Assembly (NCBI RefSeq): GCF_054482525.1
Contig: NZ_CM137006.1
Length of the DNA stretch: 64,000 nucleotides
Reading direction: 5' to 3' (one strand)
Below, piece after piece: positions 1 through 64,000 of the stretch. The stretch's first letter is position 1, and every line of letters starts with the position of its first letter. The translations under genes and the position numbers were made by a program. Below the pieces are notes generated by a model. The model had not been told where the DNA came from. It saw only the letters and a list, made by a program, of their open reading frames with translations, and did no database searches.

Positions 1-1
1 C

Positions 2-268
2 AATACTCAGAAAATTTTCCGCTGGGTGGAGAAAGACACCCCTGATGCGGTTAAAAAAATTCAGGCGTTGTTACCAGCTATCGAAAAAGCAATGCCACCT
101 CTGCTGGTGGCCCGAATGCGCAGTCATAGCTCAGCCTATTTTCGGGAACTAGTGGAGACGCGGGAACGACTGGTGAGAGACGCTGATGATTTTGTCGCAG
201 TGGCGATCGCTGGTTTCAACCAGATGAATCGTGGTGGCCCTGCAGGAAATATTGTGGCTGTGCATTGA
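2..268 (+). CDS. YdaT-like (CII-type) early regulatory protein, C-terminal part; 5' end outside window
   Basis: Frame is open from the window edge (NTQKIFRWVEKD...) to the stop at 266-268. The KIQALLPAIEK block and the ...NIVAVH tail recall the Rac YdaT family (from memory, not aligned). It lies directly upstream of the replication gene. Confidence 0.5.
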   Translation, partial: NTQKIFRWVEKDTPDAVKKIQALLPAIEKAMPPLLVARMRSHSSAYFRELVETRERLVRDADDFVAVAIAGFNQMNRGGPAGNIVAVH

Positions 269-339
269 CTCGCAATATTCATACCGGATCACTTCCGGCA
301 ATTTGTGAGTAAAAAGATTCGGTATCAAAAGAGGTGAGT

Positions 340-1410
340 ATGGCTAACGCCTGGCTCAGATTATGGCATGACATGCCAAATGACCCTAAGTGGCGAACAA
401 TTGCCAGGGTGTCAGGGCAGCCAATTGCAACAGTGATGGCAGTGTATATCCACCTCCTGGTGAGCGCGTCACGAAATGTCACGCGAGGTCACATTGATGT
501 CACGACAGAAGATTTGGCAAGTGCGCTCGACGTGACAGAAGAGGTAATTGATTCAATTTTGCAGACGATGCAGGGGCGGGTACTTGATGGTGATTTAATC
601 ACTGGATGGGAAAAACGCCAGGTGCTTAAAGAGGACAACGGCAATATTTCGCAAACCGCAAAATCTCCTGCAGAGCGCAAGAGGGCGCAGCGAGAGAGGG
701 AAAGAAAGCGGGAACAAAATGGCGATTGTCACGGCGCGTCACGAAATGTCACGCACATGTCACGACGAGTCACGACAGATAAAGATACAGATAAAGATAC
801 AGATCAAGAAGATCAAAACACTATGGTCCATGGCGTAAAAAACGCCACGAACCAGGCAGGGGATGTTCAGACCGTCAATCCTGGTCAGCCAGCAGGCACG
901 ACACCGGAAGCCGATTCAGCGTATGCGCTGAAAGCCGATTCGGGCGCTGTGCAGCAGGTGATGACCGCAAGGCCGGAGCAATCACACCAACTGCAGCAGC
1001 CTGAAGCCGATTCCGCCATTCAGCGGGAAGCCGATCGGGTAGTCCCGGAAAGCACCGGGCAGTCTGTGGGACGAGTGGATTATCCGGATGTGTTCGAACA
1101 GGTCTGGCGGGAGTACCCGTTGCGTGCTGGGGCAAACCCGAAGAAATCCGCTTTCAGTGCTTGGAAGGCCAGATTACGCGAGGGGGTGCCACCAGAGGCC
1201 ATGCTGGATGGCGTGAGGCGTTACGCAAGATACTTGGCGGCTACCGGGAAAACGGGAACGGAATTTGTTCAGCGAGCGACGACGTTTTTTGGACCGGATC
1301 GGAATTTTGAGAACCCCTGGTTGCTCCCGGTAAGCGGCACGAACAACCAGCGTTGTGTGAATCATATTTCTGAACCGGATAACGAAATTCCGCCGGGCTT
1401 CAGGGGGTAA
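340..1410 (+). CDS. phage replication initiator / replisome-organizer-like protein containing the origin repeats
   Basis: ORF track gives 334..1410. The ATG at 340 follows AAGAGG by 6 nt. The N-terminus MANAWLRLWHDMPNDPKWR is typical of lambdoid replication proteins. Iteron clusters lie inside the gene, as in lambda O. Confidence 0.65.
   Translation: MANAWLRLWHDMPNDPKWRTIARVSGQPIATVMAVYIHLLVSASRNVTRGHIDVTTEDLASALDVTEEVIDSILQTMQGRVLDGDLITGWEKRQVLKEDNGNISQTAKSPAERKRAQRERERKREQNGDCHGASRNVTHMSRRVTTDKDTDKDTDQEDQNTMVHGVKNATNQAGDVQTVNPGQPAGTTPEADSAYALKADSGAVQQVMTARPEQSHQLQQPEADSAIQREADRVVPESTGQSVGRVDYPDVFEQVWREYPLRAGANPKKSAFSAWKARLREGVPPEAMLDGVRRYARYLAATGKTGTEFVQRATTFFGPDRNFENPWLLPVSGTNNQRCVNHISEPDNEIPPGFRG
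466..506. repeat. iteron cluster 1: GTCAC(G) motifs at 468, 478, 488, 499 (10-11 bp phasing)
   Basis: The exact 19-mer GCGTCACGAAATGTCACGC at 466-484 is repeated at 736-754. An inverted CGTGAC lies at 531-536. Confidence 0.7.
728..776. repeat. iteron cluster 2: GTCACG motifs at 728, 738, 748, 759, 769 (10-11 bp phasing)
   Basis: Contains the second copy of the 19-mer (736-754), followed by GTCACGACGAGTCACGAC. Confidence 0.7.
778..819. repeat. AT-rich tandem repeat next to the iterons (possible unwinding element)
   Basis: GATAAAGATACA occurs twice (778-789, 790-801). It is followed by GATCAAGAA and GATCAAAAC, giving two GATC sites at 802 and 811. Confidence 0.55.
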
Positions 1411-1450
1411 GTGTTAATTTCTGGTCATGAGGTAATTTTCAGGAGGGCTT

Positions 1451-1876
1451 GTGGCAAAAGTTTTTACACAAGAAGAGCGGGAAAAAATTAAAGGGCAGGT
1501 TGTTGAACTTGTACGTCTGAGCGGTCGCGAGACGTTGCGGCAACTGGAAGCCAGGACAGGTGCGACAAGATATCTGATGAGTGTTCTCGCCAGAGAGCTG
1601 GTTGCCAGTGGCGATGTATACAACTCTGGTTACGGGTTATTCCCGTCTGAACAGGCGCGTAAGGACTGGCAAAATGCTCGCAAAAAACTCTCAAGGGCAA
1701 AGGTGAAGAAACCTGCAGTGGTTGATCCGGACCTTATCTGGTCGTTACCAGACGGCGAAATACGCCGCTACGACAGGCGCCTGAATATAATCTGTCGCGA
1801 GTGCCGGAAGAGCGAAGCTATGCAGCGTGTACTGGCATTTTATCAAGGAAATGTTAGGTATTTTAGACGTTACTAG
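1451..1876 (+). CDS. early-region protein, possibly DUF977/YdaW-like with an N-terminal winged-helix (family call uncertain)
   Basis: 141-aa ORF with a GTG start 8 nt after AGGAGGG. It occupies the position that ydaW holds in Rac-type early operons. No AAA/helicase-loader motifs are visible. Confidence 0.55.
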   Translation: MAKVFTQEEREKIKGQVVELVRLSGRETLRQLEARTGATRYLMSVLARELVASGDVYNSGYGLFPSEQARKDWQNARKKLSRAKVKKPAVVDPDLIWSLPDGEIRRYDRRLNIICRECRKSEAMQRVLAFYQGNVRYFRRY

Positions 1877-2029
1877 ATTAAAGAGCATTAGTTCAGATGT
1901 GAATTGACATTTTCATGGCGCAGGGTAGAGCCAGCGTGGTTGTCCGCTTTGCGTCAAAACCAGATATTACCAGATTTAGACATATATTCCCGATAGACCT
2001 GCTCTGATGCTACACTCTGTGCTATTTTC

Positions 2030-2716
2030 ATGACCCCAATAAAAATATTTATGACTATTGCTGATTTCAAACGGCCTAAATTGGAGCTCCCAAACGGGGC
2101 AAACAAACTACTACTGCACTCTTGCTGTGCTCCATGTTCCGGTGAAGTGATGGAGGCGCTTCAGGCCTCGGGAATCGACTACACCATCTTTTTCTACAAC
2201 CCGAACATTCATCCTCAGAAAGAGTATTTAATTCGTAAGGATGAAAATATTCGCTTTGCTGAACAACACGGCGTGCCGTTTATCGATGCTGATTACGACA
2301 CCGACAACTGGTTTGAACGTGCCAAAGGAATGGAATGGGAGCCTGAGAGGGGGATCCGTTGTACCATGTGTTTTGACATGCGTTTTGAGCGGACAGCGTT
2401 GTACGCTGCTGAAAATGGTTTCAGTGTGATCAGCAGTTCACTGGGCATTTCACGCTGGAAAAATATGCAGCAGGTTAACGAGTGTGGGCGGCGAGCTGTT
2501 GCGCATTATCCGGGTATGGTGTACTGGGATTATAACTGGCGCAAGCAGGGCGGCTCGTCCCGTATGATTGAAATCAGCAAGCGCGAAAAATTCTATCAGC
2601 AGGAATATTGTGGCTGTGTGTATTCTCTGCGCGATACCAATCTACACCGCAAATCTCAGGGACGCCCTCTTATCAAAATTGGCCAACTCCACTACGGAAA
2701 AGAAGAGAAGGAGTGA
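2030..2716 (+). CDS. queH: QueH-family (DUF208) epoxyqueuosine reductase homologue, prophage moron
   Basis: Shows the cysteine motifs [18 protein letters not shown] and QEYCGCVYS in the order characteristic of DUF208/QueH. An alternative start is the ATG at 2051. A 150-bp intergenic region with promoter-like TTGACA (1905-1910) lies upstream. Confidence 0.75.
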
Positions 2717-2748
2717 TTTTATGGATCACCTTTCTGATTGATTTTATA

Positions 2749-2777
2749 TTGGCGAGGTAACGGGAGTTAAGTAGAAT
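2749..2777 (+). promoter_or_regulatory. putative hok mRNA promoter (-35 TTGGCG, 17-bp spacer, -10 TAGAAT)
   Basis: The hexamers were read directly. The downstream leader GGGTGCTTGAGGCTATCTGTCTCAGGCATGA resembles the 5' end of hok-family mRNAs. Confidence 0.45.
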
Positions 2778-2833
2778 GGCTGCGGGTGCTTGAGGCTATC
2801 TGTCTCAGGCATGAACACCAAAGGCAGATAGAG

Positions 2834-2904
2834 AAAAGCCCCAGTTAACATTACGCGTCCTGCAAGACGCTTAACATTAATCTGAGGCTCAATCTATGAA
2901 CGGC
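2834..2904 (-). ncRNA. sok: putative Sok-like antisense RNA (ends approximate)
   Basis: A minus-strand promoter is readable: TTGCCT (2939-2934), 17-bp spacer, TAACCT (2916-2911). The predicted RNA covers the mok start region. A long stem AGCCTCAG/CTGGGGCT is followed by CTTTTC. Confidence 0.4.
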
Positions 2905-3108
2905 AAATCTAGGTTAGCCTCTTACGTGCCGAAAGGCAAGGAGAAGCAGGCTATGAAGCAGCAAAAGGCGATGTTAATCGCCCTGATCGTCATCTGTTTA
3001 ACCGTCATTGTGACGGCACTGGTAACGAGGAAAGACCTCTGCGAGGTACGAATCCGAACCGGCCAGACGGAGGTCGCTGTCTTCACAGCTTACGAACCTG
3101 AGGAGTAA
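2896..3108 (+). CDS. mok: mok-like in-frame N-terminally extended reading frame of the hok toxin
   Basis: 70-aa ORF with the same architecture as MokC/HokC, i.e. an in-frame extension. Confidence 0.55.
   Translation: MNGKSRLASYVPKGKEKQAMKQQKAMLIALIVICLTVIVTALVTRKDLCEVRIRTGQTEVAVFTAYEPEE
2953..3108 (+). CDS. hok: Hok/Gef-family type I membrane toxin (51 aa)
   Basis: MKQQKAMLIALIVICLTVIVTALVTRKDLCEVRIRTGQTEVAVFTAYEPEE is close to HokC/Gef as recalled from memory. Confidence 0.85.
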   Translation: MKQQKAMLIALIVICLTVIVTALVTRKDLCEVRIRTGQTEVAVFTAYEPEE

Positions 3109-3177
3109 GAGACCTGGCGGGGGAGAAATCCCTCGCCACCTCTGATGTGTCAGGCATCCTCAACGCACCCGCACTTA

Positions 3178-3198
3178 ACCCGCTTCGGCGTTTTTTCC
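3178..3198 (+). terminator. degenerate terminator copy at the hok mRNA 3' end (ACCCGCTTCGGCG-TTTTTTCC)
   Basis: Only a 3-bp stem remains. It matches the intact terminator at 3843-3868 apart from a 2-3 nt deletion. Confidence 0.3.
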
Positions 3199-3251
3199 GT
3201 TGATTAACTCTAGTTATTAGAGAACCGAACTTTTATTGATGGGGCAGGGAG

Positions 3252-3644
3252 ATGAAGAAACTTGTTTTAGTCGCAGGTGTAATGATTGCAACAGTAATGT
3301 TGGGAGGGTGTGCAGCAAAGATCGATCCAGCGTTGAAAGCAGAAGCAATGAAGCCACTAACATGTAATGATGAAAAGCAATGTGACTTTTATTGGAAACG
3401 AGCGCAATTCTGGTTGGCTAATAATTCCTCATGGAAAATTCAAACGGCGACAGACACGCTAATTTCCACTTATAATCCCTCTCCAAATAGTCCATTCCTC
3501 GCTTATCAAGTGAGTAAAATGCCAAATGAAGATGGATCCTCAAGAATTTTCATCAAGCCTTTTTGCGATAATATGTTTGGCTGTCAACCAAACCCCTATC
3601 AGGCAGTTGTTTCCTTTAAAAACTTCGTTAAAACAGGGCAGTAG
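3252..3644 (+). CDS. lipoprotein of unknown function (moron)
   Basis: Has a signal peptide with the lipobox LGG|C (MKKLVLVAGVMIATVMLGGCA). GGGAG lies 2 nt before the ATG. The segment is visibly AT-rich. Confidence 0.75.
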   Translation: MKKLVLVAGVMIATVMLGGCAAKIDPALKAEAMKPLTCNDEKQCDFYWKRAQFWLANNSSWKIQTATDTLISTYNPSPNSPFLAYQVSKMPNEDGSSRIFIKPFCDNMFGCQPNPYQAVVSFKNFVKTGQ

Positions 3645-3842
3645 TGTATAGCTTGGACGATAAATTATTAGTGAAAACGCCGTAAACCCTCACCCAATGT
3701 GGACTAAGTCTATCAAACATGACTGTGATGATTAGTCCGTAGTTGTTGTCTATGAAATCTGGATTGAGTCAGGGTTTAATCCAATAATTATTCTATCGTT
3801 CCTTTACAAGTCCGGTATATTACTTTCAGTTTGTTTTAGCAT

Positions 3843-3868
3843 ACCCGCTTCGGCGGGTTTTGTTTTTT
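3843..3868 (+). terminator. intrinsic terminator (ACCCGC-TTCG-GCGGGT + T-run)
   Basis: 6-bp GC stem, UUCG tetraloop and a T-rich tail. Confidence 0.75.
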
Positions 3869-3940
3869 CCTGGCATTCTGGTTTACAATTCGCACGCCAG
3901 CCTGAACAACTGGCACCTGCTGCGCCAGCAGAGACAACCG

Positions 3941-4219
3941 ATGGCGCACGATACCAAATTACACAATTCTGATGATTCTGCCGTCTTTGCCAGCAGGCAC
4001 GGGCGGCGTTCCCGCACTTTCAAATCTGACTGGTTCCAGCATGACCCATGTACTGAAGAACAGGCCGAATGGCTAATTCATAACTATCGCAGACGCGGAT
4101 ACGAGATTAAGAAAGCCCTCAGCCTCGATTATCGTCACTGGATAATCTATGTCAGGCTCCCTTATTCCGAACGCCCACCGCGCCCATCCCGCACATACCA
4201 GCAACGGATCTGGAGGTAA
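3941..4219 (+). CDS. hypothetical NinR-region protein (92 aa)
   Basis: The ORF track start at 3860 (TTG) lies inside the terminator, so the ATG at 3941 is preferred. The stop TAA at 4217-4219 abuts the next gene's GTG. Confidence 0.5.
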   Translation: MAHDTKLHNSDDSAVFASRHGRRSRTFKSDWFQHDPCTEEQAEWLIHNYRRRGYEIKKALSLDYRHWIIYVRLPYSERPPRPSRTYQQRIWR

Positions 4220-4220
4220 C

Positions 4221-5270
4221 GTGCGGATATTACTTCGACCTGTTCTGGTACCGGAACTCGGGCTGGTGGTCCTTAGGCCGGGCCGTGAATCCATGCAAGT
4301 ATTTCATAACCCTCGAGTGCTGGTGGAGCCTGAACCGAAAAGCATGCGCGGTCTGCCGTCCGGAGTCGTCCCTGCCGTTCGCCAGCCGCTGGCGGAGGAT
4401 AAATCATTACTGCCATTTTTCAGCGATGAGCGGGTGATTCGTGCTGCTGGCGGCGCTGGGGCGCTGTCTGACTGGCTGTTGCGTCATGTCAAATCCTGCC
4501 AGTGGCCTCATGGTGACTATCATCACAGTGAAATCGTCATACATCGTTACGGTACCAGCGCGATGGTGTTGTGCTGGCACTGCGACAACCAGTTGCGTGA
4601 CCAGACATCCGAATCACTCGGGCAACTTGCTCATCAAAACCTGTCAGCATGGATGATTGACGTCATACGCCATGCAATGAATGGCACGCAGGAGCGGGAA
4701 TTGTCGCTGGCTGAATTATCTTGGTGGGCGGTCTGCAATCAGGTGGCGGACGCGCTTCCGGAGGCAGTATTACGTCGTTCTCTGGGGGTACGTGCGGAAA
4801 AAATCCGCTCCTTGTACCGCGAAAGCGACATCGTACCGGGAGAGCAGACCGCCACCAGCATACTGAAGCAGCGCACAAAAAATCTTGCGCCGTTGCCTCA
4901 TGCCCACCAGCAACAGAACCCACCACAGGAAAAGACGGTGGTATGCATCACCGTTGATCCGGAGTCTCCGGAATCTTTCATGAGGCGACCTAAACGTCGC
5001 CGTTGGCTAAATGAGAAATATACGCGCTGGGTGAAGACACAGCCGTGTGCGTGTTGTGGTCAGCCAGCCGACGATCCCCATCACCTGATTGGTCACGGTC
5101 AGGGAGGGATGGGAACAAAGGCCCACGATATTTTCACGCTACCGTTGTGCCGGGAACATCACAACGAACTTCATGCGGATCCGCTGGCGTTCGAAGAAAA
5201 GCATGGTTCCCAGGTTGATTTAATTTTTCGTTTTCTTGATCACGCCTTTGCAACCGGCGTGCTCGGGTAA
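4221..5270 (+). CDS. DUF968 (YdfU-like) protein with a C-terminal HNH-like Cys/His motif
   Basis: The GTG at 4221 follows GGAGGTAAC. The C-terminus reads CACCGQPADDPHHLIGHGQGGMGTKAHD...LCREHHNELH. The gene precedes rusA, as in Qin/Rac-type prophages. Confidence 0.7.
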   Translation: MRILLRPVLVPELGLVVLRPGRESMQVFHNPRVLVEPEPKSMRGLPSGVVPAVRQPLAEDKSLLPFFSDERVIRAAGGAGALSDWLLRHVKSCQWPHGDYHHSEIVIHRYGTSAMVLCWHCDNQLRDQTSESLGQLAHQNLSAWMIDVIRHAMNGTQERELSLAELSWWAVCNQVADALPEAVLRRSLGVRAEKIRSLYRESDIVPGEQTATSILKQRTKNLAPLPHAHQQQNPPQEKTVVCITVDPESPESFMRRPKRRRWLNEKYTRWVKTQPCACCGQPADDPHHLIGHGQGGMGTKAHDIFTLPLCREHHNELHADPLAFEEKHGSQVDLIFRFLDHAFATGVLG

Positions 5271-5282
5271 AAGAGGTTACTG

Positions 5283-5642
5283 ATGCGTATAGAGTTTGTT
5301 TTGCCTTATCCGCCGACGGTGAATACTTACTGGCGACGTCGTGGCAACACATATTTTGTATCAAAAGTCGGTGAGCGTTATCGCCGTGATGTGGCACTAA
5401 TTGTTCGCCAGCAGCGGTTGAAATTAAACCTGTCCGGAAGGCTGGCAATAAAAATTATTGCAGAGCCACCGGATAAGCGCCGCCGCGACCTGGACAATAT
5501 CCTGAAGGCACCACTGGATGCGCTGACGCATGCCGGACTTCTCATAGACGACGAGCAGTTTGATGAAATCAATATTGTGCGCGGACTGCCTGTTCCTGGT
5601 GGTCGGCTGGGGATAAAAATCACAGAACTGGAGTGCGCATGA
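5283..5642 (+). CDS. rusA: RusA Holliday-junction resolvase
   Basis: Motifs PPTVNTYW and PDKRRRDLDNILKAPLDALTHAGLLIDDEQ match RusA. Confidence 0.85.
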   Translation: MRIEFVLPYPPTVNTYWRRRGNTYFVSKVGERYRRDVALIVRQQRLKLNLSGRLAIKIIAEPPDKRRRDLDNILKAPLDALTHAGLLIDDEQFDEINIVRGLPVPGGRLGIKITELECA

Positions 5643-6328
5643 ATAACCAGTATTTACAGTTTGTGCGTGAGCAGCTCATTATCGCCACCGCTGATTTGAG
5701 TGGGGCAACAAAAGGTCAGCTTGAAGCCTGGCAAGAGAATGCCATGTTCGATACAGGGCGTTACAGGCGAAAAAAAATCCGGTACCGCGATGAAGTGACT
5801 GGAAAAATGATAACGCGGGATAATCCACCAATCCCGGGAAAGCAATCGCTGGCGAAGGGGACGTCAATTCCTCTGGTCAGTCCGGTTGAGTTTTCGACAT
5901 CATCGTGGCGGCGGGCTGTTTTGTCTCTTGAAGAACATCATAAAGCCTGGTTGTTGTGGTGTTACAGCGGGAGTATTTGTTGGGAATATCAGATCGCGAT
6001 AACACAGTGGGCGTGGAATGAATTTAATACTCAATCCGGTACCAGAAAAATTGCAGGGAAAACGCAGGAACGCCTGAAAAAATTAATCTGGCTGGCGGCG
6101 CAGGCAGTAAAAGCAGAACTTTTTGGTGGGGAAGGTTATGAATACCAGGAGCTGGCATTACTGGCGGGAGTGACAACTAAAAACTGGTCCAAAACATTTA
6201 CTCGTCACTGGGTTGCAATGAAACACATTTTTCACCGACTTGATAGTGAGGCTTTATTGTTTGTAATGAGAACACGTTCAAAACAAAAGGCGGCATTTTC
6301 AAAGCAAAGTATTGCAAAAGTAGATTGA
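5639..6328 (+). CDS. late-gene antiterminator Q (QuuQ/phage-82 type)
   Basis: The ATG at 5639 overlaps the rusA stop (ATGA). Length and position are right for Q: after rusA and before pR'-tR', the tRNAs and the lysis genes. Confidence 0.7.
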   Translation: MNNQYLQFVREQLIIATADLSGATKGQLEAWQENAMFDTGRYRRKKIRYRDEVTGKMITRDNPPIPGKQSLAKGTSIPLVSPVEFSTSSWRRAVLSLEEHHKAWLLWCYSGSICWEYQIAITQWAWNEFNTQSGTRKIAGKTQERLKKLIWLAAQAVKAELFGGEGYEYQELALLAGVTTKNWSKTFTRHWVAMKHIFHRLDSEALLFVMRTRSKQKAAFSKQSIAKVD

Positions 6329-6340
6329 AAGGCATATATT
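6312..6340 (+). promoter_or_regulatory. putative late promoter pR' (-35 TTGCAA, 17 bp, -10 TATATT)
   Basis: Hexamers read at 6312-6317 and 6335-6340. A terminator lies about 55 nt downstream, analogous to lambda pR'/6S RNA/tR'. Confidence 0.55.
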
Positions 6341-6393
6341 TCATGCAAATCTGATATTTTGCCGATTTTGTACGTGATGGCAAAAGCAAACAA

Positions 6394-6418
6394 AACCCGC
6401 CCACAAGCGGGTTTTTTG
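6394..6418 (+). terminator. tR'-like intrinsic terminator (AACCCGC-CCACAA-GCGGGTT + T6)
   Basis: 7-bp stem followed by a T-run. Confidence 0.8.
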
Positions 6419-6522
6419 TGCCACTTATCTCGGATAGACATGGTGAATGCGCTAGTGGAGGAGATAAGGGTGATTTTTGAATGCTTGCAACATTGATTTC
6501 GTAACGTTATTATCCTGCGCCC

Positions 6523-6598
6523 GGCCCTTTAGCTCAGTGGTGAGAGCGAGCGACTCATAATCGCCAGGTCGCTGGTTCAAATCCAGCAAGGGCCACCA
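6523..6598 (+). tRNA. ileZ: tRNA-Ile2 type (anticodon CAT, ileX/ileZ-like)
   Basis: Cloverleaf is readable. CAT lies at 6556-6558. The sequence is very close to E. coli ileX as recalled, and CCA is encoded. Confidence 0.8.
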
Positions 6599-6599
6599 G

Positions 6600-6676
6600 C
6601 CGCCACTAGCTCATCAGGAAAGAGCGTCAACCCTTTAAGTTGAGTGTGCGAGGTTCGAGTCCCCGGTGGCGGTCCA
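6600..6676 (+). tRNA. noncanonical tRNA-like gene: anticodon loop CCTTTAA (nominal UUU, C at position 33), C1-G72, U73
   Basis: Acceptor stem CCGCCAC/GTGGCGG is 7/7. D stem is GCTC/GAGC. Anticodon stem TCAAC/GTTGA is 5/5. T stem CGAGG/CCCCG has one A-C mismatch. The T loop is TTCGAGT and CCA is encoded. Confidence 0.6.
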
Positions 6677-6678
6677 GT

Positions 6679-6754
<76 letters not shown>

Positions 6755-6757
6755 TAT

Positions 6758-6832
<75 letters not shown>

Positions 6833-6838
6833 GTTAGA

Positions 6839-6884
6839 GTCTTTCAGTCTGCGATGATGGGAAATCCCGGAGTGACTGAAAGAC
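6839..6884. repeat. perfect 11-bp inverted repeat (GTCTTTCAGTC / GACTGAAAGAC) with a 24-nt loop
   Basis: Read directly. Arms are at 6839-6849 and 6874-6884. Confidence 0.8.
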
Positions 6885-6891
6885 GTTTAAG

Positions 6892-6963
6892 TTATGAATG
6901 ATCGCTTTTTTTGCAAAATTGCTGTGCAGAAATACTAACCTTCGGGCAGGCGATCATTCATAA
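6892..6963. repeat. perfect 14-bp inverted repeat (TTATGAATGATCGC / GCGATCATTCATAA) with a 44-nt spacer
   Basis: Read directly. Arms are at 6892-6905 and 6950-6963. Arm 1 is followed by T7. Confidence 0.8.
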
Positions 6964-7038
6964 GCACTCTGCTTTTATTCCGATTAACTGTGGGTGGTTT
7001 GTTGGATAGAGTGCTTCCCTTACTGTATATATCGTTTC

Positions 7039-7063
7039 GCCCGCTTTTGCGGGTTTTTCTTTT
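7039..7063 (+). terminator. intrinsic terminator (GCCCGC-TTTT-GCGGGT + T-run) upstream of the holin
   Basis: GC stem plus TTTTTCTTTT. Confidence 0.7.
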
Positions 7064-7123
7064 CAAATCCCTTTCATTTCTCAGTGTAAAACTACGCCAT
7101 CCGTTATTTGCGGAGGTGAGGCT

Positions 7124-7339
7124 ATGAAATCCATGGACAAAATTTCAACGGGCATTGCCTACGGCACCTCCGCAGGCAGTGCTGGCTACTGGTTTTTACA
7201 GTGGCTTGATCAGGTCAGTCCGTCACAGTGGGCTGCGATTGGTGTACTGGGGAGTCTGGTTCTGGGCTTCCTGACTTATCTGACAAATCTGTACTTCAAA
7301 ATCAGAGAAGACAAGCGTAAGGCTGCACGGGGAGAGTAA
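7124..7339 (+). CDS. phage-21-type class II holin (pinholin S21 family), dual-start motif MKSM
   Basis: The 71-aa sequence is essentially that of S21/EssD as recalled ([33 protein letters not shown]...). Confidence 0.9.
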
Positions 7340-7343
7340 TTCA

Positions 7344-7694
7344 ATGACTCAAAACTATGAACTGATTGTGAAAGGGATCCGCAATTTTGAGAATAAAGTT
7401 ACGGTAACTTTAGCGTTACGGGACAAAAAACGCTTTGACGGCGAAATTTTTGACCTGGACATCTCGCTGGACCGTGTTGAAGGTGCCGCGCTGGAGTTTT
7501 ATGAGGCAGCAGCCAGAAGGAGCATCAGACAGGTCTTCCTGGATGTTGCTGCCGGGTTATGTGAAGGGGATGAGCAGTCGCCGGAAAAGCGCCCCGTAAT
7601 TTTAGAGGCGCAGAATGTGTGGATAACCTACAAAGGAAAGCTACCAGGAAGAATTACTGGTTCTCTGAAGACTCCTCCGGAATCACAACCTTAA
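7344..7694 (+). CDS. DUF1327 (YdfR-like) protein between holin and endolysin
   Basis: The N-terminal two thirds (YELIVKGIRNFENKVTVT...FDGEIFDLD...VEGAALEFYEAAARRS) resemble Qin YdfR as recalled. Confidence 0.65.
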   Translation: MTQNYELIVKGIRNFENKVTVTLALRDKKRFDGEIFDLDISLDRVEGAALEFYEAAARRSIRQVFLDVAAGLCEGDEQSPEKRPVILEAQNVWITYKGKLPGRITGSLKTPPESQP

Positions 7695-7757
7695 GTCACT
7701 GACCGGAACAGATAAACCTGTCCGTGGGCAGAAACCGATAAATCCTGATAAATATCC

Positions 7758-8291
7758 ATGAACGCAAAAATCAGATACGGCCTGTCGGCTGCCGTTCTGG
7801 CACTGATTGCCGTCGGTGCGCCCGCGCCTGATATTCTCGACCAGTTTCTGGATGAAAAAGAAGGTAACCACACAACGGCATACCGCGATGGTTCCGGCAT
7901 CTGGACCATCTGTCGGGGTGCCACGATGGTGGATGGAAAACCCGTTTTTCCCGGTATGAAACTGTCGAAGGAAAAATGCGACCAGGTCAACGCCATTGAG
8001 CGTGATAAGGCGCTGGCATGGGTGGAGCGCAATATTAAAGTACCACTGACCGAACCACAAAAAGCGGGTATCGCGTCATTTTGTCCCTATAACATTGGCC
8101 CCGGTAAGTGTTTTCCATCGACGTTTTATAAGCGGCTGAATGCTGGTGATCGTAAGGGCGCATGCGAGGCGATTCGCTGGTGGATAAAAGATGGTGGGCG
8201 CGATTGCCGCATACGTTCAAATAACTGCTATGGACAGGTTATTCGTCGTGACCAGGAAAGCGCATTAGCCTGTTGGGGAATAGATCAGTGA
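7758..8291 (+). CDS. SAR endolysin, T4-lysozyme-like (GH24), R21/RrrQ type
   Basis: N-terminal SAR segment is [18 protein letters not shown]. The catalytic E-D-T spacing is seen in [20 protein letters not shown]. Confidence 0.9.
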
Positions 8292-8755
8292 GCAGAGTCG
8301 CCGCGATTATTTATGCTCTGGTTATCTGCATCATCGTCTGCCTGTCGTGGGCGGTCAATCATTACCGTGATAACGCCATCACCTACAAAGAACAGCGTGA
8401 TAAAAAAGTCAGTGAGCTGAAGCAGCTGACCGCCACCATCGCTGACATGCAGCAGCGTCAGCGTGATGTTGCTGCGCTCGATGCAAAGTACTCGAGAGAA
8501 TTAGCCAATGCGAAAGCTGAAAATGAAACTCTGCGCGCTGATGTTGCCGCTGGTCGTAAGCGCCTGCGGGTCAATGCCAGTTGCTCCGCAGCCGTGCGTG
8601 AAGCCACCGGACCCACCAGCGTGGATAATGCAACCAGCCCCAGACTGGCAGACACCGCTGAACGGGATTATTTCACCCTCAGAGAACGGTTGATGACGAT
8701 GCAGAAGCAACTGGAAGGGGCACAGCTATACATTCGTGAGCAATGTCTCAGATAA
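8288..8755 (+). CDS. Rz: i-spanin Rz
   Basis: The GTG at 8288 overlaps the endolysin stop. The sequence is close to lambda Rz ([17 protein letters not shown]...[15 protein letters not shown]). Confidence 0.85.
8508..8693 (+). CDS. Rz1: o-spanin Rz1 lipoprotein, embedded in the +1 frame of Rz
   Basis: Lipobox is [36 protein letters not shown] matches lambda Rz1. Confidence 0.85.
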
Positions 8756-8910
8756 AAACCGGCCAAGGATAATCCGCTAAAGATTCGCCGGTGGCGAAAG
8801 AGAGCCAAGGTGTCAACCTACGCTATTACTTATGATAATGCAACAGACGAAGCGGGACATATTGGCGCATAACAAATCAGTGCAGGCTAACTGCAGGAAG
8901 AACTTAGGGC

Positions 8911-9177
8911 GTGAACGTAGAAAACCTAAGTAACGCACATTACATCTATAACGAGATGAAAGAGCTACAGCGACAGAAAGGTATACTGGAAAGTGGTGCA
9001 GGGCTTGGTGTGACAATCCAGTCTGCCTATCAATATAGTGCTTTTCTTGAGGCCATACGCCCGCATGCAGTTGCTGAACTTAACAGCCGTATTGAGGAAA
9101 AGAAATCCGCGCTGGTTAATTTGGGTGCTTCCTTCTCTATATACGAGCATAATAAGGCGGGTTGGAAACCCGCCTAA
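8911..9177 (+). CDS. hypothetical 88-aa protein (GTG start; uncertain gene)
   Basis: ORF in an AT-rich moron. The start codon lies in the loop of CTTAGG...CCTAAG. The last codons lie inside the 9155-9175 hairpin. No family was recognised. Confidence 0.35.
   Translation: MNVENLSNAHYIYNEMKELQRQKGILESGAGLGVTIQSAYQYSAFLEAIRPHAVAELNSRIEEKKSALVNLGASFSIYEHNKAGWKPA
9155..9175. terminator. hairpin between convergent genes (AGGCGGGTT-GGA-AACCCGCCT), possible bidirectional terminator
   Basis: 8-9 bp GC-rich stem. The flanking tails are only weakly T-rich. Confidence 0.45.
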
Positions 9178-9182
9178 AGCAC

Positions 9183-9722
9183 TTAGAAACTGCGTGGAGC
9201 TGTGGAAAGAATGGATGCCAGTTCTTCCTTCGATAAATCCCAGCTTCGATTTACAGCGTCAATTTTCTTAAACTCATCAAGCATTGCGTTATAGAGATGT
9301 TCTGTACGTGAATGAGTATTGGCAATGGGCTGTTTCTGTTCGGGGAAGCGATCAATTTTCTGATATGCCTCAATGATACTGAAGTAATCGCATTCATTAT
9401 TACCGTCGAAACCTGGGAGCTGAATTGCCCCATCATGTATTTTTAGATGATGGTCACGGACTAATTCTTTTTGCTCGTCATCACTAAGTTTCCTGAAAGC
9501 ATTGGAAAGTCCGCGATACATATTCAAGACAGCAGTAACAAAATCACGATCTTCTTTACTTGGTTCATCAACATCCAAATGTGAATATTCGGCCTTCATA
9601 ACCCAACCATTACCAGATGACACAGCATATTTAACAAGCTGTGGATCAATATCAGTTTCGATACCTAGGTGGATGGCAATGTCACATAACAAAATGGTAT
9701 TGATTTTATCTTTAATATCCAT
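9183..9722 (-). CDS. YfbU-family (UPF0304)-like protein, transcribed against the late operon
   Basis: By eye it is collinear with E. coli YfbU (recalled). Matching blocks are VLNMYRGLSNAF vs IMEMYHALHVSW, LPGFDGNNE vs FLGFDAATE, a conserved RF/RY, YNAMLDEF vs YQRMLNVW, and LSKEELASIL vs LSANEINQII. Confidence 0.6.
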   Translation of the reverse strand: MDIKDKINTILLCDIAIHLGIETDIDPQLVKYAVSSGNGWVMKAEYSHLDVDEPSKEDRDFVTAVLNMYRGLSNAFRKLSDDEQKELVRDHHLKIHDGAIQLPGFDGNNECDYFSIIEAYQKIDRFPEQKQPIANTHSRTEHLYNAMLDEFKKIDAVNRSWDLSKEELASILSTAPRSF

Positions 9723-9860
9723 GAGTTAACCCTCTGAAGTAAAAAGTAATATCTACACCCGTTAGCTCATGAAGTCTATTGATCTGGCTCATATCAGCGG
9801 CAAATCTATTTCATGGAGATACTCAATGCAGGTCACTTTTGATTTATATAAGGGCGAAAC

Positions 9861-10211
9861 ATGCCAGCACTAATCCCACGAGCCTGCCGTAAACGTGGAT
9901 GTGCAGGTACAACCACAGACAGTTCTGGTTACTGCGATAAACATCGTGGCGAAGGATGGGTACAGCATCAGCGCGGACTGAGTCGCCACCAGCGTGGCTA
10001 TGGCTCGAAATGGGATGCCATACGTGCGCGCATACTGAAGCGTGATAATGATCTGTGTCAGAACTGCCTGCGCAATGGGAGAGCCGTTGAAGCCAGAACT
10101 GTGGACCACATCATTCCGAAAGCTCATGGTGGCTCGGATGCAGACAGTAACCTGCAGAGTCTGTGCTGGCCCTGCCATAAAGCAAAAACAGCGCGCGAAC
10201 GCATCAATTGA
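9861..10211 (+). CDS. HNH endonuclease associated with the terminase (HK97 gp74-like)
   Basis: Contains DHIIPKAHGGSDADSNLQSLCWPCHKAKT. It lies immediately upstream of terS/terL. Confidence 0.85.
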   Translation: MPALIPRACRKRGCAGTTTDSSGYCDKHRGEGWVQHQRGLSRHQRGYGSKWDAIRARILKRDNDLCQNCLRNGRAVEARTVDHIIPKAHGGSDADSNLQSLCWPCHKAKTARERIN

Positions 10212-10360
10212 TAACAGTTCCCATCTGTAGGGGAGGGGTGGGTCAAATCCCTGCAGCCCTGGCTGCTCAGTACCGCCGCCTGACCCTTCCTCACATCGCC
10301 GCAGGTTCGAAAACTTTTTTTTTGGAAATGTGAACAAACGATTGATAGGTAAGACCGATT

Positions 10361-10843
10361 ATGTCAGGACCTCCGAAAACCCCGCCACGCCTGCATTTGA
10401 TTCGAGGTAACCCCTCAAAGCGCCCCGTTAAAGACCACAAAAAAACCGCTAAAAAGGATGAAAAAGGTCTTCCTAAAATTCCGCAGCATTTAGGGGCTCA
10501 GGGGAAGTACTGGTTCAGGCGAATGGCGGAAGAGCTGAATGCGGAAGGGATCATTTCTCAGCTTGATGCGCGTGCGCTCGAGCTGCTGGTGGAAGCCTAC
10601 ACCGAATATCGGCATCACTGCGAAACACTCGATGTTGAGGGGTATACCTACCGCACGGAAACGCAGAGCGGTGATGTACTGATTAAGGCGCACCCCGCGG
10701 CGGCAATGAAAGCGGATGCCTGGAAGCGGATCCGGGCAATGCTTGCAGAGTTTGGTATGTCACCGGCAAGCCGGGCTAAAGTAAATATCGCCGGACCGGA
10801 TGATGTTGATCCGCTGGCGGAGCTTTTAAAAGCGAGAGACTGA
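10361..10843 (+). CDS. terminase small subunit, P27 family
   Basis: Typical of P27-type TerS in length, in the N-terminal PPRLHLIRGNPSKRP, and in the C-terminal FGMSPASRAK. Confidence 0.8.
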   Translation: MSGPPKTPPRLHLIRGNPSKRPVKDHKKTAKKDEKGLPKIPQHLGAQGKYWFRRMAEELNAEGIISQLDARALELLVEAYTEYRHHCETLDVEGYTYRTETQSGDVLIKAHPAAAMKADAWKRIRAMLAEFGMSPASRAKVNIAGPDDVDPLAELLKARD

Positions 10844-12600
10844 TGGCAAAAGTGGCTGACGGGATCCGCTACGCCGAACGTGTTGTTGCAGGAGAAATTG
10901 TTGCTGGCGAATTTGTCCGCCTGGCCTGCCAGCGTTTTCTTGATGATCTGAAGTACGGCGAAGAGCGGGGGATTTATTTCAGTGAACCCCGTGCGCAGCA
11001 CATCCTGAATTTCTACAAATTTGTGCCTCATGTAAAAGGGGCGCTGGCAGGCCAGCCCATTGAGTTGATGGACTGGCATGTATTTATCCTCATTAATATT
11101 TTTGGTTTTGTCATTCCGCTGGTCAATGAAGAGACCGGGGAAGTTGTCATGCGCAGCGATGGCAGCGGACGTCCGGTGATGGTGCGCCGGTTCCGGACGG
11201 CGTACAACGAAGTCGCCCGTAAAAACGCAAAATCAACTCTGTCATCGGGTATCGGCCTGTATATGACGGGGGCAGATGGTGAAGGCGGAGCTGAGGTGTA
11301 TTCAGCCGCAACCACGCGTGACCAGGCCAGAATCGTGTTTGAAGACGCCAAAAATATGGTCAGAAAAGCCCGGTCGACACTCGGGCGGTTGTTTGATTTC
11401 AACAAGCTGGCGATTTACCAGGAGCAGAGCGCATCAAAATTTGAACCGCTTTCTTCGGATGCAAACAACCTAGATGGTCTGAACATCCACTGCGCCATTA
11501 TTGATGAGCTGCATGCACATAAAACCCGTGACGTGTGGGACGTTCTGGAAACGGCAACCGGTGCCCGTCTGCAGTCCCTTTTATTTGGTATCACCACGGC
11601 AGGGTTTAACAAGGAAGGGATTTGTTACGAGCAGCGTGATTACGCCATCAAGGTATTGCGTGGCTATAACAGCGACGTGGAGGGCGCGGTAAAAGACGAC
11701 TCCTACTTTGCGATTATTTACACCCTCGATGAGGGAGATGATCCGTTTGATGAAACGGTCTGGCAGAAAGCGAATCCCGGCCTGGGCATCTGTAAACGCT
11801 GGGATGATCTGCGTCGCCTGGCGAAAAAAGCGAAAGAACAGGTCTCTGCGCGGGTGAATTTTTTTACCAAACACATGAATGTGTGGGTAACAGCAGAGTC
11901 TGCCTGGATGGACATGATTAAGTGGGAGAAGTGCGAATACATTGCCCCACGACATGAGCTGAAAACGTATCCCATGTGGGTCGGCGTTGACCTTGCTCAT
12001 AAGATTGATATCTGTGCGGCGGCAAAACTCTGGCGAACGGATAACGGGCATGTTCATGCCGATTTTAAATTCTGGCTTCCGGAAGGACGGCTGGAACGAT
12101 GCTCGCGGCAGCAGGCAGAACTTTACCGGAAGTGGGCGGAGATGGATAAGCTGATTCTGACGGATGGTGATGTTATCGATCATGCTCAGATAAAAAGTGA
12201 CTTACTGGAATGGATTGGTGGTGAAAACCTCAGGGAACTGGGATTTGACCCGTGGAGCGCGATGCAGTTCAGCCTGGCACTGGCTGAAGAAGGGATACCG
12301 CTGGTGGAGGTTCCGCAGACGGTTCGCAATCTGTCAGAGGCCATGAAGGAAACGGAATCACTGGTCTATGCCGGGCGTTTCCATCACAGCAATCATCCGG
12401 TCATGAACTGGATGATGTCTAACGTTACGGTAAAACCGGACAAAAACGACAATATCTTCCCGAATAAATCCACGCTGGAAGCCAAAATCGACGGCCCTGT
12501 TGCGATGTTTACAGCAATGAGCCGGATGCTGGTCAATGGTGGTGAACCGGAGCTGGATCTGTCTGAACATCTGGTCAGCGTGGGCATCCGCTCGCTTTAA
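10843..12600 (+). CDS. terminase large subunit
   Basis: 585 aa, translationally coupled (TGATG). Carries ATPase/nuclease-type motifs (IIDELHAH). Followed by the portal gene. Confidence 0.85.
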
Positions 12601-12611
12601 CCGAGGTCATT

Positions 12612-12794
12612 ATGTTTCTGATAATTCTCGCGCCACTGGTGGGCGTGCTGGGTGCGCTTTTGCTGGCGTATGGTGCCTGGCTGATTTATCCCCCGGCGGG
12701 TTTTGTTGTTGCCGGGGTGCTGTGCCTGTTCTGGTCGTGGCTGGTGGCGCGATATCTCGACCGTACACAGCCGTCTGTCGGCGGAGGTAAATAG
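12612..12794 (+). CDS. small hydrophobic protein (2 predicted TM segments)
   Basis: 60-aa ORF packed tightly between terL and the portal gene. Confidence 0.5.
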
Positions 12795-14035
12795 TGTTCT
12801 TTTCGGGATTATTTCAACGAAAAAGTGACGCACCGGTGACCACGCCAGCAGAGCTGGCGGATGCCATCGGGTTGTCTTACGACACCTATACCGGAAAGCA
12901 GATCAGCAGTCAGCGGGCCATGCGACTGACGGCGGTTTTTTCCTGCGTCAGAGTGCTGGCAGAGTCGGTCGGGATGTTGCCCTGCAATCTGTATCACCTG
13001 AACGGCAGCCTGAAACAGAGGGCCACCGGCGAACGTCTGCATAAGCTGATCTCCACGCATCCCAATGGCTATATGACGCCGCAGGAGTTCTGGGAGCTGG
13101 TGGTCACCTGTCTGTGCCTGAGGGGAAACTTTTACGCCTACAAAGTGAAAGCATTTGGCGAAGTGGCTGAACTGCTGCCCGTCGATCCCGGTTGTGTGGT
13201 ACCGAAGCTTAACAGTCGCTGGGAGCCGGTCTATCAGGTCACATTCCCGGACGGTTCCACGGATGTACTGAGCCAGGAAGATATCTGGCATGTGCGCACG
13301 CTGACGCTGGACGGTCTGGTGGGACTGAATCCCATCGCCTATGCCCGCGAGGCAATATCGCTGGCAGCAGCGACCGAAGAGCACGGGGCCAGACTGTTCA
13401 GCAATGGTGCGGTGACGTCCGGTGTGTTGCGTACAGAACAGACGCTGTCGGATCAGGCTTATGAGCGCCTGAAGAAAGATTTTGAGGAGCGTCACACCGG
13501 GCTTGGCAATGCTCACCGCCCGATGATCCTTGAGATGGGGCTGGACTGGAAGTCGATGGCGCTGAACGCCGAGGACAGCCAGTTCCTGGAAACCCGCAAG
13601 TTTCAGCTTGAAGAAATCTGTCGTCTGTTCCGGGTGCCGTTGCACATGGTGCAGAACACCGATCGCGCCACCTTCAACAATATCGAAGAGCTGGGGCTGG
13701 GATTTATCAACTATTCACTGGTGCCGTATCTGACCCGCATCGAACAGCGGATCAACACCGGACTGGTACGAAAAAGTAAGCAGGGCGTTTATTACGCCAA
13801 ATTTAACGCCGGGGCGTTACTGCGCGGGGATATGAAGTCCCGTTTTGAAGCCTACGCCACCGGGATCAACTGGGGAATTTACTCTCCCAATGACTGCCGC
13901 GACCTGGAAGATATGAATCCGCGTCCCGGTGGTGATGTCTATCTCACACCGATGAACATGACCACAAAACCCTCCGATGGCAGTAAAGCCGGTAAGCAGA
14001 AGGATAACGCCAATGCAGACGAAACAACGTCTTGA
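12794..14035 (+). CDS. portal protein, HK97 family
   Basis: 413 aa, in the position and of the length expected for the terL-portal-protease-capsid order. Confidence 0.85.
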   Translation: MFFSGLFQRKSDAPVTTPAELADAIGLSYDTYTGKQISSQRAMRLTAVFSCVRVLAESVGMLPCNLYHLNGSLKQRATGERLHKLISTHPNGYMTPQEFWELVVTCLCLRGNFYAYKVKAFGEVAELLPVDPGCVVPKLNSRWEPVYQVTFPDGSTDVLSQEDIWHVRTLTLDGLVGLNPIAYAREAISLAAATEEHGARLFSNGAVTSGVLRTEQTLSDQAYERLKKDFEERHTGLGNAHRPMILEMGLDWKSMALNAEDSQFLETRKFQLEEICRLFRVPLHMVQNTDRATFNNIEELGLGFINYSLVPYLTRIEQRINTGLVRKSKQGVYYAKFNAGALLRGDMKSRFEAYATGINWGIYSPNDCRDLEDMNPRPGGDVYLTPMNMTTKPSDGSKAGKQKDNANADETTS

Positions 14036-14663
14036 TGTACCGCTGAGTCTGAAATCTGTCAGTGACTCCGGTGAGTTTGAAGGGTATGGCTCCGTCTTTG
14101 GTGTAAAGGACAGCCACGATGATGTGGTGATGTCCGGGGCATTTGCTGCTTCCCTGCGGGCGTGGAGTGACAGAAAAGCGTTACCTGCGCTGCTCTGGCA
14201 GCACCGCATGGATGAACCCATCGGTGTTTACACCGAAATGAAGGAAGACGATGTCGGGCTTTACGTCAGGGGACGGTTGCTTATTGATGATGATCCCCTC
14301 GCAAAACGCGCACATGCACACATGAAGGCCGGTTCGTTAACCGGCCTTTCTATTGGGTACGTCCTGAAAGACTGGGAATACGACCGGAGCAAAGAAGCCT
14401 TTCTGCTGAAAGAAATCGACCTCTGGGAAGTCAGCCTGGTGACGTTCCCGTCTAACGACGAGGCGCGGATCAGCGACGTCAAGAACGCACTGGCCCGCGG
14501 GGAAATCCCCGAACAGAAAAAAATCGAAAGAGTCCTGCGTGATGTCGGACTCTCCCGTACCCAGGCCAAAGCATTCATGGCCGGGGGCTATGGCGCACTG
14601 TCCCTGCGCGACGCTGAGGATGTGGGCTCTGCACTGAATGCACTGAAAAATCTAAACTTCTAA
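14013..14663 (+). CDS. prohead protease, HK97 family
   Basis: GEFEGYGSVFGVKDSHDDVV and EVSLVTFPSNDEA are typical of this family. The ATG at 14013 is preferred over the track start at 13977. Confidence 0.8.
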   Translation: MQTKQRLDVPLSLKSVSDSGEFEGYGSVFGVKDSHDDVVMSGAFAASLRAWSDRKALPALLWQHRMDEPIGVYTEMKEDDVGLYVRGRLLIDDDPLAKRAHAHMKAGSLTGLSIGYVLKDWEYDRSKEAFLLKEIDLWEVSLVTFPSNDEARISDVKNALARGEIPEQKKIERVLRDVGLSRTQAKAFMAGGYGALSLRDAEDVGSALNALKNLNF

Positions 14664-14677
14664 TCAGGAGAAATACG

Positions 14678-15883
14678 ATGGCGGTTGATATTAAAGATGT
14701 CGAACAGGTCGCGCAGGAGCTGCAGCAGAAGTTTGACGACTTCAAAGCAAAGAACGACAAGCGCGTGGATGCGATTGAGCAGGAAAAAGGCAAACTTGCC
14801 GGGCAGGTGGAAACCCTGAACGGGAAACTCAGCGAGCTGGAAAACCTCAAAAGCGATCTTGAAAAAGAGCTGCTTGAGCTGAAACGTCCGGCAGGTGGTG
14901 CGCAAAATAAACTGGCCACCGAGCATAAAGAAGCGTTTGTGGGCTTCCTGCGTAAAGGCCGTGAAGATGGTCTGCGCGATCTGGAGCGCAAGGCATTACA
15001 GGTGGGCACCGATGAAGACGGCGGCTATGCCGTGCCGGAAGCACTGGATCGCAACATTCTCACCCTGCTGAAAGATGAAGTGGTGATGCGCCAGGAAGCC
15101 ACGGTGATCAGCGTTGGTGGTTCCGACTACAAAAAACTGGTGAATCTGGGCGGCACGGCTTCCGGATGGGTTGGCGAGACTGACGCGCGCTCCCAGACTG
15201 CCACCTCAAAACTGGGCCTGATTGAACCTTTCATGGGGGAAATCTACGGTAACCCGCAGGCCACCCAGAAAATGCTGGATGATGCCTTTTTCAACGTGGA
15301 AGCATGGATCAACAGCGAGCTGGCAACCGAATTTGCCGAACAGGAAGAAATTGCCTTTACCACCGGCGATGGTACCAAGAAGCCGAAAGGGTTCCTGGCG
15401 TATGAGTCCACGGATGAAACAGACAAGGTCCGGGCGTTCGGCAAACTTCAGCATATTGTATCCGGCGAAGCGACGGCGGTGACCGCAGATGCCATTATCA
15501 AACTGATTTACACGCTGCGTAAGGCACACCGCACTGGCGCGAAGTTCATGATGAACAACAACAGTCTGTTTGCCATCCGTCTGCTGAAAGACAGTGAGGG
15601 TAACTATCTGTGGCGTCCGGGGCTGGAGCTGGGGCAGCCGTCCTCTCTGGCGGGTTACGGTATCGCTGAAAACGAACAGATGCCGGATATTGCCGCTGAT
15701 GCGAAAGCCATTGCATTTGGTAACTTCAAACGGGGTTACACCATCGTTGACCGTATCGGTACCCGCATTCTGCGTGACCCGTACACCAATAAACCGTTTG
15801 TCGGTTTTTATACCACCAAGCGCACCGGCGGCATGCTGGTCGATTCGCAGGCCATCAAACTGCTGAAGATTGCAGCGGCGTAA
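14678..15883 (+). CDS. major capsid protein, HK97 family
   Basis: 401 aa with an N-terminal coiled-coil delta-like domain. It follows the protease, and AGGAG lies upstream. Confidence 0.85.
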   Translation: MAVDIKDVEQVAQELQQKFDDFKAKNDKRVDAIEQEKGKLAGQVETLNGKLSELENLKSDLEKELLELKRPAGGAQNKLATEHKEAFVGFLRKGREDGLRDLERKALQVGTDEDGGYAVPEALDRNILTLLKDEVVMRQEATVISVGGSDYKKLVNLGGTASGWVGETDARSQTATSKLGLIEPFMGEIYGNPQATQKMLDDAFFNVEAWINSELATEFAEQEEIAFTTGDGTKKPKGFLAYESTDETDKVRAFGKLQHIVSGEATAVTADAIIKLIYTLRKAHRTGAKFMMNNNSLFAIRLLKDSEGNYLWRPGLELGQPSSLAGYGIAENEQMPDIAADAKAIAFGNFKRGYTIVDRIGTRILRDPYTNKPFVGFYTTKRTGGMLVDSQAIKLLKIAAA

Positions 15884-15890
15884 TCATTCA

Positions 15891-15912
15891 GGGGGCGCAG
15901 AAGTGCGCCCCC
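15891..15912 (+). other. strong 9-bp GC hairpin after the capsid gene (GGGGGCGCA-GAAG-TGCGCCCCC), poor T tail
   Basis: Read directly. It may be a partial terminator or an mRNA stabiliser. Confidence 0.6.
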
Positions 15913-15934
15913 TGTTCTGACAGGTGAAAGAATC

Positions 15935-16123
15935 ATGATCCTGAAACAAGATCTGAAATGGTCACCGGACGGTATGCGTGTTGAGATTATTCGGGCCGGT
16001 GAGTATGAAGATAAAGAATTACCCGAACGGGTACGCGAAATTGCCACTGCAGCTGGGATTGTCTCTGATAAGAGAACACCTGTTGCGCGGGGGGCTGATA
16101 AGTCTAAAAAACAGCATTCATAG
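15935..16123 (+). CDS. hypothetical small head-region protein
   Basis: 62-aa ORF between the capsid and connector genes. Confidence 0.45.
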   Translation: MILKQDLKWSPDGMRVEIIRAGEYEDKELPERVREIATAAGIVSDKRTPVARGADKSKKQHS

Positions 16124-16134
16124 AGGTTGCCCAA

Positions 16135-16440
16135 ATGATGCCCACTCTGGAAGAGCTTCGTGTTCAGTGCCGGATTGATGATGACAATGAACAGGAGAAT
16201 TCTCTTCTTATGATGTATCTGGCTGCTGCCAGGGAAGAGGCTGAAAAGTTTTTAAACCGGACGCTTTACGATGAAACTGTTTCTGAGCAGGATACGACCG
16301 GGCTTGTAATAACACCTCTGATAAAACTGCGTCTTATGCAACTGGTTGGCTACTGGTACGAGAACAGGGAAATGCAGGATGCAGTGCCTGATTTTTTCTA
16401 TACCGGACTGCGGATGTATCGATTTCATCCCGGAACATAG
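16135..16440 (+). CDS. head-tail connector (gp6-like, DNA-packaging/head completion)
   Basis: Size, position and an N-terminus (LEELRVQCRIDDDNEQENSLL) typical of the family. Confidence 0.7.
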   Translation: MMPTLEELRVQCRIDDDNEQENSLLMMYLAAAREEAEKFLNRTLYDETVSEQDTTGLVITPLIKLRLMQLVGYWYENREMQDAVPDFFYTGLRMYRFHPGT

Positions 16441-16448
16441 GAGGATTC

Positions 16449-16787
16449 ATGCAGGCAGGAAGATTACGTGATCGTGTGGTTATTCTGAATGCCACCACCG
16501 TTCGGTCTCCGTCAGGGCACCCTGTGGAAACAATGACGGAGGGGGCAACCATATGGGCAGAAGTTAAGGGGATCAGTGGCAGGGAGAGAATATCCGGAGG
16601 CGCAGAAACTGCTCAGGCTACAGTGAGGGTCTGGATGAGATTCCGGCGAGATGTAACAGCAACTTCATGTCTGAAAGTGCTGACTGGTGCATTCAAAGGC
16701 GCGATTCTGAGTATAGACGGTCCGCCGATACCGGATGCTCGTGCCACACGGCTTGAGATACTCTGTTCTCAGAAGGGGAATGTGTGA
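16449..16787 (+). CDS. head-tail adaptor / head closure protein
   Basis: MQAGRLRDRVVI... is a typical start for the SPP1 gp16-like family. Confidence 0.7.
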   Translation: MQAGRLRDRVVILNATTVRSPSGHPVETMTEGATIWAEVKGISGRERISGGAETAQATVRVWMRFRRDVTATSCLKVLTGAFKGAILSIDGPPIPDARATRLEILCSQKGNV

Positions 16788-17233
16788 TGGATTTCAGTCT
16801 TGATTTTTCAGGTCTGGCGGATATTGCACGGGATCTGGAGACGCTCAGCAGGGCAGAAAATAATAAGGTACTGCGCGATGCCACCCGTGCCGGTGCTGAA
16901 GTTATGCGGGATGCAGTTGTTGAACGTGCGCCGGAGCGAACCGGGAAACTGAAGAAAAATGTGGTTGTTCTCACTCAGCGTTCAAAGCGTCGCGGGGAAA
17001 TTATCTCGGGTGTCCACATTCGTGGACGGAACCTGCGAACCGGAAACAGTGATAACAGCATGAAAGCCAGTGATCCCCGAAATGCGTTTTACTGGCGCTT
17101 TGTGGAGCTGGGAACGATAAACATGCCCGCGCATCCGTTCATTCGCCCGGCTTTCGATACGACAGAGGAACTGGCAGCACAGATTGCCATACAGCGAATG
17201 AATCAGGCTATTGATGAGGTCTTAAGTAAATGA
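16784..17233 (+). CDS. HK97 gp10-family tail/neck protein
   Basis: Overlapping start (ATGA). Sequence context matches the gp10 family. Confidence 0.65.
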   Translation: MMDFSLDFSGLADIARDLETLSRAENNKVLRDATRAGAEVMRDAVVERAPERTGKLKKNVVVLTQRSKRRGEIISGVHIRGRNLRTGNSDNSMKASDPRNAFYWRFVELGTINMPAHPFIRPAFDTTEELAAQIAIQRMNQAIDEVLSK

Positions 17234-17574
17234 GAGAGACCACACTGTATTCCCTGCTGTCTCAACTGGCCGGAGGACAGGTTTATCCTTATGTGGTCCC
17301 GCTGACGGAGGGAAAGCCTGCGGTATCTCCGCCATGGCTGGTATTTTCTGTGGTGTCTGACACTGCGTCTGATGTGCTTGATGGTCAGGCTGAATCCAGA
17401 ATTACCGTGCAGATCGATGTCTGGGCAACAGTACCTGATGACGCAGATGATATCCGTGAGCAGGCGCTTGATGCGGTAAGGCAACTTGCACCCTCCGTTA
17501 TTTCTAAAACTCAGGGTTATGATCCTGATTCCCGTCTGAGCAGAGCCACGCTTGAATTTCAGGTAATAGCCTGA
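17230..17574 (+). CDS. tail completion / terminator-like protein (DUF3168-like)
   Basis: Assigned from position and size only. Confidence 0.55.
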   Translation: MRETTLYSLLSQLAGGQVYPYVVPLTEGKPAVSPPWLVFSVVSDTASDVLDGQAESRITVQIDVWATVPDDADDIREQALDAVRQLAPSVISKTQGYDPDSRLSRATLEFQVIA

Positions 17575-17594
17575 GGTCGTTAATGATTTTACCC

Positions 17595-17618
17595 ACCCGC
17601 CGCTGGCGGGTTTTTTAT
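17595..17618 (+). terminator. terminator-like hairpin (CCCGCC-GCT-GGCGGG + T6) just before the major tail gene
   Basis: Read directly. Confidence 0.65.
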
Positions 17619-17633
17619 TTTCAGGAGACGAGT

Positions 17634-18338
17634 ATGTCCTCTAATTTTGAGCGTTCGCAACTGACGAAAATTATGATTTCGTCTGCACCGGTAACAGCAG
17701 AAACCCTGGATTCTGCCAGCTATCTTGGCCTGAGCTGTACAATCAAAGAGGTGCAGTTTACCGCAGGACAAAAGCAGGATATTGATGTCACCACGCTGTG
17801 TTCTGTTGAGCAGGAAAATATTAACGGCCTTGGTGCCGCGTCAGAGATTTCCATGTCAGGCAACTTTTACCTCAATGCTGCCCAGAACGCGTTGCGCAGT
17901 GCCTATGACAATGACACCACGTATGGCTTTAAAGTTATTTTTCCGTCAGGCAACGGATTTACCTTTATGGCAGAGGTGCGTCAGCATACCTGGTCTGCAG
18001 GAACTAATGGTGTTGTGGCTGCAACGTTTTCCCTGCGCCTGAAAGGTAAACCTGTGCTGACGACAGAGCCGCTGAAAGTGAAGGTCGATTTAAACAGCAC
18101 GCTGCAGGTTTCTGCCGGAGCGAAACTCGAAATGGTGGTTGAGGCTGCCGGTGGTGTGCCGCCTTATTCTTATGTCTGGAAGAAAGGTAGTTCTCCTGTT
18201 TCCGGACAGACGGCGGCAACATTCAGTAAGGCATCAGCAGCATCAGGTGATGCCGGTGCGTATACCTGCGAGATTTCTGATTCAGCAAGCCCTGTTAACA
18301 AGGTGACCTCCACTTCCTGCACTGTTACCGTCAGTTAA
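17634..18338 (+). CDS. major tail protein with a C-terminal Ig-like domain
   Basis: The ATG at 17634 follows AGGAGA. The track start at 17583 lies inside the hairpin. The C-terminus PPYSYVWKKGSSPVSGQTAATFSKASAASGDAGAYTCEISD is Ig-like. Confidence 0.8.
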   Translation: MSSNFERSQLTKIMISSAPVTAETLDSASYLGLSCTIKEVQFTAGQKQDIDVTTLCSVEQENINGLGAASEISMSGNFYLNAAQNALRSAYDNDTTYGFKVIFPSGNGFTFMAEVRQHTWSAGTNGVVAATFSLRLKGKPVLTTEPLKVKVDLNSTLQVSAGAKLEMVVEAAGGVPPYSYVWKKGSSPVSGQTAATFSKASAASGDAGAYTCEISDSASPVNKVTSTSCTVTVS

Positions 18339-18724
18339 TGAGGATAGATGTGATGACTAAAAATATCCGCAATCTGGCACTGGCAACGATGTCGGGGTTT
18401 CGCCATAAAACTGTTGATGTGCCTGAATGGGAAGGGGCAACGGTTGTATTACGGGAACCTTCTGCAGAAGCCTGGTTGCGCTGGCAGGAGATCGTTAAAG
18501 CAAAAGATGATGAGACACCGTTATCCGTTGCGGAGCGCGCCCGCCGAAATCTGGAGGCAGATGTTGAACTGTTCATTGATGTTCTGTGTGATACCGGACT
18601 GCAACCTGTATTTTCAGAGGATGATCGTGAACAGGTGATTGCCGTGTATGGCCCGGTGCATGCGCGGCTTCTTCGGCAGTCTCTGGAACTGATCAGTGAT
18701 GCCGGCGAGGTTAAAAAAAAGTAG
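18338..18724 (+). CDS. tail assembly chaperone (gpG analogue)
   Basis: Lies between the major tail and tape measure genes. An alternative start is the ATG at 18353. Confidence 0.7.
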   Translation: MRIDVMTKNIRNLALATMSGFRHKTVDVPEWEGATVVLREPSAEAWLRWQEIVKAKDDETPLSVAERARRNLEADVELFIDVLCDTGLQPVFSEDDREQVIAVYGPVHARLLRQSLELISDAGEVKKK

Positions 18725-19026
18725 AGCTTCCGGGGATGCGTTTTCTGATGATGCTGGCGCTCAGGATGGGGCGCACATTGTCAGAGTTACGCCGGGAAAT
18801 GTCCGCATCAGAAATCATGATGTGGGCAGAATTTGACAGGTTCAGCCCGCTGGGTGACGAGCGGGCTGATATCCGGGCTGCCCAGATAGTTTCTGCGGTT
18901 TACGGTGCGCAGGGTGTCAAAGTCCCACTGAATGATGCGCTTCTTCAGTGGGAACAAGAGCAGACAGAAGGCGTCTCAGATCCATTTGCCGGACTGGAAA
19001 ACGCGCTTTTAATAGTGTCTCAGTGA
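18338..19026 (+). CDS. gpGT-like frameshift fusion chaperone (-1 shift at 18715-18721)
   Basis: The frame of 18736..19026 is -1 relative to G, and no stop intervenes after the heptamer. Confidence 0.6.
18715..18721 (+). promoter_or_regulatory. slippery heptamer A AAA AAG for a programmed -1 frameshift (G to GT)
   Basis: The zero-frame codons are GTT AAA AAA AAG TAG. The -1 frame is open from 18715 into ORF 18736..19026. Confidence 0.7.
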
Positions 19027-19034
19027 GTCAACAT

Positions 19035-19055
19035 AACCGCTTCGGCGGTTTTTTT
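19035..19055 (+). terminator. terminator-like hairpin (AACCGC-TTCG-GCGGTT + T7) before the tape measure gene
   Basis: Read directly. Confidence 0.65.
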
Positions 19056-19065
19056 CGTCCGGAGA

Positions 19066-22000
19066 ATGAGTGTGGCGACATTACGTGAACTGATTATTAA
19101 AATCTCGGCAAATTCCCGGTCATTCCAGTCAGAGATCTCCCGGGCTTCGCGTATGGGGCAGGATTACTACCGTACCATGCAGAACGGAGGCCGGCAGTCC
19201 GCTGCTGCATCCCGTGAAATGCGGCGTGCACTGGCAGAAGTGACGGATCAGATAAATACAGCTAAATCTTCGGCACTGAATATGGCGGGGGCATTTGCCG
19301 GAGCTTTTGCTACCGGTCATCTTATTTCTCTCGCCGATGAGTGGAATTCAGTAAATGCCCGTCTGAAGCAGGCTTCACAGTCCAGTGATGATTTTCAGGT
19401 ATCACAACGTGAATTAATGGCAATCAGCCAGAGAACGGGAACGGCGTTTTCTGATAACGCCAGCCTTTTTGCCCGCTCTGCAGCTTCCATGCGGGAGTAT
19501 GGCTACAGTTCTGAGGAGGTACTGAAAGTCACCGAGGCGATCTCCACGGGCCTGAAATTATCCGGTGCCAGTACAGCAGAAGCCAGTTCGGTGATCACGC
19601 AGTTCAGTCAGGCACTGGCGCAGGGAGTGCTGCGCGGTGAAGAATTTAACGCTGTGAATGAGAACGGCGATCGTGTTATTCGTGCGCTGGCTGCGGGAAT
19701 GGGTGTTGCCCGTAAGGATCTGAAGGCCATGGCGGATAACGGAAAACTGACCGCCGATAAGGTTGTTCCTGCACTGATTAGTCAGCTTGGGGCGTTGCGT
19801 GATGAATATGCAGCAATGCCTGATACTGTTTCATCCTCTGCAACCAAAGTTGAAAACGCCTTTATGGCCTGGGTTGGTGGTGCGAACGAGGCAAGCGGAG
19901 TGACAAAGACACTCACCGGGGTGTTGAATGGTGTTGCAGACAATATTGATACCGTGGCTGCTGCAGCTGGCGCACTGGTTGCCGTCGGGGTAGCCCGATA
20001 TTTTGGCAATATGGCGTCGTCTGCTGGATCTGCAACTGCCGGATTAATTACTGCATCCAGAAACGAAGTGGCTCTTGCTGAAGCGCAACTTCGGGGGACA
20101 CAGATAGCAACCGCCAGGGCGCGTGCGGCGGTTTATCGTGCGCAACAGGCGGTTGTTGCTGCTCGCGGTACCGAAAGGCAGGCCGCAGCAGAAGCGAAGC
20201 TGACAGCTGCCCAGGCGTCACTTACCCGTAATATTGCGGCCAGAACAGCGGCACAGACAACGCTGAATACTGTCACGTCAGTGGGGAGTCGTCTGTTAAG
20301 TGGTGCGCTGGGGTTGGTTGGTGGTGTGCCGGGACTCGTCATGCTGGGGGCGACGGCCTGGTACACGATGTATCAGAATCAGGAGCAGGCCAGAGAATCT
20401 GCACGCCAGTATGCCGCAACAATCGACGAAATTCGCCAGAAAACGTCGGCAATGTCGCTTCCTGAAGCGTCAGATAATGAGGAAAAGACGCGGCAGGCAC
20501 TTGATGAGCAAAACAGGTTAATTGACGAGCAGAAAAGTAAGATTAAATCCTTACAGGAAAAAATTGCTGGCTATCAGTATGTGCTGGCAAACCCGGGCTG
20601 GACAACCGATAACGGTTTTATGATTAACCACATGACGTCGGTAAAAACTGTCACAGAAGGGCTTGCAGAAGCAACAAATCAACTGGCAGTTGAACAGTCC
20701 CGTCTCACACAAATGCAGGGCAAAGCGCAATCCATTCAGGATGTGCTTGCCGGGCTGGAGGAGCGACGGGTGGCGTTGATCCGTCAACAGGCCGCGGAAC
20801 AAAACAAAGCGTATCAGTCCCTGTTGATCATGAATGGGCAGCATACCGAGTTTAATCGCCTTCTCGGGCTCGGTAATGAATTACTTCAGCAGCGACAGGG
20901 GCTGGTGAATGTACCGTTACGGCTACCACAGGCAACCCTGGATGATAAACAGCAGACCGCACTGAATAACAGCGAGCGCGAACTGGCTCTGTCCCGCCTG
21001 AAGGGGGAAGCCCGTGAGCGTGCCCGCCTGGGTTATGCTGCGGATGATCTCGGCTTTGTGGGAGAGGCGTATCAGACAGCCAGACAGAATTATATCAATA
21101 CCTCACTGGATGCCTGGCGAAATAACCAGGTAAATAAACCCAAAGCGCATAAAAAGACCGAAGCGGAAAAAACAGAAGATATTTATAAACGGCTGATTAA
21201 ACAGCAAAAAGAACAAATAGCACTGGCAGGGCAGAATACTGAACTGGCTAAGATGAAATATCAGGTCAGTCAGGGCGAATTATCAACCCTGTCAGAAGCG
21301 CAGAAAAAAACGCTTTTGCAGAATGCAGCACTTATCGACCAGAAAAAGATTCGTGAGCAGCTTGCTGCGTATGAGAGCAGTCTGGCGGACAGTAATGCCA
21401 GTGCCCGGGCATCTGACGAAGCGCAGTTGTTGGGATATGGTGAAGGCTCACGGATGCGTGAACGACTCCAGGAAATGTGGAGTATCCGGCAGGCGTTTGA
21501 GCAGAAAAATAACGAGCTACTGAGACAGTATCAGGCCGGAGAAATTGAAGAAGCCCTGTGGAAACAGGAAAAATCGCTGAATGAAAAATATCTGGAAGAG
21601 CGTCTCAGCGATCAGCAGGATTATTATGCAAAGGCTGATGCTTTACGCAGTGACTGGAATGCCGGCCTCCAGGAGGGACTGACGAACTGGGCAGACAGTG
21701 CCACCGATTATGCTTCGCAGGCGGCAGATGCTGTCGTTTCCACTATGGACGGGCTGGTATCAAATATTTCCGATGCACTGGCCGGAAATGTTGTGGACTG
21801 GCGAAACTGGGGGAGTTCAATTCTCCAGGAAGTTTCAAAAATTCTGATGAACGCTGCCATCGTTAACGGGCTGAAGTCACTTTCCAAAAGCATGTCCGGT
21901 GCCGGAGGATGGCTTGGTACGGTCGGCGACTGGCTTTCCGGTGCAGTGGCAAACGCAAAAGGTGGTGTTTATACATCTGCAAATCTGAGTGCTTACAGTA

Positions 22001-22311
22001 ACACCATTGTGGATACCCCGACGTATTTTGCTTTTGCGAAAGGTGCCGGGCTGATGGGCGAGGCCGGGCCTGAAGCTATCATGCCACTGACCCGGGCAGC
22101 GGACGGCTCTCTTGGAGTCAGAGCCATTGGCAATGTGAATGGTGGCGGGGGATTTGTTTATTCTCCCGTGTATCACATCAGTATTCAGAATAAAGGGAGC
22201 AATGGCGAGATAGATACGCAGTCAGCCAGGGGGCTGGTGGATCTGATCGACAGCAGGGTTGTGTCAATTATGCAGTCATCACGTCGGGACGGAGGATTAT
22301 ACAGTGCCTGA
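19066..22311 (+). CDS. tail tape measure protein
   Basis: 1081 aa, Ala/Gln-rich and coiled-coil, in the canonical position. Confidence 0.9.
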   Translation: MSVATLRELIIKISANSRSFQSEISRASRMGQDYYRTMQNGGRQSAAASREMRRALAEVTDQINTAKSSALNMAGAFAGAFATGHLISLADEWNSVNARLKQASQSSDDFQVSQRELMAISQRTGTAFSDNASLFARSAASMREYGYSSEEVLKVTEAISTGLKLSGASTAEASSVITQFSQALAQGVLRGEEFNAVNENGDRVIRALAAGMGVARKDLKAMADNGKLTADKVVPALISQLGALRDEYAAMPDTVSSSATKVENAFMAWVGGANEASGVTKTLTGVLNGVADNIDTVAAAAGALVAVGVARYFGNMASSAGSATAGLITASRNEVALAEAQLRGTQIATARARAAVYRAQQAVVAARGTERQAAAEAKLTAAQASLTRNIAARTAAQTTLNTVTSVGSRLLSGALGLVGGVPGLVMLGATAWYTMYQNQEQARESARQYAATIDEIRQKTSAMSLPEASDNEEKTRQALDEQNRLIDEQKSKIKSLQEKIAGYQYVLANPGWTTDNGFMINHMTSVKTVTEGLAEATNQLAVEQSRLTQMQGKAQSIQDVLAGLEERRVALIRQQAAEQNKAYQSLLIMNGQHTEFNRLLGLGNELLQQRQGLVNVPLRLPQATLDDKQQTALNNSERELALSRLKGEARERARLGYAADDLGFVGEAYQTARQNYINTSLDAWRNNQVNKPKAHKKTEAEKTEDIYKRLIKQQKEQIALAGQNTELAKMKYQVSQGELSTLSEAQKKTLLQNAALIDQKKIREQLAAYESSLADSNASARASDEAQLLGYGEGSRMRERLQEMWSIRQAFEQKNNELLRQYQAGEIEEALWKQEKSLNEKYLEERLSDQQDYYAKADALRSDWNAGLQEGLTNWADSATDYASQAADAVVSTMDGLVSNISDALAGNVVDWRNWGSSILQEVSKILMNAAIVNGLKSLSKSMSGAGGWLGTVGDWLSGAVANAKGGVYTSANLSAYSNTIVDTPTYFAFAKGAGLMGEAGPEAIMPLTRAADGSLGVRAIGNVNGGGGFVYSPVYHISIQNKGSNGEIDTQSARGLVDLIDSRVVSIMQSSRRDGGLYSA

Positions 22312-22645
22312 GCCTGAAGTTTTTAACTGGATCCCCCGCGAGGGGATGGAGACGACACGAAAGCCATCTGTTATTACGGTAAAGTTCGGTGACGGATATG
22401 AACAGCGGCGGGCTGGTGGTCTGAATGCGGATCTGAAAACGTTTAAACCGGTGTTTCGTGTCACAGATGAATATTCCCGTGCTGCGCTGGACAGTTTTTT
22501 ATCCCGTCATGCCGGGATACGTGCTTTTTTGTGGCGTCCGCCAAAACACAACAGAACCGTCCGGGTTGTCTGCAGGGAGTGGAGTATTTCGGATAATGCC
22601 ATGTATACCGATTTTAACTGTACCTTTGAAGAGGTCACTCACTGA
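22304..22645 (+). CDS. M: minor tail protein M
   Basis: The GTG at 22304 overlaps the tape measure stop. VKFGDGYEQRRAGGLNADLKT matches lambda gpM. Confidence 0.8.
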   Translation: MPEPEVFNWIPREGMETTRKPSVITVKFGDGYEQRRAGGLNADLKTFKPVFRVTDEYSRAALDSFLSRHAGIRAFLWRPPKHNRTVRVVCREWSISDNAMYTDFNCTFEEVTH

Positions 22646-23343
22646 TGCAGGATATACAGCAGGAAACACTGAATGAGTGTACAAAAGCGGAGCAATCCGC
22701 GCTGGTCGTGCTCTGGGAAGTCGATCTGACAGAAGTCGGCGGAGAGCGTTATTTTTTCTGTAATGAGCAGAACGAAAAAGGTGAGTCAGTCACCTGGCAG
22801 GGGCGACAGTATCAGGCGTACCCTATTCAGGGAAGCGGCTTTGAGATGAACGGCAAAGGAGCCAGTGCAAGACCAACGCTGAAAGTCTCTAACCTGCACG
22901 GCATGGTCACCGGGATGGCGGAAGACCTGCAAAGTCTGGTCGGCGGAACGGTGGTCAGGCGTAAGGTTTACGCCCGTTTTCTGGATGCGGTGAACTTCGT
23001 CAACGGAAACAGTGACGCCGATCCGGAGCAGGAGGTGATCAGCCGCTGGCGCATCGAGCAGTGCAGCGAACTGAGCGCGGTCAGTGCCTCCTTTGTGTTG
23101 TCCACACCGACGGAAACGGATGGTGCCGTTTTTCCGGGGCGCACCATGCTGGCCAACACCTGCACCTGGACCTATCGCGGTGATGAGTGCGGTTATAATG
23201 GTCCGGCTGTCGCGGATGAATATGACCAGCCGACGTCCGATATCACGAAGGATAAATGTAGCAAATGCCTGAGTGGCTGTAAGTTTCGCAATAACGTCGG
23301 CAACTTTGGCGGCTTCCTTTCCATTAACAAACTTTCGCAGTAA
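22645..23343 (+). CDS. L: minor tail protein L
   Basis: Lambda gpL-like, with the C-terminal Cys cluster CTWTYRGDECGY...CSKCLSGC. Confidence 0.85.
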   Translation: MQDIQQETLNECTKAEQSALVVLWEVDLTEVGGERYFFCNEQNEKGESVTWQGRQYQAYPIQGSGFEMNGKGASARPTLKVSNLHGMVTGMAEDLQSLVGGTVVRRKVYARFLDAVNFVNGNSDADPEQEVISRWRIEQCSELSAVSASFVLSTPTETDGAVFPGRTMLANTCTWTYRGDECGYNGPAVADEYDQPTSDITKDKCSKCLSGCKFRNNVGNFGGFLSINKLSQ

Positions 23344-23348
23344 ATCCC

Positions 23349-24092
23349 ATGACAGAGACAGAATCAGCGATTCTGGCGCACGCCCGGCGATGTGCGCCAG
23401 CGGAGTCGTGCGGCTTCGTGGTGAGAACGCCGGAGGGGGAAAGATATTTTCCCTGCGTGAATATCTCCGGTGAGCCGGAGGAGTATTTCCGGATGTCGCC
23501 GGAGGACTGGCTGCAGGCAGAGATGCAGGGTGAGATTGTGGCGCTGGTCCACAGCCATCCCGGTGGTCTGTCCTGGCTGAGTGAAGCCGACCGGCGGCTG
23601 CAGGTGCAGAGTGATTTACCGTGGTGGCTGGTCTGCCGCGGGGAGATTCATAAATTCCGCTGTGTGCCGTATCTCACCGGGCGGCGCTTTGAGCACGGGG
23701 TGACGGACTGTTACACGCTGTTCCGGGACGCTTACCATCTGGCGGGGATTGAGATGCCGGATTTTCACCGCGAGGATGACTGGTGGCGTAACGGCCAGAA
23801 TCTCTATCTGGATAATCTGGAGGCCACAGGGCTGTATCAGGTGCCGTTGTCATCGGCCCAGCCGGGCGATGTGCTGCTGTGCTGTTTTGGTTCATCGGTG
23901 CCGAATCATGCCGCCATTTACTGCGGCGACGGCGAGCTGTTGCACCATATTCCTGAACAACTGAGCAAACGAGAGAGGTATACCGACAAATGGCAGCGAC
24001 GCACACACTCCCTCTGGCGTCACCAGGCATGGCACGCATCTGCCTTTACGGGGATTTGCAACGATTTGGCCGCCGCATCGACCTTCGTGTGA
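23349..24092 (+). CDS. K: tail assembly protein K (MPN/JAB + NlpC/P60 domains)
   Basis: Contains ALVHSHPGG (JAB motif) and GVTDCYTLFRD (NlpC/P60 Cys). Confidence 0.85.
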   Translation: MTETESAILAHARRCAPAESCGFVVRTPEGERYFPCVNISGEPEEYFRMSPEDWLQAEMQGEIVALVHSHPGGLSWLSEADRRLQVQSDLPWWLVCRGEIHKFRCVPYLTGRRFEHGVTDCYTLFRDAYHLAGIEMPDFHREDDWWRNGQNLYLDNLEATGLYQVPLSSAQPGDVLLCCFGSSVPNHAAIYCGDGELLHHIPEQLSKRERYTDKWQRRTHSLWRHQAWHASAFTGICNDLAAASTFV

Positions 24093-24637
24093 AAACGGGG
24101 GCTGAAGCCATCCGGGCGCTGTCCACACAGGTCCCGGCGTTTCGTCAGAAACTGAATGACGGCTGGTATCAGGTGCGCATTGCCGGGCGTGATGCAGGTG
24201 AAACCGAATTATCTGCCCGTCTTAATGAGCCGCTGGCAAATGGTGCAGTGATCCACATCGTGCCGCGTCTGGCGGGAGCCAAAAGTGGCGGTGTTTTTCA
24301 GGCGGTGCTGGGTGCGGCGCTGATTGCGGTGGCGTGGTGGAACCCCGCAGGCTGGCTGGGTGCCGCGGCTTTATCGGGCATGTATGCGGCTGGGGCCAGT
24401 ATGATCCTGGGTGGTGTGGCGCAGATGCTGGCACCGAAAGCCCGGACGCCCACGGCAGCCAGTACAGATAACGGCAAACAGAACACGTATTTCTCGTCAC
24501 TGGATAACATGGTTGCCCAGGGCAATGTTCTGCCCGTTCTGTACGGTGAAATGCGTGTGGGGTCGCGAGTGGTATCTCAGGAGATCAGCACGGCAGATGA
24601 AGGTGATGGTGGTCAGGTTGTGGTGATTGGTCGCTGA
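23990..24637 (+). CDS. I: tail assembly protein I
   Basis: The N-terminus MAATHTLPLASPGMARICLYGDLQRFG and the C-terminus ...ADEGDGGQVVVIGR match lambda gpI as recalled. Confidence 0.85.
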   Translation: MAATHTLPLASPGMARICLYGDLQRFGRRIDLRVKTGAEAIRALSTQVPAFRQKLNDGWYQVRIAGRDAGETELSARLNEPLANGAVIHIVPRLAGAKSGGVFQAVLGAALIAVAWWNPAGWLGAAALSGMYAAGASMILGGVAQMLAPKARTPTAASTDNGKQNTYFSSLDNMVAQGNVLPVLYGEMRVGSRVVSQEISTADEGDGGQVVVIGR

Positions 24638-24656
24638 TGCAAAATGTTTTATGTGA

Positions 24657-24683
24657 AACCGCCTGCGGGCGGTTTTGTCGTTT
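24657..24683 (+). terminator. terminator-like hairpin (AACCGCC-TGCG-GGCGGTT + TTGTCGTTT) before J
   Basis: Read directly. Confidence 0.6.
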
Positions 24684-24697
24684 ATGGAGCGTGAAGA

Positions 24698-27600
24698 ATG
24701 GGTAAAGGCAGCAGTAAGGGGCATACCCCGCGCGAAGCGAAGGACAACCTGAAGTCCACGCAGTTGCTGAGTGTGATCGATGCCATCAGCGAAGGGCCGA
24801 TTGACGGTCCGGTGGATGGATTAAAAAGCGTGCTGCTGAACAGTACGCCAGTGCTGGACACTGAGGGGAATACCAACATCTCCGGCGTCACGGTGGTGTT
24901 CCGGGCAGGTGAGCAGGAGCAGACTCCGCCGGAGGGGTTTGAATCCTCCGGCTCCGAGACGGTGCTCGGTACAGAAGTGAAATATGACACGCCGATCACC
25001 CGGACCATCACGTCGGCAAACATTGACCGTCTGCGTTTTACTTTCGGCGTGCAGACACTGGTGGAAACCACCTCAAAGGGGGACAGGAATCCGTCGGAAG
25101 TCCGCCTGCTGGTTCAGATACAGCGTAACGGTGGCTGGGTGACGGAAAAAGACATCACCATTAAGGGCAAAACCACCTCGCAGTATCTGGCCTCGGTGGT
25201 GGTGGGTAACCTGCCGCCGCGCCCGTTTAATATCCGGATGCGCAGGATGACGCCGGACAGCACCACAGACCAGCTGCAGAACAAAACGCTCTGGTCGTCA
25301 TACACCGAAATCATCGATGTGAAACAGTGCTACCCGAACACGGCACTGGTCGGCGTGCAGGTGGACTCGGAACAGTTCGGCAGTCAGCAGGTGAGCCGTA
25401 ATTATCATCTTCGCGGGCGCATTCTGCAGGTGCCGTCGAACTATAACCCGCAGACGCGGCAATACAGCGGTATCTGGGACGGAACGTTTAAGCCAGCATA
25501 CAGCAACAACATGGCCTGGTGTCTGTGGGATATGCTGACCCATCCGCGCTACGGCATGGGGAAGCGTCTCGGTGCGGCGGATGTGGACAAATGGGCGCTG
25601 TATGTCATCGGCCAGAATTGCGACCAGTCGGTGCCGGATGGCTTTGGTGGCACGGAGCCGCGCATCACCTGTAATGCCTGGCTGACCACACAGCGTAAGG
25701 CGTGGGATGTTCTCAGTGATTTCTGCTCGGCGATGCGCTGTATGCCGGTATGGAACGGGCAGACGCTGACGTTCGTGCAGGACCGACCATCAGATAAGGT
25801 GTGGACCTATAACCGCAGTAATGTGGTGATGCCGGATGATGGCGCGCCGTTCCGCTACAGCTTCAGCGCCCTGAAGGACCGCCATAATGCCGTTGAGGTG
25901 AACTGGATTGACCCGAACAACGGCTGGGAGACGGCGACAGAGCTTGTTGAAGATACGCAGGCCATTGCCCGTTACGGTCGTAACGTCACGAAGATGGATG
26001 CCTTTGGCTGTACCAGCCGGGGGCAGGCACACCGCGCCGGGCTGTGGCTGATTAAAACGGAACTGCTGGAAACGCAGACCGTGGACTTCAGCGTGGGCGC
26101 AGAAGGGCTTCGCCATGTACCGGGCGATGTCATTGAAATCTGTGATGATGACTATGCCGGTATCAGCACCGGTGGTCGTGTGCTGGCGGTGAACAGCCAG
26201 ACCCGGACGCTGACGCTCGACCGTGAAATCACGCTGCCATCCTCCGGTACCACGCTGATAAGCCTGGTTGACGGAAGTGGCAATCCGGTCAGCGTGGAGG
26301 TTCAGTCCGTCACCGACGGCGTGAAGGTAAAAGTGAGCCGTGTTCCTGACGGTGTTGCTGAATACAGCGTATGGGGGCTGAAGCTGCCGACGCTGCGCCA
26401 GCGCCTGTTCCGCTGTGTGAGTATCCGGGAGAACGATGACGGTACGTATGCCATCACCGCCGTGCAGCATGTACCGGAAAAAGAAGCCATCGTGGATAAC
26501 GGGGCGCACTTTGACGGCGACCAGAGCGGCACGGTGAATGGTGTCACGCCGCCAGCGGTGCAGCACCTGACCGCCGAAGTCACCGCAGACAGCGGGGAAT
26601 ATCAGGTGCTGGCGCGATGGGACACGCCGAAGGTGGTGAAGGGCGTGAGCTTCCTGCTTCGCCTTACCGTGGCAGCGGACGACGGCAGTGAGCGGCTGGT
26701 CAGCATGGCCCGGACGACGGAAACCACATACCGCTTCAGGCAACTGGCGCTGGGGCGTTACACGCTGACGGTCCGGGCGGTAAATGCGTGGGGGCAGCAG
26801 GGCGATCCGGCATCGGTATCGTTCCGGATTGCGGCACCGGCAGCGCCTGTCACTATTGAACTGATACCAGGGTATTTTCAGATAACAGCGGTCCCGAAAC
26901 TGGCTGTATATGACCCGACGGTGCAGTTTGAGTTCTGGTTCTCGGAAACGCGGATTACCGATATCAGGCAGGTTGAAACCACAGCCCGCTACCTTGGCAC
27001 GGGGCTGTACTGGATAGCCGCCAGTATCAATATCAAACCGGGCCATGATTATTACTTTTATATCCGCAGTGTGAACACCGTTGGCAAATCGGCATTCGTG
27101 GAGTCCGTCGGTCGGGCGAGCGATGATGCGGAAGGTTACCTGGATTTTTTCAAAGGCAAGATAACCGAATCCCATCTCGGCAAGGAGCTGCTGGAAAAAG
27201 TCGATCTGACGGAGGATAACGCCAGCAGACTGGATGAGTTTTCGAAAGAGTGGAAGGATGCCAACGATAAATGGAATGCCATGTGGGCTGTCAAAATTGA
27301 GCAGACCAAAGACGGCAAACATTATGTCGCGGGTATTGGCCTCAGTATGGAGGACACGGAGGAAGGCAAACTGAGCCAGTTTCTGGTTGCCGCTAACCGT
27401 ATCGCGTTTATTGACCCGGCAAACGGGAATGAAACGCCGATGTTTGTGGCGCAGGGCAATCAGATATTCATGAACGACGTGTTCCTGAAACGCCTGACGG
27501 CCCCCACCATTACCAGTGGTGGAAATCCACCGGCATTTTCCCTGACACCGGATGGGCGGCTGACGGCGAAAAATGCCGATATCAGCGGTAACGTGAATGC

Positions 27601-28093
27601 GAACTCCGGGACGCTCAACAACGTCACGATTAACGAGAACTGTCGGGTTCTGGGAAAACTGTCCGCGAACCAGATTGAAGGCGATCTCGTTAAAACAGTG
27701 GGCAAAGCTTTCCCCCGGGACTCCCGTGCACCGGAACGGTGGCCATCAGGGACCATTACCGTCAGGGTTTATGACGATCAGCCGTTTGACCGGCAGATTG
27801 TTATTCCGGCGGTGGCATTCAGCGGCGCTAAACATGAGAGAGAGCATACTGATATTTACTCCTCATGCCGTCTGATAGTGCGGAAAAACGGTGCTGAAAT
27901 TTATAACCGTACCGCGCTGGATAATACGCTGATTTACAGTGGCGTTATTGATATGCCTGCCGGTCACGGTCACATGACGCTGGAGTTTTCGGTGTCAGCA
28001 TGGCTGGTAAATGACTGGTATCCCACTGCGAGCATCAGCGATTTGCTGGTTGTGGTGATGAAGAAAGCCACTGCAGGCATCACTATTAGCTGA
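24698..28093 (+). CDS. J: host-specificity / tip attachment protein J
   Basis: 1131 aa, lambda gpJ-like throughout. Confidence 0.9.
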
Positions 28094-28112
28094 ATTTTAT
28101 AACCCAGATACG

Positions 28113-28137
28113 GGCGCCAGAAATGGCGCCTTTTTTA
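28113..28137 (+). terminator. intrinsic terminator after J (GGCGCCA-GAAA-TGGCGCC + T6)
   Basis: Read directly. Confidence 0.8.
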
Positions 28138-28160
28138 TTGCAGAAAAGCGAGAGGTAATT

Positions 28161-28760
28161 ATGCGTAAATTATGTGCTGTTATTCTGTCCGCAGTAGTCT
28201 GGCTGGTTGCCGCTGGTACGCCAGCGAGCGCAGCAGAGCATCAGTCCACACTAAGCGCCGGGTATCTTCAGACCCATACTGATATGCCAGGCAGCGATGA
28301 CCTGAAGGGCATTAATGTGAAATACCGTTATGAATTTACGGACACGCTGGGGCTGGTGACGTCATTCAGTTATGCCAATGCCAAAGATGAGCAAAAAACG
28401 CATTACAGCGATACCCGCTGGCATGAAGATTCAGTGCGTAACCGCTGGTTCAGCATGATGGCGGGGCCATCTGTACGCGTGAATGAATGGTTCAGTGCTT
28501 ATGCGATGGCAGGTGTGGCTTACAGCCGTGTTTCGACTTTTTCCGGGGATTATCTCCGCGTAACTGACAGCAAGGGGAAAACGAACGATGTGCTGACCGG
28601 AAGTGATGATGATCGCCACAGCAACACGTCTCTGGCGTGGGGAACTGGCGTGCAGTTTAACCCGACCGAATCCGTGGCCGTTGATATTGCTTATGAAGGT
28701 TCCGGCAGTGGCGACTGGCGCACTGACGGTTTCATCGTGGGTGTCGGTTATAAATTCTGA
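28161..28760 (+). CDS. lom: Lom outer-membrane protein (Ail/Lom family)
   Basis: Has a signal peptide and a beta-barrel sequence ending GFIVGVGYKF. Confidence 0.85.
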   Translation: MRKLCAVILSAVVWLVAAGTPASAAEHQSTLSAGYLQTHTDMPGSDDLKGINVKYRYEFTDTLGLVTSFSYANAKDEQKTHYSDTRWHEDSVRNRWFSMMAGPSVRVNEWFSAYAMAGVAYSRVSTFSGDYLRVTDSKGKTNDVLTGSDDDRHSNTSLAWGTGVQFNPTESVAVDIAYEGSGSGDWRTDGFIVGVGYKF

Positions 28761-28786
28761 TTAGCCAGGTAACACAGTGTTATGAC

Positions 28787-28814
28787 AGCCCGCCGGTTCA
28801 GGCGGGCTTTTTTG
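28787..28814 (+). terminator. intrinsic terminator after lom (AGCCCGCC-GGTTCA-GGCGGGCT + T6)
   Basis: Read directly. Confidence 0.8.
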
Positions 28815-28824
28815 TGGAGTGGAT

Positions 28825-31224
28825 ATGGCAGCAGTAAAAATCTCAGGTGTGCTGAAAGATGGTGCGGGAAAACCAATACAGAACTGCACTATTCAACTGA
28901 AGGCAAAGCGTAACAGCACCACGGTACTGGTGAACACGGTGGCCTCTGAAAATCCGGATGAAGCCGGGCGTTACAGCATGGATGTTGAGTATGGCCAGTA
29001 CAGCGTCATCCTGCTGGTTGAAGGTTTTCCGCCTTCACATGCCGGGACCATTACCGTCTATGAAGGCTCCAGACCAGGTACGCTGAATGATTTTCTCGGT
29101 GCCATGACGGAAGATGATGTCATGCCGGAGGCATTGCGTCGTTTTGAGGAAATGGTGGAAGAAGCGGCACGCAACGCTGAAGCCGCCTCTCAGAGCGCAG
29201 CGGCGGCAAAGAAATCAGAAACTGCAGCGGCATCATCGAAGAACGCGGCGAAAACCTCAGAAACGAATGCAGCTAACAGCGCACAGGCGGCAGCGGCCTC
29301 ACAGACTGCATCAGCAAACTCCGCGACAGCAGCCAAAAAATCAGAAACCAACGCGAAAAATAGCGAGACAGCCGCAAAGACGAGCGAAACCAACGCAAAG
29401 TCCAGCCAGACGGCAGCGAAAACCAGCGAAACGAATGCCAAAGCCAGTGAAACTGCGGCAAAAAACAGCCAGGTTGCAGCAGCCCAAAGCGAGAGCGCGG
29501 CAGCCGGTTCTGCGACTTCAGCAGCTGGATCAGCAACTGCTGCGGCTAACAGCCAGAAAGCTGCGAAGACGAGTGAAACTAACGCAAAGTCCAGCCAGAC
29601 GGCAGCGAAGACCAGCGAAACGAATGCCAAAGCCAGCGAAACTGCGGCGAAAAACAGTCAGGATGCAGCAGCCCAAAGCGAGAGTGCTGCAGCTGGTTCT
29701 GCAAGCGCGGCGGCTGCTTCTGCCACTGCATCAGCCAACAGTCAAAAAGCAGCAAAAACCAGTGAAACCAATGCAAAGACAAGCGAGACTGCAGCGGCGA
29801 ACTCGGCGAAAGCATCGGCAGCAAGCCAGACAGCAGCTAAAGCAAGTGAAGACGCAGCCAGAGAGTATGCAAGTCAGGCAGCAGAGCCGTATAAATATGT
29901 CTTACAGCCACTGCCTGATGTGTGGATACCGTTTAACGATTCACTGGATATGATTACGGGCTTTTCGCCGTCATATAAAAAAATTGTTATTGGTGATGAT
30001 GAAATAACGATGCCTGGCGACAAGGTTGTTAAGTTTAAACGCGCATCAACTGCCACATATATCAATAAATCAGGCGTATTTAGTGTTGCTAAAATTGATG
30101 AGCCACGATTTGAAAAAGAAGGTTTATTGATTGAAGGACAGCGCACTAACTATTTTGTTAAATCCAATACTCCCGCTGAATGGACGAGTACCAGCAATAT
30201 CGATAAAACTAATAATGGTGTTGATGAATTTGGTTTTTCATATGCCAAAATGCGAACAAAAGATAATATGACAGGACAATCATCTGCACTTAGTCTGCAT
30301 ACATGCAGTGCATCCCGGGGGATTGATGTTAGTGGCGATAATAAGTATTGCACTGTTTCATGCAGGGTTAAAGCTCCTGATGGTCTTCGTTGTCGTTTGC
30401 GTTTTGAAAAATACGATGGGTCGGTTTATACATTTTTAGGAGATGCTTATTTAACTTTCGGAACTCTGATAATAGAAAAAACTGGCGGAGCAGCCAATAG
30501 AATAGCAGCTACTGCAACTAAAGATCCGGTTACAGGGTGGATTTTCTATGAGGCAACTATAGAAGCTGTTGAAGGTGAAACCTTAATTGGCGCAATGATT
30601 CAGTATGCGCCGAAAAAAGGTGGTATAACTGAAGCGGGAGATTATATTTACCTTGCAACACCACAATTTGAAAACGGCGGATGTGCTTCATCTTTTGTTA
30701 TTACGACAACTGCACCCGCAACCCGCTCCAGTGATATGGTGACGATCCCAACTGAAAATAATATCTATAATAGACCGCTTACGTGTCTTGTCGAGGTTAA
30801 TAGAAATTGGGGCGATATTCCTCCTAATGTAGCACCGCGTATTTTTGATTTTTCTGGTGTGCCACCTATTGAGTCAATTACATACGCTTTTAACACAACT
30901 GAGAAATATTACGGTCAGCTTTATATGCAGACTTATAAAGCGTCGACAAGTACTTACGTTTCTAGTGTGTTTGCTGGTCGAACTGATGTTCGAAAATTCA
31001 TTGGTGGTTTTAATATTTATTCTGATGGTACTAAACGAGTAGTTTCTAACGGTGAGGCTACTAAAACTATGAAAACGGAGTGGACGGGCGTAAAAACACG
31101 GACCTTTATTCGAATTGGAGGTCAAGCCACATCGGGAACTCGTCATCTATTCGGCCATTTGAGAAATCTTCGTCTCTGGCATAAAGAATTAACTGATGCG
31201 CAAATGGGGGAGAGTATTAAATGA
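28825..31224 (+). CDS. stf: side tail fibre (Stf-like N-terminus, Ala/Ser/Thr/Glu repeat shaft, divergent C-terminal LamG-like receptor domain)
   Basis: The first ~100 aa match lambda Stf (MAAVKISGVLKDGAGKPIQNCTIQLKA...). The ATG at 28825 follows GGAG. The C-terminus ends ...RHLFGHLRNLRLWHKELTDAQM. Confidence 0.85.
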   Translation: MAAVKISGVLKDGAGKPIQNCTIQLKAKRNSTTVLVNTVASENPDEAGRYSMDVEYGQYSVILLVEGFPPSHAGTITVYEGSRPGTLNDFLGAMTEDDVMPEALRRFEEMVEEAARNAEAASQSAAAAKKSETAAASSKNAAKTSETNAANSAQAAAASQTASANSATAAKKSETNAKNSETAAKTSETNAKSSQTAAKTSETNAKASETAAKNSQVAAAQSESAAAGSATSAAGSATAAANSQKAAKTSETNAKSSQTAAKTSETNAKASETAAKNSQDAAAQSESAAAGSASAAAASATASANSQKAAKTSETNAKTSETAAANSAKASAASQTAAKASEDAAREYASQAAEPYKYVLQPLPDVWIPFNDSLDMITGFSPSYKKIVIGDDEITMPGDKVVKFKRASTATYINKSGVFSVAKIDEPRFEKEGLLIEGQRTNYFVKSNTPAEWTSTSNIDKTNNGVDEFGFSYAKMRTKDNMTGQSSALSLHTCSASRGIDVSGDNKYCTVSCRVKAPDGLRCRLRFEKYDGSVYTFLGDAYLTFGTLIIEKTGGAANRIAATATKDPVTGWIFYEATIEAVEGETLIGAMIQYAPKKGGITEAGDYIYLATPQFENGGCASSFVITTTAPATRSSDMVTIPTENNIYNRPLTCLVEVNRNWGDIPPNVAPRIFDFSGVPPIESITYAFNTTEKYYGQLYMQTYKASTSTYVSSVFAGRTDVRKFIGGFNIYSDGTKRVVSNGEATKTMKTEWTGVKTRTFIRIGGQATSGTRHLFGHLRNLRLWHKELTDAQMGESIK
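29374..29751 (+). repeat. tandem duplication, 2 x 189 bp (63 codons), inside the fibre shaft; shorter degenerate copies flank it
   Basis: Copy 1 starts at 29374 (GCAAAGACGAGCGAAACCAACGCAAAGTCCAGCC). Copy 2 starts at 29563 (GCGAAGACGAGTGAAACTAACGCAAAGTCCAGCC). The differences are mostly synonymous. Confidence 0.8.
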
Positions 31225-31502
31225 AAGATTTAACACTCAAATTTGCAGACAGGGCCGACTTTTCGGCCTTTATGGAGAGCATTGGCTATTATGATGACGA
31301 GTCGATGCAGGATGATATTCTTATTGACGTGATAGGTAATGTGTACAAAGAAACCGGAGAACTTACTGAAGATGGCGAGCCGGTATGTGTTAAGGAGGAC
31401 GGATATTTTGTAAACGTGCGCATCATTAATGATTCGCAAATATCGTCATTATTCGATGAATACGCGGTTGCTGTTGAGCATCAACTTCGTGGCTGGATGT
31501 GA
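31221..31502 (+). CDS. hypothetical acidic 93-aa protein coupled to the fibre gene (possible fibre accessory)
   Basis: Start overlaps the stf stop (ATGA). No family was recognised. Confidence 0.55.
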   Translation: MKDLTLKFADRADFSAFMESIGYYDDESMQDDILIDVIGNVYKETGELTEDGEPVCVKEDGYFVNVRIINDSQISSLFDEYAVAVEHQLRGWM

Positions 31503-31511
31503 GGAAGGAAA

Positions 31512-32552
31512 ATGGCTACATCGACAGTAATTCCTGATGATATCAAAACGCTAAAATCCGACGTTAGCAAATTAAAAAACGATCAAGGGAGCTACGCAAC
31601 AAAATCATATGTAGACAATAAAACAACATGGAATAGTTATTGCAATGTAATCTATGATCAAAAGACATTGCCGACCACTGGAACTATATTTAGCGGTAAG
31701 ATTCACTTGTCAAATAAGACAGGAGAAACCGAAAACGCTTATAGTGAGATGTACACCAGAAAAAATATTGACGGTACAAAAGATACAATGACAAGGATTG
31801 TCACACACAATGGAACAAAAGGTATCTTTTGGGATTTTAGCGATCTTTACGGCGGAACATTAATTTTTCCAGGCAGTGATGGTTACCTTAAGATGGGGAA
31901 CTGTCTCATGTCGTATGGTGTGCGGGGAAGTAACGCGCTTATTAAGTTTGACTGCACAGACACATTACAAATCAAATATGCCAATCATGGGTCAACCATG
32001 ACATTAAACACACAGGGGACCGCTCATTCTGGCGCTACTACTAGTTTGTGGGGTAACTCTACCCGTCCGGTTGTATATGAAGTTGGTGCTGATGGTGGCG
32101 CGTATATGTTCTATGCGCAGAAAAATACCGATAACACCTATATGTTAAGCGTTAATGGTGCATGTCATGCCACCGCATTTAACCAGCATTCCGACCGGGA
32201 TCTGAAAGACAACATTCAGGTGATCGATAATGCAACCGACCGCATCCGTAAAATGAACGGCTATACATACACGCTTAAAGAAAACGGTATGCCCTATGCA
32301 GGTGTCATTGCACAGGAAGCTCTGGAAGCAATCCCAGAAGTTGTAGGTTCCGCAATGAAATATCAGGACGGTGCAAGCGGATCGGAAGGTGAAGAAGGTG
32401 AACGTTATTACACAGTAGATTATTCTGGTGTTACTGGCTTGCTTGTTCAGGTAGCCAGAGAGTCAGACGACAGAATAACAGTACTGGAAGAAGAAAACGC
32501 AGAATTAAGGCAAAGATTATCTGCAATTGAGGCGACGCTTGCGTCTAAATAA
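31512..32552 (+). CDS. second tail fibre/spike protein with a C-terminal peptidase-S74 intramolecular chaperone domain
   Basis: HSDRDLKDNIQVI...GYTYTLKENG...AGVIAQEALEAIPEVV followed by a coiled-coil tail is the S74 autoproteolytic chaperone signature. Confidence 0.75.
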   Translation: MATSTVIPDDIKTLKSDVSKLKNDQGSYATKSYVDNKTTWNSYCNVIYDQKTLPTTGTIFSGKIHLSNKTGETENAYSEMYTRKNIDGTKDTMTRIVTHNGTKGIFWDFSDLYGGTLIFPGSDGYLKMGNCLMSYGVRGSNALIKFDCTDTLQIKYANHGSTMTLNTQGTAHSGATTSLWGNSTRPVVYEVGADGGAYMFYAQKNTDNTYMLSVNGACHATAFNQHSDRDLKDNIQVIDNATDRIRKMNGYTYTLKENGMPYAGVIAQEALEAIPEVVGSAMKYQDGASGSEGEEGERYYTVDYSGVTGLLVQVARESDDRITVLEEENAELRQRLSAIEATLASK

Positions 32553-32563
32553 TATTAAGGGCT

Positions 32564-32881
32564 ATGCGCCCCGTTTTATTGGGTAGGATGAAAATGGATA
32601 TAACACCTTTTCTTCATGCGCTTTGTGCTGTGGCTGCGCAGGTACTGGTTGGTTTTTTTACCGGAAACTGGGCTTACGGGGCGATAGCCGGTTGTACATT
32701 CTTCATTGCGCGGGAACACACCCAGGCAGAATATCGCTGGATTGAAATGTTCGGGCATGGCAAGCGGATTAACATGCCGTGGTGGGGCGGTTTTGATCCA
32801 CGTGCATGGGATGTGGCAAGCCTGATGGATTTTGCTGTGCCGGTGGTGGCGTGTCTGCTGATCTGGATGTTGATCCGTTAA
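32564..32881 (+). CDS. small integral membrane protein, last prophage gene before attR (start uncertain: 32564, 32588 or 32594)
   Basis: Three hydrophobic segments. No family was recognised. Confidence 0.55.
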   Translation: MRPVLLGRMKMDITPFLHALCAVAAQVLVGFFTGNWAYGAIAGCTFFIAREHTQAEYRWIEMFGHGKRINMPWWGGFDPRAWDVASLMDFAVPVVACLLIWMLIR

Positions 32882-32896
32882 ATATAAAAAGTAAAA

Positions 32897-32932
32897 AGCC
32901 GCAGTAACTTGTCATGATAGGATACTGCGGCT
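32897..32932 (-). terminator. 10-bp hairpin (AGCCGCAGTA...TACTGCGGCT, 16-nt loop) whose T-run is on the minus strand
   Basis: The plus strand reads AAAAAGCCGCAGTA...; the minus strand reads ...TACTGCGGCTTTTTAC. As a terminator it would block transcription entering the prophage from the attR side. Confidence 0.5.
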
Positions 32933-33229
32933 GGCTGGTTAACTTTCGATAGTGCGAGTATTGAATGATTTCCAGCCGTTACCGATTTTATATAACTGCA
33001 GTGGAATTATTCAACACACAGGCAAAACGGAATAAGCTGAGAAAAAAGCGTGCTTACCCAATCTGGGGTAAATCACGTCTGAATGACACCTGAAAACAGG
33101 TGGTGGCCTCAAGAAGGCTTGGAATATTCTTCTTTAATGTTATGTAATTTATTGATTTTTCGTGTACGATTTTAAGACATTTATTCCAAGAAAAATTTTT
33201 AACTCTTTGATTTTTCGACTCTGTATCAT

Positions 33230-33291
33230 CGGTCTCGAAAACCGGAGTAGGGGCAACTCTACCGGGGGTTCAAATCCCCCTCTCTCCGCCA
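33230..33291 (+). pseudogene. serU: 3' 62 nt of tRNA-Ser(CGA) serU (anticodon stem to CCA) = attR core of the prophage
   Basis: CGGTCTCGAAAACCGGAGTAGGGGCAACTCTACCGGGGGTTCAAATCCCCCTCTCTCCGCCA matches the 3' part of serU. The 5' acceptor and D arms are replaced by unrelated AT-rich phage DNA. Confidence 0.85.
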
Positions 33292-33835
33292 CTTTATCAA
33301 TGACTTATCTCCCGACTTCCCGCCTTGCTTTTCCTAAACAGAACAATCGTAGAATATTCTTGAAGGGTTAGATCGTCACTGTTTTCTGTTCGATACTGTG
33401 ACATTCAGCACTTGATTCGCTATGGATCTGACAGGAAGGTCTCGAGCGAAAATCTGCAGTTATTCAGTCGTTTTCTTATCGGTCACCATTATTCTTTTAG
33501 ACATTGATCCTACGAAGCTGCCGCAAAGTTGGTGGTGGGAACTGAATTTGCGTAGAGAAGGGGTCAATAATTGAGCCAAAAAAGGAACGCGGCCGTCAGA
33601 TTAAAGCCGCGGGACAAAGTCCATAATTTCCAAGAGTTGTTGAATTTCCCAGCTTTTTTGAAAGCCTTTGTATCATACTAACAAGTAAAAAAGGTTTAAA
33701 TACCAAAATTAACCTATATTTCTGGTTAGCTTTACCATGACAGATGACTTGCTCCTGGAGACATTGGCGCAGCCAGTCTGTATTGGTGAGTTGTGTATTT
33801 ATTGTTCGCCGTTTTCTCAGTTTTTTTCTACAGAC

Positions 33836-33872
33836 ATAATAAAAAAGACACGTCTCAAGCATGAGCGTGTCT
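33836..33872 (-). terminator. zinT intrinsic terminator
   Basis: The minus strand reads AGACACG...CGTGTCT followed by TTTTTTATTAT. Confidence 0.7.
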
Positions 33873-33960
33873 GAGTTTGTCTTATTTATTTGTCTTGGTA
33901 AATTATTGTCGTTACTACCAGGCACTGTTCTGTTAAATAATTGAAGTCAGCGCAAAAAAA

Positions 33961-34611
33961 TCAATGAGACATCATTTCCTCGACCACTTCTTCGCTACTC
34001 AACTGATATGGATAATACGTTGGCCAGTTTTCCATTTCATTTAATAAAGATTGCTGTGAATCATTACCCATAAAAATGTGAAAATGAGATGATTTTCGTG
34101 GTGCAATTATATGATCGCTAAATTGTATATATTTAGGGGCTTTGCTTTTAGGATCTTTACATTCGAATAAGTAACGAACGCCTTTCTTGCCTGATTTATA
34201 GGTGAGTATTTTGTATCCATCGTAATCATATTTACAGGATGTTGTTTCATTATTTCTATGGAATTCAACAATGCCGTCCTCAATGCCAATCATCTCGATA
34301 TCTGTCACATAACCTTTGCGATAATAATCTTTAATTTCAGCAAATGTTTTAGTTTTATCTGCATCCGCTTTCTTCTGAAAGACGGGGTCAAGTTTGCCAC
34401 TTTGCAGTAAAGGATAAACGGATTGCCAGACTCCATCCCAGTCACTGAGCGTTCGGTTTTGTACATTGGCATCATCAAAAACACCATTAGCAGCTTTTTG
34501 TTCGACCTCTGTTAAGGGTTTGCCGTGTGAGTGATGACCATGCGAAAAGGCAGGAGCGCTAACAATAAAGACACCTAAAGCAACAGCCAGTTTATGAAGA
34601 CGAATCGCCAA
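33961..34611 (-). CDS. zinT: periplasmic zinc/cadmium-binding protein ZinT
   Basis: 216 aa with a His-rich N-terminus ([10 protein letters not shown]). Matches K-12 ZinT/YodA. Confidence 0.95.
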
Positions 34612-34640
34612 AACAGTTTCCTCCAGAGTTAATGTATATG

Positions 34641-34666
34641 ATGTGTAATGTTATATTGTAACACAT
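34641..34666. promoter_or_regulatory. Zur-box-like imperfect palindrome in the zinT promoter
   Basis: ATGTGTAATGTTATATTGTAACACAT lies 30-55 bp upstream of the zinT ATG. zinT is a known Zur target. Confidence 0.6.
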
Positions 34667-34800
34667 AAAAAAATGCAACAACTCTTAGGAGACAAGAGAA
34701 TAGTTCTCTCAGGTGTGCTTATCTATCTTATTGAAATAAAATAAATTATGTCGATGATTTGAGGTTGATGACAAACGAAACATAACCTAATGCGATCTGT

Positions 34801-34819
34801 GTATGCCGGATAAGGCGCT
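34801..34819. repeat. left half of a REP/PU element split by the IS
   Basis: GTATGCCGGATAAGGCGCT. Confidence 0.8.
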
Positions 34820-35721
<902 letters not shown>

Positions 35722-36251
35722 TTTTTTTCCAGGAGATGCTCCTGCATGGCTTTCAGATATGCATTTTCTGCGCGAAGATAACGCAGCTCATTCTTCATCT
35801 CTTCCGGCGTCATGTTTGCCTCGTTTTCATGGGTATCATCAGAACGGGTCATGCTTTTCTCCTTCCTGCGCCTGATAAAGGCCTCATTACCAGATTTGCG
35901 GTAGCCTTTTATCCAGTTTTTAACCGTGTTGTGGCTGGGAATGTTAAACCGGGCAGCTACCCGGGGTAGAGACTCAGAATGCCCGAGAGCATAAAGAACC
36001 ACGCAAAGTTTATCTTCAGGAGAATAGCTACGCTTGTGTCTGCAATCCAGTGCCCGAGGACCGTGAAGAAGAAAAAGATTAATCCAGTGTGAGAGGCTGG
36101 TGTGAGAAAGTTGAAAGAGTTTTGCCGTAGAAATGATGCCTGCATGACCAGCCAGGTAATGATTTACAGCGGCAAGTTTTACTTCAAATGAATGTTTCAT
36201 AAACTGCACCTTCAGATGTCAGATTATGTCCAACATTTGGGGTGCAGTTCA

Positions 36252-36273
36252 GCTCGCGCCGCATCCGGCAGGG
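36252..36273. repeat. right half of the split REP/PU element
   Basis: GCTCGCGCCGCATCCGGCAGGG. Joined to the left half minus one GCT, it gives a canonical TGCCGGATAAGGCGCTCGCGCCGCATCCGGCA. Confidence 0.8.
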
Positions 36274-36302
36274 ATAACGCGTACTTTGTCGGCAATATGA
36301 AG

Positions 36303-36938
36303 TTATAGAGATAATTTGTTGTGAACCTGCTTGCGTAACCGGTTGAAAAGGGAAAGCAACTTCTTATACCGTAAGGCTAAAAGCAGTACCGCCAGCCCAG
36401 CGTAGATGAGTGGCTGCGGTGAAATAATCTTCACTGACCACAGATAATGTATTGGGGCCAGGATCACGACAAGATAGACGAAGTTATGCAACTGTTGCCA
36501 GTGTTTGCCGAGTTTTCGCTGCATCGCCTGGGTTGAAGTGAACGCTAAAGCAAGCAAAATAACCCAGCTGATAATTCCTAACGTTAAATAAGGCCGGGTA
36601 ATTAACTCCTTGCCTAATAACGCCAGATTATTCACGCCCAGCTCCAGTAATGCGTAACTGGTTAAATGCAGTGTCGCCCAGGCAAAGCACCATAAGCCTA
36701 ACAGGCGGCGAGTGCGTATCAATAACGGCTGTTTTGCGTAGCGTGCCAGAGGTGTGATTAACAAGGCCGCCAGCAAAAATTTCAGTGCAGTGCGACCAGT
36801 AAAATGCTGAATATCTTTCACCGGATCGGCACCCAATCCACCGTGATTAATCGCCCAGACCAGCCAGAGAAACGGCAACAATCCGGCAAGATGCAGGCAA
36901 ACTTTCAGCCATGTCACCTGTTTTGCTGTCAGACGCAT
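36303..36938 (-). CDS. msrQ: methionine sulfoxide reductase haem-binding subunit MsrQ (YedZ)
   Basis: 211-aa membrane protein. Matches K-12 and is syntenic with msrP. Confidence 0.9.
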
Positions 36939-37949
<1,011 letters not shown>

Positions 37950-38051
37950 TCACACTTTTTTGTCTTTAGCCAGCAAGAGCCGTTTACTGTTAATCTGTCA
38001 GGGAGTGTCCTCCCTAACAGTAGCAGAGATCTGCTTTTACATATTTATGCA

Positions 38052-38465
38052 TTAACTGCCACGATAGGTTGAATACCCATATTGGCTAAGTAATAAAGGC
38101 ACATGATAATGCTCGTTCACTTTATTAATATGAAATTCAACGGGGATCTCAGGGAAGAGACTTTCAAGATTTTGTTTCTTGAAATAGTCCCCGGTTTTAA
38201 ATACGACACGGTAATCGCCCGTAGTTGCAGTTTGCTCGGGCCACAGTGCCTTAATTCGTCCATCCTTATCTGTTTTGGCGGTATTAAGTTGTAACCAGCC
38301 GTTATCCGCTTTCTTTTCAAGAGTGACTGTCACGTCGGCAGCGGGTTTTCCTGTTTGCTGGTTCAAAATATGCACGCTAAGAATGTTTTGTTGTGCAGCA
38401 TAGACCAAAGAAGGTAATGAAAATGCAGCCGTTACTACGGAGAGTACTAAATAACGCTTTAACAT
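38052..38465 (-). CDS. hiuH: 5-hydroxyisourate hydrolase, transthyretin-like (YedX)
   Basis: 137 aa ending YSTYRGS. Confidence 0.9.
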
Positions 38466-38597
38466 GTTTATATCCTTGTCATGTGAATGAGTTTTGAGGA
38501 TAGCGAAAAAGCGTCCAGGGTAACCTTACAGAAGCATTACAATTTTGTAATGAACCAGGCTGTTTCTATAACATATGATTTATGGCATATTATTTTC

Positions 38598-39269
38598 ATG
38601 AAGATTCTACTTATTGAAGATAATCAAAGGACCCAGGAATGGGTAACGCAGGGGCTTTCAGAAGCGGGTTATGTCATTGATGCCGTTACTGATGGCAGAG
38701 ACGGGCTTTATCTTGCGCTGAAGGATGATTATGCATTGATCATTCTGGATATTATGCTTCCGGGTATGGATGGCTGGCAGATCTTACAAACGTTAAGAAC
38801 GGCAAAGCAAACTCCTGTTATTTGCCTTACTGCAAGAGATTCTGTCGATGACAGAGTCAGAGGGCTGGACAGTGGGGCAAATGATTATCTGGTAAAACCT
38901 TTTTCATTTTCTGAGTTGCTGGCAAGGGTTCGGGCACAATTAAGGCAACATTACGCTTTGAATTCAACATTAGAAATCAGCGGCTTAAGAATGGACTCTG
39001 TTAGTCAAAGTGTGAGCAGGGACAATATCAGTATTACACTGACGCGCAAGGAGTTTCAGTTACTTTGGCTACTGGCCTCCAGAGCTGGCGAAATTATACC
39101 CAGAACGGTTATTGCGAGTGAAATTTGGGGAATCAACTTTGATAGTGATACCAATACGGTGGATGTCGCCATTCGCAGGCTCCGCGCAAAAGTTGATGAT
39201 CCTTTTCCTGAAAAGCTAATCGCCACAATCCGGGGGATGGGCTATTCATTCGTAGCGGTAAAAAAATAA
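38598..39269 (+). CDS. hprR: OmpR-family response regulator HprR (YedW)
   Basis: MKILLIEDNQ... begins at the ATG at 38598, giving 223 aa. The longer track ORF starts in the intergenic region. Confidence 0.9.
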   Translation: MKILLIEDNQRTQEWVTQGLSEAGYVIDAVTDGRDGLYLALKDDYALIILDIMLPGMDGWQILQTLRTAKQTPVICLTARDSVDDRVRGLDSGANDYLVKPFSFSELLARVRAQLRQHYALNSTLEISGLRMDSVSQSVSRDNISITLTRKEFQLLWLLASRAGEIIPRTVIASEIWGINFDSDTNTVDVAIRRLRAKVDDPFPEKLIATIRGMGYSFVAVKK

Positions 39270-40627
39270 TGAAAAGATTATCTATAACCGTCCGTTTAAC
39301 CTTGCTTTTTATATTGCTGCTGTCTGTTGCTGGCGCTGGAATTGTATGGACTCTCTATAATGGCCTGGCAAGTGAGTTGAAATGGCGCGATGATACAACA
39401 CTCATTAACCGGACAGCGCAGATCAAGCAGTTGTTAATTGATGGGGTAAATCCAGATACGTTACCTGTGTACTTTAACCGGATGATGGATGTTAGTCAGG
39501 ATATCTTGATCATTCATGGTGATAGCATCAACAAAATTGTTAACCGGACGAATGTCAGTGATGACATGTTAAATAACATACCTGCTACTGAGACAATCAG
39601 CGCAGCTGGCATTTACAGAAGCATTATTAATGATACAGAGATAGATGCTTTACGAATTAATATTGATGAAGTTTCGCCATCATTAACGGTTACTGTGGCT
39701 AAATTGGCTTCAGCCAGACATAACATGCTTGAACAGTATAAAATTAATAGCATTATAATTTGCATTGTCGCCATTATACTTTGCTCAGTATTAAGTCCGT
39801 TGTTAATCAGAACGGGGTTACGAGAGATCAAAAAGTTGAGTGGTGTAACGGAAGCGCTGAATTATAACGATAACCGGGAGCCTGTTGAGGTTAGCGCATT
39901 ACCGAGAGAACTAAAACCTCTTGGGCAGGCGTTGAATAAAATGCACCAAGCCTTAGTCAAAGATTTTGAACGCCTAAGTCAATTTGCTGACGATCTCGCT
40001 CATGAACTTAGAACACCAATTAATGCATTACTGGGTCAGAATCAGGTTACGCTCAGTCAAACCAGAAGTATCGCTGAATATCAAAAAACAATTGCCGGAA
40101 ACATTGAAGAGCTGGAAAATATTTCGCGGTTAACAGAGAACATACTGTTTCTTGCCAGGGCAGATAAAAACAATGTTTTGGTGAAACTGGATTCGCTTTC
40201 TCTCAATAAGGAAGTCGAAAATTTGTTGGACTATCTTGAATACCTTTCAGACGAGAAAGAGATTTACTTTAAGGTCGAGTGCAATCAGCAAATTTTTGCG
40301 GATAAAATTTTACTGCAACGAATGTTATCGAATCTTATTGTTAACGCTATTCGATATTCACCAGAAAAATCGCGCATTCAGATAACCAGTTTTCTTGATA
40401 CCAACGGTTCTCTTAATATTGATATCGCCAGTCCTGGAACGAAAATTCATGAGCCTGAAAAACTCTTCCGTAGATTTTGGCGGGGAGATAATTCGCGTCA
40501 TTCCGTAGGTCAGGGACTTGGTCTTTCTTTAGTCAAAGCGATTGCCGAATTGCATGGGGGAAGTGCTACGTATCACTATCTCAATAAGCATAATGTGTTC
40601 CGGATTACGTTACCGCAAAGAAATTAA
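39269..40627 (+). CDS. hprS: sensor histidine kinase HprS (YedV)
   Basis: 452 aa with the H-box LAHELRTP. Confidence 0.9.
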   Translation: MKRLSITVRLTLLFILLLSVAGAGIVWTLYNGLASELKWRDDTTLINRTAQIKQLLIDGVNPDTLPVYFNRMMDVSQDILIIHGDSINKIVNRTNVSDDMLNNIPATETISAAGIYRSIINDTEIDALRINIDEVSPSLTVTVAKLASARHNMLEQYKINSIIICIVAIILCSVLSPLLIRTGLREIKKLSGVTEALNYNDNREPVEVSALPRELKPLGQALNKMHQALVKDFERLSQFADDLAHELRTPINALLGQNQVTLSQTRSIAEYQKTIAGNIEELENISRLTENILFLARADKNNVLVKLDSLSLNKEVENLLDYLEYLSDEKEIYFKVECNQQIFADKILLQRMLSNLIVNAIRYSPEKSRIQITSFLDTNGSLNIDIASPGTKIHEPEKLFRRFWRGDNSRHSVGQGLGLSLVKAIAELHGGSATYHYLNKHNVFRITLPQRN

Positions 40628-40733
40628 CATAGGGCTTCAGTACGCCATAAATTAACCGTGAAAAACGCAGCCACGTCGTGAGTACTAACGCGGCTGCGAT
40701 TGATTATGTGCTTACATTCAAACGTAACAGGGA

Positions 40734-41585
40734 TTAACCCGCGTAAGCTGCCAGCATTTCCTGCGCCGCCAGTTTACCCAACGCATTCGCTGCGAAAGGA
40801 CTGTCGCCGGTGAGAACTTTACGGTCCTTATGTACTCGCCCGGTGATGTCGTCATTAATAATGTTCATGCCCATTTTCTTCAGCTCTTCGCCGAAGTACC
40901 AGGTGAGATGACCCGGCATATAGCCTATCTCTGGCGTTTGTTTGTCTGCGGCGTCTGGGAATGCGCAAATGGAATAACCATTCAGTGGGTTATCGCCGTG
41001 GCGAAGCGCCAGAAATGCCGCCGGGCCGTGGCAAAGGGAGATAACAAAACGGTCATTTTTGATTGCCCACTGTAAAGCGGCAGCCACGTTCTGGCTTTCT
41101 GGTAAACCAATAAGTGCGCCATGACCACCAGGAACAAAGATTGCTGCATATTCGCTGTCAGCGTTGAGGCTGGCGACAACATCCGCGAGTTTCTTCGGAT
41201 TGCGGAACAACGATTTATGCTGCTCAAAGAATGGCATTACTTTTTCATCTTTGTGCGGCATAGCCCAGTATTCAAACTTGGTCATCAGACCGGAAATGGT
41301 CGCCACTTCGAATTCGAAACCTGCAGCGTGGAGATGATACAACGGCAGCAACGTTTCAATCGGATGGTTACCGGTCGAGAACAGTTTTCCGTTATCGGTC
41401 GGCAAATAACGTTCGTCCGCGGCGATCACCAGAATTTTATGTTTACCGCGATACGGTTTTGGATAGTCCACGCCATCAAGATCAGAGACAGGACTGGTAT
41501 ATTGGCTAAGCGAATATTCTGAAGGGAAGAATGCATTATCTTCAGCAATATCGACCTGCGGATTTTTACTTGTTTGAACAGTCAT
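40734..41585 (-). CDS. hchA: Hsp31 glyoxalase/chaperone HchA
   Basis: 283 aa. Matches K-12 HchA. Confidence 0.95.
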   Translation of the reverse strand: MTVQTSKNPQVDIAEDNAFFPSEYSLSQYTSPVSDLDGVDYPKPYRGKHKILVIAADERYLPTDNGKLFSTGNHPIETLLPLYHLHAAGFEFEVATISGLMTKFEYWAMPHKDEKVMPFFEQHKSLFRNPKKLADVVASLNADSEYAAIFVPGGHGALIGLPESQNVAAALQWAIKNDRFVISLCHGPAAFLALRHGDNPLNGYSICAFPDAADKQTPEIGYMPGHLTWYFGEELKKMGMNIINDDITGRVHKDRKVLTGDSPFAANALGKLAAQEMLAAYAG

Positions 41586-42097
41586 AGTGTATTCCTTATT
41601 GTTGCTTAGTTAGGGTAGTCACTATATTTGCGACTGAGCTGGTCGTTATTTTTACCCAGTCTGGAAAATTGAGTCAATATATCGAAAGCGGTAGTCGGCG
41701 GGCGTAAGTATGTAATGATGATGCTGCACTGGTGTTGAATATTATTCACGCCAAATTTTCCTTATGGAGCAACGCCGTCGCAAGTGGCCTCAATGATTTT
41801 AGACCATTATCAGAGGTCCGGGGCGGCAGGGAGAGATTTAATGTTGTGGAATATTGTGGTGCTGATGAATATTTATATCGCGGATTGGTAGAGAAAAAGC
41901 TTTTTTCATGCACTATTTTTGCAAATATTTCTATATGGACGGCGGTTTTGTTGCGGATTAATTCATAAAGAAATGCATTTGGGTGTTGGCTGGAAGAGAC
42001 GCTGGTAGATTTTATTGAGCCAGGAGGGGCGGGGTAATGTGCTGTATCGATATGCTTTGGCAATTGCGTGTGCCGCAGATGGAGATGAAATGCCAAT

Positions 42098-42133
42098 AAA
42101 AAAGCCTGAGTTCGATGAGGGACGAACTCAGGC
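42098..42133 (-). terminator. yedS intrinsic terminator
   Basis: The minus strand reads GCCTGAGTTCG-loop-CGAACTCAGGC followed by T6. Confidence 0.75.
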
Positions 42134-42176
42134 TATTGTTAAGTTTTACAGTAACACGCCACGGCGCGTTGGCTGA

Positions 42177-43292
42177 TTAGAACTGGTAGACGATACCAAC
42201 TGCAAACTGGTCATCAGCTGCTGCGCCAGTAATGGCGGCGTCATCTTTATCCAGCATGTTGAATTTGTATGCAGTATAAACGTTCATGTTCTTATTGAAG
42301 TAGTACCAGGTACCAACTTCAATGTAGTTCACACGGTCAGCGTCAACATATCTATGTCCAGGTACACCTTTGATATCTTTACCTTTAGAATACACATAAC
42401 CTAAGGACGGACGCAGACCAAAGTCGAATTGATACTGAACAACCGCTTCAAAGTTCTGGGTTTCATTGATAAGTTGATCACGCATTATTGTATTGCCTTC
42501 TCGATCGGCAACACCTGTATCAATAGAACTCGGAGTCATATTACGAGTTTCACCGTACATTACAGCTGCGTAGACATTGTTCGCGTCATACTTTGCAGCC
42601 AATGACCACAGTTCAGCATTTGAACCGTTTCCATCGGCAACTTGATCGTTGGTGCGATCAGATTTGCTATATGCACCAACGATACCAAAACCATTGATGT
42701 TATAGTCTACAGACAACGCATAGCCGTCACCATTTTGTTTCTTAGTGCTACGGTTGCTGTTTTTGCCTTGGTACTGAATCGCAAAATCAAGACCATCAAC
42801 CAGACCAAAGAAATCAGAGTTACGGTAGGTTGCAACACCGTTGGTACGACCGTTCATGAAGTTGTCAGCGGACGCCCAGGAATCACCACCCCATTCAACT
42901 AACATATCGGTATAAGCTGCGGCATCATAAGCAACACCGTAGTTACGACCATAGTCGAAAGATCCTAACTCGTTATATTTCAAACCTGCGAAGGTTAAAC
43001 GGGTTTTTTCCTGATTAGAGCCTTCGGGCTTGCTGGCGTCGAGGTTGTATTCAAACTGACCAAAACCAGTCAGTTCGCTGGTGATTTGGGTTTCACCTTT
43101 AACACCGAAACGAGCATAGGAGGTATCTTCGTTTTCGCTGTTATTATCATCAGTATTTGACCAGATGCGTTCGCCAACCATCTTGCCGTAGAAATCAACT
43201 TTATTGCCATCTTTATTATAAATTTCAGCCGCATTTGCTGCGCCAGCAACTAATAACGCCGGGACCAGCATTGCCAGAACTTTTCTTTTCAT
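42177..43292 (-). CDS. yedS: OmpC/OmpF-family porin YedS, uninterrupted
   Basis: The signal peptide [21 protein letters not shown] starts at 43292. The protein has a C-terminal ...GIVYQF. The ORF is continuous, whereas K-12 yedS is split. Confidence 0.85.
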
Positions 43293-43603
43293 TATGTATT
43301 CCCTTGTGATTATAATCTTCATGAATATATCAATAAGTGCTGTTATCCAAAAAAAAGCACATTTGGATACTATTCTATGAAGTTCATTTTATTTTAAAGA
43401 TTACATGTAACAAATGTATTTAAAAGATTTCAAAATGTTTCCAATCTATTTAATATAATTCAGAATTATGAATTCTAAATATAAGCATTCATGAAAATTA
43501 TAAATACATATCAATATGTTATGAGTTGAGCGGAAATATAGGGGGTATCAATGATTGTTGCGCCAAACGGCTGGTGTGATCACGCGCACATTAATGAAGA
43601 CAT

Positions 43604-43694
43604 AAAAAAAGCCGGCATCATGCCGGCCCAAAAAATATAAACAAGACGATAAAAGGCTAATAACGGAAGCATCATGACACAGAATAATAAAAAG
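43604..43694 (-). ncRNA. rseX: RseX sRNA (5' end approximate)
   Basis: A minus-strand terminator (GCCGGCATGATGCCGGC + T7) lies at 43627-43604. In K-12, rseX lies between yedR and yedS and is transcribed toward yedS (from memory). Confidence 0.6.
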
Positions 43695-43857
43695 GGATAA
43701 TTGTAATCAGTGCTAATATATTGATCGAATGAATTAATAAAGCCGATATCAAAGATAAATAAAATCGCTCAAAACGATTTTTCCTGTATTCACTGCCATT
43801 GCGCAAAAATTATCTATTTGTTCAAAAAATGATTGAGTCTTGACTGGCTCATCCAAT

Positions 43858-44223
43858 GTGGAAAAATGTGACTTTTATCACATAATAGTACTAAGTCTGA
43901 ATTTTCCGGGTTATCTCAAAATGGAATACGGTTCGACAAAGATGGAAGAGAGACTCTCTCGCAGCCCTGGTGGCAAATTGGCTTTGTGGGCTTTCTATAC
44001 ATGGTGTGGCTATTTTGTCTGGGCAATGGCGCGTTACATCTGGGTGATGAGCCGGATCCCCGATGCCCCCGTGTCGGGATTTGAAAGCGATTTAGGCTCT
44101 ACCGCGGGAAAGTGGTTAGGGGCACTGGTCGGCTTTTTATTTATGGCTCTGGTCGGGGCATTGTTAGGCAGCATTGCCTGGTACACCCGACCTCGTCCCG
44201 CACGCAGCAGACGCTATGAATAA
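43858..44223 (+). CDS. yedR: inner-membrane protein YedR (start uncertain: 43840 TTG, 43858 GTG or 43921 ATG)
   Basis: Matches K-12 YedR, which is 121 aa if the GTG at 43858 is used. Confidence 0.75.
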   Translation: MEKCDFYHIIVLSLNFPGYLKMEYGSTKMEERLSRSPGGKLALWAFYTWCGYFVWAMARYIWVMSRIPDAPVSGFESDLGSTAGKWLGALVGFLFMALVGALLGSIAWYTRPRPARSRRYE

Positions 44224-44262
44224 AAACTGCTAATGTTGCGACTCTTTGGCAACGGAGCGCGT

Positions 44263-44958
44263 ATGGACTTACAACACTGGCAGACACAGTTCGAAAACTG
44301 GTTGAAAAACCATCATCAGCACCAGGACGCGGCCCATGACGTGTGTCATTTTCGCCGCGTCTGGGCTACGGCACAGAAGCTGGCGGCAGATGACGATGTC
44401 GATATGCTGGTGATTTTAACCGCCTGTTATTTTCACGATATTGTGAGCCTGGCGAAAAATCATCCACAACGGCAGCATTCTTCAATCCTGGCGGCAGAAG
44501 AGACGCGTCGCCTGCTCCGTGAAGAGTTCGTGCAATTTCCGGCGGAGAAAATCGAGGCCGTTTGTCATGCCATTGCCGCTCACAGTTTCAGCGCGCAAAT
44601 CGCCCCCTTAACAACGGAAGCTAAAATCGTCCAGGATGCGGATCGGCTGGAAGCCCTGGGGGCGATTGGCCTGGCGCGCGTGTTTGCTGTTTCAGGGGCA
44701 TTGGGCGTGGCGCTGTTTGATGGTGAAGATCCGTTCGCACAGCATCGCCCGCTTGATGATAAACGCTACGCGCTGGATCATTTCCAGACTAAGTTGCTGA
44801 AGCTACCGCAAACCATGCAAACCGCAAGAGGCAAGCAGCTGGCGCAGCACAACGCGCAATTTTTAGTCGAGTTTATGGCGAAGCTCAGTGCCGAACTGGC
44901 GGGGGAGAATGAAGGTGTCGATCACAAGGTGATAGATGCGTTTTCACCCGCGGGCTGA
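44263..44958 (+). CDS. yedJ: HD-domain phosphohydrolase YedJ
   Basis: [13 protein letters not shown]... gives 231 aa. The HD motif is FHDIV. Confidence 0.85.
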
Positions 44959-45024
44959 GCGCGTGGCCCTAAATGGCTGTAATTATGTTAACCTGTCGGC
45001 CATCTCAGATGGCCGGTTAAATCT

Positions 45025-46443
45025 ATGCAGGAAAATATATCAGTAACCGATTCATACAGCACCGGGAATGCCGCACAGGCAATGCTGGAGAAACTGCTGC
45101 AAATTTATGATGTTAAAACGCTGGTGGCGCAGCTTAATGGTGTGGGTGAGAATCACTGGAGCGCGGCAATTTTAAAACGTGCGCTGGCGAATGACTCGGC
45201 ATGGCACCGTTTAAGTGAGAAAGAGTTCGCCCATCTGCAAACGTTGTTACCCAAACCACCGGCACATCATCCGCATTATGCGTTTCGCTTTATCGATCTA
45301 TTTGCCGGTATTGGCGGCATCCGTCGCGGTTTTGAATCGATTGGCGGACAGTGCGTGTTTACCAGCGAATGGAACAAACATGCGGTACGCACTTATAAAG
45401 CCAACCATTATTGCGACCCGGCGACGCATCATTTTAATGAAGATATCCGCGACATCACCCTCAGCCATAAAGACGGCGTGAGTGATGAGACGGCGGCGGA
45501 ACATATTCGTCAACACATTCCTGAACACGATGTATTACTGGCCGGTTTCCCATGTCAGCCATTTTCGCTGGCTGGCGTATCGAAAAAGAACTCGCTCGGG
45601 CGGGCGCACGGTTTTGCCTGCGATACCCAGGGCACGCTGTTCTTTGATGTGGTGCGCATTATCGACGCGCGTCGTCCGGCGATGTTTGTGCTCGAAAACG
45701 TCAAAAACCTGAAAAGTCACGATAAAGGAAAAACGTTCCGCATCATCATGCAGACGCTGGACGAACTGGGCTATGACGTGGCTGATGCAGAAGATAACGG
45801 GCCGGACGATCCGAAAATCATCGATGGTAAACATTTCCTGCCGCAGCACCGTGAACGCATCGTGCTGGTGGGTTTTCGTCGCGATCTGAATCTGAAAGCC
45901 GATTTTACCCTGCGTGATATCAGCGAATGTTTTCCTGCGCAGCGAGTGACGCTGGCCCAGCTGCTGGACCCGATGGTCGAGGCGAAATATATCCTGACGC
46001 CGGTGCTGTGGAAGTACCTCTATCGTTATGCGAAAAAACATCAGGCACGCGGTAACGGCTTCGGTTATGGAATGGTTTATCCGAACAATCCGCAAAGCGT
46101 CACGCGTACTCTGTCTGCGCGTTATTACAAAGATGGCGCGGAAATTTTAATCGATCGCGGCTGGGATATGGCCACGGGTGAAAAAGACTTTGACGATCCG
46201 CTGAATCAGCAACATCGTCCACGTCGGTTAACGCCTCGGGAATGCGCGCGCTTAATGGGTTTTGAAGCGCCGGGAGAAGCGAAATTCCGCATTCCGGTTT
46301 CGGACACTCAGGCCTATCGCCAGTTCGGTAACTCGGTGGTCGTGCCGGTCTTTGCCGCGGTGGCAAAACTGCTTGAGCCAAAAATCAAACAGGCGGTGGC
46401 GTTGCGTCAGCAAGAGGCACAACATGGGCGACGTTCACGATAA
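45025..46443 (+). CDS. dcm: DNA cytosine-5 methyltransferase Dcm
   Basis: 472 aa with FAGIGG and GFPCQPFS motifs. Confidence 0.95.
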
Positions 46444-46894
46444 GGCCACCCGCAGCAAAAATATGCGCGCGATTGCTACGCGTGATACGGCGATTGAGAA
46501 GCGCCTCGCCAGTCTGTTAACCGGGCAGGGCCTGGCATTTCGCGTTCAGGACGCGGATCTCCCCGGACGCCCGGATTTTGTCGTTGATGAATATCGCTGC
46601 GTGATATTTACCCACGGCTGCTTCTGGCATCATCATCACTGCTATCTGTTTAAAATGCCTGCGACTCGAACCGAGTTCTGGCTGGAGAAGATAGGTAAAA
46701 ATGTTGAGCGGGATCGCCGTGATATCAGTCGCTTGCAGGAGCTTGGCTGGCGTGTACTGATTGTCTGGGAGTGTGCGTTACGTGGGCGCGAGAAGCTGAC
46801 GGATGAAGCGCTTACCGAGCGTCTGGAAGAGTGGATCTGCGGCGAAGGTGCCAGCGCGCAGATCGACACGCAGGGGATTCATTTACTCGCTTGA
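46424..46894 (+). CDS. vsr: very-short-patch repair endonuclease Vsr, overlapping the dcm 3' end by 20 nt
   Basis: [17 protein letters not shown]... begins at the ATG at 46424, giving 156 aa. Confidence 0.95.
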
Positions 46895-47803
46895 TGCATC
46901 CTGAATAACTGGCGCAACTACGGGTTTTGCCGGGAAGAGATATTTTCCCAACGTGACCAGTACCACCGCGAAGACAATCACGCCGAGCGCCAGCCATTCA
47001 ATCTTCGACAGCGTCTCTCCGCCCAGTCCCGTACCCAGCAAGACCGCGACCACAGGGTTAACGTAGGCGTAGCTGGTGGCGAGAGCCGGACTGACGTTGC
47101 GGATTAAATACATATAAGCGTTAATGGCGATAATCGAACCAAACAGCGCCAGATAGCCGACCGCAAGGAAGCCTGAAAGGGAAGGGAGCGCCGTCAGTTT
47201 TTCACCCGCAATCATCGACGCGATCATTAACACCACGCCTGCCGCCAGCATCTCAATCGCACCCGCCATCATCCCTACAGGTAAGGTAATGCGCGAGCCA
47301 TAAACCGAGCCAAACGCCCAGCTAATCGAGCCGATTAAAATCAGAATCGCGCCCCACGGATTGCCGCTTAAATTTCCACCGCTATTGAGCATGATGATTC
47401 CGGCAAGCTCAATGGCGATACCCACCCATTCCAGTTTGCGCGTTTTAATGCCAAACAGGCGGCTGAAGCACAGGGTAAAAAGGGGCACGGTTGCAACCAC
47501 TACGGCGGCGATGCCGGAAGGAACATTTTGATGTTCGGCAACCGTCACCATGCCATTACCGACAGCCAGCAATAACAGGCCAATCAGCGCGGCATTGAGC
47601 AGCGGACGTAGCGGGGGGAGTTTGTGTCCGCGCAGTAGCAAAAATGCCAGCAATAAAATACCGGCTGCCAGGAATCGAACGCCCGCCATCATTAACGGAG
47701 GCCAGCTTTCCACGCCAATCCGAATGACAAAATAGGTTGAGCCCCAAATGATATACAACGCAAACAACGCGCCAAAAAGCGGTAACAACTGGCGGAAACG
47801 CAT
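46883..47803 (-). CDS. yedA: EamA/DMT-family transporter YedA
   Basis: 306-aa membrane protein, syntenic with K-12. Confidence 0.9.
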   Translation of the reverse strand: MRFRQLLPLFGALFALYIIWGSTYFVIRIGVESWPPLMMAGVRFLAAGILLLAFLLLRGHKLPPLRPLLNAALIGLLLLAVGNGMVTVAEHQNVPSGIAAVVVATVPLFTLCFSRLFGIKTRKLEWVGIAIELAGIIMLNSGGNLSGNPWGAILILIGSISWAFGSVYGSRITLPVGMMAGAIEMLAAGVVLMIASMIAGEKLTALPSLSGFLAVGYLALFGSIIAINAYMYLIRNVSPALATSYAYVNPVVAVLLGTGLGGETLSKIEWLALGVIVFAVVLVTLGKYLFPAKPVVAPVIQDASSE

Positions 47804-47975
47804 AATCCCTCACGGTGGAAATAAAAAGGTGGTTCATAGTAAACGTGAAAATCATTCTGCTGGCGAGAGATATAATTGCACTTGATTGTTAAAAAAATGT
47901 TGACCTGTGAAGCAAGTATCAGAGGTGCCGTTTTTGCTTCATACTTACACCCTTCAACAATAAAAATGAGAGGGA

Positions 47976-48893
47976 ATGCTTTTGGCCGGGAGTAGTTTAC
48001 TGACGTTGCTCGATGATATCGCCACACTGCTGGACGATATTTCCGTGATGGGCAAGCTGGCGGCGAAGAAAACCGCCGGTGTATTAGGGGATGACTTATC
48101 GCTCAATGCGCAACAAGTTTCAGGCGTGCGGGCCAACCGGGAACTTCCCGTGGTCTGGGGCGTGGCGAAAGGATCGCTGATCAATAAAGTGATTCTGGTG
48201 CCGCTGGCGCTGATCATCAGTGCGTTTATCCCGTGGGCGATTACGCCACTGTTGATGATTGGCGGCGCGTTTCTCTGCTTTGAAGGGGTAGAGAAAGTGC
48301 TGCATATGCTGGAGGCGCGTAAACATAAAGAAGATCCGGCGCAGAGTCAGCAGCGTCTGGAGAAGCTGGCGGCGCAGGATCCGCTGAAGTTTGAAAAAGA
48401 CAAAATAAAAGGGGCGATTCGTACCGATTTTATATTGTCTGCGGAAATCGTCGCCATCACGCTGGGGATTGTGGCAGAAGCGCCGTTGCTTAATCAGGTG
48501 CTGGTGCTTTCAGGCATCGCGCTGGTAGTGACCGTGGGCGTCTACGGTCTGGTAGGGGTTATCGTTAAGATTGATGACCTGGGGTATTGGCTGGCGGAAA
48601 AATCCAGCGCGCTGATGCAGGCATTAGGTAAAGGGTTATTGATCATTGCGCCCTGGTTGATGAAAGCGTTATCGATTGTCGGCACGCTGGCGATGTTCCT
48701 CGTCGGCGGCGGGATTGTGGTACATGGTATTGCGCCGCTGCATCACGCCATTGAACATTTCGCCGGGCAGCAAAGTGCAGTGGTGGCGATGATATTACCG
48801 ACTGTTTTAAATCTGATTCTTGGATTTATCATCGGCGGCATCGTGGTGCTGGGAGTGAAAGCAGTAGCGAAAATGCGCGGTCAGGCACATTAA
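47976..48893 (+). CDS. yedI: DUF808 inner-membrane protein YedI
   Basis: 305 aa, syntenic with K-12. Confidence 0.9.
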
Positions 48894-48971
48894 TACTCGC
48901 ACTGGCTATTATGCAAAATTCGCCATCTTCAACTAAGGTGAACAAGTTTCACTCGAAAAAAGGAGGCGAGT

Positions 48972-49154
48972 ATGAGCTTTATGGTTAGTGAGGAAGTTAC
49001 GGTTAAAGAGGGCGGCCCGCGGATGATTGTCACCGGATACTCCAGCGGTATGGTTGAGTGTCGTTGGTATGACGGTTACGGGGTCAAGCGGGAAGCTTTT
49101 CATGAAACCGAGCTTGTTCCGGGGGAGGGGAGTCGTTCTGCGGAAGAAGTTTGA
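48972..49154 (+). CDS. yodC: small protein YodC (DUF2158)
   Basis: 60 aa, MSFMVSEEVTVKEGGPRMIVTGY... Confidence 0.85.
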   Translation: MSFMVSEEVTVKEGGPRMIVTGYSSGMVECRWYDGYGVKREAFHETELVPGEGSRSAEEV

Positions 49155-49324
49155 AAGGGTATCATTAACACCAGGCCGGATCACATCCGGCCTGGTGTGC
49201 CAATGCCTGCAATGAATGATAGTCGCGTCTTATCATGCCACCATTATAAAATTATCGCTGTTTTGCGGTACGTTATCGCCGGGTTATGCCAGAATCATAA
49301 AAAAGCAGGTTGGGAGTCGTCAGG

Positions 49325-51849
<2,525 letters not shown>

Positions 51850-51995
51850 TTACCAGGATGATTCTTAAAACAGCACAAATTATCAAAGATGATTTTTTCG
51901 GGAGCGATCCCGTTGACGCCAGAGCCACCAAGGGGTGACGCGCGTCACATTTCTATTCATAAGTAGCGTTAATCATTCATATCACGAATATTTTC

Positions 51996-52024
51996 TTGTC
52001 AGCGAAAAAAATTGCGGATAAGGT
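51996..52024 (+). promoter_or_regulatory. dsrA promoter (-35 TTGTCA, 17 bp, -10 TAAGGT)
   Basis: The hexamers were read directly. The transcript start follows 5 nt later. Confidence 0.7.
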
Positions 52025-52028
52025 GATG

Positions 52029-52115
52029 AACACATCAGATTTCCTGGTGTAACGAATTTTTTAAGTGCTTCTTGCTTAAGCAAGTTTCATCCCGACCCCC
52101 TCAGGGTCGGGATTT
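52029..52115 (+). ncRNA. dsrA: DsrA sRNA
   Basis: AACACATCAGATTTCCTGGTGTAACGAATTTTTTAAGTGCTTCTTGCTTAAGCAAGTTTCATCCCGACCCCCTCAGGGTCGGGATTT matches DsrA, including its terminator. Confidence 0.95.
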
Positions 52116-52128
52116 TTTTATTGTGCAT

Positions 52129-52356
52129 TCAACGATTCACTTCAGAGACGCTGAAGTCATGAATATCCAGTTCGAAGGCATCCGCCAATTCACGCCATGT
52201 ATGATATTCACGTCCATCGACGCTAACGTGTTCAGAATCGTTCTGGCTGCGATGAACTTCGCTTTCGCTAATTTCATTGATCGCCGCCAGCAGGGCATCG
52301 ACATCGACGCTGACCTCACGTTTTGCGGTATCGCTGTACTCTTTTGCGGTTTTCAT
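52129..52356 (-). CDS. yodD: stress-induced small protein YodD
   Basis: MKTAKEYSDTAKREVSVDVD..., 75 aa. Confidence 0.85.
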   Translation of the reverse strand: MKTAKEYSDTAKREVSVDVDALLAAINEISESEVHRSQNDSEHVSVDGREYHTWRELADAFELDIHDFSVSEVNR

Positions 52357-52428
52357 CATCTTTCCTCGCAACCGTTACTCTGTTGTTGCCGCCAGTCGTT
52401 AAGTCCGCCTGGCATCTCTTAAGTATAG

Positions 52429-52707
<279 letters not shown>

Positions 52708-52750
52708 TCTAATTCAGCCTGACTGGTGGGAAACCACCAGTCAGAATGTG

Positions 52751-53374
52751 TTAGCGCATGTTGACAAAAATACCATTAGTCACATTATCCGTCAGTCGGA
52801 CGACATGGTAGATAACCTGTTTATTATGCGTTTTGATCTTACGTTTAATATTACCTTTATGCGATGAAACGGTCTTGGCTTTGATATTCATTTGGTCGGA
52901 GATTTGAATGGTTCCCTGACCTGCCATCCACATTCGCAACATACTCGATTCGGTTCGGCTCAATGATAACGTCGGCATATTTAAAAACGAGGTTATCGTT
53001 GTCTCTTTTTTCAGAATATCGCCAAGGATATCGTCGAGAGATTCCGGTTTAATCGATTTAGAACTGATCAATAAATTTTTTCTGACCAATAGATATTCAT
53101 CAAAATGAACATTGGCAATTGCCATAAAAACGATAAATAACGTATTGGGATGTTGATTAATGATGAGCTTGATACGCTGACTGTTAGAAGCATCGTGGAT
53201 GAAACAGTCCTCATTAATAAACACCACTGAAGGGCGCTGTGAATCACAAGCTATGGCAAGGTCATCAACGGTTTCAATGTCGTTGATTTCTCTTTTTTTA
53301 ACCCCTCTACTCAACAGATACCCGGTTAAACCTAGTCGGGTGTAACTACATAAATCCATAATAATCGTTGACAT
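52751..53374 (-). CDS. rcsA: LuxR-type colanic acid activator RcsA
   Basis: 207 aa. Matches K-12 RcsA. Confidence 0.95.
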
Positions 53375-53663
53375 GGCATACCCTCACTCAATGCGTAACG
53401 ATAATTCCCCTTACCTGAATATTTCATCATGACTAAACGGAACAACATGGGTCACCTAATGCGCCACTCTCGCGATTTTTCAGGCGGACTTACTATCCCG
53501 TAAAGTGTTGTATAATTTGCCTGGAATTGTCTTAAAGTAAAGTAAATGTTGCGATATGTGAGTGAGCTTAAAACAAATATTTCGCCGCAGGAGTATCCTG
53601 GAAGATGTTCGTAGGTATTATTTTTCGGATAATCCTTAGGATAACATGATAAACGTTACGGAA

Positions 53664-54449
53664 TTATATTAATGGCAATTCACTAATAATATCAGCCAGC
53701 AAATTAAACATCTCACTGAATAAATGTTCGCAAAAAGGCGCAATTAACGGCATTAATGCCGCCATTAAAGAGATACCGACAGTCAGAGTTAATGGAAATC
53801 CAATAACAAAAATGGATAATTGCGGGGCCATACGATTAAGTAAACCTAATGCCAGATTCAGGGTCAGCAGCAGAGTAATGAGCGGTAACGCCAGCATCAG
53901 CCCGTTAAGGAAAATCAAACTCCCTGCTTTGGTGAGTGCCAGAAACGCATTGCTGTTCAACGGTTCGCCACCAATTGGCAGGGTGTGAAAGGTATCGACC
54001 AGCAGTGAAATCAACCATAAATGACCGTTAAATGTCAGGAACAGCAATAATGCCAGCATATCCATGATACGCGCTAGAACGGGCATATTGAGATGGCTGG
54101 CCGGATCGACAAACGTCGCAAATGACAGCCCCATTTGCAGACCGATAATTTCGCCAGCGGTTCGTACAGCGGCAAAGGCAAATTGCATGGTAAAACCAAG
54201 CGCAATGCCGATCAGGATCTGCTGCACGGCCAGCCACAGAGCAAAGAACGAAAAAACAGGAACATCGTTGGCAGGTAATGATGGGGCAATAGCGAACGTG
54301 ATCATCATTGCCAGACCCAGTTTTACCCGTTTCGGCACGCTGCGTTCGCTCAGAATTGGCGCGGTAGAAATGAGCGCCAGCACGCGCAGTAACGGCCAGA
54401 AGTACAGACTTAGCCAGGAAAGCCATTGATCGCTTGTCACCTGCATCAT
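53664..54449 (-). CDS. fliR: flagellar export apparatus FliR
   Basis: 261 aa, syntenic with K-12. Confidence 0.95.
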
Positions 54450-54457
54450 TGTACGGG

Positions 54458-54727
54458 CTACCCGATGATATACGGCAGGTTAGTGAACAAGGTGCGGACG
54501 TAATCCAGCAACAGATTGAGCATCCACGGTCCGGCAATAATAATGGCGATAAATACGGCGATGATTTTCGGAATAAACGACAGCGTCATTTCGTTAATCT
54601 GTGTGGCGGCCTGCAAAATACTGATGATAAGGCCCGTGACCAGCGCCACCAGCAACAGCGGGGCAGCCAGTGCCAGCGCGACTTTCATCGCTTCAGTCCC
54701 CATCATCATGACCGATTCAGGTGTCAT
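54458..54727 (-). CDS. fliQ: flagellar export apparatus FliQ
   Basis: 89 aa. Confidence 0.95.
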
Positions 54728-54736
54728 TTTGCCTCT

Positions 54737-55474
54737 CTAGCTGTAAAAGCTCTGCGCCAGCGAACCGACCAGCAATTGCCAGCCATCCACCAGTACAAAC
54801 AGCATCAGTTTAAAGGGCAGAGCAATAGTGGCTGGGGGAACCATCATCATCCCCAATGCCATCAACACGCTGGCAATCACCAGGTCGATAATCAAAAAAG
54901 GAATGAAAATCGTGAAGCCTATCTGAAATGCGGTTTTCAACTCGCTGGTCACGTAAGCCGGGAGCAAAATGCGCATCGGCACGGCTTCAGGTCCCTGCAA
55001 CGGGCCAGTATTTGCCAGTCTGGCAAACAACCCTAAATCCGCCTCACGGGTCTGACGCAGCATAAACTCACGCAGCGGCTGCGCCCCTTTTTCCAGCGCC
55101 TCCTGCATTGATATTTTCTCTTCGCTGAATGGCTGGTACGCATCGACATAAATTTTGTCGATCACCGGTGACATAATAAAAAAGGTCAAAAACAGTGCCA
55201 GCCCCAGCAATACCTGGTTAGGTGGCGCGGAGGGCGTTCCCAGCGCGTTACGCAATAAACCAAAAACAATGATGATGCGGGTGAAACTGGTCATCATCAG
55301 TAAAATTGCCGGAATAAACGTCAACGAGGTGATGAATACCAGCGTCTGCACCGGGAGCGACCAGCTTTGTCCACCGCCAGGCAGCGGCTGGCTGGTGATA
55401 CCCGGCAGTTGCGCGAAGGCGAGGGGCGTAATCAGCCAGAGAAGGACAGGTGCGACAGACAACAAACGACGCAT
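54737..55474 (-). CDS. fliP: flagellar export apparatus FliP
   Basis: 245 aa. Confidence 0.95.
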
Positions 55475-55839
55475 CAGGATCTCCCGCTACGCTTAAGCAA
55501 GTTTTTCATGACCGACTGAAAATCGGTCTGCGGTATCTCTTCCGTTGGTGCTGAAGGGGGAAGTTTATGCAGCAGATTGATTTGCCCAGCGGTAACGCCG
55601 AGCACCAGCCGTGCATCTTCCACATCGACCACCACGACCCGTTCACGCGCGCCCAGCGAAGCACTGGCGCTAATTTTCAGACCGTTAACGCCAGTGCGTT
55701 TCTGGGCAAATCCCAGCCGTTTTACCAGCCAGGCAGCAGCGAGGATCAGGGCAATAATGGCGATGAGTGCGCCGCTCACCTGCAGCAGTGGCGCAGCAGA
55801 AACCGGCGCGGAAGATTGCACAGTAGCGTGGTTATTCAT
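55474..55839 (-). CDS. fliO: flagellar protein FliO
   Basis: The ATG at 55839 gives 121 aa. The track start at 55842 is a GTG one codon upstream. Confidence 0.9.
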
Positions 55840-55841
55840 CA

Positions 55842-56255
55842 CTAACGGCTCAGGCGGCGCATCCGCTCAGACGGAGTAATGATATCGGTGATCCGCACGC
55901 CATATTTATCAGCGACTACGACAACTTCGCCCTGAGCAATTAAATAACCGTTGATCAGAATATCCAGCGGTTCGCCCGCCAGACCGTCCAGCGCCACGAC
56001 TGATCCTTGCGTCAGACGCAATAACTCTTTGATGGTCATTCGTGTGCGGCCCAGCTCGACGGTCAGCTTGACCGGAATATCCATAATCAGGTCGATATCC
56101 TGTAACGTTCCGCTGACATCACCACCGCCAAATTGCTGGAACACCGCGTCGGCAGCGCTTTTGCTGCTGGTTGATTTTTGTTCGCTCAACGCTTCAGCCC
56201 ACAGATCGTCCATTGCGCCGTTGTTGTCATCGGCCGGATTATTCATGTCACTCAT
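55842..56255 (-). CDS. fliN: flagellar C-ring protein FliN
   Basis: 137 aa. Confidence 0.95.
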   Translation of the reverse strand: MSDMNNPADDNNGAMDDLWAEALSEQKSTSSKSAADAVFQQFGGGDVSGTLQDIDLIMDIPVKLTVELGRTRMTIKELLRLTQGSVVALDGLAGEPLDILINGYLIAQGEVVVVADKYGVRITDIITPSERMRRLSR

Positions 56256-57256
56256 TTGGGCTGTTCCTCGTTCAGAGAATTTAAAATCGGGTTAATCAAA
56301 TGTTCTATCCGTAACGCATATTGACCGTTGAGTGTGCCGTACTGACTGGTCAGCACCGGGACGCCGTCAACATGGGCGATGATGCGGTCGGGTTTTTCTA
56401 TCGGCAGGACGTCGCCGGGTTTCAGTTTTAAAATCTGCGACAGGCGTAGCGAGATATCGGCAAAGTTGGCGACCAGCTCCAGCTGTGAATGCTGCACCTG
56501 GCGCACCAGGTTATCGCGCCAGTTCTGATCTTCATTACGCGAGTTTTCCAGCGGCGGGTTAACCAACAATTCCCGTAGCGGCTCGATCATGCTGAATGGC
56601 AGGCAGATATTAAATTCGCCGGTCAGGTTGCCAATCTCCACATGGAACGGCGTGTTAACCACGATGTCGTTCGGCGAGGTGGTGATATTGGTAAATTTCA
56701 CCTGCATTTCCGAACGTACGTACTCAACTTCCAGCGGATTAATCGCCTTCCAGGCATCGCTATAGCCTTCAAGCGCCAGCTTTAACATGCGGTTGATGAC
56801 GCGCTGTTCGGTATGGGTAAACTCGCGACCTTCCACTTTAGTCGGGAAGCGTCCATCGCCGCCAAACAGGTTATCCACGGCGATAAACACCAGACTCGGT
56901 GAGAACACCACCAGCCCTGTGCCGCGCAGCGGTTTCAGATGGATAAGGTTCAGGTTGGTCGGCACCGGCAGGTTGCGGGCAAATTCATGGTACGGCTGAA
57001 TGCGGATGGCCCCGACGGTTATATCCGGGCTACGGCGCAGCAGGTTGAACAGCCCCATACGAAAATGGCGAGCAAAGCGCTCATTAATGATTTCCAGCGC
57101 CTGCAAACGTTCGCGCACAACCCGTCGTTGGGTATTCGGATCGTACGGACGAATGTCACTTTCGCCGCTTACACTGGCTGTCGGTTCGTCTTTGACTTCG
57201 CTGTCACCATTCAACAGCGCATCAATTTCAGCTTGAGAAAGAATACTATCGCCCAT
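56252..57256 (-). CDS. fliM: flagellar C-ring protein FliM
   Basis: MGDSILSQAEIDALLNG starts at 57256, giving 334 aa. Confidence 0.95.
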   Translation of the reverse strand: MGDSILSQAEIDALLNGDSEVKDEPTASVSGESDIRPYDPNTQRRVVRERLQALEIINERFARHFRMGLFNLLRRSPDITVGAIRIQPYHEFARNLPVPTNLNLIHLKPLRGTGLVVFSPSLVFIAVDNLFGGDGRFPTKVEGREFTHTEQRVINRMLKLALEGYSDAWKAINPLEVEYVRSEMQVKFTNITTSPNDIVVNTPFHVEIGNLTGEFNICLPFSMIEPLRELLVNPPLENSRNEDQNWRDNLVRQVQHSQLELVANFADISLRLSQILKLKPGDVLPIEKPDRIIAHVDGVPVLTSQYGTLNGQYALRIEHLINPILNSLNEEQPK

Positions 57257-57260
57257 GTCG

Positions 57261-57725
57261 TTATCGCAGAATAAAAGCGGTATACAGCACGTCGGTGACA
57301 TCCTGTTTCGGTTGCCCGGCAACAAGCGGGGTGGAAAGTGTGGTTTTAATCTCGGCAATCAGTTTTTTCTTGCCTTCTTCTGTCGCCAGTACGGCAGCAT
57401 CCTGACGCGAAAACAGTAACAGCAAACGGCTACGGACTTCCGGCAAATACTCACTCAGCCGCGAGCGGGTAGCTTCATCTTTCAGTCGCAGGGTTATGCC
57501 GATATAAAGCACGCGATCCGCATCGCCCAGATTGACCGTAAAGGTATCCAGCGCATAGAAGACCGGGGAGGGCACGACGCGTTGCTGTGCTTTGTCTTCA
57601 GCGGCAACCTGATGCGAATGCCAGTAGCTGTAACCTGCGCTGGCACAGGCCGCGAGGGTAATGAATACCAGAATCGGGATCCAAAGCGATCGCTTGCTTT
57701 TCTTGCTTATCGCGTAATCAGTCAT
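57261..57725 (-). CDS. fliL: flagellar basal-body-associated protein FliL
   Basis: 154 aa. Confidence 0.95.
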
Positions 57726-57754
57726 GTGTTGCGGTCTTCCTGTGTCGCTACTGC

Positions 57755-57781
57755 TTATCGGCTAATTATCCTGCGTCTTGA
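57755..57781 (-). promoter_or_regulatory. sigma-28 (FliA)-type promoter upstream of fliL: TCAAGACG-N11-GCCGATAA
   Basis: Read on the minus strand. Matches the TAAAGTTT-N11-GCCGATAA consensus. Confidence 0.7.
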
Positions 57782-57829
57782 GCGCAACAAAGCGGGGAAA
57801 AGACGCGGATTACGGTGCTACCTCTGACG

Positions 57830-58957
57830 TTAGGCGAAAATATCAACGCCGCTGTTGCCTGTTACACGCCCTTGTAAAGAGACGGGAACCGGAAGCGTAT
57901 CGTCGTCTTCCCCCGCCAGAGGTTCATGGTTTGCTGTGCGTTGGCTTTGCTGTTGCTGGGAAGCGGCCTGCTGCTGACCACTAAAGCTTTCGCCACTAAT
58001 GTTGCTTTGCCCTAACTGAATGCCACTTTCGGCCAGCTGCGTACGCAGTACCGGAAGCGCTGCTTCCAGGGCGGCGCGTACGTGCTGATGCGGTGAAACC
58101 ATCTGGATTTGCGCCTGGTTATCATCCACTTTGAGGGAGATTTGCACTTCACCTAAATCCTGCGGGTGCAGACGCAACTCTGCACTTTGTTGCCCCTGGC
58201 GGGTTAACAGCGAAATATGCTGGCTTAATGATTGTTGCCATTCGTGAGAACCCAGCGGTGCACTCAAAACAGGCGCGGCGACGGTGGGCAGTGGCTGTGT
58301 CTGGTGTGGAGTGATTAGCGGGCTGGCGGCAGCGGTCACCGACGAAGGCGTGCTGATGACTTCCGCTTTACTCTGGGCTTCTGCTACCAGCGGTGTTAAT
58401 GGCTGAGCTGGTGTGCCGGGGGCGTCATCAGGCTGTGCTGTTGTGAGTTGCTCAGAAGTCAGTTTTGTGAAGAGCGTTGGTTTCTCTGTCGGTAATACGG
58501 TTGACGGTGCATCAGTCACTTTGGGCGTATTGTCAAAACCCGGCAACATCGCAAAAAGGGCACTCAGGCTGGCGGTGACGTCTTCATTCAGATCATCCGC
58601 TTTTTCGTCTTTTGCCGTATTGTTGTCAGCCGCCGCAGCCAACGTTATCGTCTGAGCGGTGGTTAACGGTGTTGATGTGGATTGTTCGTCGTTGATGACA
58701 GGCAGTGTTTCATCCACGGGGATCAGTAAATCCGCTTGGTGCGCGTCGGAAACAATATCGCTGACCAGCGGCTCGCCTTTTGTCGTGGGCTTATCTGTTG
58801 CCACCAGCAGCTGGGGGGCCGCTTTGTCGGTAGTTGCCTCGCCTGCTAATGCTTCGCTTAACAACGCGAGAAAATCTTGTGCAGCATCGCTGGCTTTGCC
58901 GCCAGGCAATGTGGTGGTGTCAACGTCGGCGGTAATCAAGGGCGCTAAGCGAATCAT
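57830..58957 (-). CDS. fliK: flagellar hook-length control protein FliK
   Basis: 375 aa. Confidence 0.95.
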
Positions 58958-59397
58958 TCAGGTTTCCTCATGGCGGCGCGCTGGGCGAACTCATCCATCT
59001 TTTTCTGATCGAGGCGGTTTTCTGCAAGCAGTGCCGCCGTGGATTGCCGTTCCTGCAGTGTCTGCCAGGCCTGCAAACGTTGTTTCTTTTCTCGCCAGCT
59101 GTTCAGGGCAATGTCAACTTTCTGCGTCCACTGATTAAGTTGCTGGCGATGCTGAGTAATGGCTTTTTCCAGCGTCTGGATAAACTGCTGATAGTTGATC
59201 CAGCGGTTGCTGGTCATCCCGGCACTCATATCGCTATTGAGGTTATTGCGATATTCATTCTGATAATCGATCAGCATTTTGAGCTGTTCTTCCGCCTGCT
59301 GACATCCGCGACGCATTTCACCCAGCAGGCGCGCGGCATCCTCTACCTCTTTTTCTGCCAGATCTTTCAGGGTCGCCAGCGCACCATGTTCTGCCAT
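58954..59397 (-). CDS. fliJ: flagellar export chaperone/stalk FliJ
   Basis: 147 aa. Confidence 0.95.
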
Positions 59398-59415
59398 CTG
59401 CCGTTATCTCCTGGG

Positions 59416-60788
59416 TTATGACACTGTCGGGAAAATACGCTCCAGCCCCTGGAGAGACGCTTCCCAGTCCGCGCGTTCAAAAATGCCTTGTTGCAAATAG
59501 CCCTCCAGCTGCGGCCACAGGGCGATGGCTTTGTCGAGCATCGGATCGCTGCCTTTGGCATACGCGCCGACGCTAACCAGATCGCGGTTACGCTGAAAAC
59601 TCGACAACAGCTGTTTGAAGGTGCGCACTCGCGCGTAATGTTGCTCACTGATCAACGCCGTCATTGCGCGGCTGATCGACGCTTCAATATCGATAGCCGG
59701 ATAGTGCCCGGCTTCCGCCAGTCGGCGAGACAGCACAATGTGACCGTCGAGGATGGCCCGCGCGGAGTCGGCAATGGGGTCCTGCTGGTCATCGCCCTCG
59801 GTGAGCACGGTATAAAACGCGGTAATCGAGCCGCCGCCGCTAATGCCATTTCCGGCACGCTCGACCAGTGCCGGTAATTTGGCAAACACCGACGGGGGAT
59901 AACCTTTGGTGGCGGGTGGTTCGCCAATCGCCAGCGCAATTTCACGCTGGGCCATCGCGTAGCGGGTGAGGGAGTCCATAATCAGCAACACATGCTGACC
60001 ACGATCGCGAAAATCTTCGGCAATGCGCGTGGCATAGGCGGCACCCTGCATTCGCAGGAGCGGAGAAACATCCGCCGGAGCGGCAATCACCACGGAGCGT
60101 GCACGTCCTTCGGCACCGAGGATATTCTCAATAAAATCTTTTACTTCGCGCCCACGTTCACCAATCAAACCCACGACAATGACATCGGCGCGGGTGTAAC
60201 GTGCCATCATCCCCAGCAGCACACTTTTACCAACGCCGGACCCGGCAAACAGCCCCATACGCTGCCCACGCCCAACGGTAAGCAGGGCATTGATTGGGCG
60301 CACGCCGGTGTCCAGCACATGTTCAATCGGTGTACGTTGCAACGGGTTAAATGGCGGGGTAATCAGCGCACCGGTTTCCGTCGTATCGGGGGAGGGGAGG
60401 CCATCGAGCGGTTTACCGCTGCCGTCCAGAACGCGACCTAATAACGCCGGACCGAGCGGCAACTGCTTGCCGCTTTGCAGCCCTTCAGCCGAAATGTTTT
60501 TGGCATAAACACGCGCGCCGGGCAGGACACCTTCCACTTCCTCCAGCGGCATTAAAAACAGCCGTTGACCGTTAAAGCCAACGACTTCGCTTTCTACTTC
60601 GTGCGTTTCGCTGCCGTTCTGGCGTTCAATGACACAGGTTGCGCCGAGCGGCAATTGTAATCCGGTGGCTTCCAGCACCAGCCCGGTAGCGCGGGTTAAT
60701 CGCCCGTAGCGACGTACCGCAGGCAACTGCGCCATTTTGGCTTCAAAGTTATCCAGCGTGGTTAGCCAGCGAGTCAGACGCGTGGTCA

Positions 60789-60789
<1 letters not shown>
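59416..60789 (-). CDS. fliI: flagellum-specific ATPase FliI
   Basis: 457 aa with Walker A GSGVGKS. Confidence 0.95.

Positions 60790-64000
<3,211 letters not shown>

Follow-up and report, generated by a model that had tools for sequence, protein, structure and literature searches.

A very probable replication origin inside the initiator gene of a lambdoid Escherichia coli prophage, and a DnaT-like tail on its initiator

Origins embedded in initiator genes

The origin of phage lambda lies within gene O, the gene of its own initiator, where direct repeats bound by the N-terminal domain come first, an A+T-rich stretch second and an inverted repeat last. The same order is seen in the replication initiator gene of a lambdoid E. 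coli prophage at positions 340-1410 of a 64-kb stretch of contig NZ_CM137006.1 (the window, 64,000 nucleotides in all), with a direct-repeat array at 728-774, 28% G+C at 775-824 and an inverted repeat beyond, the repeats here presumably also serving the N-terminal domain. The gene holds the position that O holds after cII and, as with O and P, the N-terminal half and the repeats behave as one mosaic unit with the C-terminal half matched to the loader. The details differ, however. The N-terminal domain is not of the Phage_rep_O type, and the initiator was ruled out as a homologue of lambda O, as PF04492 gave no match in it at E < 0.1. Lambda has one array of four dyad-symmetric 19-bp iterons, placed in the linker, whereas the repeats here are cores of ~6 bp without a dyad, recurring every 10-11 bp in two blocks ~260 bp apart, one of which is within the part coding for the DNA-binding domain. 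There is also no P gene downstream; the next gene encodes a DUF977 protein, and it is the C-terminus of the initiator that carries a DnaT-type tail.

In the Bacillus phage SPP1 the initiator G38P, a member of TIGR01714 (phage_rep_org_N), binds repeats within its own gene (PMC5615212). The prophage protein has the name 'phage replisome organizer' in common with G38P, the initiator of oriL, and shows a weak N-terminal similarity, scoring 15 bits where the family cut-off is 50. SPP1 further encodes a loader of its own (G39P) and a helicase (G40P), neither of which is present in this prophage.

Closer to home, the Eru-type modules of lambdoid and Stx prophages and the Rac-type YdaU/YdaV modules occupy the same genomic slot and follow the same mosaic logic. 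The Stx phage 75/02 of Shigella (Eru4) has the C-terminal half and tail in common with the initiator, together with a DnaC-like gene. The N-terminal domain and repeats differ between those modules and this one, which lacks their DnaC-like and DUF1627 cassette, and Rac-SA53 YdaU, with a DnaT-like body but another tail, precedes a lambda-P-like loader. According to the authors who described the Eru modules, nothing is known of their replication (PMC8951638). A fusion of an O-like N-terminus to the DnaT C-terminal motif has been described in DopC of the Cellvibrionales (PMC5509034). DopC, however, is chromosomal and resident, has a P-like partner, DopE, and has no iterons, whereas the prophage has iterons and no loader gene. 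Iteron plasmids such as P1, with incC and incA, have two initiator-binding arrays near the rep gene that may pair or loop. Here, in contrast, both arrays are within coding sequence and consist of much shorter repeats, and there is no DnaA box.

The last relative is DnaT of E. coli itself, which shares its last ~19 residues with the initiator (RxVNxVSxPDxxIPPGFRG). The dnaT-dnaC operon of E. coli is collinear with the arrangement in sister phages, where a gene with this tail is followed 3-7 nt on by a DnaC paralogue. The N-terminal oligomerisation domain and the acidic PriB-binding linker of DnaT are absent from the initiator, and DnaT acts at abandoned forks whereas the initiator is proposed to act at a sequence-specific origin. 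In the literature examined on DnaT-like phage proteins, on modules with an initiator alone and on the iterons of prophage replisome organisers, this origin is not described.

The initiator gene and its module

The gene is on the plus strand, has a ribosome-binding site and encodes 356 aa. Its product matches phrog_3729 'replication initiation protein' (E 2e-257), and a genome that is 98.7% identical has the same gene annotated at 340-1410. The predicted protein starts with a helical, winged-helix-like domain (aa 1-~90), continues through a disordered linker (aa ~128-245) into a helical C-terminal domain (aa ~246-332) and ends in the DnaT-like tail. No Pfam or NCBIfam domain scored over its cut-off on the initiator; the weak match to TIGR01714 (E 0.016, 15.4 bits, cut-off 49.8) aligns aa 5-125 end to end with model positions 1-119. 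The AlphaFold2 (AF2) model is of modest confidence (mean pLDDT 56), dominated by the disordered linker, and a Foldseek search of the full-length model against the PDB returned nothing significant, with weak hits to winged-helix regulators only.

Of 5426 complete E. coli genomes, 1534 cover at least 80% of the 2-kb module region. Its annotation is inconsistent, with 'hypothetical protein', 'replisome organizer', 'protein O' and 'primosomal protein I' all in use, 'phage replisome organizer' being the NCBI name for the initiator.

Two blocks of iterons

Iteron block 1 (468-504, plus strand) has four GTCAC(G/A) cores, at 468, 478, 488 and 499, spaced by 10, 10 and 11 bp, the one at 488 being GTCACA. 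Block 2 (728-774, plus strand) lies in the linker-coding region and has five GTCACG cores, at 728, 738, 748, 759 and 769, spaced by 10, 10, 11 and 10 bp, and adjoins the stretch that appears prone to unwinding. The 19-mer GCGTCACGAAATGTCACGC occurs exactly in both, at 466-484 and 736-754. All of these positions, the phasing and the exact 19-mer had been put forward in a first-pass annotation of the DNA and hold on re-examination. A single inverted core, at 531-536 on the minus strand (CGTGAC on the plus strand) and ~30 bp past block 1, can be added to that list.

The first-pass annotation had also proposed motif statistics as a check, and locally these exclude chance. Counting both strands, 9 of the 31 GTCACG sites in the window fall inside ~310 bp, where 0.15 would be expected (Poisson P ~1e-13), and nowhere else in the 64 kb does a non-trivial hexamer recur at least four times within 60 bp. 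Window-wide the hexamer is not enriched (31 observed, 28 expected), and there is no second repeat cluster in the 64 kb. The cores fall in all three reading frames, also within each block.

Conservation of the repeats

In 25 homologues from many genera block 1 again falls at gene nt 129-160. In phages of Aeromonas and Pseudomonas, at 74% amino-acid identity, repeats recur at gene nt 129, 139, 149 and 160 and at ~388-430, and homologues with the two blocks at unchanged gene positions come from E. coli, Aeromonas, Pseudomonas, Bordetella, Ralstonia and others. Inverted copies are also present, at gene nt ~154-203, in the homologues from Aeromonas, Pseudomonas and Ralstonia phages. In diverged homologues block 2 is kept with 3-5 copies of a changed core, and some relatives carry block 2 alone. 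The core shifts from GTCACG to GAACGC, GCAACG or GTAACG as the N-terminal domain diverges, with the layout kept. The N-terminal domain is the sole constant neighbour of the repeats; the downstream genes vary among the homologues and encode DnaC-like, lambda-P-like, DnaB-like or primase-helicase proteins. Third codon positions are more conserved inside the cores than outside (0.89 against 0.55, p 3e-6).

Across the homologous sequences, then, selection acts on the DNA itself to keep the repeat arrays, the inverted copy and the A-rich stretch beyond block 2, and these features co-vary with the N-terminal domain of the initiator across proteobacterial phages. The first-pass annotation had named a lack of conservation of the repeats in phages sharing this protein as grounds for giving up its origin; that reading survives, since diverged phages and prophages keep the two blocks, the inverted copy and the A-rich stretch at matching places in the gene.

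It could be argued that the repeats simply reflect a repeated peptide or a recent coding duplication and do nothing as DNA, as both copies of the 19-mer are read in one frame, each encoding ASRNVT, and the linker is of low complexity, but this is highly improbable and already disfavoured given that the cores use three different frames within each block, that synonymous positions in the cores are selectively conserved and that the layout persists across classes of Proteobacteria as the core sequence changes.

Block 1 encodes a loop of the N-terminal domain (aa 43-56) that is modelled with low confidence (pLDDT < 50) and varies in length, its indels being iteron-sized units. No clean recognition code emerged from the comparison of iteron-specificity groups, because the differences between groups are almost all in this iteron-encoded loop, most of them in aa 46-51; the predicted recognition helix held almost no group-specific differences. 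It might be, more speculatively, that the loop (aa 46-51) helps to read the very sequence that encodes it.

The A+T-rich stretch and its flanks

Directly 3' of block 2 is an A+T-rich, A-skewed stretch (775-823), a candidate DNA-unwinding element. At 28% G+C, 775-824 is the minimum of a gene of ~53% G+C, with an A over T skew of 0.56. The stretch contains GATAAAGATACA in tandem twice (778-801) and GATC sites at 802 and 811, in agreement with the first description of the locus, and AGATAAAGA, immediately 3' of block 2, is highly conserved across genera. It is followed by an imperfect inverted repeat at 824-854 (31 nt, 13 pairs, loop of 5), which may, by analogy, correspond to the palindrome flanking lambda ori. 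Hairpins at the same place are weakly enriched in relatives (Wilcoxon p 0.006). Apart from this inverted repeat a scan for promoters and terminators gave background level, and there are no DnaA boxes in 1-5600.

Further downstream are two imperfect direct repeats of 36 nt on the plus strand (904-939 and 1000-1035, 75% identity) with two copies of AAGCCGAT apiece. These four copies, at 908, 932, 1004 and 1028, had been located correctly and included in the origin architecture, and it is the latter that does not stand. All four are in one frame and encode (P)EADS-type repeats of the disordered linker. Their number varies by indels, with whole units deleted in E. coli variants; they accompany this C-terminal half only, even where the N-terminus is different, and they are absent from other genera that retain the iterons. 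They were rejected as elements of the conserved origin.

A very probable origin within the initiator gene

The region 466-855 is very probably the replication origin of this prophage, set inside the gene of its own initiator, and we are fairly confident that it would be this initiator that binds it. The N-terminal winged-helix-like domain would bind the repeats and oligomerise along one face of the helix. The 28% G+C stretch at 775-823 would be strained and opened by block 2, which may be bridged to block 1 across ~260 bp. The original proposal of a lambda-like origin in the initiator gene with two blocks ~260 bp apart is thus upheld by conservation and co-variation, whereas the part given to AAGCCGAT had to be dropped, and neither homology to lambda O nor 19-bp dyad iterons were found.

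The repeat blocks, and block 1 especially, may instead be control sites for autoregulation, incompatibility or handcuffing, with replication starting elsewhere or at block 2 alone. Operator-type inverted repeats do occur in iteron plasmids, and block 1, located in the region coding for the DNA-binding domain with an inverted copy nearby, resembles them; the relatives that carry block 2 alone also fit such a role. The conserved A-rich stretch is, however, always directly 3' of block 2, which is the standard arrangement of an origin, and the window has no other repeat cluster. A control function for the blocks is compatible with an origin at block 2 and not opposed to it, and as a replacement for the embedded origin it seems rather improbable.

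The DnaT-like tail

The tail, RCVNHISEPDNEIPPGFRG, is encoded at 1351-1407 on the plus strand (aa 338-356) and is proposed to be a docking peptide for DnaC-type loading. Residues 333-356 of the initiator match residues 156-179 of DnaT (positions 156-179 of NF002770, E 7e-4), and the match to NF002770 is limited to these last 24 residues, the N-terminus being an unrelated DNA-binding domain. The tail likewise aligns with the very end of DnaT in PDB entries 6aep, 2ru8 and 9zbt (E 0.003-0.07, 6aep being the 0.003), and the peptide VSEPDxxIPPGFRG of DnaT, whose sequence was verified, is present in the initiator. PF17948, the three-helix ssDNA-binding C-terminal domain of DnaT, gave no Pfam match in the initiator, and an hhalign comparison (below) is suggestive of it. 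Other phage initiators that bear the tail match PF04492, and some carry the whole PF17948 domain.

In 80 viral contigs PDxxIPPGFRG is always the end of the open reading frame. The tail is found on 10 or more unrelated N-terminal clusters and on five or more clusters of C-terminal bodies. A DnaC-like gene follows at +3 or +7 in 41 of these contigs and is absent from 39, and the same initiator types occur with and without it. A tail-bearing open reading frame lies ahead of every one of the phage DnaC-like genes (77 of 77); more distant DnaC-like partners (L023 and L024) are without the tail. Amongst homologues of the N-terminal domain all occurrences of the tail (7 of 7) are with a DnaC-like gene or without a loader, and none is with any of the 17 lambda-P-like or 4 helicase partners. 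Such counts are not independent events, because the sequences are related and mostly enterobacterial.

As the tail pairs with a DnaC-like gene or with none, on many different N-termini, we infer coupling to DnaC-type loading, and a link of the initiator to such loading through its tail is a real but tentative possibility, somewhat short of an even chance. The 19-residue peptide of the C-terminal domain would couple the open complex to the DnaB-DnaC of the host. A phage without a helicase or loader of its own could be served in this way, with sister phages adding an optional DnaC paralogue directly after the tail. The first-pass annotation had left it unclear how the host helicase is recruited, and the DnaT-type C-terminal peptide is a concrete lead on that question. 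Taken whole, an origin in the initiator gene joined to a DnaT-like tail that couples it to DnaC-type loading is the best explanation of the locus and a likely one.

Other possible roles for the tail

By what means the preprimosome brings in DnaB-DnaC has been stated to be still unknown (PMC13377028, PMC4132743). A 2026 paper on the preprimosome proposes that the N-terminal domain of DnaT, not its C-terminus, recruits DnaB/DnaC, and its cryo-EM structure has the C-terminal domain of DnaT docked on a conserved hydrophobic surface of PriA (PMC13377028). The latter finding raises a different role for the tail, in which the origin is as described but the tail docks on PriA, so that a primosome of the PriA-PriB-DnaT type is built at the opened origin. 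DnaT conserves the tail, which is hydrophobic (IPPGF), and all the hosts involved have PriA, that of the Sphingomonas module (L044) included. The docked unit, however, was built from crystal-structure residues 84-154, so the tail is outside the modelled interface; a binding partner for DnaT residues 155-179 is not documented in the preprimosome paper or in the other DnaT literature examined. Docking on PriA would leave unexplained both the strict tracking of the tail with phage DnaC paralogues and its exchange where the loader is lambda-P-like, and full-length host DnaT would still be required. We regard it as unlikely.

The tail could also be an element for ssDNA binding or cooperativity only, with DnaB contacted through a different surface of the C-terminal domain, as happens in DnaA or plasmid Rep proteins. 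Without residues 154-179 DnaT binds ssDNA with ~2.7-fold lower affinity in vitro (Kd 9.87 to 27.1 uM), residues 84-153 binding dT30 more weakly and less cooperatively than residues 84-179 (PMC4132743). A weak hhalign similarity of the C-terminal body of the initiator to the DnaT-type alignment with its three-helix domain (70% probability, E 4e-5), itself partly driven by the tail, points the same way. A generic ssDNA-binding peptide should not, however, track the type of loader gene, nor is its retention almost letter for letter on at least five unrelated bodies expected, and this role is considered improbable.

The gene in the loader slot

The gene at 1451-1876 (plus strand, 141 aa) encodes a small winged-helix protein of the DUF977, LygF or 'Ren-like' type (PF06163, E 8e-28; phrog_142). 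It had been noted to have no P- or DnaC-type motifs, and indeed no Walker/ATPase or loader motif and no PF06992 fold was found in it, DUF977 being its only Pfam match; the near-identical complete prophage likewise encodes no helicase, no loader and no PF06992 protein. The loader-like fold that was suggested as something to look for did not appear either, the AF2 model and Foldseek giving only DNA-binding domains of MarR/GntR-type regulators, with the N-terminal half as a winged helix, and there was no match to PDB sequences. The alignment behind this model is shallow because the homologues found are all at least 86% identical. Judged by its sequence and modelled fold, the DUF977 protein is not a helicase loader. 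That it is an unrecognised one in place of P or DnaC is suggested by its slot right behind the initiator and by the way that DUF977 DNA and the tail-coding segment move as one mosaic block, but is scarcely credible for a 141-aa winged-helix protein with neither ATPase motif nor loader-like fold, whose gene is present downstream with or without the DnaC-like cassette and is missing in the modules of Aeromonas, Pseudomonas and Ralstonia.

Implications for phage replication and restart

This replication module is very common in E. coli, yet its origin is unmarked in annotation, and the map given here defines a candidate minimal replicon. The two-block layout appears to be ancient across proteobacterial phages, and its homologues offer a natural series of specificity variants of repeat and protein. 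The tail suggests a route by which a phage without a loader reaches the machinery of its host, and for those who study replication restart it is a precise, mutable peptide. That the ~19-residue peptide is a handle by which a DNA-bound organiser recruits DnaB-DnaC is a doubtful proposition at present. If it is true, the handover from the PriA-PriB-DnaT preprimosome to DnaB-DnaC would be answered, and it would suggest that the enterobacterial dnaT-dnaC operon was derived from a phage initiator-loader module.

Gene order around the origin-like repeats

The origin-like repeats belong to a lambdoid E. coli prophage, in whose early-right region a cII/YdaT-like gene truncated by the window start (26-268) precedes the replication gene of 356 aa (340-1410) and a DUF977 gene of 141 aa (1451-1876). 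These are followed by QueH, a Hok-type toxin, a Q-like gene, four tRNAs and then lysis and morphogenesis genes. The QueH (epoxyqueuosine reductase) gene at 2030-2716 (PF02677, E 1e-65) and the hokD-type toxin ORF at 2896-3108 lie in the nin-like region immediately past the replication module. Directly after the Q-like ORF (5633-6328) are the four tRNA genes (6523-6832), with anticodons CAT, TTT, TGT and TCC, the first being Met according to ARAGORN and the equivalent gene Ile in RefSeq. The replication protein, here termed the initiator, is found publicly as 'hypothetical protein', 'phage replisome organizer', 'DnaT-like ssDNA-binding domain-containing protein', 'DNA replication protein O' and 'Primosomal protein I'.

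Repeats within the initiator gene

The first-pass annotation placed the repeats and their adjoining elements exactly. Block 1 has GTCAC cores at 468/478/488/499 and block 2 at 728/738/748/759/769, with an additional inverted core at 531-536 and the 19-mer GCGTCACGAAATGTCACGC present at both 466-484 and 736-754. GATAAAGATACA occurs in tandem at 778-801, GATC at 802 and 811, and AAGCCGAT at 908, 932, 1004 and 1028. GTCACG is not enriched across the whole window (31 sites, 28 expected); it is the clustering that is exceptional, with 9 sites in ~310 bp against 0.15 expected (P ~1e-13), and in the whole 64 kb no other non-trivial hexamer reaches four copies per 60 bp. The cores use all three reading frames in each block (2, 0, 1, 0 in block 1 and 1, 2, 0, 2, 0 in block 2), which marks them as elements of the DNA and not a repeat of the protein.

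The stretch at 775-824 is the G+C minimum of the gene (28%), with a strong excess of A on the coding strand. An imperfect 31-nt inverted repeat 3' of it (824-854) recalls the palindrome beside lambda ori, but as equivalent hairpins are only weakly enriched in relatives (p 0.006) it is no more than a possible origin element. No DnaA box with up to one mismatch was found within 1-5600. Across the whole window TTATCCACA, also with up to one mismatch, is found 28 times where ~13 are expected, a count reached in 0/100 shuffles; there is an exact copy at 7618-7626 and none near the origin.

Anatomy of the initiator and its variants

In the AF2 model of the initiator (mean pLDDT 56) the N-terminal domain (aa 1-~90) is helical and resembles a winged helix, aa 128-245 form a disordered linker, and the C-terminal domain (aa ~246-332, pLDDT 70-86) is again helical; the tail after it is modelled with lower confidence. 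With Foldseek the model gave no significant match, the weak ones being winged-helix regulators. From a weak profile match (70% probability, E 4e-5), the C-terminal body could be a divergent domain of the DnaT type. Block 1 encodes a low-confidence loop, residues 43-56, which varies in length by iteron-sized steps among E. coli variants, while block 2, the A-rich stretch and all AAGCCGAT copies fall in the part of the gene encoding the disordered linker.

When E. coli variants of the initiator (P0002, P0003, P0005, P0020, P0022 and P0068) are compared with 466-1040 the indels are exactly at the repeats: block 1 is 7 aa longer, the length of two iterons, one DKDT unit is missing, and 8 aa and 32 aa have gone between AAGCCGAT copies. 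In P0020 both the A-rich stretch and the 3' portion of block 2 are missing, and this variant may for that reason be a dead replicon.

The AAGCCGAT copies, put forward in the first-pass annotation as origin elements, are judged not to be part of the origin. They derive from a 36-nt imperfect direct repeat, and are ruled out as all four share one frame and encode (P)EADS, are missing as whole units in E. coli variants, go with the C-terminal half even where the N-terminus is a different one, and are absent in other genera that retain the iterons.

Conservation of the repeats with the N-terminal domain

The first-pass reading depended on the repeats being kept in phages that share the initiator, and they are clearly conserved in homologues. 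A tblastn search with the N-terminal 129 residues found homologues in phages of Aeromonas and Pseudomonas, at 74% and 73% identity, and more distant ones in an uncultured freshwater phage (48%) and in phages of Ralstonia (38%) and of cyanobacteria (32-36%). The Aeromonas and Pseudomonas phages have GTCAC cores at the same gene nt 129/139/149/160 and about 388-418, and inverted cores near gene nt 154-203. The freshwater phage keeps the layout with GAACGC as its core, and Ralstonia phage Firinga has GCAACG; every one of these phages has a purine/A-rich AGATAAAGA-type stretch directly 3' of block 2.

A scan of bacterial reference genomes added 52 loci in gamma-, beta- and alpha-proteobacteria. 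Around four fifths of the complete genes have the two-block arrangement and a minority have block 2 without block 1, with cores of the GTCAC (25), AACGC/CGAAC (12) and GTAAC (4) types and a few others. In 23 non-redundant GTCAC-type genes, third-codon conservation is 89% in cores and 55% at the remaining third positions of the first 300 nt (p 2.8e-6, Mann-Whitney). As the sole invariant neighbour of the repeats is the N-terminal domain containing them, with the downstream genes varying, we conclude that domain and repeats behave as a co-evolving protein-site pair. The earlier reading of an origin embedded in the initiator gene is thus strongly supported by comparison, with AAGCCGAT excluded from it.

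The residues that best separate GTCAC-type from AACGC-type N-terminal domains (N46A, V47T, T48E and H51R) are almost all in the block 1 loop (475-492, aa 46-51), and the predicted recognition helix shows no clear difference between the two types. The pattern may be trivial, reflecting the difference in the underlying DNA, or the loop may contribute to recognition.

A DnaT-type tail and the supply of helicase loader

The absence of a loader from the module, also recorded in the first-pass annotation, is correct, as neither a helicase nor a loader is encoded between int and the tail genes in the 98.7% identical prophage of strain 14EC020. Nor is DUF977 loader-like, since an ATPase motif is lacking and nothing resembling a loader was matched; its N-terminal half is modelled as a winged helix resembling MarR/GntR DNA-binding domains (Foldseek probability 0.97-1.0, but E only 0.04-0.1).

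Over its last 24 residues the initiator matches the C-terminal extremity of DnaT from E. coli and Klebsiella (RCVNHISEPDNEIPPGFRG vs RDVNTVSEPDSQIPPGFRG; NF002770 E 7e-4, PDB 6aep E 0.003), the DnaT sequence having been verified against 9zbt_D. In viral contigs PDxxIPPGFRG was found at 80 loci, in all 80 at the end of the ORF and followed by a stop codon. The tail is carried on at least 10 N-terminal clusters, including HTH_36, DUF1376, Phage_rep_O and the initiator's own family, and on at least 5 C-terminal bodies, including the full DnaT domain (PF17948) and Phg_2220_C. A DnaC paralogue of the PRK12377 subfamily (311-325 bits on the DnaC model) follows at +3/+7 in 41/80 loci and is absent in 39/80, with DUF977 at +41 in 34 of these 39. 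The DnaC-like cassette is therefore optional, as the same initiator types occur with and without it; DUF977 lies beyond its slot in either case, and a DUF1627 gene usually follows the DnaC-like gene, as in phage 75/02 Stx. Conversely, an ORF ending IPPGF(R/S)G precedes 77/77 assessable phage DnaC-like genes; all these counts come from related sequences and so overstate the number of independent events.

Among homologues of the N-terminal domain, P(P/D/A)GF tails are found in just two settings: beside a DnaC-like gene in Aeromonas, Enterobacter and Sphingomonas, and without a loader in the Enterobacteriaceae Escherichia/Shigella, Superficieibacter and Scandinavium. They accompany 0/17 of the lambda-P-like and 0/4 of the helicase-type partners. 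Rac-SA53 YdaU has a DnaT-like body with a different acidic/aromatic tail, followed by a lambda-P-like gene, which together argues that the extreme C-terminus, and not the body, tracks loader type.

DNA identity to the otherwise different phages HannyBb, mEp460_ev081 and PhiR42_1 begins abruptly at 1348, where the tail-coding segment starts, and extends through DUF977 to 1951, so the tail-coding sequence can be read as a mosaic recombination joint. Escherichia phage HannyBb (contig L003, 2440-2600) lacks a loader, and its O-like initiator, which is unrelated, ends in the same DnaT-type tail. The linker of that initiator has repeats of its own, five GGTCAAAATG-type copies, and then an A+T-rich stretch; this looks like the same origin logic built from different parts.

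Proposed mechanism and related systems

At the level of sequence, the module shows a conserved, co-varying repeat/domain pair beside an easily melted stretch, no phage loader, and a DnaT-type tail distributed with DnaC-type loaders. The initiator would oligomerise on the one-turn-phased cores, perhaps bridging both blocks, and open 775-823, with host DnaB-DnaC brought in through its C-terminal domain and tail. Sister phages would use their own DnaC paralogue in place of the host supply. It has been suggested that the N-terminal domain of DnaT recruits DnaB/DnaC, by a mechanism stated to be unknown, and in the same preprimosome study DnaT residues 84-154 were docked on PriA (PMC13377028). DnaT without residues 154-179 has a ~2.7-fold lower affinity for ssDNA, the Kd rising from 9.87 to 27.1 uM (PMC4132743). 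In view of this published work, docking on PriA and plain ssDNA binding are both kept as rival roles for the tail.

The origin follows the same logic as lambda ori/O and SPP1 oriL/G38P (PMC5615212). The initiator falls outside the Phage_rep_O family and is only marginally similar to TIGR01714. It is not DnaT: the two have only the tail, and perhaps the C-terminal domain's fold, in common. The domesticated DopC also fuses an O-like N-terminus to the DnaT C-terminal motif, but has a P-like partner and no iterons (PMC5509034), whereas the module here has iterons and no loader gene. Surveys of Stx-phage 'Eru' replication regions report nothing known of how these modules replicate (PMC8951638), and in a literature search of limited coverage neither this origin nor the sharing of the tail peptide was described, which is not proof of novelty. 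For the question of how the helicase is recruited the tail offers a specific and testable candidate answer, which would be of greater interest if it is true that the tail is the DnaB-DnaC recruiting peptide of DnaT.

Follow-up and report, generated by a model that had tools for sequence, protein, structure and literature searches.

The final step of queuosine (Q) synthesis on tRNA, the reduction of epoxyqueuosine (oQ), can be carried out by two enzymes of unrelated fold, QueG and QueH. Escherichia coli is not known to synthesise the corrin ring de novo, and in cells without B12 it is oQ that accumulates. The oQ-tRNA of E. coli is made via Tgt and QueA, and oQ34-tRNA is converted to Q34-tRNA by QueG (YjeS) (PMC5372724), a step that is cobalamin-dependent (PMC4646009, citing earlier work) and for which the enzyme carries cobalamin and two [4Fe-4S] clusters (PMC4646009); queG itself is a core chromosomal gene and is not mobile. 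Cobamide uptake in E. coli is via BtuB and can be limiting, and in one reported condition the deletion of queG left growth unaltered (PMC11841063). Staphylococcus aureus has retained both enzymes, and there QueG and QueH differ in their expression and the reason offered by the authors is cofactor availability (PMC13443448).

Within the Enterobacterales queH is found in ordinary chromosomal loci, and QueH proteins that are 80-91% identical over the full length to the one described here are encoded by Enterobacter hormaechei, Kluyvera ascorbata, Scandinavium, Erwinia, Serratia and Proteus. The structures that are available come from a more distant relative, Thermotoga maritima (PDB 7LC5, 7LC7 and 9DEU), and include two variants of that protein, D13N (9DCO) and C9S. 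In phages the nearest described systems are the 7-deazaguanine DNA-modification clusters, in which DpdA is combined with FolE, QueD, QueE and QueC; these belong to the same biosynthetic pathway family as QueH, yet they act on DNA, need a transglycosylase and reportedly have no QueA, QueG or QueH (PMC6884629). Indeed a survey of viral 7-deazaguanine genes found homologues of QueA, QueG and QueH to be absent from the viruses analysed (PMC6884629), and to this the cassette described here is a counter-example. A further point of comparison is provided by the morons or lysogenic-conversion genes of lambdoid phages, such as lom, bor and the relBE of Qin, which are present in one prophage and absent from a similar one, at slots between conserved modules.

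The stretch of DNA analysed here (the window) covers 64,000 nucleotides of contig NZ_CM137006.1 (RefSeq assembly GCF_054482525.1), and near its start a queH gene lies in the early region of a lambdoid prophage (Table 1). Whilst the other queH genes of Enterobacterales are chromosomal in the ordinary sense, this copy is carried by a lambdoid prophage of a host that has QueG, and in contrast to the Dpd-like clusters it is a lone QueH, none of the genes of those clusters being annotated in the near-identical CM2 prophage. It resembles the morons in being present or absent between similar prophages at a slot between conserved modules, in having a promoter-like element of its own and in its foreign, chromosomal origin; it differs from them in that no flanking terminator was found and the product is a housekeeping tRNA-modification enzyme, not a surface, virulence or defence protein. 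The annotation as such was already in place, RefSeq labelling the protein "epoxyqueuosine reductase QueH". What is new is the setting and anatomy of the locus, a chromosomal tRNA-modification gene that forms a cassette with its promoter-like element at a hotspot for prophage cargo, together with the purifying selection on the prophage copy and its presence or absence among standard laboratory strains.

Table 1. The queH cassette, its flanking genes and its sequence motifs, with positions in the window
Feature	Position	Strand	Basis and remarks
DUF977 (Ren-like) gene, left flank, last of the replication module	1451..1876	+	RefSeq annotation of near-identical prophages
5' leader and putative promoter region of the queH cassette	1941..2050	+	Junction homologies
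Extended -10 promoter-like element, TGcTACACT	2008..2016	+	TG at 2008-2009, hexamer TACACT at 2011-2016
queH CDS	2051..2716	+	221 aa; RefSeq start, WP_000150294.1
CCAPC motif	2123-2137 (residues 32-36)	+	Read from sequence; residue numbering of the 228-aa form
RCTMC motif (family RCxxC)	2357-2371 (residues 110-114)	+	Read from sequence
YCGC motif	2606-2617 (residues 193-196)	+	Read from sequence
hokD/sok type I toxin-antitoxin locus, right flank	2784..3108	+	Rfam (sok, RF01794, 110 bits, 2784-2958), ORF list (Hok-like ORF, 2896-3108), RefSeq hokD

Family, fold and start codon of the prophage QueH

It is near certain, from sequence, profile and predicted fold alike, that the prophage gene encodes a canonical QueH. 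Against the Pfam family PF02677 (QueH, DUF208), which has a gathering cut-off of 23.5 bits, the protein scores 221.5 bits (E = 1.1e-65) over profile positions 1-174 of 175, and residues 27-203 match the sequence of the T. maritima QueH crystal structure 7LC5 (E = 8e-22). An AF2 model that was built from a 73-sequence alignment has a mean pLDDT of 93.7 and a pTM of 0.89, and Foldseek again matches it to 7LC5 (TM 0.93, rmsd 1.2 A). The top five PDB matches are all T. maritima QueH (target-normalised TM 0.90-0.93, rmsd 1.2-1.9 A) and those that come next are TtuA-type tRNA thiolases, with a target-normalised TM below 0.45. The first-pass annotation, made from the letters of the DNA, had placed a homologue of QueH (DUF208) within the early/nin region of a lambdoid prophage and had proposed that profile and structure be used to check it; on both counts the description holds. 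A search of NCBIfam gave no match to the protein, which says nothing against its membership of the family, and the name that RefSeq gives it must therefore come from another rule. The match in PHROGs, phrog_3217, is annotated as "unknown function" and adds no functional information.

The three cysteine motifs that had been pointed out, CCAPC, RCxxC and YCGC, can all be read in the sequence, and in QueH such motifs (CCxP[C/D], RCxxC and CGC) presumably hold a [4Fe-4S] cluster and an adjacent iron. The cysteines C32, C33, C111, C114, C194 and C196 of the prophage protein are invariant throughout the 73-sequence family alignment, as are R110, Y193 and G195, and all 18 invariant columns of that alignment are found in the prophage QueH. 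The protein has the fold of T. maritima QueH, on which it can be superposed over 179 columns at ~30% identity, it is ~20 residues longer at each end, and it matches all six of the Thermotoga cysteines C9, C10, C88, C91, C168 and C170. The two differ in the first motif, which is CCAPD in T. maritima and CCAPC in the prophage protein, so that C9 and C10 are matched and a Cys stands at the position of D13. CCAPC is nevertheless a fair reading of the motif, as CCxPC is present in 120 of 120 close relatives; it is also present in 110 of the 150 representatives at 50% identity that are nearest the query, with Asp at that position in 3, and CCAPD is the form of 106 of 120 Thermotoga-like proteins. 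By these sequence counts the Cys form is the common one in the query's part of the QueH family and the solved structure represents the other form. The chromosomal QueH of Enterobacterales shares CCAPC, RCxxC and YCGC with the prophage protein, and is extended in the same way at both termini when compared with the Thermotoga enzyme.

The protein was first taken to be 228 aa long, and an ORF of that length does exist (2030..2716, + strand), but the true start is probably the ATG at 2051, which gives 221 aa. This is because ATG 2051 is kept across genera, aligning with the queH starts of Shigella, Enterobacter, Scandinavium, Kluyvera and Serratia, because it is also the start used by RefSeq, and because the N-terminus of the long form is predicted with low confidence (pLDDT 59 for residues 1-10). 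In the same alignment ATG 2030 is seen in Escherichia and Shigella only, and is absent in Enterobacter, Kluyvera and Scandinavium.

The cassette, its slot and the upstream element

It had also been suggested that the gene has an upstream intergenic region of its own. Positions 1877-2050 are non-coding, as this implies, although the first ~64 nt are part of the upstream DUF977 module, and queH forms a discrete cassette of ~0.8 kb between the DUF977 gene, which is annotated as a "Ren-like exclusion protein" in Escherichia phage HannyBb, and hokD. The same cassette is present in the CM2 prophage, an HK97-type lambdoid prophage that is 98.7% identical over positions 1-24000 of the window. Comparison with other prophages places the left edge of the cassette differently in each case: homology to the queH-less prophage of F1140 stops near 1940, homology to the allele of E. 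coli B, where queH lies behind a truncated methyltransferase gene, starts from near 1935, and in the Rac-type allele of DETEC-P829 common sequence is found only from ~2002, where the -10 element begins. The -10 element is thus the leftmost sequence common to all three prophage contexts, and the three junctions indicate that it and the gene are a unit that has persisted in each of them.

What is found between the DUF977 gene and hokD differs from one prophage to another, and may be queH, a methyltransferase fragment with queH, an ABC-three-component system (ABC-3C), relBE, or nothing after deletion. The ABC-3C system, with a DUF2326 protein, is that of F1140, whilst the Qin prophage of K-12 has relBE beside hokD and no queH; in the O157:H7 strain Z1626 the place of hokD after queH is taken by genes for a cytosine methyltransferase and an endonuclease of the NgoMIV family. 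The prophage of the window also has a tRNA array (6523-6832) with the tRNAs Met(CAT), Lys(TTT), Thr(TGT) and Gly(TCC), none of which, as had been recognised, is a Q substrate. A link between queH and this array was considered and rejected, since the array has no GUN anticodon.

When the 180 nt upstream of queH are aligned there is one conserved island, ATGCTACACT or TGCTACAAT, which lies ~35-43 nt before the ATG and is common to the prophage gene and its chromosomal counterparts in Enterobacter, Scandinavium and Kluyvera, so that the copies of these closest genera have the same -10 element upstream as the prophage gene. Among 79 loci, 24 have a match to TGnTAnnnT in the 70 nt that precede the gene, whereas shuffled sequences gave an expectation of 6.2 and a maximum of 12 over 200 shuffles; the Erwinia copies have a similarly placed TACACT or TAAACT that lacks the TG. 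It is from this phylogenetic footprint that we infer a promoter function for the element; the predicted start site would be near 2023, in which case ATG 2030 would be almost leaderless. A generic scan for promoter consensus sequences flagged nothing upstream of queH, having missed the -10 element because the -35 is weak. A generic scan for terminator-like sites found none between 1400 and 3700, and with no such site on its flanks queH would not be a fully insulated unit.

Distribution and origin of the prophage gene

The 840-nt region that contains queH was found in 1031 of 5426 complete E. coli genomes (19%), nearly always as a single chromosomal copy, and it is intact, at a coverage of at least 80%, in 983 genomes. 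With the K-12 gene as query queG was found in 5425 of the 5426, so that the first-pass annotation was right to assume that E. coli has QueG. Every E. coli with QueH also has queG, and because queG is so nearly universal QueH is always a second enzyme and never a replacement. The description of queH as "unexpected cargo" was overstated, given that the gene is present in about a fifth of complete genomes and already bears its name in RefSeq. In IMG/VR there are 190 viral contigs with a relative of QueH, the best 80 of the 190 being identical at the protein level. A tblastn search of 50,697 phage records gave 25 matches, among which HannyBb is the only convincing isolated phage, with its queH homologue labelled "hypothetical protein"; the other matches are doubtful as phage, being either very large records or faecal fragments without annotation that are entered as "Bacteriophage sp.". 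A literature search for QueH in prophages and phages found no study of this gene.

Among laboratory strains queH is present in the Qin-type prophage of E. coli B, REL606, ATCC 11303, E. coli C and ATCC 8739. In BL21(DE3) and NEBExpress hokD comes directly after a truncated DUF977 gene and queH is gone, and comparison of BL21(DE3) with E. coli B reveals that a clean deletion of 1,361 bp has removed it. BL21(DE3) has lost queH without obvious penalty, an observation that speaks against a fitness benefit, as does the unaltered growth of the queG deletion in the one reported condition (PMC11841063).

The nearest relatives of the protein outside Escherichia and Shigella are those of Enterobacter, Scandinavium and Kluyvera (86-91% identical), and a broad set of Enterobacterales QueH proteins is 77-86% identical to it. 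Erwinia, Pectobacterium, Serratia, Rahnella, Sodalis-like bacteria and Proteus have queH in a chromosomal synteny that is conserved within the genus, and in Enterobacter and its kin the neighbours of queH are ordinary metabolic and regulatory genes; at none of the relatives' loci examined were the phage neighbours of the prophage gene found. The prophage alleles cluster together, with a mutual dS of 0.15-0.46 compared to more than 1.0 to any chromosomal copy, and dN/dS between them is 0.04-0.06. The grouping of the alleles by dS and their low dN/dS suggest that a housekeeping gene was captured once, long ago, and that its function has since been maintained in the phage pool.

Physiological role and alternative explanations

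The role that we favour for the prophage QueH, and consider somewhat probable, is that of a lysogenic-conversion gene which would give its host a B12-independent reduction of oQ to Q, its expression coming from a promoter of its own in lysogens and probably also from early read-through after induction. A lambdoid phage lineage of Escherichia would have taken queH from an Enterobacteriaceae chromosome with the promoter-like element included; in the lysogen the gene would be transcribed from this extended -10 promoter, and after induction it would probably be read through from the early rightward operon as well. The product would be an iron-sulfur, cobalamin-independent reductase acting on oQ34 of the host tRNA-Asp, -Asn, -His and -Tyr to give Q34, providing the lysogen with a second oQ reductase that needs no vitamin B12 and thus allowing queuosine to be completed when B12 is scarce or its uptake has been lost. 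A gain under B12 scarcity would be anticipated because the resident QueG is cobalamin-dependent and cobalamin must be imported. As a physiological role this is moderately likely, and we infer its promoter activity, its expression in the lysogen and its B12-related benefit. Tuning of the Q status of host tRNA had been among the roles put forward for the gene, and it is the one that the evidence favours. Since the gene has retained its own promoter-like element, we narrow this role to B12-independent completion in the lysogen.

An alternative is that queH is an auxiliary gene of the lytic cycle, in which read-through from the early rightward operon after induction would be the main source of QueH, and the enzyme would raise host tRNA Q for better phage translation. 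The orientation of queH would suit this, as it reads in the same direction as the replication and nin genes, from which no terminator-like site separates it, and during phage infection of Shewanella Q is raised and oQ lowered via induction of queG, from which it would seem that this step can be a control point (bioRxiv 10.64898/2026.03.05.709803). The alternative is nonetheless unlikely, as the gene keeps the promoter-like element of its chromosomal ancestor, as intact queH is held by defective prophages that are unable to grow lytically (Qin of E. coli B and REL606), and as NAU codons are not enriched in the prophage, where their fraction is 0.59 compared to 0.63 in neighbouring chromosomal genes (p = 0.10). 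The idea that NAU-rich prophage genes need Q is unsupported by the same figures. A lytic role of this kind is compatible with B12-independent completion in the lysogen. A regulated switch from oQ to Q during phage infection is suggested by the same preprint, but it seems quite unlikely that the phage uses QueH to take over this switch, so that lysogens or infected cells would come to differ from naive ones in their translation programme or in how readily anticodon nucleases cut tRNA-Tyr, -His, -Asn and -Asp; were this true, the position of the gene in a hotspot of defence and toxin-antitoxin modules would reflect conflict between phage and host or between phages and not a simple metabolic back-up. 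The related proposal that queH is a conflict gene, the oQ/Q state it sets altering the response of these four tRNAs to nucleases that cut the anticodon (colicin E5-type toxins, contact-dependent toxins or tRNA-cleaving defence systems) or altering the host infection response, takes up the interplay with Q34-directed nucleases put forward in the first-pass annotation and draws on the toxin-antitoxin, restriction-modification and ABC-3C modules that are otherwise found in or beside the slot, and on the link between phage resistance and Q status in Shewanella (bioRxiv 10.64898/2026.03.05.709803). We regard it as very unlikely: the protein is a near-unchanged copy of a housekeeping enzyme, queH has no consistent partner gene, and no family of PADLOC-DB v2 matches QueH or three neighbouring proteins (E <=0.01). 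Colicin E5 also cuts substrates with G34, and Q is not strictly required.

The 1,361-bp deletion by which BL21(DE3) and NEBExpress lost queH is simple, as might be anticipated of a neutral passenger, a piece of chromosome gained by imprecise recombination and not yet lost. Such a passenger is highly improbable in view of the dN/dS of 0.04-0.06 that the prophage alleles maintain over dS values of up to 0.46, the number of genomes in which the gene is intact (983 at a coverage of at least 80%) and its retention in at least three prophage backgrounds with different junctions. The first-pass annotation had also raised the possibility of chemistry on a different 7-deazaguanine substrate. One candidate would be a base of phage DNA that bears an epoxide. 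Derivatives of 7-deazaguanine do occur in phage DNA, but dQ was absent from all phage DNA tested (PMC6884629). The enzyme is moreover 80-91% identical to housekeeping tRNA enzymes, and the annotation of the CM2 prophage has no further queuosine or 7-deazaguanine gene, with dpdA/tgt, queC, queD, queE, folE and queA all absent, as judged from this annotated relative, the ORFs of the window being only listed. Another 7-deazaguanine substrate is therefore scarcely credible.

REL606 and BL21(DE3) form a near-isogenic natural pair that differs in queH. Both K-12 and BL21(DE3) are without the gene, so that results on oQ and Q from one laboratory lineage may not transfer to another. If the prophage QueH is active, the completion of Q in strains with queH would not depend on vitamin B12, and strains of E. 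coli would differ in the modification of their tRNA owing to a prophage.

Two forms of the QueH family and their gene calls

The QueH family comes in two forms, CCxPC and CCAPD, and the residue that decides between them is Cys36 in the prophage protein (window 2135-2137), which corresponds to Asp13 in the Thermotoga maritima enzyme (PDB 7LC5). All solved QueH structures are of the CCAPD form, in which D13 has been a target of mutagenesis (PDB 9DCO).

The profile PHROG 3217 (188 positions) begins at Met41 of the 228-aa QueH (window 2150), downstream of the CCAPC motif, and many database representatives likewise start at this methionine, thus many gene calls for phage and prophage QueH seem to be N-terminally truncated, which may account for the family being labelled as of unknown function in the phage database. 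At the other extreme, the QueH domain forms the C-terminus of far longer proteins of 719-1398 aa in some representatives (P0245, P0249, P0255, P0258 and P0094), in one of which it is joined to a domain of ribosomal protein S21 (PF01165). Such long forms could be either genuine multidomain proteins or fusions created by gene calling.

The cargo slot and the remainder of the prophage

In lambdoid prophages of the Rac/Qin type, the interval between DUF977 and hokD/DUF968 (window 1877-2895, with its counterparts in the compared prophages L167, L168 and L171) seems to be a hotspot for cargo, a reading based on five contexts. The slot holds an ABC-three-component system with DUF2326 in F1140, relBE in Qin of K-12, and a Dcm-type methyltransferase with an NgoMIV-family endonuclease in O157:H7 (Z1626).

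Features of the window beyond the queH slot
Feature	Window position	Strand	Remarks
Predicted lipoprotein, 130 aa, MKKLVLVAGVMIATVMLGGCAAK...	3252-3644	+	directly after hokD; hypothetical in RefSeq
Four tRNA genes: Met(CAT), Lys(TTT), Thr(TGT), Gly(TCC)	6523-6832	+	after Q antiterminator
RseX, chromosomal small RNA	43604-43693	-	Rfam
DsrA, chromosomal small RNA	52029-52115	+	Rfam

A role in superinfection exclusion is conceivable for the predicted lipoprotein, for which PADLOC gave no match; its gene is absent from the AR_0013 prophage, where queH is present. The content of the tRNA array also differs among related prophages, with sets of Ile/Arg/Arg, Ile/Thr and Thr/Gly being found, and as RefSeq annotates the leading gene of the equivalent array in one of them as tRNA-Ile, the CAT tRNA of the window may by analogy be of the Ile2 type. 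The prophage ends at ~33 kb of the window, and the matches to RseX and DsrA place the right half on the host chromosome, past this end.

The setting of chromosomal queH in Enterobacter

Directly upstream of the chromosomal queH of Enterobacter hormaechei is an ORF that, judged by eye, resembles part of an integrase (L004:7181-7885). The queH of Enterobacter sp. ECC-175 has, at a distance of ~1 kb, an ORF of 416 aa (L009:5680-6930) resembling isocitrate dehydrogenase (icd), where prophages are known to integrate. Given these integrase-like and icd-like neighbours, some of the "chromosomal" copies of queH may also reside in islands.

Loss of queH in laboratory strains

Comparison of E. coli B (L083:5707-7067) with NEBExpress and BL21(DE3) (L169 and L170) revealed a clean deletion of 1,361 bp in the latter two strains, which truncates DUF977 at its 3' end and takes out queH along with a methyltransferase fragment. 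The gene is retained in E. coli B, REL606, ATCC 11303, E. coli C and ATCC 8739, and its position is occupied by relBE in K-12. The deleted and intact strains therefore constitute a ready-made queH+/queH- pair.

Follow-up and report, generated by a model that had tools for sequence, protein, structure and literature searches.

The hok locus and the cassette behind it

The 64 kb window analysed here is an Escherichia coli lambdoid prophage, in which the replication genes are followed by DUF977, QueH, hok, a lipoprotein gene, a 92-aa ORF, DUF968 (ydfU type), RusA, Q, four tRNAs and a holin. All features of the window described below lie on the + strand. A 1,521-nt query taken from this region (2780-4300) was recovered at 100% identity in E. 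coli AR_0077 and at 99.7% identity in the phage vB_EcoS-689R5.

Upstream of the lipoprotein gene, a consensus scan predicted a hok/mok promoter-like site (TTGGCG-17-TAGAAT, 2749..2777, 9/12 matches) just upstream of a match to the Rfam family RF01794 (sok; 2784..2958, 110 bits vs a gathering score of 59, E 6e-25), which marks the hok mRNA 5' leader and the sok antitoxin region. A mok frame of 70 aa (2896..3108) contains the hok frame of 51 aa (2953-3108; Pfam HOK_GEF, E 3e-23). RefSeq annotates hokD (WP_000813254.1) at the equivalent position, and the same Hok protein was also found in prophages whose site is empty. In the MFE folds of the 415-nt transcript and of the 1083-nt read-through transcript, which stop at the left and the right terminator copy respectively, the tac element (2784-2795) and the fbi (fold-back inhibitory) element (3158..3170) formed a long-range helix of 12 bp. 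In hok/sok-type loci, the tac/fbi helix locks the full-length hok mRNA and slow 3' trimming then activates it (PMC9841398). The window gene resembles these loci in its mok and hok frames, its sok region, its tac/fbi helix and the typical position of its terminator (PMC9841398). However, among the hok-family features tested, the Hok peptide, the sok region and the tac/fbi pairing were present while the post-fbi terminator was found only in degenerate form: the hairpin is cut to 3 bp, and the next intrinsic terminator lies 665 nt further on, past the lipoprotein gene. The damaged hairpin begins 8 nt past fbi and therefore stands at the exact position of a hok terminator. Judged by these features, the upstream gene is a hok gene of the hokD/mokW type, so that the damaged copy is, by the same evidence, the terminator of the hok mRNA. 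The sequence-only reading had missed this identity, which has consequences for how the 3' end of the hok mRNA is formed.

Two copies of one terminator sequence bracket the lipoprotein gene, exactly at the coordinates and with the letters that the sequence-only reading had given. The left copy (3178-3198) reads ACCCGCTTCGGCGTTTTTTCC and is a decayed hairpin with a 3-bp stem, a UUCG loop and U6. The right copy (3843-3870) reads ACCCGCTTCGGCGGGTTTTGTTTTTTCC; it is an intact intrinsic terminator and corresponds to that of the resident hok locus, native downstream flank included. Direct comparison revealed that the two differ only by 7 nt, GGTTTTG, which the left copy lacks. Both share the 13-mer ACCCGCTTCGGCG, which has no third site in the 64 kb window and was contained in 0 of 100 shuffles, and in a repeat search the two copies were the top direct-repeat family within 2700-4400. 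When terminator-like sites were scanned for in 2700-4300, the right copy was the sole site returned, and the left copy did not score as one. The fold of the ~41-48 nt region gave -13.1 kcal/mol for the right copy (z -3.06) vs -6.0 for the left copy (z -0.31), and the hairpins by themselves gave -10.5 kcal/mol vs -3.1 kcal/mol, in agreement with the earlier description of the left copy as damaged.

The DNA between the copies amounts to 665 bp, of which the register may be set anywhere from 3178-3842 to 3191-3855 owing to the 13-nt repeat, and its GC content is 0.375-0.42 vs 0.53-0.60 in the flanks. The lipoprotein gene (3252..3644) encodes 130 aa, matches phrog_16082 and corresponds to the RefSeq 'hypothetical protein' WP_000737634.1; it is the only ORF of at least 60 aa between the copies on either strand. 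The AT-rich module with a 130-aa lipoprotein (lipobox LGGC, four further Cys) that the sequence-only reading had described is thus present as claimed. Alignment A3 placed a 5' untranslated region with the ribosome-binding site GGGGCAGGGAG at 3199..3251. The gene is followed by an AT-rich 3' untranslated tail of 198 nt (3645..3842), for which we found no ORF and no Rfam match, and which resembled none of the other cassette contexts. This tail contains an indel region of ~69 nt (about 3692-3760) flanked by inverted-repeat arms (3683-3698 / 3763-3778), and the loci L006, L023 and L061 carry indel or deletion variants in it. The moron is made up of hairpin, leader, lipoprotein gene and AT-rich tail. 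Its right neighbour is the 92-aa ORF (3941..4219; phrog_1212, E 3.9e-37; hypothetical in RefSeq), which directly follows the hok terminator in the empty-site prophages, and then comes the ydfU-type DUF968 gene (4221..5270; Pfam DUF968, E 1e-76; also annotated so in RefSeq). None of the lipoprotein, the 92-aa ORF and DUF968 matched the PADLOC-DB models.

Insertion into the hok terminator hairpin

The sequence-only reading had proposed aligning related prophages with and without the cassette, and this alignment defined the insertion joint. Two prophages with an empty site (L001 and L002) read ...CACTTAACCCGCTTCGGCGGGTTTTGTTTTTTCCTG(G/A)CATTCTGG..., that is, the left flank and the intact hairpin followed by the bipartite T-tract and the right flank. 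They differed from the window by exactly 665 bp, with nothing else gained or lost, and the right copy of the window was identical to their hok terminator and was followed by the same downstream flank. Since the empty sites join an intact hairpin straight to the flank of the right copy, both insertion joints fall inside one hairpin. The alignments show a cassette that evidently recombined into the hairpin of the hok/mok/sok terminator, in a variable slot that has hok on one side and the 92-aa ORF/ydfU on the other.

The slot is widely found in E. coli. Of 5,426 E. coli genomes, about 2,158 had an uninterrupted hok-terminator junction and 254 had the cassette (249 of them with at least 80% of the hok-to-DUF968 query span), so that ~5% of the complete E. 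coli genomes, EAEC 042 included, bear it. Elsewhere the slot is occupied by rem (K-12 Qin), by a rem-like 86-aa ORF or by 290 bp of AT-rich DNA, and at least 6 different sequences were found downstream of the hok terminators in IMG/VR. These varied occupants and downstream sequences indicate that the hok terminator is a general mosaic joint. The rem cassette of K-12 Qin (ydfU-rem-hokD) is the nearest parallel in position, occupying the same slot from the hok terminator to the 92-aa ORF/ydfU. However, its gene is unrelated, Rem being a small non-lipoprotein, and that cassette starts past a complete terminator and T-tract and has left no second hairpin copy.

Three allele classes of the cassette were observed. 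Most copies are >99% identical, while the short allele, which is without about 69 nt of the 3' tail, and the more divergent L101 allele are about 95-98% identical. The prophages which host these copies vary more, with ydfU only 84-100% identical and with differing gene content. Near-identical copies across divergent backbones point to a later acquisition of the cassette, and together with homologues at several phage positions they indicate a mobile unit. The left copy was decayed in 76 of the 77 E. coli-type cassette loci that were fetched; in L007 an IS element occupies this position, and the contig of L081 starts too near the gene to judge. In L101, the most divergent allele, the left copy has decayed further, to ACCCGTTTCGGAG.

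The definition of a moron was taken from PMC3594210. The cassette is extra DNA in otherwise collinear prophages, it has a deviant base composition, and it has a downstream terminator (3843-3870), which is also that of hok. It shares with the morons of HK97 and HK022 (lambda bor and lom; HK97 gene 15) this extra DNA of deviant composition, the organisation of one small gene with an intrinsic terminator, and the occurrence at several positions including tail-operon junctions (PMC3594210). It differs from them in that the E. coli cassette is without a recognisable promoter of its own, carries a 5' hairpin or lies behind one, and relies on the resident hok terminator for its 3' end. The cassette is therefore a mobile accessory moron, ordinary in kind but with an unusually clean insertion scar. 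It belongs to an already known kind of element, the phage moron, and its cargo is an uncharacterised lipoprotein family. Nothing here would surprise a phage biologist in kind, and its value lies in being a clean and datable case of moron entry into a lambdoid prophage, which can be compared with thousands of empty sites and with several alternative occupants.

Origin of the left hairpin

Phages of other Enterobacterales carry homologues which are 66-84% identical in amino acids to the window protein; their source names include Enterobacter, Pantoea and Phytobacter. In L067 the homologue lies between the tape-measure gene and M, with a 5' hairpin reading CCCGCTTCGGTGGG, and in L071 it lies between K and I with a variant hairpin. 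In L062 and L063 it stands just upstream of I and is followed by a second lipoprotein gene, with a variant hairpin in the former and with the 5' hairpin CCCGCTTCGGCGGG in the latter. The homologue in L064 is located between I and J and has no recognisable hairpin at that position. At the TMP-M and K-I junctions the sister phage has no spacer and is natively without a terminator, so the inserted segment is everything between those genes. In alignment A3, upstream homology begins at the start codon and reaches as far as the hairpin and its T-tract, 73-81 nt upstream, and four other phage contexts have the same or a compensated hairpin at this fixed distance of 73-81 nt. All six hairpin pairs were kept except in the two E. 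coli left copies, with several wobbles and one compensatory change from GC to AU, although a pair-count statistic on the 8 sequences was not significant. The energies of the homologue hairpins were -8.8 to -11.4 kcal/mol vs -3.1 for the E. coli left copy, and synonymous sites between the homologues were saturated (pS 0.6-0.95). A similar hairpin may also have arisen on homologous cassettes by convergence rather than descent, given how common it is in phages.

This comparison favours the 5' hairpin as a long-standing component of the cassette. Saturated synonymous sites together with a kept hairpin favour recombination between a cassette hairpin and the hok terminator, and the left copy itself is flanked by hok DNA on its 5' side and by cassette DNA on its 3' side. 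Its most likely origin, to which we give about an even chance, is thus a hybrid of the hok terminator and a hairpin already present on the cassette, and the left copy, at least in its 3' half, may be a hairpin that arrived as part of the cassette. Two such hybrid copies would result from an unequal exchange or from a single crossover involving a circular intermediate.

The strongest competitor, which we regard as somewhat less probable, is that a cassette without a hairpin entered the hok terminator, that the whole 28 nt was duplicated through a staggered break or microhomology, and that GGTTTTG was later lost from the left copy by slippage. It is economical, since the left copy lacks exactly 7 nt of the right one and retains the distal TTTTTTCC, and the gap of 7 nt sits between two GTTTT repeats, where one slippage deletion would suffice. 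The outer flanks of the left and right copies are exactly those of the empty site. Moreover, the hairpins of L063 and L067 are each one deletion away from the hypothetical undamaged left copy ACCCGCTTCGGCGGGTTTTGTTTTTTCCGTTGATTAAC, so the other cassettes could descend from an ancestor in the hok slot. However, a target-site duplication of 28 nt would be a long one, and we found neither a transposase nor terminal inverted repeats nor any other machinery for long duplications. A transposon-type target duplication was rejected for the lack of a transposase and of terminal inverted repeats at the cassette ends. Furthermore, homologues whose synonymous sites are saturated keep a hairpin equally far from the start, altered by wobble and compensatory changes, which suits a long-standing part of the cassette better than a scar. 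The sequence-only reading had suggested an insertion at a terminator that duplicated it: the insertion at the terminator is borne out by the empty sites, while the duplication is the less probable reading in view of homologous cassettes that carry a 5' hairpin of their own.

It is improbable that the occupied state is ancestral and that the empty sites are secondary deletions between the direct repeats. Direct repeats 665 bp apart are prone to deletion, and a crossover in the shared 13-mer would restore the exact intact terminator of the empty sites. However, empty junctions are about 8.5 times commoner (2,158 vs 254 genomes) and more diverse in sequence, and hok loci with the same terminator and unrelated downstream DNA are widespread. 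Moreover, the cassette is AT-rich relative to both flanks and is near-identical across divergent backbones, which is what a later acquisition would produce.

As a phage terminator, the exact 18-mer CCCGCTTCGGCGGGTTTT is very common, with 100 of its 122 occurrences in the first 120 IMG/VR stretches outside hok contexts, so two identical hairpins are by themselves weak proof of a common origin, and it is the comparison with the empty sites that makes the pair meaningful. That the two hairpins are independent terminators of this common type, unconnected with the arrival of the cassette, is very improbable despite the presence of the 18-mer in at least 100 unrelated phage contexts. At the empty site a single hairpin connects the outer flanks of the left and right copies and is therefore the joint, and the right copy also shares the whole bipartite T-tract and the downstream flank of the hok terminator. 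The empty-site alignment likewise led us to reject a chance pairing of two common terminators.

Expression and nature of the lipoprotein

In our consensus scan of 3178-3251, from the left copy to the start codon, no sigma-70-like promoter was found. Alignment A3 revealed an extended -10-like motif, TGATAGGAT, in L063, L064 and L071, with its TAGGAT core kept in L062 and L067. However, the E. coli alleles read TTATTAGAG or TTATCAGAG at this motif, with the final T missing. From the loss of the left hairpin and the degenerate -10-like motif, we infer read-through of the hok transcript into the lipoprotein gene. The lipoprotein gene would then be transcribed mainly from the hok promoter (2749-2777), and during lytic growth pR transcripts would also read into it. 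Transcripts of both hok and the lipoprotein gene would end at the intact right copy. Some of the transcripts could still end at the 3-bp C(UUCG)G hairpin with its U6, and 3199-3251 may contain a promoter that departs from the consensus.

If read-through holds, the hok transcript would be an unusual type I toxin mRNA with a second cistron. A further step, which we consider doubtful, is that the decay of the left hairpin is functional, with the cassette serving as a 3' extension of the hok mRNA, and that the CCCGC-UUCG-GCGGG hairpin is a portable recombination joint between lambdoid phages. In that case the lipoprotein would be made from a long-lived hok transcript locked by tac/fbi, and the 3' trimming which activates hok would start 680 nt further downstream.

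The predicted N-terminus of the lipoprotein is MKKLVLVAGVMIATVMLGGC, with the lipobox LGGC at Cys20 and further cysteines at 38, 44, 105 and 111. The lipobox is kept in all aligned homologues and its Cys is invariant, while the Gly at -2 is outside the strict consensus [LVI][ASTVI][GAS]C. The residues at +2 and +3 are both Ala. By the rule of the E. coli Lol pathway, a lipoprotein without Asp at +2 is sorted to the outer membrane. With Ala at +2, the lipoprotein is predicted to be sorted by Lol to the outer membrane and to face the periplasm. In distant members C20, C38, C44, W48, T73, C105 and C111 are invariant, and the cysteines among them suggest two CX5C disulfide loops. The dN/dS of the gene was 0.05-0.2, and the AF2 model had a mean pLDDT of 84, with block means of 84-96 from residue 31 on; together with the invariant residues, these values indicate that the lipoprotein gene is real. 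As a whole, the interpretation of the locus as a hok-terminator moron with a hybrid left copy, read-through from hok and a predicted outer-membrane lipoprotein has in our estimate a probability of about 0.7.

The sequence-only reading had called the family unrecognised, and our searches agree. Pfam and NCBIfam gave no family for the lipoprotein, with only a spurious C4 collagen match in Pfam at E <= 0.1. PHROGs placed it in phrog_16082 (E 2.9e-84) and distantly in phrog_4186, which are both annotated as of unknown function. A profile search collected 1,140 clusters at 50% identity, 532 of them at E <= 1e-10. Lipoproteins of 125-140 aa make up most of the family; some members end in a PDZ domain at the C-terminus, and in one the sequence is repeated in tandem. 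When homologues were searched for by word index with a diverse alignment, the only name returned was 'hypothetical protein'. A profile search of PDB sequences gave no match, and a scan of genome contigs gave no confirmed locus. A scan of metagenomes added mainly E. coli copies. The 90% cluster holding the lipoprotein was contaminated with Hok sequences and provided no useful name. A literature search by the protein accession and the PHROG id found no mention of it. The family deserves to be flagged, being large, without a Pfam/NCBIfam model or annotated function, and having four invariant cysteines outside the lipobox and occasional PDZ fusions. It has repeatedly been taken up by temperate phages of Enterobacterales.

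The structure prediction and Foldseek search which had been proposed as a check gave a generic alpha+beta fold and no match to PDB or BFVD at E <= 0.001. The best fold matches were Flpp3 and the N-domain of BamC, bacterial lipoproteins of envelope or unknown role. This match is generic, since eukaryotic KA1 domains score similarly. Flpp3/DUF3568 (Francisella) and the BamC N-terminal domain differ from the window protein in sequence, with 12-13% identity, and membership in DUF3568 (Flpp3-like) was rejected because Pfam gave no DUF3568 match.

The lipoprotein was compared with known phage lipoproteins, none of which it had been thought to resemble, and this was upheld. Bor/Iss membership was rejected, as there was no Pfam Bor match at E <= 0.1. 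Membership in Cor was likewise rejected, the match to phrog_1119 (E 0.0088) covering only residues 1-43, that is, the signal peptide, the lipobox and the first ~23 mature residues. No resemblance to Llp was noticed, and none of Cor, Llp and Bor was among the fold-search matches listed. Like Cor (phi80/N15/HK022), Llp (T5) and Bor (lambda), the window protein is a small lipoprotein encoded by an accessory gene of a temperate phage; its homologues often lie beside tail genes, and its Cys pairs suggest periplasmic disulfides. It differs from all three in having no detected relationship in sequence or fold, and its mature domain of about 110 aa exceeds Cor and Llp in size.

Two roles may be considered, about equally likely and both tentative. 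The best guess, though with odds well short of even, is an envelope factor expressed by the prophage, for superinfection exclusion or receptor masking, which follows from the repeated recruitment at tail-gene junctions and from the lysogeny-type positions. The other role is that of a factor for host fitness or virulence, acting in serum or stress resistance like Bor/Iss or in envelope homeostasis, or else that of a periplasmic protein which partners or inhibits an envelope enzyme. In favour of this second role, distant members also occur on chromosomes among housekeeping genes, the PDZ fusions and tandem repeats point to periplasmic protein-protein interaction rather than to a phage-specific role, and the best fold matches, Flpp3 and the BamC N-domain, are themselves lipoproteins of envelope function or unknown role. 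However, Pfam gave no sequence relationship to Bor/Iss, and the Enterobacterales homologues that could be located were all in phage DNA or in a phage remnant (L072), mostly at tail-gene junctions. More distant members also adjoin early-region genes, being found in prophages beside early-region or repressor-side genes. Such positions are classic for exclusion morons and also for other conversion genes.

Variation and rearrangement of the cassette

A segment of about 69 nt in the 3' tail of the cassette (window ~3692-3760), which lies between inverted-repeat arms at 3683-3698 and 3763-3778 and contains a GGACTAA/TTAGTCC stem, was missing from a short allele of the cassette carried by L006, L023 and other loci. 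A different deletion was observed in locus L061, where the cassette tail was fused to a mutated right hairpin.

In an IMG/VR prophage (L007, 1-331), the hok side had been replaced, with the junction only a few nt 5' of the lipoprotein start codon, and the replacing DNA encoded a minus-strand ORF, which by eye we take to resemble orfA of an IS3-family (IS629-like) transposase. In L044 (3400-4000), two tandem hok copies were present in one contig, and the first was followed by the start of a cassette of the rem type, rem being one of the alternative occupants of the slot between the hok terminator and the 92-aa ORF/ydfU. This tandem arrangement is probably an assembly artefact, because an N stands at the join.

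Relatives of the lipoprotein and an adjacent second lipoprotein gene

The 90%-identity cluster that contained the lipoprotein (window 3252-3641) had 1,137 members, many of which were Hok toxin sequences. Their presence is evidently a clustering artefact produced by fragments that span both adjacent genes. Among distant members of the lipoprotein family (P0034, P0101, P0111, P0134, P0155 and P0117), fusions to a C-terminal PDZ domain were found, and one protein, P0117, was a tandem repeat of the family domain.

In L062 and L063, where the homologue is located just 5' of tail gene I, it was directly followed by a second small lipoprotein gene (4386-4784 and 4344-4679, respectively), which overlapped the stop codon of the homologue and whose product was unrelated to it. 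The two genes together are a two-lipoprotein moron.

Neighboring genes, RNAs and other hairpin contexts

An epoxyqueuosine reductase QueH gene was located in the prophage early region, immediately 5' of hok (window 2030-2716; Pfam E 1e-65). When 55 related loci with the cassette were compared, only about 13 had this gene, which is therefore one more accessory gene in these prophages. Four tRNA genes, annotated in RefSeq as Ile, Lys, Thr and Gly, separate the Q antiterminator gene from that of the holin (6523-6829). Just 3' of Q, at 6344-6417, Rfam gave weak isrJ- and isrK-like matches, both below gathering (24.5 and 22.7 bits; E 0.45 and 0.17, respectively).

Outside hok contexts, many occurrences of the exact hairpin in the IMG/VR stretches (loci L103-L222) had a TT(T)ATGCC(C/T)GGAG...ATG arrangement directly after them. 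Its recurrence suggests that, in some group of phages, the terminator and the ribosome-binding site of the next gene are conserved together as an intergenic module.

Follow-up and report, generated by a model that had tools for sequence, protein, structure and literature searches.

Stx-converting and other lambdoid phages carry an ileZ-argN-argO array of tRNA genes in which argN, encoding a tRNA-Arg(UCG), occupies the slot right after the Ile2 tRNA, downstream of Q. In E. coli, ArgRS identity resides in A20, C35, U or G36 and A or G73, with A20 being the main determinant and C35 a major one, while LysRS identity resides in U34, U35, U36 and A73, and a base other than A at position 73 lowers lysine acceptance (PMC9976931). 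Changing A31-U39 of tRNA-Lys to C31-G39 has also been found to bring lysylation down by about 100-fold (PMC1483225). tRNAs are targets of nucleases as well. AriB of the PARIS system requires U36AAUC/A41, and its cleavage is abolished by U39A, reduced by A41C and impaired by U16C (PMC12409363). [quoted passage not shown] Phage T5 encodes a tRNA-Lys of its own that has been shown to be functional and to rescue infection. Finally, an elongator tRNA in which C33 replaces the near-universal U33 exists naturally in Saccharomyces cerevisiae, where C33 of tRNA-Leu(GAG) has minimal effect (PMC13492127).

The window analysed here is a stretch of 64,000 nucleotides from contig NZ_CM137006.1 (assembly GCF_054482525.1). 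It contains a lambdoid prophage with a four-gene array, flanked by the genes for the Q antiterminator and for a class II holin, in the order Ile2-CAU, a tRNA-shaped gene in slot 2, Thr-UGU and Gly-UCC, with spacers of 1-3 nt (Table 1). The array is homologous to ileZ-argN-argO, and the slot-2 gene aligns with argN. Its homologous body and its place directly 3' of Ile2(CAU), between the Q and lysis genes, assign it to the slot-2 family, although gene finders read its anticodon as that of a lysine tRNA.

The slot-2 gene and its array

Read on the plus strand, the slot-2 gene is CCGCCAC-UA-GCUC-AUCAGGAAA-GAGC-G-UCAAC-CCUUUAA-GUUGA-GUGUG-CGAGG-UUCGAGU-CCCCG-GUGGCGG-U-CCA. The acceptor stem CCGCCAC/GTGGCGG is paired at 7/7 positions and begins with C1-G72, the D arm is formed by GCUC and GAGC around its loop, and the anticodon stem UCAAC/GUUGA is paired at 5/5 positions. 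In the T arm, the stem CGAGG/CCCCG has a single mismatch, A51·C63 (6651/6663), and the loop is UUCGAGU; U73 (6673) and an encoded CCA (6674-6676) complete the gene. The anticodon loop CCUUUAA (6632-6638) is 7 nt in length and places C33 at 6633 and a UUU anticodon at 6634-6636; the purine expected at position 37 is present, as are A37-A38 together, while U33 is replaced by C. The initial annotation had described a full cloverleaf with one A-C mismatch in the T stem and an odd combination of C33, nominal UUU, C1-G72 and U73, and the sequence bears out every one of these features. A shifted or 8-nt reading of the loop, with CUU or UUA as anticodon, was ruled out, the frame being set by the unambiguous 5-bp stem, the 7-nt loop and the 3' stack of A37-A38. 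Thermodynamic folding was uninformative as a test of function: the minimum free energy fold of the gene is not a cloverleaf, and neither are those of the Ile2, Thr and host Lys tRNAs.

ARAGORN called the gene tRNA-Lys(ttt), and identical copies in other genomes are labelled tRNA-Lys by NCBI. Lysogens with the exact allele include E. coli strain 165 and ECOR13 (PhiR47_1). The Rfam tRNA model (RF00005) matched it over its full length (model positions 1-71) with 44.4 bits, and the alignment contained one non-standard pair and departed from the consensus at loop position 33. This score is 20-30 bits lower than those of the neighbouring tRNAs (72.5, 73.8 and 64.9 bits). It lies above the Rfam gathering score of 29, so that the gene passes the covariance-model check on which the initial annotation had made its reading depend. 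The description of the neighbours as ordinary host-type copies was also right, given the complete identity of the Thr and Gly genes with chromosomal genes; the Ile2 gene is homologous to phage ileZ and shows low diversity among related arrays.

Table 1. Coordinates of the array and of candidate transcription signals around it
Feature	Position	Strand	Basis and remarks
Promoter-like site TTGCAA-17-TATATT	6312..6340	+	Consensus scan; at 3' end of Q gene
End of Q gene	~6328		Annotation transferred from identical strain-165 sequence
G+C-rich hairpin followed by T run, AAAACCCGCCCACAAGCGGGTTTTTT	6392..6421	+	Terminator-like; between putative late promoter and array; also listed on minus strand by scan
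Promoter-like site TTGCAA-17-TATTAT	6485..6513	+	Scan; 10 nt upstream of first tRNA
tRNA-Ile2 type, anticodon CAU (slot 1)	6523..6598	+	ARAGORN Met/Ile2(cat); Rfam 72.5 bits; NCBI tRNA-Ile
Slot-2 tRNA-shaped gene (argN slot)	6600..6676	+	77 nt; ARAGORN; Rfam; homology to argN/Arg(UCU)
tRNA-Thr(UGU)	6679..6754	+	ARAGORN Thr(tgt); Rfam; 100% identical to chromosomal thrU
tRNA-Gly(UCC)	6758..6832	+	ARAGORN Gly(tcc); Rfam; 100% identical to chromosomal glyT
Terminator-like hairpin and T run	7036..7064	+	Scan; between downstream leader of array and holin gene
Holin gene	7125-7340		Annotation

The promoter-like site at the end of the Q gene has a position that would fit a late promoter of the pR' type, and the hairpin that follows it may correspond to tR'. 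The site closest to the array could provide the tRNA genes with transcription of their own. Its −10 hexamer (6508-6513) was invariant across 49 related arrays, in which 35 of the 42 columns of the same short region vary. RNA of the slot-2 gene is probably made, both from this promoter of the array and by late read-through. STnc100 was undetectable in the window; it was present downstream of one related array.

Descent from the phage arginine tRNA family

The slot-2 gene and argN are about 80-84% identical. Besides their slot, they have in common an acceptor stem of the form CCGCCA(C/U), with the acceptor end of argN reading CCGCCAU...AUGGCGG-U-CCA, as well as U73, the encoded CCA, a D arm with A20 and the same T loop. 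The differences are concentrated elsewhere: the argN loop is CUUCGAA (U33, C35, G36) instead of CCUUUAA, its anticodon stem is CCAGC/GCUGG or UCAGC/GCUGG instead of UCAAC/GUUGA, and it has G51-U63 where the slot-2 gene has A51·C63; argN variants retain the cloverleaf. C1-G72 and U73, which had been taken as an anomaly peculiar to this tRNA, are therefore family traits rather than special adaptations because they are inherited from argN, whose acceptor end is the same. A literature search on ileZ, argN and argO found no paper.

Sister alleles link the slot-2 gene to tRNA-Arg(UCU). When 120 IMG/VR arrays were gathered by their flanks only (3' end of Ile2 and 5' end of Thr), 116 contained the allele of the window or its direct derivatives, three contained an Arg(UCU) gene and one contained a short-loop cousin. 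The UCAAC/GUUGA stem was found with the loop CUUCUAA or UUUCUAA, that is, as Arg-UCU with U33, in three arrays (L151, L195 and L167), and five further Arg(UCU) alleles with the same stem occur in a sister array type. These alleles sit in the same array (Ile2, slot 2, Thr or Lys, Gly) and have the same body. They differ from the slot-2 gene in having U33 and C35 in the loop, a paired A51-U63 and, in some, G73. An Arg(UCU) allele scored 55.6 bits with the Rfam tRNA model, compared to 44.4 bits for the slot-2 gene. Within the lineage of the slot-2 allele, the only change at position 73 was to G, and it was imported together with the 3' end of the Arg allele. Judged by sequence, these comparisons show that the slot-2 gene is not a lysine tRNA by descent, but a derivative of the phage tRNA-Arg family.

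Given that the sister alleles keep the anticodon stem with the loop CUUCUAA, the loop CCUUUAA would have arisen by U33C and C35U. The ancestor would be a slot-2 tRNA-Arg(UCU) of the lambdoid ileZ-argN-argO array with the anticodon arm UCAAC-CUUCUAA-GUUGA, and parsimony would require two events, either the two transitions or a deletion of C35 and a later insertion of a C.

We then compared the gene with the two sets of identity elements. Against the arginine set, A20 and U36 are present and C35 is replaced by U. Against the lysine set, U34, U35 and U36 are present (6634-6636), A73 is absent (U73), and the pair 31-39 is C31-G39 rather than the A31-U39 favoured by LysRS. The relationship to E. 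coli tRNA-Lys(UUU) of the lysT family is confined to the loop. The two share the anticodon UUU, C32, A37 and A38, and the host loop, CUUUUAA, differs from CCUUUAA only at position 33. By contrast, their stems are without sequence relationship, the host having G1-C72, A73 and A31-U39 where the slot-2 gene has C1-G72, U73 and C31-G39. Relative to the Arg(UCU) alleles, determinants of decoding and identity have been lost (U33C, C35U), as is typical of a pseudogene, and on these determinants the gene would be an arginine derivative by descent rather than a working member of the Arg family.

C33 alone would not be disabling, since yeast tRNA-Leu(GAG) has the same base with minimal effect. However, the yeast tRNA has been shown to function and has every identity element for its own synthetase, whereas the slot-2 gene has lost those read by the synthetase of its ancestor. 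The slot-2 gene retains the t6A determinant 36-UAA-38, and TsaBD makes no base-specific contact with U33 (PMC13276492). The C35U change would have removed a principal ArgRS determinant and left a new UUU anticodon in a body that LysRS would accept poorly, because U73 stands for A73 and C31-G39 for A31-U39. From U35, U73 and C31-G39, poor charging by both ArgRS and LysRS would follow, and the RNA is most likely aminoacylated poorly, if at all.

Variation among prophages and in complete genomes

C33 is present in every copy of the allele, in 119 IMG/VR arrays and in roughly 750 complete E. coli genomes, and U73 is likewise found in hundreds of prophages. The initial annotation would have given up its reading if these features had been unique to one copy; they are not, and to this extent it stands. 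However, the constancy of C33 within the allele is what shared descent predicts, and it therefore lends no support to selection. The conservation of C33 and U73 looks like identity by descent in one young allele lineage.

Substitution rates were compared in 119 related arrays with only gene positions 1-52, the part not used for collecting sequences; some of these arrays had been collected by matching patterns that lie within the gene or a neighbouring gene, and the stretches concerned were masked. In this region 24 of 52 sites were segregating (pi 0.034), as against 32 of 186 in the unanchored parts of Ile2, Thr and Gly (Fisher p = 6e-5) and 35 of 292 in downstream non-coding DNA (p = 7e-8), with the p values taking sites as independent and ignoring phylogeny, recombination, which imports linked changes, and database redundancy. 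The slot-2 gene was 3-4 times as variable as its neighbour tRNAs or the flanking non-coding DNA.

In an unbiased set of 113 copies, 29 distinct substitution events were counted, 12 of which break pairs and 7 of which keep them. Events were spread evenly over the arms, with 13/31 sites hit in the acceptor and T arms and 13/42 in the remaining D and anticodon parts (p = 0.46). U8C, G18A or a broken pair was found in 31 of the 113 copies, and three further copies had deletions. The lesions include U8C itself (26 copies), G18A, changes at G24, C31, G52 and G66, a 7-nt deletion in the anticodon arm and a 1-nt deletion in the D stem. Only one of the seven sites of the anticodon loop varied, compared to about 40% of sites overall, a difference that is not significant; the loop with C33 is conserved no better than the remainder of the gene, as one expects if the copies simply inherited it from a common ancestor. 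The exact haplotype of the window was the commonest single form (64/113 copies). Both the rates and the pair-breaking changes indicate that the gene is not under purifying selection comparable to that on its co-transcribed tRNAs; as in a pseudogene, it combines a neutral-like substitution rate with structural lesions that accumulate in its relatives.

Two other readings of the variation were tried and rejected. A role of this gene as an RNase P handle is at odds with lesions that do not spare the acceptor/T minihelix. Structural selection, which a surplus of C-to-U changes with retained G·U pairs might suggest, was ruled out by the larger number of pair-breaking than pair-keeping events in the unbiased set, and the mutation bias (9 C>T vs 5 G>A) fits transcription-associated deamination equally well. 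A scan of genome contigs by species yielded only six loci, too few for cross-species tests.

Damaged forms are also frequent in chromosomes. Among 5,426 complete E. coli genomes, 278 had a best match of at least 99% to the slot-2 gene, the intact form, while 171 had the exact C4U/U8C/C11U form and 222 had the exact D-stem-deletion form, which is typical of the PPompW prophages of EHEC. The two damaged forms together account for 393 genomes and neither is annotated by NCBI, the U8C form falling below the Rfam threshold. More than half of the copies of the allele in complete E. coli genomes have thus been damaged further.

Short-loop cousins and competing explanations

A search with the conserved body returned many slot-2 genes whose acceptor, D and T arms are the same and whose anticodon loops have 5, 6, 7, 8 or 11 nt (UAAAU, UUAAU, CCAGGU, CACGGU, CAUUAA, CAUAUAA, CAUUUAA and ACGAUAACAGG among them). 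These cousins occur in many enterobacterial prophages, have a conserved 5-bp anticodon stem NYRAC/GUUGU, lack U33 in most cases and fall below the Rfam tRNA threshold; none was found in the GenBank phage collection. Over at least 47 distinct cousin sequences, 98% of cells pair in the cloverleaf, and the pairs 7-66 and 51-63 covary. In a flank-anchored, unbiased sample (n = 37), 13 of 66 body sites varied, similar to 12 of 55 and 22 of 57 in the adjacent real tRNAs, while 5 of 6 loop sites varied (pi 0.38), similar to upstream intergenic DNA (136 of 156 sites, pi 0.44). Because the body varies like that of real tRNAs and the loop like intergenic DNA, the cousins look like RNAs selected for tRNA shape and not for decoding. 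They are the closest body relatives of the slot-2 gene, and many share its A51·C63 mismatch, yet the lineage of the slot-2 gene is without their body constraint.

Taken together, the slot-2 gene is probably an orphaned, drifting derivative of a phage tRNA-Arg(UCU) that gene finders mislabel as tRNA-Lys. The decaying pseudogene, which the initial annotation had named as the alternative to its own hypotheses, fits best with what the comparisons show, namely descent from the Arg family, missing identity elements, a raised substitution rate and frequent damaged descendants. Selection would have lapsed and the allele would be decaying by drift among the prophages of E. coli, with an RNA that is probably still transcribed with the array and excised by RNase P but would contribute nothing essential; that a still-intact copy such as the one in the window is without function we infer from these data. 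Several observations pull the other way. The intact form is the commonest and passes ARAGORN, Rfam and the NCBI pipeline. Accessory genes with anti-defence functions are often lost too, so that decay would not prove an intact copy useless, and an accessory gene of this kind could be useful in some hosts. The promoter-like site is conserved, and the RNA is probably made. A role other than decoding is also conceivable, since the body is under constraint in the cousins although they lack a decoding loop. In that case the RNA would act through its body, either as a decoy or sponge that soaks up enzymes with affinity for tRNA bodies or as an RNase P handle separating packed neighbours, and CCUUUAA would be one state of a free loop. 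The cousins argue for it with their range of loop lengths over a paired cloverleaf, their tRNA-like body variation, their frequent lack of U33 (CAUUUAA, CAUAUAA, CAUUAA) and the shared A51·C63, as do the short spacers of the array and the family member that about 95% of complete E. coli genomes have upstream of yahM. We nevertheless regard this as unlikely for the slot-2 gene, whose lineage has lost the body constraint: U8C, G18A, deletions in the D stem and anticodon arm and broken pairs are common, and lesions strike the acceptor and T arms as often as the rest. The conserved body of the cousins could also be due in part to gene conversion from functional paralogues.

The initial annotation had preferred a nuclease-resistant replacement or a tRNA with unusual decoding. 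Such a gene would be a working Lys decoder that escapes tRNA-Lys-targeting nucleases (PrrC, RloC and PARIS AriB) through its altered loop and stem, with LysRS charging UUU on a foreign body and the phage reading AAA/AAG after host tRNA-Lys has been destroyed. Some observations speak for this. The gene combines UUU, the anticodon of the host target, with the intact 36-UAA-38, and since it has UAAGUU (U36AAGUU41) and C16 instead of the AriB site UAAUCA of host tRNA-Lys, it is predicted to resist AriB; it resembles the T5 tRNA-Lys in being a phage-borne UUU tRNA that departs from the host target at 39-41 and 16 (A39, C41 and C16 in T5; G39, U41 and C16 here). A paired CNG motif of the P2 Old type is absent, C33 is tolerated by a natural yeast tRNA, and a second, independent UUU has appeared in the array family, in a slot-3 tRNA with a thrU body, G35U, the loop CUUUUAA, normal U33 and A73 (7 loci). 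However, positive support for a maintained tRNA-Lys did not emerge, given the Arg descent, U73, C31-G39, the fast evolution and the damaged copies. U73 and C31-G39 both speak against efficient lysylation, and there has been no adaptation towards Lys identity, position 73 changing only to G with the imported Arg 3' end. Signs of purifying selection are lacking, with more than half of the genomic copies damaged further. The T5 tRNA-Lys is known to work, whereas the slot-2 gene is known from its sequence and has C33 and U73. The predicted AriB resistance stems from the Arg-type stem and not from C33; the yeast gamma-toxin, the sole anticodon nuclease tested with U33C, cleaved equally (PMC2275089), and the literature yielded no data for PrrC on C33 substrates. 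The co-resident Thr tRNA, being identical to the host target, would itself not be resistant. A Lys decoder that evades nucleases is therefore quite unlikely in our estimate. If it were true, two point changes would have sufficed to make a tRNA-Lys proof against PARIS or PrrC out of a tRNA-Arg, a compact case of anticodon switching under defence pressure. Even more improbable, by a wide measure, is a missense tRNA that would still receive arginine, by virtue of A20 and its Arg-type body, and insert Arg at AAA/AAG; A20 is retained together with U36 and the argN-type body, but C35 is lost, and Lys-to-Arg missense from a prophage is expected to be harmful, yet the allele is common.

The slot-2 gene bears the label "tRNA-Lys" in hundreds of genomes of E. 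coli and in several phage records, yet as a tRNA-Arg derivative with a mutated anticodon it should be taken neither for Lys decoding capacity nor for evidence of codon compensation. An altered anticodon loop in a phage tRNA is by itself no evidence of nuclease evasion, and descent, identity elements and population data should be checked.

Together with the copy in the core genome of E. coli, the cousins could point to a use of the tRNA shape outside translation. It is a speculative and rather doubtful proposal that all slot-2 genes, that of the window included, form with this copy an undescribed class of non-decoding tRNA mimics, with a selected body and a loop free to vary at 5-11 nt. In such RNAs the body would be the active part, serving for instance to lure away defence or toxin enzymes that target tRNAs or to offer RNase P a handle for processing, and C33 would then be the usual non-U33 state. 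Literature searches on tRNA-like decoys, yahM and prophage Ile-Lys-Thr-Gly arrays returned nothing relevant and no paper on the cousins. Divergence of the yahM-upstream copy within the species was too low for a constraint test, and a search through YahM homologues for deeper conservation found none beyond Escherichia and Shigella, the "divergent" hits being alternative ORF calls beside an identical tRNA-like sequence. The copy, 81 nt in length and about 25 nt upstream of yahM, occurs in 5,164-5,188 of the 5,426 complete E. coli genomes; it has no annotation, and no Rfam family matches it.

Cousins of the slot-2 gene

The tRNA-shaped body of the slot-2 gene is common to a cousin family of at least 47 distinct genes, which occupy slot 2 of related arrays and carry hypervariable anticodon loops of 5-11 nt on a conserved NYRAC/GUUGU stem. 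Conservation of the cousin body equals that of the adjacent real tRNAs, while loop variation resembles that of intergenic DNA, and every cousin scores under the Rfam tRNA threshold.

About 95% of complete E. coli genomes, BL21 (L342) among them, carry an 81-nt member of this family roughly 25 nt upstream of yahM, preceded at about 95 nt by a TTGACA-type promoter-like sequence. This member carries no NCBI annotation and matched no Rfam family, and our literature search found no paper on it.

Other forms of the array were found elsewhere. An array flanked by IS remnants is located on an 87-kb plasmid (L344), indicating that the tRNA array also moves outside prophages. In EHEC, PPompW prophages carry the slot-2 gene as its D-stem-deletion form, followed by an argO-type tRNA-Arg(UCU) in place of the Thr-Gly pair and then by ISEc20. 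Depositors labelled this form tRNA-Lys, and the identical sequence was left unannotated by NCBI's pipeline in 222 genomes.

Features in the window and at loci outside it (L numbers)
Feature	Locus	Position	Setting
sok (Rfam)	window	2784-2958	prophage
Thr(UGU) and Gly(UCC) genes	window	6679-6832	
Inverted repeat 1	window	6838-6886	arms about 6840-6849/6874-6883
Inverted repeat 2	window	6894-6961	arms about 6894-6905/6950-6961
Terminator-like hairpin	window	7036-7064	
rseX (Rfam)	window	43604-43693	chromosomal
DsrA (Rfam)	window	52029-52115	chromosomal
Cousins	L211, L212, L214, L025, L233, L314 and others		slot 2 of related arrays
81-nt cousin-family member	L338	4001-4081	E. coli O157:H7 PV15-279, yahL-yahM intergenic
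Slot-3 thrU-type tRNA with G35U	L133, L134, L143, L144, L164, L151, L195		related arrays
STnc100 match (Rfam)	L314	2211-2417	related array
Ile2, short-loop cousin, tRNA-Arg array	L344	1423-1652	E. coli cM8a plasmid p2
D-stem-deletion form	L004	401-476	PPompW prophages of EHEC

Thr and Gly tRNA genes

The window's Thr(UGU) gene matches chromosomal thrU at 100% identity, as its Gly(UCC) gene does glyT; tyrU, which separates these two in the host operon, is absent between them. The pair appears to be a fragment captured from the host thrU-tyrU-glyT-thrT cluster and trimmed. Both P2 Old and PARIS have been reported to target tRNA-Thr(UGU). In seven related arrays, the slot-3 thrU-type tRNA carries G35U (plus A26G), an apparent Thr-to-Lys anticodon switch resulting in a UUU anticodon within a canonical CUUUUAA loop, together with A73. 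This slot-3 variant is linked to either the Arg(UCU) allele or the U8C form in slot 2.

Downstream stretch and chromosomal setting

Two long inverted repeats lie between the last tRNA of the window and the holin gene and are followed by a terminator-like hairpin, an arrangement suggestive of either a structured leader or a small RNA. Rfam matched STnc100 at the equivalent place in a related array, and no STnc100 was detectable by Rfam in the window. The prophage also contains a sok antitoxin RNA of a hok/sok-type module. Further along the window, the chromosomal sRNAs rseX and DsrA locate the prophage close to the dsrA region on a chromosome of E. coli or Shigella.

Follow-up and report, generated by a model that had tools for sequence, protein, structure and literature searches.

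3′ETS-leuZ is a sponge RNA derived from the 3′ trailer of the glyW-cysT-leuZ tRNA operon of E. coli; it is chromosomally encoded, ~50 nt long and almost unstructured except for its terminator. In the virulent myovirus T4, the stable RNAs species 1 and 2 (rnaC, rnaD) are located at the end of the tRNA cluster, are co-transcribed and co-processed with the tRNAs, and have remained unexplained. AgvB and AsxR are, like the convergent small RNAs of the moron site, prophage RNAs from the cargo interval downstream of PR′ (PMC4104026). These anti-sRNAs are 51-60 nt long, with a conserved 3′ part (~42 nt) and a variable 5′ end (Tree et al. 2014, PMC4104026); AsxR is located 3′ of the stx2 transcript and antisense to it (PMC4104026).

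The locus described here is located in a window of 64,000 nt, the whole stretch of DNA that was analyzed (NCBI RefSeq assembly GCF_054482525.1, contig NZ_CM137006.1). The initial annotation had singled out positions 6833-7123, between tRNAs and a holin gene, as an ORF-free counterpart of the slot that carries stx in Stx phages, with two long perfect inverted repeats. The last tRNA nucleotide is 6832, and position 7124 is the first of a class II (S21-type) holin gene. As annotated, no ORF of at least 60 codons overlaps the interval; the longest encode 45 aa on the + strand and 43 aa on the − strand. Both repeats were recovered exactly: perfect 11-bp arms at 6839-6849 (GTCTTTCAGTC) and 6874-6884 (GACTGAAAGAC) with 24 nt between them, and perfect 14-bp arms at 6892-6905 (TTATGAATGATCGC) and 6950-6963 (GCGATCATTCATAA) with 44 nt between them, the first 14-bp arm being directly followed by seven T residues (6906-6912). 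The terminator also lies where it had been placed, with its hairpin at 7039-7054 and its T-tract extending to ~7063. A third perfect repeat of 9 bp (6962-6970/7008-7016) was absent from that list. The longest perfect inverted repeat (spacer 3-100) was determined in 2000 dinucleotide-preserving shuffles of 6833-7123; it reached 11 bp or more in 5 of them and 14 bp in none, as against the observed 14, 11 and 9 bp, in agreement with the earlier view that the repeats are unlikely to be fortuitous. Conserved coding in the element was ruled out because the indels in homologues are not multiples of three. The small ORFs of 32-45 aa within it are likewise disrupted by frame-shifting indels in homologues.

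The repeats are the stems of one structured non-coding RNA of ~225 nt, encoded on the + strand at 6839-7063 and made up of a hairpin (H1), a Y-shaped hairpin (H2), a further hairpin (H3), a linker and an intrinsic terminator. The features of the locus, with the basis of each call, are as follows.

6485-6513, + strand: sigma-70-type promoter of the tRNA array, TTGCAA-17-TATTAT (promoter scan)
6523-6832, + strand: array of four tRNAs, namely CAU, Lys-like UUU with C33, Thr UGU and Gly UCC (ARAGORN, Rfam tRNA matches, RefSeq annotation of a homologue)
6839-6884, + strand: module H1 (inverted-repeat search, MFE fold)
6892-6963, + strand: module H2, a Y-shaped hairpin (inverted-repeat search, RNAalifold consensus, pair counts)
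6892-6906/6948-6963, + strand: basal stem P2 of H2 (4 compensatory pairs)
6908-6915 (UUUUUGCA)/6925-6932 (UGCAGAAA), + strand: inner helix P2a of H2 (RNAalifold consensus)
6916-6924, + strand: loop of P2a, AAAUUGCUG
6939-6946, + strand: mini-hairpin CC-UUCG-GG of H2
6962-7016, + strand: module H3, an extended hairpin (inverted-repeat search, consensus fold, pair counts)
6964-6971/7007-7014, + strand: outer helix of H3 (perfect repeat 6962-6970/7008-7016)
6979-6989/6996-7006, + strand: G·U-rich inner helix of H3
6990-6995, + strand: loop of H3
7017-7038, + strand: linker from H3 to the terminator, A/U-rich, unpaired and variable among variants (fold, variant comparison)
7039-7063, + strand: intrinsic terminator GCCCGC-UUUU-GCGGG followed by U5CU4 (terminator scan)
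7064-7123, + strand: 5′ leader of the holin gene with the Shine-Dalgarno sequence GGAGGUG (7112-7118)

The + strand of 6833-7066 folds with a minimum free energy of −80.9 kcal/mol (z = −5.5), a value that 0 of 200 shuffles equalled, and the − strand with −61.3 kcal/mol, ~20 kcal/mol weaker. Across relatives from Escherichia, Shigella, Enterobacter, Yokenella and Salmonella, stem pairs are kept in 96-98% of cases, as against 34-50% with shifted partners. In H2 and H3, 97.9% of 752 stem cells are paired (34-50% with slid partners), the covariation score was matched by no shuffle, and 8 pairs show compensatory changes. In H1 (16 variants), 95.6% of the cells are paired (39-49% slid), with two-sided changes at 3 pairs. 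The covariation analysis across related prophages that had been proposed as a check found the repeats conserved, with compensatory changes at 11 pairs in total. The covariation carries less weight than the cell counts suggest, because the lineages in which these changes arose independently are few (two or three main types and their recombinants). Counted over the stems, 131 cells are G·U (90 + 41) and 11 are A·C (7 + 4), a ratio of ~12:1; read as − strand RNA, stem pairing would drop to 87% and 82%. The large excess of G·U over A·C therefore indicates that the fold is functional solely as + strand RNA. The element thereby shows the generic mark of a structured RNA, namely pairs that are retained on one strand by compensatory and wobble changes. 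Stem mismatches are seen in some recombinant copies (L024, L087 and L008).

Beyond the 11-bp stem of H1 lie an internal loop and, at the apex, a small hairpin (UGGG-AAAU-CCCG); the segments CUGCGAUGAUGGG and GGAGUGAC are almost without variation. The interior of H2 is almost unchanged from genus to genus, and all variation in P2a is G·U-compatible, with the wobble on the + strand only. The run of seven T residues after the first 14-bp arm was rejected as a terminator tail; it forms the 5′ strand of P2a, in which UUUUUGCA is paired with UGCAGAAA. An attenuator using the same run was dropped because HK639 does not conserve the alternative pairing (6851-6858 with 6898-6905), and no conserved case was found of riboswitch-like competition between the H3 and terminator pairings. 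In H3, the 3′ strand GGGUGGUUUGUUGG is invariant and its partner strand variable; the outer helix has 4 compensatory pairs and occurs in three sequence versions (ACUCU/AGAGU, AUCUC/GAGGU and ACUCC/GGAGU). Across genera, then, the stems vary and the loops are almost invariant, the latter comprising UUUUUGCAAAAUUGCUGUG, ACCUUYGGG and GGGUGGUUUGUUGG.

The element is flanked by transcription signals. The −10 hexamer of the tRNA-array promoter ends 9 nt upstream of the first tRNA, and this promoter is likely to be the start of the element-carrying transcript in the lysogen; in 78 of 97 distinct homologous contexts a similar motif precedes the array at a similar position, despite differing surrounding sequence. 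The first terminator 3′ of this promoter is the one at 7039-7063, with a 6-bp stem (5 G-C), a 4-nt loop and, directly after it, TTTTTCTTTT; in lysogens, the RNA is presumed to have its 3′ end there. In HK639 the terminator is compensated (CCUCGC-UUCG-GCGAGG) and is annotated as a terminator in GenBank. By strict criteria, 63 of 103 contexts have a terminator-like hairpin 3′ of H3. Many E. coli copies have a weakened terminator stem. TTGCAA-type −35 boxes occur in H2 on both strands with poor, unconserved −10 matches, and the scan flags no internal promoter there.

The element was found in 521 of 5426 complete E. coli genomes, with at least 90% identity in each; carriers include E. coli 042 and Shigella flexneri. 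It is also present in Shigella, in a Stx2f-converting phage and in the Salmonella prophage Fels-1, and diverged copies are carried by HK639 (76%), Fels-1, Enterobacter hormaechei and Yokenella. In a scan of one genome per species, the H2 core was detected only in Escherichia, Shigella, E. hormaechei and Yokenella, besides 4 further chance matches. The usual site is after the last tRNA of a promoter-bearing prophage tRNA array and before the first terminator; in ~84 of 104 distinct contexts the element is directly 3′ of tRNA-Gly(UCC), at 7 nt from its CCA in the window. One variant array carries Val UAC. The flanks are diverse (35 upstream and 21 downstream clusters, with several Q and holin types), and the many unrelated lysis cassettes are 60 to >600 nt away. 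The element is modular: mosaic junctions within or beside it have given hybrids with mismatched H2 arms and copies with H1 and H2 without H3, and H2-H3 is also present beside degraded tRNA arrays in L008 and HK639.

In Fels-1, L058, L111 and L116, ORFs separate H2 from the tRNAs or from H1. In the latter three, H2-H3 remains complete despite the insertion upstream and still closes the unit on its 3′ side; in Fels-1, H2 is kept and H3 is not. The idea of a cargo slot therefore holds in so far as ORF cargo is accepted at these four loci, but the 290 bp themselves are a conserved module and not an empty site. The Stx2f phage phi467 carries stx in the interval from Q to the tRNAs and has an undamaged element, flanked by tRNA-Gly and the holin. 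H3 is truncated by IS elements in L026 and L067, so at least decaying prophages can do without the element.

Among the interpretations offered in the initial annotation, a structured late-leader RNA or sRNA fits best, given the compensatory and G·U-compatible stem changes on the + strand only. The reading we favour, to which we assign a probability of about 0.5, is that the element forms the 3′ trailer of a prophage tRNA operon and that this trailer, once released, would be a stable RNA and act via its invariant loops. In a lysogen, the promoter at 6485-6513 would drive a transcript across the four tRNAs and the element, and this transcript would end at 7039-7063, whereby the holin gene would be kept silent. 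Excision of the tRNAs by the ordinary tRNA-processing enzymes (RNase P, RNase E) would free the trailer as a stable, hairpin-protected RNA with the terminator at its 3′ end. During lytic growth, the element sequence would be inside the Q-antiterminated late leader, and Q-modified polymerase would be expected to proceed past the terminator at 7039-7063. As the loops are almost invariant and the stems drift with compensation, we infer loop-specific contacts with a partner, which could be another RNA (a target or a sponge) or an RNA-binding protein, Hfq and ProQ being examples. Features of the Hfq/ProQ type are present in generic form only (the U-tail of the terminator and a linker rich in A and U). 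On this reading the element would be a trans-acting prophage small RNA and more than a spacer. The analysis itself establishes its structure and strand, its conservation and modularity, the linkage to tRNA arrays and the promoter and terminator signals; that the RNA is transcribed in lysogens, freed by processing, stable and active in trans is what we infer.

So understood, the element would resemble 3′ETS-leuZ in being a spacer from the last tRNA to the operon terminator that is freed by tRNA processing and acts in trans. It differs in being four times longer and phage-borne and in having three conserved hairpin modules, and its release and sponge role are putative. T4 species 1 and 2 would be its counterparts as structured RNAs (~120-140 nt) directly after phage tRNA genes, the stability of the element being a prediction. 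The likeness is one of position and description; the element is not known to be related to the T4 RNAs in sequence, belongs to temperate lambdoid phages and is located upstream of the lysis cassette.

The position and orientation of the element would also be explained by a cis role in the late transcript. A possible though doubtful alternative is a cis-acting leader of the late/lysis transcript, in which the hairpin stack shields the mRNA 5′ end and insulates the holin gene. Excision of the tRNAs from the Q-dependent late transcript would leave the downstream mRNA with a 5′-monophosphate, and stable hairpins 7 nt past the CCA would block 5′-end-dependent attack by RNase E; in lysogens, hairpins and terminator would keep the constitutive activity of the tRNA promoter from reaching the holin gene. 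Such a role is consistent with the high stability of the structure, with an element that is always on the late-transcription strand between tRNAs and lysis cassette, with the start of H1 (or of H2 where H1 is absent) a few nucleotides past the tRNA 3′ end, and with terminators that are always downstream, at times two to four of them. Yet generic protection does not need invariant loops, and the loops are what is best conserved across genera. H2-H3 is moreover retained where ORFs intervene, and hence away from the new 5′ end, and the element is joined to lysis cassettes that are unrelated and at very different distances.

The tight link to the end of the tRNA array could also point to an RNA partner of the array, a stable structured product of the same transcript with a part in the conflict over tRNAs; it might inhibit the defence nucleases with which the host cleaves tRNAs or serve them as a decoy, modulate tRNA processing, or help the phage tRNAs to mature. 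We regard this as unlikely. It would resemble, in spirit, the T4 species 1 and 2 RNAs, and if true it would make the element a temperate-phage counterpart of these long-unexplained RNAs, so that the role of tRNA-cluster RNAs could be tested in an easily manipulated lambdoid prophage. The Thr UGU, Gly UCC and CAU tRNAs, and the Val UAC of one variant, overlap those reported to be depleted by the P2 OLD tRNase, whose translation arrest is reported to be rescued by phage tRNAs (bioRxiv 10.64898/2026.07.10.737580). Against this reading, the modules have no sequence similarity to the tRNAs of the array, ARAGORN calls nothing tRNA-like there, and H2-H3 survives both beside degraded arrays and with ORFs between the tRNAs and the element. 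Of the narrower suggestion of a processing site for the tRNA transcript, H1 alone is a possible case.

Perfect, palindrome-like repeats, mosaic junctions in or beside the element and moron insertions inside the interval would each suit a feature of the DNA itself, such as a protein operator, a linker for module recombination, or a miniature transposable element or scar of cargo exchange. This, too, we regard as unlikely. The excess of G·U over A·C cells is without meaning for duplex DNA or a cruciform, and the operator or DNA palindrome proposed earlier is rejected; the changes of P2a, moreover, are all wobble-compatible on the + strand. A scar or MITE is likewise rejected: the census that had been suggested for a multi-copy, MITE-like spread gave a single copy for the window and, per genome, a median of one, every copy being chromosomal and none on plasmids, with no homologue met elsewhere or reversed. 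The inverted repeats are three internal hairpin stems in series, none of them joins one end of the unit to the other, and neither terminal inverted repeats around the whole unit nor target duplications were seen. Least credible is a processive antiterminator of the put type, an RNA by which polymerase would be modified in cis to pass downstream terminators. H2 and H3 are abutting stem-loops upstream of terminators, and the element-bearing HK639 has an RNA antiterminator annotated elsewhere in its genome, but the H2+H3 covariance model gave no match to this annotated putL-like RNA, whose fold differs, the late operon is already served by the phage Q protein, lysogens would be killed if transcription from the constitutive tRNA promoter ran on into the holin gene, and the HK022 put RNAs are ~70 nt long and located just past early promoters (PMC9378689).

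The element was compared with described RNAs. No match to it was found in Rfam 15: a search of 6200-7400 at E<=10 gave only the tRNAs and chance matches, among the latter a C/D-box snoRNA that stems from GAUGAUG...CUGA in H1. STnc100 (RF02076; Rfam gathering score 47) gave no cmscan match in 6200-7400 at E<=10 and none window-wide at gathering, and the same search recovers it in neighbouring loci at 52-138 bits. STnc100 copies adjoin the element in HK639, Fels-1, L006 and L008. Like the element, STnc100/PasD is ~200 nt long, highly structured and terminator-ended, and is encoded on the late strand in the interval from Q to the lysis genes, near tRNAs and cargo genes; HK639-type copies of the element even have a second terminator that resembles the PasD 3′ end. 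STnc100 differs in sequence and fold, however, and is not tied to the end of a tRNA array. BLASTN (word size 7) against the pasA, pasD2, pasB and pasC regions of E2348/69 gave chance matches of at most 16 nt; pasD1 differs from pasD2 by 4 nt. The kinship to EHEC anti-sRNAs suggested earlier was not supported, as AgvB and AsxR (RF02702, RF02703) and Esr41 (RF02676) gave no Rfam match at E<=10. The element shares with AgvB and AsxR the cargo interval downstream of PR′ (PMC4104026) but is ~225 nt long and on the sense strand. No similarity was found to the IpeX region of DLP12 (nmpC-essD, K-12), which is likewise non-coding, belongs to a lambdoid prophage and immediately precedes a holin of the S21 type. 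The put RNAs of HK022 and HK639 are, like the element, adjacent stem-loops from a phage leader upstream of terminators, but they are located 3′ of early promoters. svsR of prophage NC-SV is unrelated and sits at the cI 3′ end. A full-text literature search with the conserved sequence strings found no paper, and in the records listed or inspected no RNA feature is annotated at the element, where two phage records have a hypothetical protein. On the strength of these comparisons, the element is a candidate for an undescribed RNA family.

About one tenth of complete E. coli genomes thus carry an element that lacks an RNA annotation in the records inspected. Should it prove to be a stable RNA, produced constitutively from the tRNA promoter of the prophage, it would add a widespread family to the prophage RNAs able to reprogram host regulation and would be a ready candidate for Rfam. 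It offers a concrete, testable example of a phage tRNA-operon trailer with conserved structure. More broadly, the interval from Q to the lysis genes appears to be composed of separable RNA modules (tRNAs, the element, STnc100 and terminators) with protein cargo in between.

A few observations concern the flanks. The CAU tRNA of the array is called Met by ARAGORN and Ile by RefSeq. A sequence GATGATG...GGG...CCC is common to H1 and tRNA-Gly and prompted the idea of a tRNA origin of the element; in local alignment with the four tRNAs, H1, H2 and H3 scored no better than shuffles, and the idea was dropped. Neither ARAGORN nor Rfam calls a tRNA besides the four of the array, which ends at 6832. 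On the other side, 7064-7123 is part of the lysis cassette module and outside the element, and 7090-7123 is found without the rest of the element in H36/H86. A 10-bp inverted repeat (7109-7118/7165-7174) spans the Shine-Dalgarno sequence of the holin gene.

The region around the element, the conserved structured RNA at window 6839-7063 (+), is the late-control region of a lambdoid prophage. It is laid out as follows.

5633-6328, Q-type antiterminator ORF
6386-6421, terminator-like hairpin, presumably tR'
6485-6513, sigma-70-type promoter, 3′ of this hairpin
6523-6832, four tRNA genes: CAU (Met/Ile2), Lys-like UUU with C33 (weak, 44 bits), Thr UGU, Gly UCC
6839-6884 (+), hairpin module H1: 11-bp stem with an internal loop and a small apical hairpin
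6892-6963 (+), hairpin module H2: Y-shaped, with a basal stem (P2), an inner helix and, 3′ of the latter, a mini-hairpin CC-UUCG-GG
6962-7016 (+), hairpin module H3: abuts H2; outer compensated helix and inner G·U-rich helix
between H3 and the terminator, A/U-rich variable linker of 22 nt
7039-7063, terminator
7064-7123, holin-proximal 60 bp, part of the lysis cassette
from 7124, class II (S21-type) holin, followed 3′ by a YdfR-family ORF and then lysozyme (names taken from homologous records)

The initial annotation had described an ORF-free cargo slot at 6833-7123 with two perfect inverted repeats. Both were recovered by a repeat search, one of 11 bp (6839-6849 / 6874-6884) and one of 14 bp (6892-6905 / 6950-6963), the latter forming P2, together with a third of 9 bp (6962-6970 / 7008-7016). 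The predicted terminator was returned by a terminator scan as a hairpin at 7039-7054 with a T-tract, and an ORF scan found no ORF of at least 60 codons overlapping the interval. In 2000 dinucleotide-preserving shuffles scored by their longest perfect inverted repeat, at least 11 bp was reached in 5 and 14 bp in none; the repeats are not fortuitous. A coding role was rejected, as the short ORFs are disrupted in relatives by frame-shifting indels; a hypothetical protein is annotated at the element in two phage records, and the E. coli records listed have no annotated feature at the match.

On the + strand, 6833-7066 folds into three successive hairpin modules and the terminator (-80.9 kcal/mol, z = -5.5), against just -61.3 kcal/mol for the - strand. 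The seven T residues noted after the first arm of the 14-bp repeat are the 5′ strand of the H2 inner helix (6908-6915 UUUUUGCA / 6925-6932 UGCAGAAA), the 3′ strand of which shows only wobble-compatible changes in relatives (UGUGAAAA, UGUAAAAA). The covariation analysis across related prophages, which had been proposed as a check, revealed compensatory pairs in H1, H2 and H3. In H2+H3, 97.9% of 752 stem cells are paired (18 distinct sequences), compared with 34-50% when the partners were slid by 1-3 columns; for H1 the values are 95.6% (16 variants) and 39-49%. Eight pairs in H2+H3 and three in H1 are changed on both sides, the compensatory changes stemming from a few lineages only, and the H2+H3 covariation score was matched by no shuffle. 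Three versions of the H3 outer helix occur, each compensated relative to the others, and the terminator stem is likewise compensated (GCCCGC/GCGGG in the window, CCUCGC/GCGAGG in phage HK639). Mismatched stems occur in some recombinant copies.

Compensation alone would also be compatible with a DNA palindrome, and it is an asymmetry of wobble pairs that decides the matter. G·U cells in the stems number 90 + 41 and A·C cells just 7 + 4, and for the same helices on the - strand pairing would drop to 87% and 82%. Selection has thus acted on an RNA transcribed in the tRNA/late direction. The element is thus a conserved + strand structured RNA module, as one option of the initial annotation had it; a DNA-level reading is possible but less supported, and the scar and operator options found no support. 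Nor is the element a MITE: its covariance model hits the window only once, which rules out a MITE-like distribution.

The element is widespread and structurally well defined. Of 5426 complete E. coli genomes, 521 carry the interval at ≥90% identity, with a median of one copy per genome and no plasmid-borne copy among these carriers. The copy in phage HK639 is only 76% identical; other diverged copies are found in E. coli prophages, Salmonella phage Fels-1, Enterobacter hormaechei, Yokenella regensburgei and Shigella. It lies directly 3′ of tRNA-Gly(UCC), the end of the array, in ~84 of 104 distinct contexts. The array has a promoter-like motif (TTGCA-type -35, TATTAT-type -10) of its own in 78 of 97 contexts, at most 55 nt 5′ of the first tRNA and at a similar position though the surrounding sequence differs; the first terminator 3′ of it is the one after H3. 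The flanks are mosaic (35 upstream and 21 downstream sequence clusters), several unrelated Q proteins and holins accompany the element, and part of 7064-7123 is found in other loci without it (homologue comparison). The element ends a promoter-tRNA array-terminator unit and is independent of the protein genes around it.

The modules are separable. H2-H3 without H1 is found directly 3′ of tRNA-Gly in Yokenella and in the prophage loci L025, L036, L037 and L128, and H1-H2 without H3, followed by a copy of STnc100, in loci L006 and L007. In Fels-1, L058, L111 and L116, H2 is separated from the tRNAs or from H1 by ORFs. Small ORFs at Fels-1 (L005) 1751-2113, L058, L111, L116 and L036 occupy either this position or one just 3′ of H3, so that cargo is inserted at the module boundaries of the element; several of the inserted ORFs are predicted to encode secreted or membrane proteins. 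The proposed cargo slot thus holds in part: the interval does take cargo, upstream of H2, while H2-H3 (in Fels-1, only H2) remains the 3′-terminal part of the unit. In the Stx2f-converting phage phi467 (LN997803; locus L142, 2598-4792) stx2f lies between Q and the tRNA genes and not between the tRNAs and the holin; the element is intact there between tRNA-Gly and the holin. IS elements interrupt two copies within or just 5′ of H3, one continuing as a transposase ORF (L067) and the other as an apparent IS terminal repeat (L026).

Stems drift and compensate across relatives. Between Escherichia and Yokenella, by contrast, little or nothing changes in the H2 interior (UUUUUGCAAAAUUGCUGUG ... ACCUUYGGG) or in the loop and 3′ strand of H3 (GGGUGGUUUGUUGG), a pattern that, judged from the alignment, is the opposite of that of a mere spacer. 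Variation in H3 is confined to the 5′ strand and absorbed by wobble pairs with the invariant G/U-rich strand, which points to a constraint on that strand beyond pairing. Because the loops and not the stems are most constrained, and because H2-H3 acts as a 3′-end module whatever lies upstream, a trans-acting small RNA is favoured, either an RNA regulator/sponge or the ligand of an RNA-binding protein. Within a lysogen, transcription from the tRNA promoter would yield a single RNA carrying the four tRNAs and the element and ending at 7039-7063, where the terminator would also shield the holin gene from this promoter. The trailer would be freed by tRNA processing and stabilized by its hairpins and terminator, and the invariant loops would touch a specific partner. 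An E. coli sponge RNA, the 3′ trailer of the glyW-cysT-leuZ tRNA operon, may be the closest mechanistic precedent; the stable RNAs that end the T4 tRNA cluster would be a looser one. The main alternative is that the element works in cis within the late transcript, protecting the new 5′ end after tRNA excision and insulating the lysis genes. Such a role accounts for the position and stability of the element but leaves unexplained both the invariant loops and the persistence of H2-H3 away from tRNAs. Readings as a put-like RNA or a counter-defence factor are also possible, with less support.

Many E. coli copies have a decayed terminator (homologues of 7039-7054): the 3′ arm is GCGG or GCG instead of GCGGG and the T-run is longer, so transcripts from the tRNA promoter should be stopped less efficiently before they reach the holin gene. 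Copies of the HK639 type (L001, L023, L077, L128, L129) carry a second terminator (AAGGCYGCC...GGYGGCCUUUUU) 3′ of the first, similar in sequence to the 3′ end of the PasD/STnc100-type RNAs given in the supplement of the EPEC RIL-seq study.

The element represents a family not described before, within the known class of prophage late-leader / tRNA-operon small RNAs. No Rfam 15 family matched the interval even with the cut-off relaxed to E ≤ 10, and the literature searched held no paper containing the conserved sequence strings. Homology to EHEC anti-sRNAs, another earlier suggestion, was not borne out, as the AgvB and AsxR families gave no match; Esr41 was also without match in the interval (Rfam accessions for all three from the Pas preprint). 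STnc100 has no match in the window; the same Rfam search found it beside the element in HK639, Fels-1, L006 and L008. Neither the Pas loci of EPEC E2348/69 nor the ipeX region of DLP12 is similar to the element. The putL-like antiterminator RNA of HK639 is unmatched by the covariance model of H2+H3 (R1) and folds differently. ARAGORN finds nothing tRNA-like, and the modules are no closer to the neighbouring tRNAs than shuffles.

The tRNA array overlaps the list of tRNAs reported to be depleted by the P2 OLD tRNase, whose arrest of translation phage-encoded tRNAs are reported to relieve (bioRxiv 10.64898/2026.07.10.737580), and so may serve counter-defence instead of, or besides, rare-codon supply. 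One array variant among related loci ends in Val UAC. The second tRNA (6600-6676) differs in anticodon among arrays that are otherwise alike: by ARAGORN it is Lys UUU in 47 contexts (50 including arrays with the first tRNA undetected), Arg UCU in 10, UUA ("Stop") in 1 and Phe GAA in 1, with ~8 unreadable. In the window, its position 33 is C in place of the usual U.

The short RNA expected from the late promoter to tR' (6344-6417) is weakly similar to isrK and isrJ of Salmonella prophages (E = 0.02-0.055); its HK639 counterpart reaches 34.6 bits with the isrJ model, whose gathering score is 37. The holin Shine-Dalgarno (TGCGGAGGTG) is paired with intragenic holin codons by a perfect 10-bp inverted repeat (7109-7118 / 7165-7174), which adjoins the dual start MKSM and probably governs which of the two start codons is used, or when the holin is translated. 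Elsewhere in the window, Rfam matches were obtained for the sok antitoxin RNA in the prophage (2784-2958) and, farther along, for the host small RNA genes rseX (43604-43693, -) and dsrA (52029-52115), indicating that the window extends out of the prophage as far as the dsrA region of an Escherichia-type chromosome.
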